Below are positions 1 to 6,053 of a stretch of DNA of 6,053 bases, in pieces. Source of the stretch: a virus; IMG/VR virus record IMGVR_UViG_3300020029_000016, positions 1-6,053 of that record; one strand, 5' to 3'. The notes under the pieces were generated by a model. That model saw only the letters and a program-made list of their open reading frames with translations, was not told the DNA's origin and made no database searches. Every line of letters begins with the position of its first letter. Position 1 is the first letter of the stretch. The translations under genes and the position numbers were made by a program.

Positions 1-121
1 ACCAACCTCGGGGGTATGCCAATTGAGCAGCCGAAAGGTTAGGCGACATAGGAACATTGCTAGAAGTCGGCGTCGGGATAGAAGCTGGAACAACGCGCAA
101 CCAACGAAGCAATGAGTTAGA
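1..121. repeat. Terminal redundancy, copy A: identical to 5933-6053. This is the circular-genome overlap and sets the unit length at 5932 nt.
   Basis: Base-by-base comparison of 1-121 (accaacctcgggggtatgcc...gcaatgagttaga) with 5933-6053 shows 121/121 identity. The repeat lies inside a coding frame that stays open across the junction. Confidence 0.97.
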
Positions 122-478
122 ATAAGGATAATTATTAGTAGTAAAGGGGTAAGATCCGGTCGTAGAAGCAGCAATGAAATTCAAGCTTAAGCTGTTCATG
201 TCAAACTTGCTACTATTCGTCCTCATCTCAGGGTGATACAGCTGAAGTGGCACCCAAAAACGGTGAAGTCGAATAGTATAGGGATTAAACGTCGGAACAG
301 CAAGAGGATTACTGCGGACGTCGATGCCTTGTTCGATAGAAACGCGGTCGCGGGCATTAATAAAATCAATTCGCACCGGATAGAGAATACCCGGTGTGCA
401 TGTAAAGGCTTTACTCTCAGGGACATCATAGCGAGAGTAGCCATTTACAGCATGTGAAATAAAAGGTTGTTTTCCCAT
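1..478 (-). CDS. VP1: Major capsid protein VP1 (phiX174 F-like jelly-roll), 5' part. It continues across the circular junction into 4620..5932.
   Basis: The minus-strand ATG is at 478 (cat at 476-478), 3 nt after the Rep stop. Hand translation gives MGKQPFISHAVNGYSRYDVPESKAFTCTPGILYPVRIDFINARDRVSIEQGIDVRSNPLAVPTFNPYTIRLHRFWVPLQLYHPEMRTNSSKFDMNSLSLNFIAASTTGSYPFTTNNYPYSNSLLRWLRVVPAS. There is no stop down to base 1. The frame matches the 4620..6044 ORF through the 1=5933 identity. The piece is missing from the ORF track only because it has no stop before the window edge. The joined CDS is 1791 nt (596 aa). Size, position after VP4 and N-terminal pattern fit microvirus VP1. Confidence 0.9.
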   Translation of the reverse strand, partial: MGKQPFISHAVNGYSRYDVPESKAFTCTPGILYPVRIDFINARDRVSIEQGIDVRSNPLAVPTFNPYTIRLHRFWVPLQLYHPEMRTNSSKFDMNSLSLNFIAASTTGSYPFTTNNYPYSNSLLRWLRVVPASIPTPTSSNVPMSPNLSAAQLAYPRGW

Positions 479-481
479 AAA

Positions 482-1552
482 TTAAGTAATTAGTTGAAGT
501 TTATAATGATCTCTCCAAAACTGAAGAATATCCATATCTAACCAAGTAGGAGGATCAAAGTCAGGCATCTTCCGAGAAGAGGCAGAAAAACGCATTATTT
601 GCTTTTGCTCCCACATATACGACGCTCTACAGGATACGGCGGAATTGAGCGCGAACCGCTCAACACACAAAGAGACAATACGCTTAACCAAAGAAGACTT
701 GCTAAAACGTGCATAAGCATCAGCAGCGGCAATCGAGCGGACAACTTCGTCTTCCGGTTTGAGATATTTACGATAATATCGAGGAATCGAGTAATTATAA
801 TTGATACGCTTCGAAAAATCGAAATAAGACCACGTCGAAACACGAGCAGAAGGGCGAGGCATATAACCAAGGAAATCACCAACGCCAGCAGATACGAATT
901 TTCGCGTATAACGGCGATGTTGGAGGAGGCAAGATAAAGGTGTAAGTTTTCCATCTACGGTAACATATTTATCCGAAATTTCTTCGGGATTAAATTGAAT
1001 TTGTTTAGTAACATACTTTACACAATAACGAGCACGTTTATGAGTAGCTTTCGCAAGCCACACAAAACCAAGGTCTCGAACAGCAGAACGAATCGTATTA
1101 TAGAGAACATTTGTGCCGAAAAGAAAGCCGTGAAAATGCAAACGAGGTTCATTTCCCATTTCAGGATGAGTGCCAAACTCTTGGAAAAAAGCGTGTTTGA
1201 ACGAATGACCGAGTTTGTGCCGCAAGCGTTCATTGAAACGACGAATGAATCGAGAAGGGTCGAGCAGTGCCTCGTTATAGTACTTCGGAGCGATTGTAAT
1301 TGTGATAAAAATAGCCTGCTGGTTATCAGCTTTACAGCGAGTAAGCTCGCGTTCAAGGCGAACAAACCAGTCATTACGCTGACGACGCAAACAGTCTTCA
1401 CACTTGCCACAAGGAACCATCAGCCACTGGCGGACGATATCCCAGGGCCGAAGAGCAAGAGCAGACTTTGCGACATCAGAGCCGTTGCGACAAGGATTCT
1501 TTTTGTCGAAATAACGACGATTACGTATCCATATGGGCGATGAACAAGGCAT
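482..1552 (-). CDS. VP4: Replication initiator protein VP4 (rolling-circle HUH endonuclease, phiX174 protein A-like)
   Basis: This is a 356-aa ORF. The N-terminus MPCSSP is typical of microvirus VP4. It has a Cys cluster CGKCEDC (aa 48-54) and motif 1 FITIT (aa 82-86, nt 1295-1309). The HUH motif LHFHGFLF has His139-Phe-His141 at nt 1130-1138, checked codon by codon. The twin-tyrosine motif YCVKYVTK (aa 176-183, nt 1004-1027) has the same YxxKYxxK pattern as phiX174 A. The start overlaps the upstream stop (TAATG, 1550-1554). The stop TAA is at 482-484. Confidence 0.93.
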   Translation of the reverse strand: MPCSSPIWIRNRRYFDKKNPCRNGSDVAKSALALRPWDIVRQWLMVPCGKCEDCLRRQRNDWFVRLERELTRCKADNQQAIFITITIAPKYYNEALLDPSRFIRRFNERLRHKLGHSFKHAFFQEFGTHPEMGNEPRLHFHGFLFGTNVLYNTIRSAVRDLGFVWLAKATHKRARYCVKYVTKQIQFNPEEISDKYVTVDGKLTPLSCLLQHRRYTRKFVSAGVGDFLGYMPRPSARVSTWSYFDFSKRINYNYSIPRYYRKYLKPEDEVVRSIAAADAYARFSKSSLVKRIVSLCVERFALNSAVSCRASYMWEQKQIMRFSASSRKMPDFDPPTWLDMDILQFWRDHYKLQLIT

Positions 1553-1752
1553 TAGAGCAAGCTTCGAAGACAGTCAAATTTAACATAAGGATGATCAAGA
1601 CGACAACGAACGAGATAATCATTCGCAGGAATTTCGTCGGCAAACCAAGCAATAACAACTCGCTTTTTGCCTCGATATGCGCCAATAGAAAAGCGAAAAG
1701 GAGTGCTATTAACGACAGGCGAAAACCGGGGGCGGAAATCAAAATAATCCAT
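1552..1752 (-). CDS. Hypothetical 66-aa protein, translationally coupled to VP4
   Basis: ATG is at 1752. The TAA stop at 1552-1554 shares one base with the VP4 ATG (TAATG). By my hand count about 38 of 66 codons end in T, the same third-position T bias seen in VP1. The competing hydrophobic ORF 1521..1742 starts on TTG and lacks that bias. The protein is mildly basic (11 K/R against 7 D/E). I recognise no family. Confidence 0.6.
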   Translation of the reverse strand: MDYFDFRPRFSPVVNSTPFRFSIGAYRGKKRVVIAWFADEIPANDYLVRCRLDHPYVKFDCLRSLL

Positions 1753-1780
1753 AAAAAAGTATATACGAGTTAAATGGAAG

Positions 1781-1842
1781 AACCCACAGGGGGTACCTTA
1801 CCGCTTCGCGGTGGCCACAGCCTTCGGCTGTCCCCTGGGGTT
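1781..1842 (-). promoter_or_regulatory. GC-rich three-way-junction stem-loop element in the main intergenic region (candidate complementary-strand origin and/or transcription terminator)
   Basis: The outer stem pairs 1781-1792 with 1832-1842 (11 Watson-Crick pairs, A1786 bulged). It encloses hairpin 1800-1812 (accgc-ttc-gcggt) and hairpin 1817-1831 (acagcc-ttc-ggctgt). On the coding (presumed packaged) strand the hairpin cores read GCGAAGC and CCGAAGG. The element lies in the only long non-coding stretch (1753-1887). Confidence 0.6.
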
Positions 1843-1847
1843 CGATT

Positions 1848-1866
1848 AATTTAAAGAACTCTTCCA
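1848..1866. repeat. 19-nt motif aatttaaagaactcttcca, contiguous copy (coding strand TGGAAGAGTTCTTTAAATT)
   Basis: Its first 12 nt recur exactly at 4186-4197 and its last 11 nt recur exactly at 4255-4265. Both of those sites lie in the other non-coding gap. Confidence 0.6.
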
Positions 1867-1887
1867 CCAAGCGGACGGGTAACTACT

Positions 1888-2211
1888 CTAGTTCCCTTTC
1901 CCTTCTTCTTCCGACGAGCTTTCATTGCGATCAAGATCAAGGTCAAACATAAGGACAAGCGTATTATCAAAAAACTCAACTTCAAAGTTCAAATACATGG
2001 TTAAGGCTCCTACAAGACGAGAAACAGAGTAGTGTTCAATATAGGGCGAATCAGAGATACTGGAATGCTCTATAAAAGACGCAATTGGCGTACCATTAAA
2101 TGCGTCAAGAGGAAGCGAAACAAACTGACCTTCCTTAATATGGCCTACCTGGACAAGATCAATCTTGAAAGCCGGATTAATGCGGCGGATAACAACATGA
2201 ACGTGTGTCAT
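1888..2211 (-). CDS. Hypothetical 107-aa protein with an acidic C-terminal tail
   Basis: ATG is at 2211 and the TAG stop at 1888-1890. The ORF is non-overlapping and sits 23 nt downstream of ORF101 on the same strand as every other gene. Its tail is DLDLDRNESSSEEEGKGN. I recognise no family. Confidence 0.6.
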   Translation of the reverse strand: MTHVHVVIRRINPAFKIDLVQVGHIKEGQFVSLPLDAFNGTPIASFIEHSSISDSPYIEHYSVSRLVGALTMYLNFEVEFFDNTLVLMFDLDLDRNESSSEEEGKGN

Positions 2212-2234
2212 AACAATACTATTTAATGTTTAAT

Positions 2235-2540
2235 TTAGAGACTATCGTAAAAACGCTCCCAAGCCTCGGACTGCTCGATCCAAAAATCGTAACCCTCCGG
2301 AGTTGAAGTAAACAGAAAAGCGGAAGTAATGAGAGTTGCAGGGCCAAGACTAGACGAACTATAAACATATCGGATGTGGTCACGTAAGCAGTCTCGAAAG
2401 GTTTGCTGAACCGTAGGGATGCGATCGTAGTTCGCCCTAAAGGCAGTAAATATTCCTCGGCGGACAAGCCAGTCTACGAAGGCATACTCCATAACATCGA
2501 ATACCAGTTCGTCAACTACAGGTCGTTTAAGCTTTTTCAT
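2235..2540 (-). CDS. Hypothetical 101-aa protein
   Basis: ATG is at 2540 and the TAA stop at 2235-2237. It is preceded by a promoter-like spacer and fills the space between VP2 and ORF107 with no overlap. The C-terminal aromatic motif FLFTSTPEGYDFWIEQSEAWERFY is noted but not assignable by eye. Confidence 0.65.
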   Translation of the reverse strand: MKKLKRPVVDELVFDVMEYAFVDWLVRRGIFTAFRANYDRIPTVQQTFRDCLRDHIRYVYSSSSLGPATLITSAFLFTSTPEGYDFWIEQSEAWERFYDSL

Positions 2541-2566
2541 AATAAGAAGATTATTGGTTTACAGCA

Positions 2567-2598
2567 CAAATGTAACAACAAAAAATTTAAAATGCAAA
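2567..2598 (-). promoter_or_regulatory. Bacteroidetes-type promoter candidate (-33 TTTG / -7 TAnnTTTG) upstream of ORF101
   Basis: The minus strand reads TTTG (2598-2595), then a 20-nt spacer (2594-2575), then TACATTTG (2574-2567). The box ends 26 nt upstream of the ORF101 ATG at 2540. It sits in a 73-nt AT-rich spacer after the VP2 stop that also contains a T9 run. Confidence 0.5.
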
Positions 2599-2613
2599 AA
2601 AAAACCAAAAATC

Positions 2614-3984
2614 TTAACGAGATTTGCGGGTATTGCCATACGAACTCGAATAACCACTACGATTAATCTCCGTTTTTGCGTAACCAACAACATTTCCGCG
2701 CGAATCATAACGGGTTGTCAACGAGGAACCCGCAGAACTACTGGAAGAACCGCCAGCTGAGACAGTACTAGCCGCGCGAGACATGCCTCCGCGAATTATG
2801 CCTGCACCAGCAACACTAGCGGCCGCGCCAACTAAGGCCTTAGAGATTTCAACATACGGATCAATCTTTGCGTTGCGAAGGGCAATACGAGCTTGCTCGG
2901 GAAGAAAATCAGAGGCGTTTGCCTCGTTTATAATAGTTTTATCATGGAAGTCTTTAAGCGACATTGAGATTTTAAAAGTCCTAGGGCCAGGATTTCCACG
3001 GGTGATAGGATTTTTACTTCTAAGATTTTCAGAATACTGAGGATTCGGAATTTCAATATCGAAACGCTTCTCCCAATTACGCGCGAGTTCGTTAGCAGTA
3101 TCGAGATTATTCAAGCGCAGAGACTCTATAACCTCACGAGCTTGCTCGCCGAGAATTTGATTAAAAGAACCCTGAGTATTCATCATAAAAGCTTGTGCTG
3201 ACATAACAGCGCCCAAATTCTCATTCTCTATACCCAAGCGACGAACCTCTGCAGCAACAAGAGCAGCTTGACTCTTCTTTTCGTCAATAGAGCTCAAAAG
3301 AGTAACATCGGAAATAAAGAGGGCATTCTTCTCGATATTCTCCTGCACCTTAAGAACGTCAGCAACAGCTAGATTATGCTTTGTAGCGGCCTGATCTAAA
3401 GCTATACGAGTTTGAGCCATGAGAGTATACAGTTGACTACCGACGTTTTGATCATTAATCGATTTAGCCTCAGCATTATCACGATTAGCAGCAGCATCGT
3501 TACGGCTTACCGTTGACTGTGCAACCATATTCTGCGCAATAGCAGTGGGATCACCGGGTGAAAAAGCACCAGGAGAGACAGGAGCGCCGCCTGAAGGACC
3601 AGACGCGGCAGGCATACCCGCAGAACCACCAGACATAGTAGCATTCACACCAACACCGGAAGATCCTAAAACAGCGGCAGGGGTCACGCCAGCCTTCAAG
3701 TAACGATCGAAAACCTTCGAAGGATCATTATAGGCATTCTCGTAATCGAATTGTTTCTGCCAATTAGCATAAGAGAGCTCAGACTGTTTTTGCATTTGCT
3801 CTAAAGCATATTGCTGCTGAAGCTTCATTTGCTTCTGCTGATAACGCCATTGGCGGCGAGCATTCATGCCTCCAAAAAGCTGACCAAGAGCACCACTTAT
3901 TAGACCAGTAGCGCCTGTGGAAGCAGCAGACTGGCCAAGGGCCTGGCCAAAGGATGAGGCGACAGGGGCAATGGGACCGGGCAT
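2614..3984 (-). CDS. VP2: Minor capsid / DNA pilot protein VP2 (phiX174 H-like)
   Basis: This 456-aa ORF is the second largest gene. Both termini are rich in Gly/Ala/Ser. It has a Q/K-rich helix (RRQWRYQQKQMKLQQQYALEQMQKQ). The block YLKAGVTPAAVLG resembles the conserved KAAG(L/I)NP block of microvirus VP2 proteins. A long helical central region (about aa 165-300) is compatible with a coiled-coil DNA-translocation tube. ATG is at 3984, 1 nt after the upstream stop. The TAA stop is at 2614-2616. Confidence 0.85.
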   Translation of the reverse strand: MPGPIAPVASSFGQALGQSAASTGATGLISGALGQLFGGMNARRQWRYQQKQMKLQQQYALEQMQKQSELSYANWQKQFDYENAYNDPSKVFDRYLKAGVTPAAVLGSSGVGVNATMSGGSAGMPAASGPSGGAPVSPGAFSPGDPTAIAQNMVAQSTVSRNDAAANRDNAEAKSINDQNVGSQLYTLMAQTRIALDQAATKHNLAVADVLKVQENIEKNALFISDVTLLSSIDEKKSQAALVAAEVRRLGIENENLGAVMSAQAFMMNTQGSFNQILGEQAREVIESLRLNNLDTANELARNWEKRFDIEIPNPQYSENLRSKNPITRGNPGPRTFKISMSLKDFHDKTIINEANASDFLPEQARIALRNAKIDPYVEISKALVGAAASVAGAGIIRGGMSRAASTVSAGGSSSSSAGSSLTTRYDSRGNVVGYAKTEINRSGYSSSYGNTRKSR

Positions 3985-3985
3985 A

Positions 3986-4177
3986 CTAAACGTGTGTTAA
4001 ATTGTTAGAACGAATAATGTAATCAACACGGACGGTATCAACATGAACGCCACTACGCTGTAATCTAGCTTGAGCGGAACACGAAGCAAGAAAAAAAGCG
4101 GCCAAAGCAGCAACAATAGAGGAAACGAGCGTCCAAAAAGCCTTCGATTTGTAAAATGGTTGTCTAGTATCGGACAT
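3986..4177 (-). CDS. Small putative lipoprotein / membrane protein: 63-aa precursor, 31-aa mature part. An alternative upstream ATG at 4288 would give 100 aa.
   Basis: Hand translation from ATG 4177 gives MSDTRQPFYKSKAFWTLVSSIVAALAAFFLASCSAQARLQRSGVHVDTVRVDYIIRSNNLTHV. That is a basic n-region, a 16-residue hydrophobic core, then the lipobox L-A-S-C with Cys33 (nt 4079-4081). The TAG stop at 3986-3988 lies 1 nt before the VP2 ATG. The 37-aa Arg-rich extension from 4288 would bury the signal peptide. That extension also overlaps sequence motifs shared with a region that is clearly non-coding. Confidence 0.6.
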   Translation of the reverse strand: MSDTRQPFYKSKAFWTLVSSIVAALAAFFLASCSAQARLQRSGVHVDTVRVDYIIRSNNLTHV

Positions 4178-4185
4178 GGTAGTAA

Positions 4186-4197
4186 AATTTAAAGAAC
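4186..4197. repeat. Half-copy 1 of the 19-nt intergenic motif (aatttaaagaac)
   Basis: Exact 12-nt match to 1848-1859. It lies 9-20 nt upstream of the lipoprotein ATG at 4177. Confidence 0.55.
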
Positions 4198-4254
4198 GAT
4201 AGAAAAATGCGCGGCCTCTCCTGCAGTCGTTACCAATAACCTTCAGAAATTCAC

Positions 4255-4265
4255 GAACTCTTCCA
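4255..4265. repeat. Half-copy 2 of the 19-nt intergenic motif (gaactcttcca)
   Basis: Exact 11-nt match to 1856-1866. It shares the tetranucleotide gaac with half-copy 1, and 57 nt (4198-4254) separate the two halves. Confidence 0.55.
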
Positions 4266-4310
4266 GAAGGGGTCCGCGCACGTAGCATATATCGTCAAGT
4301 AAAGGATGTA

Positions 4311-4607
4311 CTATTTTTCTTCAGAGTTAGTAGACTTCGAAGCAGGCTTTGACCTATCCAGCTCTAAATCAATAAGTTCCTGACCAACCTCGAGACCATC
4401 GAACTTATCCATACGAGAGAATGAATTAGGGTCAAAATCGATTTCAGGATTAAACTTTTCACCCTTATCAAAATCAGAAGGATCTACCAACACATCCGGA
4501 CGACCAGGGAGAACATCAACGGACCCAGAGCCGTCGAGAACGGAAAGAATACGCTGACCGCGAGAAACATAGGCGGGAGCATCTTCAAGAAGCCAATCAA
4601 GTGCCAT
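4311..4607 (-). CDS. Hypothetical 98-aa highly acidic protein (possible scaffolding-type protein)
   Basis: ATG is at 4607, 12 nt after the VP1 stop. The TAG stop is at 4311-4313. The protein has 14 Asp and 8 Glu against 11 Lys/Arg, is rich in Pro/Asp/Phe and has no hydrophobic segment. The ORF is non-overlapping and on the same strand as the other genes. Confidence 0.6.
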   Translation of the reverse strand: MALDWLLEDAPAYVSRGQRILSVLDGSGSVDVLPGRPDVLVDPSDFDKGEKFNPEIDFDPNSFSRMDKFDGLEVGQELIDLELDRSKPASKSTNSEEK

Positions 4608-4619
4608 AAAATCAATGTA

Positions 4620-6053
4620 TTAACGGTTAGACAAACGAGTTGCAAATGTTTTGTTGACCAAATTCTTCTTCTGAACAGAATACGAAAGGTTGATAAAGAA
4701 ATTATCTTCCATCTTGGAAGAAAACGGCGAGTTCACCTGATCAATATCTACAAACAGAAGGGAGTAATACTGATTGTAGCTTGCCGACAAAACACGCTGT
4801 TGAACCCAATAGGAATAGATGGGTATAGCATCGGGAGCACCCTGAAATCGAGACAACTGACCGAGGACCTCATCGTAAGAAGATCGAAACTCGTTAAAGC
4901 AAGGCTCATAAGCCACAGTTTCCGCAGTCGACGTAGTTCCGAAGCCAAATTGAAATCCAGGGACATCCTGATATCCAATATCATTATAGATCGGATTAAA
5001 ATAGTCAGGGCCGGTGTAATGGAGATAATCAGGATAAATACCTGCCCAATAGTAGATAGGGCGAATACTCAGCATGTCAATCATATAGCCAGGCTCGCGG
5101 AAATAATAAGACTGGCGACGACCAAGACGCTCGTTGAAGGCGATAGTACCACCTTGCTGACCAAGAGGGCCGTTAACGCTCGGGCCGGAAAAATTATTTT
5201 GCCCCGCTTGATTCATGACAATCTGAACATTAACCGTTTGCGAAGCACTGAAAAGCAGCTTAGGTCTATCGACGTGCTCAATCTTCGACGCAAAAAAGGT
5301 TTCCAACCAATCGTTATAGCGAGAACCGCCAGCGCCAAGCAAATCTTTATACTCTTGAAGCCGCGAAGCAATAGCCAACTGCGGTATAGTCGAGACACCA
5401 GACATAGAAACGCCTTCGGAGCTACCGACGGGAAGTAGACGGCTGTAACGATCAGGGTTCGAAGGTATAACAGCCATAGGATGGGACACAAGAAATGCTC
5501 CAAGCGTAGTAACGGTCGTAGTGCTAGGGCCGGTAGCAAACTGATTCGCAGGACCCGCGGCGGACAGCGAGGTGCTTCCAGGATAAATAGTGGAAACGGG
5601 GTAGCCATCCCTAGAAGCGGTAATCGTAGCGCCAAGGTCGGATAACAGTATCTGGGAAAAAAGGTTCCCTCTATTATACGTATTGTTCGGCGACGTCACG
5701 GCCGAAGGATAGAATTGGCTTTCAAAGTAAGCGTCCAAAAATTCGAGATTTCCGAATCTTTGCGAGAAAAACGACCGGTCTTCATTGAACTGAAGAACAT
5801 TATACGCGGCACCAGTGCTATTGGGAATGAAGTACCAACTACTGGGCCAAGCGAACGAGTAGAGACCCCACTGGGAGTAGGCGTAGTAATTGCGAACAAT
5901 ATCCCAATAAGCAAGATAAGAATCAGCGGTACACCAACCTCGGGGGTATGCCAATTGAGCAGCCGAAAGGTTAGGCGACATAGGAACATTGCTAGAAGTC
6001 GGCGTCGGGATAGAAGCTGGAACAACGCGCAACCAACGAAGCAATGAGTTAGA
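4620..6053 (-). CDS. VP1: Major capsid protein VP1, 3' part. The last 121 nt duplicate bases 1-121.
   Basis: The ORF-track entry 4620..6044 (474 aa) begins with a TTG rendered as M. That codon is really internal Leu in ...NSLLRWLRVV..., and the frame stays open to 6053 and on through base 122 up to the ATG at 478. It is the largest gene and is rich in Gly/Ser/Pro/Tyr/Phe, as expected for a microvirus jelly-roll coat protein with long loops. The TAA stop is at 4620-4622. Confidence 0.9.
   Translation of the reverse strand, partial: SNSLLRWLRVVPASIPTPTSSNVPMSPNLSAAQLAYPRGWCTADSYLAYWDIVRNYYAYSQWGLYSFAWPSSWYFIPNSTGAAYNVLQFNEDRSFFSQRFGNLEFLDAYFESQFYPSAVTSPNNTYNRGNLFSQILLSDLGATITASRDGYPVSTIYPGSTSLSAAGPANQFATGPSTTTVTTLGAFLVSHPMAVIPSNPDRYSRLLPVGSSEGVSMSGVSTIPQLAIASRLQEYKDLLGAGGSRYNDWLETFFASKIEHVDRPKLLFSASQTVNVQIVMNQAGQNNFSGPSVNGPLGQQGGTIAFNERLGRRQSYYFREPGYMIDMLSIRPIYYWAGIYPDYLHYTGPDYFNPIYNDIGYQDVPGFQFGFGTTSTAETVAYEPCFNEFRSSYDEVLGQLSRFQGAPDAIPIYSYWVQQRVLSASYNQYYSLLFVDIDQVNSPFSSKMEDNFFINLSYSVQKKNLVNKTFATRLSNR
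5933..6053. repeat. Terminal redundancy, copy B (identical to 1-121)
   Basis: 121/121 identity with the window start, read directly from the sequence. Confidence 0.97.

What the first reader, a model, noticed from the sequence alone, without database searches (positions are those of the whole stretch)
3986..4288. Tiny lipobox-bearing membrane protein between the capsid and pilot genes: candidate lysis or superinfection-exclusion factor
From ATG 4177 the ORF encodes a classic SPase II-type signal: MSDTRQPFYKSK, then a hydrophobic core, then L-A-S-C. The mature part is only 31 residues (CSAQARLQRSGVHVDTVRVDYIIRSNNLTHV). Its stop is 1 nt from the VP2 start, so it is probably co-expressed with structural genes. 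Outside the phiX174 group (protein E), microvirus lysis genes are largely unidentified. Mature lipoproteins of about 30 aa are the format of colicin lysis (bacteriocin release) proteins. Small phage lipoproteins also act as o-spanins (Rz1) or receptor-blocking exclusion factors (T5 Llp, Cor). An upstream in-frame ATG at 4288 could also give a 100-aa form with a 37-aa Arg-rich cytoplasmic extension. That would make a possible dual-start pair with different topologies.
Basis: partly seen in the sequence, partly recalled or inferred. Interest (0 to 1): 0.7.

Follow-up and report, generated by a model that had tools for sequence, protein, structure and literature searches.

The report
Small conserved lipoprotein gene in gut microviruses

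Summary
The window is a circular microvirus genome, and ATG 4177 to stop 3986 (minus strand) encodes a 63-aa protein with a basic N-terminus, a hydrophobic core, the lipobox L-A-S-C and a 31-aa mature part. Its stop lies 1 nt before the VP2 start.

It is a real gene. More than 340 homologues exist. Variation sits at third codon positions, and pN/pS is 0.15, the same as Rep. Cys33 is invariant, and no gene is overprinted on it. All 45 GenBank relatives with VP1 at least 50% identical carry a family member in the same slot. A sister clade lacks it. Alistipes prophages carry it beside a dif-like site.

The 100-aa dual-start form is rejected. The upstream 114 nt are a conserved structured non-coding element with compensatory base pairs, and the reading frame is broken in about 40% of relatives.

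No known family matches by sequence. GenBank's only name for it is the automatic label "lipoprotein".

Function is unresolved. My best guess (about 0.35) is an envelope-disrupting release factor that works like a colicin lysis protein. Superinfection exclusion is the main rival. An overprinted 119-aa membrane-protein ORF inside Rep, found here, competes as the lysis gene.

The parts
3986..4177 (-). Small prolipoprotein gene (63 codons plus TAG stop). This is the conserved product.
   Evidence: ORF and sequence. More than 340 homologues. Third-position variation dominates. pN/pS is 0.148. Synonymous diversity is uniform, so no gene is overprinted on it. IMG called the 63-aa form on this 6053-nt contig.
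4142..4177 (-). n-region of the signal peptide, residues 1-12 (MSDTRQPFYKSK), with a basic K-S-K motif.
   Evidence: K10 and K12 are invariant and S11 nearly so. pN/pS is 0.105 (computed over residues 1-13).
4091..4141 (-). Hydrophobic core, residues 13-29 (AFWTLVSSIVAALAAFF). Unusually conserved in sequence.
   Evidence: In 54 representatives of 50%-identity clusters, the 22 aa up to Cys are 66% pairwise identical, against 30% for the 26 aa after Cys. F14, W15, T16, L17, A23, A24, F28 and F29 are invariant in alignment A1.
4079..4090 (-). Lipobox L30-A31-S32-C33. C33 is the predicted acylated first residue of the mature peptide.
   Evidence: Cys is invariant in 121 close homologues and in 54 of 54 parsed representatives. 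Position -1 is always S, G or A. It is the only ORF on the coding strand that meets the PROSITE-type rule.
3989..4078 (-). Mature peptide after Cys (residues 34-63, SAQARLQRSGVHVDTVRVDYIIRSNNLTHV), with the class-I core motif G-V-H-[IV]-D-T-V-R-V-D-Y.
   Evidence: G43, H45, D47, T48, V49, R50, V51, D52 and Y53 are invariant in alignments A1 and A2. The motif is kept in an Alistipes prophage whose VP1 is only 24% identical. There are no acidic residues at +2 to +6, so no Bacteroidota surface-export signal.
3984..3988 (-). Stop/start junction TAG-t-ATG with VP2 (probable translational coupling).
   Evidence: Sequence. The spacer is 1 nt in 83 of 85 loci.
4191..4304 (-). Conserved 114-nt structured non-coding element followed by a T-run. 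It covers most of the proposed 37-aa 'extension'.
   Evidence: Mean column identity is 93% in 71 distinct copies. RNAalifold predicts 26 pairs, 7 of them with compensatory changes. Indels and insertions break the reading frame. No Rfam match.
2614..3984 (-). VP2 DNA pilot protein gene, immediately downstream.
   Evidence: phrog_8689, E = 2.3e-7.
4311..4607 (-). 98-aa acidic ORF downstream of VP1 (candidate VP3-like scaffold), upstream neighbour.
   Evidence: ORF. Conserved, pN/pS 0.145. Its position matches the VP3-like slot suggested for Alpavirinae (PMC3394797).

Best explanation
The 63-codon ORF from ATG 4177 is a real phage gene for a small prolipoprotein. The virus is a microvirus whose relatives integrate in Alistipes (Bacteroidales).

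Shown: the gene is under strong purifying selection in its own frame, its lipobox cysteine is invariant, and it sits 1 nt upstream of VP2.

Inferred: the precursor is exported by Sec, acylated on Cys33 and cleaved by signal peptidase II. That would leave a roughly 31-residue lipopeptide facing the periplasm, because it has no Bacteroidota surface-export signal.

Most likely function, also inferred: it is the phage's envelope-disrupting release factor and works like a colicin lysis (bacteriocin release) protein. A lipopeptide of about 30 residues, possibly together with its unusually conserved signal or anchor helix, would accumulate in the membranes and destabilise the envelope late in infection. 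Expression would be kept low by the terminator-like hairpin upstream and would be tied to VP2 by translational coupling. It is not a sequence relative of colicin lysis proteins.
For: - Real gene: more than 340 homologues. Codon-position entropy is 0.26 / 0.14 / 1.10. pN/pS is 0.148, against Rep 0.142, VP1 0.31 and VP2 0.53, in the same 18 genomes.
- Lipoprotein signature: it is the only ORF on the coding strand that meets the lipobox rule. Cys is invariant and position -1 is always S, G or A.
- No surface-export signal: 49 of 54 representatives have no D/E at +2 to +6, and none has two. The rule comes from PMC5080379.
- Format as in colicin lysis proteins: those are 47-aa precursors with a 19-aa signal, lipid-modified, that activate outer-membrane phospholipase A and are lethal when overexpressed. 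The ColE7 lysis gene also sits behind a terminator (PMC2896534). [quoted passage not shown]
- The signal region is more conserved than the mature peptide across the family, 66% against 30%.
- Fixed in the clade: 45 of 45 GenBank relatives with VP1 at least 50% identical have it in the same slot.
- The genome has no peptidase or endolysin, whereas the cultured B. fragilis microvirus phiHBP1 carries an M15A peptidase (PMC13064476).
- The protein stays about 97% identical between genomes whose VP1 and VP2 are only 67% and 46% identical. This points to a conserved host target rather than a receptor-specific one.
Against: - No experiment exists, and no signal-peptide predictor could be run.
- No sequence or profile similarity to colicin lysis proteins, entericidins, spanins or any lysis family.
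- AlphaFold2 gave an uninformative single helix, with pLDDT 54-64 over the mature part.
- A rival lysis candidate exists: the overprinted 119-aa hydrophobic ORF inside Rep. ORFs like it also occur in lineages that lack the lipoprotein.
- A sister clade (VP1 about 40% identical) with the same layout has no lipoprotein gene. The gene is therefore an acquired module, not the ancestral lysis gene.
- In Alistipes-type genomes it is the first gene next to the dif-like attachment site. That is a typical position for lysogenic-conversion or exclusion genes, and an awkward one for a toxic gene.
- The signal-versus-mature conservation contrast is partly an ascertainment effect. Five representatives keep the mature motif with a different signal peptide.
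Confidence: 0.35

Rival explanations
1. Superinfection exclusion or receptor masking. The periplasm-facing lipopeptide binds a host envelope protein or the incoming pilot (VP2) tube. It would block DNA delivery by related microviruses, and might also stop progeny being lost on cell debris. This is how T5 Llp, phi80/N15 Cor or the streptococcal Ltp lipoprotein work (mechanisms recalled from general knowledge).
For: - It is an acquired accessory module: absent from a sister clade with the same architecture and placed differently in two genome layouts.
- In Alistipes prophages and related circular genomes it is the first gene, 70-100 nt downstream of the dif-like site ATTATGTTAAAT.
- The mature peptide falls into several classes on a common export signal, as expected for a host- or phage-interaction module.
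- A second membrane-protein ORF is available to do the lysis.
- Weak PADLOC matches to the defence-candidate family PDC-M02A, E = 0.003-0.04.
Against: - The protein is among the most constrained in the genome, while VP1 and VP2, the receptor and entry proteins, evolve fast. A receptor-specific blocker would be expected to co-vary with them.
- It is fixed in 45 of 45 relatives in a 6-kb genome, whereas exclusion genes are usually sporadic.
- The mature part (about 30 aa) is half the size of Llp or Cor (sizes from memory).
- No homology to any exclusion family. The PADLOC hits occur in only 3 of 22 members and are marginal.
Confidence: 0.27
2. An uncleaved, membrane-anchored small protein. The conserved N-terminal helix would be the effector and would inhibit an inner-membrane host enzyme, in the way the transmembrane domain of phiX174 E inhibits MraY. 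A variant is that it jams the lipoprotein-processing or sorting pathway as a decoy substrate. In the first case the cysteine is conserved for another reason.
For: - The hydrophobic core is conserved in sequence, with W15, F14, F28 and F29 near-invariant, and 66% identity across cluster representatives against 30% for the mature part.
- pN/pS of residues 14-33 is 0.108, lower than the mature part at 0.189.
- The mature peptide can be swapped between classes while the helix stays the same.
Against: - The invariant Cys, with S, G or A always at position -1, is the signature of signal peptidase II processing and has no other obvious reason.
- Some members keep the mature motif with a quite different hydrophobic segment (P0173, P0174, P0201, P0206, P0213 and L089).
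- No similarity to protein E or any other single-gene lysis protein.
Confidence: 0.12
3. One half of a two-part envelope system with the Rep-embedded 119-aa membrane protein. The lipoprotein would sit in the outer membrane and the other protein in the inner membrane (spanin-like or holin-plus-lipopeptide), and both would be needed for release.
For: - Both genes are conserved throughout the window's clade, including the class-II genomes.
- The 119-aa ORF has two or three hydrophobic segments.
- There is only an insignificant PHROG hint to i-spanin, E = 0.2.
Against: - ORFs like the 119-aa one occur in genomes without the lipoprotein (L150, L151).
- The two genes are not adjacent or embedded in one another, as spanin pairs are.
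- There is no endolysin. The PHROG hit is not significant.
Confidence: 0.08

Closest known systems
Colicin lysis proteins (bacteriocin release proteins, Pfam Lysis_col)
   Same: Both are very small prolipoproteins: precursor about 47-63 aa, signal about 19-32 aa with a lipobox, mature lipopeptide about 28-31 aa. Both are encoded behind a terminator-like hairpin at the end of, or inside, an operon of highly expressed genes. Both have a conserved signal peptide, which in colicin lysis proteins is itself lethal (PMC2896534).
   Different: There is no detectable sequence similarity (Pfam scan at E up to 0.1 for the window protein and up to 10 for a class-II member). This gene is on a phage, not a colicin plasmid. 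The host is Bacteroidales, not Enterobacteriaceae. Dependence on an outer-membrane phospholipase is unknown. The signal peptide is longer (32 aa).
Phage exclusion lipoproteins (T5 Llp, phi80/N15 Cor, Streptococcus TP-J34 Ltp)
   Same: All are phage-encoded, Sec/SPII-exported small lipoproteins that act in the envelope. In the Alistipes-type genomes the gene has a prophage-end position.
   Different: No homology. The mature part is roughly half their size. It is fixed in its clade and strongly constrained, while the entry proteins diverge.
phiX174 protein E and other single-gene lysis proteins
   Same: It is a small membrane-targeted protein in a phage that has no endolysin. The hydrophobic N-terminal helix is conserved in sequence.
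   Different: It is not overprinted, since it has its own slot and uniform synonymous diversity. It has a lipobox. No sequence similarity. In this genome the E-like arrangement (an overprinted hydrophobic ORF) is found inside Rep instead.
o-spanins (Rz1-type outer-membrane lipoproteins)
   Same: It is a small phage lipoprotein with a short mature part that faces the periplasm.
   Different: There is no adjacent or embedded i-spanin gene and no endolysin or holin. The mature peptide is not proline-rich and has no cysteine besides the lipobox Cys.

Membership tests
Bacterial lipoproteins (Sec/SPase II substrates; PROSITE PS51257-type signal) | Positively charged n-region within the first residues | tested here: met
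   R5, K10 and K12 are present. The rule 'K/R in the first 7 residues' is met.
Bacterial lipoproteins (Sec/SPase II substrates; PROSITE PS51257-type signal) | Uncharged hydrophobic stretch followed by a lipobox [LVI..][ASTV..][GAS]-C, with Cys at position 15-35 | tested here: met
   AFWTLVSSIVAALAAFF, then L-A-S-C33. It is the only match on the coding strand (pattern recalled from memory).
Bacterial lipoproteins (Sec/SPase II substrates; PROSITE PS51257-type signal) | Lipobox cysteine conserved among homologues | tested here: met
   Cys is invariant in 121 close homologues and in 54 of 54 parsed cluster representatives. Position -1 is S (37), G (13) or A (4).
Bacterial lipoproteins (Sec/SPase II substrates; PROSITE PS51257-type signal) | Actual diacylglyceryl modification and globomycin-sensitive cleavage | not testable with these tools
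   This needs labelling or mass spectrometry. SignalP and LipoP were not available.
Colicin lysis / bacteriocin release proteins (Pfam Lysis_col) | Sequence membership in the family profile | tested here: not met
   No Pfam-A match for the window protein at E up to 0.1 or for a class-II member at E up to 10. No NCBIfam match for the window protein at E up to 10.
Colicin lysis / bacteriocin release proteins (Pfam Lysis_col) | Mature lipopeptide of about 28 aa made from a short prolipoprotein | tested here: met
   The predicted mature peptide is 31 aa. The family description is in PMC2896534.
Colicin lysis / bacteriocin release proteins (Pfam Lysis_col) | Causes quasi-lysis or leakage through outer-membrane phospholipase A | not testable with these tools
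   This requires expression assays.
o-spanin (Rz1-like) | Paired i-spanin gene (embedded, overlapping or adjacent) in a holin-endolysin cassette | tested here: not met
   The neighbours are a 98-aa acidic ORF and VP2. There is no endolysin, holin or peptidase in the genome.
Exclusion lipoproteins Llp / Cor | Sequence relationship to the known families | tested here: not met
   No significant PHROG or PADLOC family. The best PADLOC hit is PDC-M02A at E = 0.003-0.005, seen in only 3 of the 22 members of one alignment.
Exclusion lipoproteins Llp / Cor | Protects the expressing cell from infection by the same phage | not testable with these tools
   This requires plating assays on expressing cells.
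phiX174 E-type single-gene lysis protein | Overprinted on another gene, with an N-terminal transmembrane effector and no signal cleavage | tested here: not met
   The gene occupies its own slot, and normalised synonymous diversity is uniform at 0.64-0.73. The conserved lipobox argues for cleavage.

The most novel reading that the evidence does not exclude
A lipoprotein-type lysis or release system in Microviridae outside the phiX174 group. A lipopeptide of about 30 residues and its hyper-conserved (possibly stable) signal helix would be the effectors against the Bacteroidales envelope. They might act by jamming lipoprotein processing or sorting, or by working together with the Rep-embedded 119-aa membrane protein.
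Probability: 0.3. Interest if true: 0.8.

Novelty: new variant of a known kind. Interest (0 to 1): 0.58.

Why it matters
Microviruses are among the most abundant phages of the animal gut. In the papers read here, phiX174 protein E is the only microvirus lysis mechanism that has been worked out, and M15 peptidases are proposed for some others (PMC3394797, PMC9239249).

This work defines a conserved, envelope-targeted protein family that has no literature. Its only public name is an automatic GenBank label, 'lipoprotein'. The family is fixed in a whole clade of gut microviruses and is linked to Alistipes hosts.

It gives two concrete and cheap candidates to test for lysis or exclusion in Bacteroidales microviruses: this lipoprotein and the newly noticed overprinted ORF in Rep. 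If the lipoprotein is the release factor, it would be a second, mechanistically different lysis solution in the family, and a possible probe of lipoprotein handling in Bacteroidota.

It also corrects annotation: about half of the public gene calls use the spurious 100-aa form.

Tried and rejected
- Pfam, PHROGs, NCBIfam and PDB sequence searches found nothing significant for the protein. PADLOC gave only marginal hits.
- AlphaFold2 with a 19-sequence alignment gave one long helix with low confidence over the mature part. No fold search was run because the model is uninformative.
- Rfam has no family for the upstream element.
- The sigma-70 promoter and terminator scan was uninformative for a Bacteroidales phage. 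The Bacteroides -7 box TAnnTTTG is not consistently present upstream.
- An overprinted gene inside the lipoprotein gene (the 39-aa ORF at 3997-4116) is rejected, because third positions vary freely.
- The 100-aa dual-start form is rejected.
- In some Alistipes-type genomes the lipoprotein ORF runs on for about 195-220 codons, through the next gene in another frame, and ends in a basic J-like tail. A synonymous-shuffle null gave P(no stop) = 0.08-0.48 in six of the seven genomes tested. The seventh, L113, was mis-framed (2 stops counted, P = 0.01). Chance is therefore not excluded.
- Literature searches for a microvirus lipoprotein, for a lipobox-bearing single-gene lysis protein, and for PDC-M02 found nothing relevant.

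Full report
**What the window is.** All long ORFs lie on the minus strand. They include a capsid protein VP1 (4620-6044, running over the end of the circular record; PF02305 E = 1.9e-10, phrog_514 E = 9.4e-21), a pilot protein VP2 (2614-3984; phrog_8689) and a replication initiator (482-1552; PF23343, phrog_942). The nearest GenBank records are uncultured Microviridae from mammal and tortoise faeces, at most about 80% identical over half the genome.

**The observation.**
- ATG at 4177, then MSDTRQPFYKSK, then a 17-residue hydrophobic core.
- L30-A31-S32-C33, then 30 more residues.
- TAG at 3988-3986, one spacer base, then the VP2 ATG at 3984.
- An in-frame ATG at 4288 would add 37 residues.
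- A PROSITE-type lipoprotein rule (pattern from memory), applied to every possible start on the coding strand, is met only by this ORF.

**It is a real gene.**
- A search of 5.8 billion proteins found 340 homologues. tblastn found it in 42 phage records, all microviruses.
- In 82 relatives the per-site entropy is 0.26, 0.14 and 1.10 bits at codon positions 1, 2 and 3.
- In a common set of 18 genomes pN/pS is 0.148. That equals Rep (0.142) and the 98-aa ORF (0.145), and is far below VP1 (0.31), VP2 (0.53) and the other small ORFs.
- Synonymous diversity is flat along the gene (0.64-0.73). The alternative-frame 39-aa ORF inside it is therefore not under selection.
- Met1 and Cys33 are invariant in 121 aligned sequences.

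**The 100-aa form is not real.**
- In 32 of 80 IMG/VR relatives a stop lies within five codons upstream of the conserved ATG. In others the frame is shifted or truncated.
- The intergenic region exists in length classes of 133, 134 and 229-230 nt, among others, so its reading frame is not preserved.
- In Dipodfec virus 660 the 'GRAFFYRS' motif is read in a different frame from the lipoprotein.
- The DNA itself is very conserved: 93% column identity in 71 distinct copies, much higher than neighbouring synonymous sites.
- RNAalifold folds it into an outer stem and an inner hairpin. Seven pairs show compensatory changes, for example G-C, G-U and A-U at one pair, and C-G, U-A and U-G at another. 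A T-run follows directly.
- The G-U pairs mean the structure works on the coding (viral) strand, as RNA or as packaged single-stranded DNA. Rfam has no match.
- I read it as a terminator or attenuator, or possibly a complementary-strand origin. This was not resolved.
- Gene callers split about evenly between the 63-aa and 100-aa forms. IMG called the 63-aa form on this very contig.

**The family.** An exhaustive profile search of 1.84 billion cluster representatives gave 65 hits.
- Nearly all share the N-terminal module S-K-K-F-W-T-L-V-A-A-I-V-A-A-L-x-A-F-F-x-x-[SGA]-C. The mature peptide is short (26-35 aa) and falls into several classes.
- The window has class I (G-V-H-I-D-T-V-R-V-D-Y-I-I-R-S).
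- In 54 parsed representatives the 22 residues up to Cys are 66% pairwise identical and the 26 after it only 30%. Cys is invariant and position -1 is always S, G or A.
- This contrast is partly an ascertainment effect. A few members keep the class-I mature motif with a different hydrophobic segment (P0173, P0174, P0201, P0206, P0213 and the prophage in L089). Both modules therefore appear to be selected.
- No member has the acidic Bacteroidota surface-export signal (K-(D/E)2, Q-A-(D/E)2 or SDDDD; PMC5080379). 49 of 54 have no D/E at +2 to +6. The lipopeptide should therefore face the periplasm.

**Distribution and synteny.** Two genome layouts carry the gene.
- In the window's layout the order is Rep, VP1, 98-aa ORF, lipoprotein, VP2, three small ORFs.
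- All 45 GenBank microviruses with VP1 at least 50% identical to the window's have a family member in that slot. Two of them are weak matches.
- A sub-lineage (for example PQ006896, with VP1 72-73% identical) has a class-II mature peptide on the same signal.
- A sister clade (VP1 about 40%) has the same layout but only 117-141 nt between the 98-aa-like ORF and VP2, and no lipobox ORF anywhere. The gene is therefore an acquired module that then became fixed.
- In the second layout the gene precedes Rep. There it is the first gene, 70-100 nt downstream of a dif-like motif, ATTATGTTAAAT.
- Such genomes are integrated in Alistipes montrealensis and in an Alistipes metagenome-assembled genome, and in metagenome contigs next to HIT, HTH, RelA and RecA genes.
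- The class-I peptide is 73% identical over 30 residues in a prophage whose VP1 is 24% identical to the window's. It stays about 97% identical between genomes with VP1 67% and VP2 46% identical.

**Comparison with known families.**
- Nothing matches by sequence in Pfam, PHROGs, NCBIfam or the PDB.
- PADLOC gives marginal hits to the candidate family PDC-M02A, E = 0.003-0.04, in the window protein and 3 of the 22 members of alignment A3. I do not rely on these.
- AlphaFold2 was uninformative.
- The only public name is 'MAG TPA: lipoprotein [Microviridae sp.]'.
- The microvirus papers I read do not mention such a gene.

**How it most likely works.** Export, acylation and cleavage are inferred from the conserved signature. 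For function I weigh three observations.
1. The architecture and size match colicin lysis proteins. Those are 47-aa precursors that give 28-aa lipopeptides. They activate outer-membrane phospholipase A, are lethal when overexpressed, have signal peptides reported to be toxic themselves, and in ColE7 sit behind a terminator (PMC2896534).
2. The gene is as constrained as Rep while the entry proteins evolve fast. It is also fixed in its clade, and the genome has no peptidase, unlike the B. fragilis microvirus phiHBP1. This fits a core, host-machinery-directed function better than a receptor-specific exclusion factor.
3. Against this, the gene is lineage-specific and sits at the prophage end in Alistipes-type genomes. 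There is also a second candidate for lysis. Rep codons about 197-318 show a sharp drop in synonymous diversity (0.23-0.37 against 0.6-0.8). The drop coincides with a +1-frame ORF (window 595-954) of 119 aa that has a conserved ATG, the same length in 70 of 81 relatives, and two or three hydrophobic segments. Similar hydrophobic +1-frame ORFs occur in lineages without the lipoprotein.

I therefore give the release-factor model about 0.35, superinfection exclusion about 0.27, an uncleaved membrane-anchored effector about 0.12 and a two-component system about 0.08. The rest is unknown.

**Verdict.**
- The lipoprotein reading is well supported.
- The dual-start idea is refuted.
- Lysis versus exclusion remains open, with a newly found competitor for the lysis role.
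- This is a new variant of a known kind (a phage-encoded small envelope lipoprotein) in a virus family where none has been described in the literature I could search.

Noticed in passing
window 595-954 (- strand), inside Rep (482-1552): Overprinted 119-aa ORF in the +1 frame of Rep, with two or three hydrophobic segments (MENLHLYLASS...YLLALVISLVICLALLLVF...LPLLMLMHVLASLLWLSVLSLCVLSG...SIPPYPVERRI). Rep's normalised synonymous diversity falls to 0.23-0.37 over codons about 197-318, which matches the ORF's boundaries. The ATG is conserved and the length is the same in 70 of 81 relatives. It is present in the class-II genomes, and similar hydrophobic +1 ORFs occur in more distant lineages. It is not in the protein collection as a called gene and has no family match. 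It is a candidate E-like membrane or lysis protein.
   Followed up: partly
window 4191-4304 (- strand): Conserved 114-nt structured element between the 98-aa ORF and the lipoprotein gene. It has an outer 11-bp stem, an inner hairpin and then a T-run. Column identity is 93%, and 7 pairs show compensatory changes. No Rfam family matches. It could be a terminator or attenuator, or an origin for complementary-strand synthesis.
   Followed up: partly
L010 about 3034-3140 and 12 other loci (the 229-238-nt intergenic class); absent from the window: A second inserted element of about 96 nt lies between the hairpin and the lipoprotein ATG. It contains a hairpin GCGGTTCGGAGAACCGC that covaries (GCGCTCCGGAGGAGCGC in L047; GCGCTTCGGAGAAGCGC in L018). 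No Rfam hit in L010 or L047.
   Followed up: no
window 1851-1925 (- strand), overlapping the 3' end of the 107-aa ORF (1888-2211): A 24-aa, highly basic peptide gene, MKARRKKKGKGTRVVTRPLGGRVL, is conserved in relatives while the upstream open frame varies in length. The synonymous diversity of the overlapped 107-aa ORF drops to 0.20 there. Other lineages have MSRFKKRRKKSKSTRPHTQVFTVGGTRM or ...RRGGRRGKGRPKGTKSIPLGGSHL. It resembles the phiX174 J DNA-packaging protein in style (basic region, then ...VGGxx[FL]; comparison from memory). No Pfam or PHROG hit.
   Followed up: partly
L088 7977-8585; L090, L091, L093, L095, L096, L113; proteins P0176-P0219: In a subset of the Alistipes-type genomes the lipoprotein ORF has no stop. 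It runs on for about 195-220 codons, through the next gene (135-aa 'X', in another frame), and ends in the basic J-like tail, which there has no ATG of its own. A synonymous-shuffle null gives P(no stops) of 0.08-0.48 in six of the seven genomes tested, so chance is not excluded. It is unclear how the J-like peptide is expressed in those genomes.
   Followed up: partly
L088 about 7870-7900; L087, L090, L093, L094 upstream of the lipoprotein gene: A dif-like motif (GAATTAATATTnnnATTATGTTAAAT; the arm TTATGTTAAAT equals the XerD arm of E. coli dif as I recall it) lies 70-100 nt upstream of the lipoprotein ATG. A second ATTATGTT half-site abuts the ATG. This fits Xer-mediated integration next to HIT and HTH_3 genes in Alistipes.
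   Followed up: no
whole genome, 18 related genomes: VP2 (pN/pS 0.53; mean pairwise identity 54%) and VP1 (0.31; 71%) evolve much faster than Rep, the 98-aa ORF and the lipoprotein (about 0.15; 85-88%), even among genomes from one set of metagenomes. This suggests an arms race at the entry proteins.
   Followed up: no
window 1-115 and 5940-6053: The two ends of the window repeat each other: ORFs 23-115 and 5715-6047 end in the same 27 residues. This is the terminal overlap of a circular assembly, so VP1 continues across the ends.
   Followed up: no
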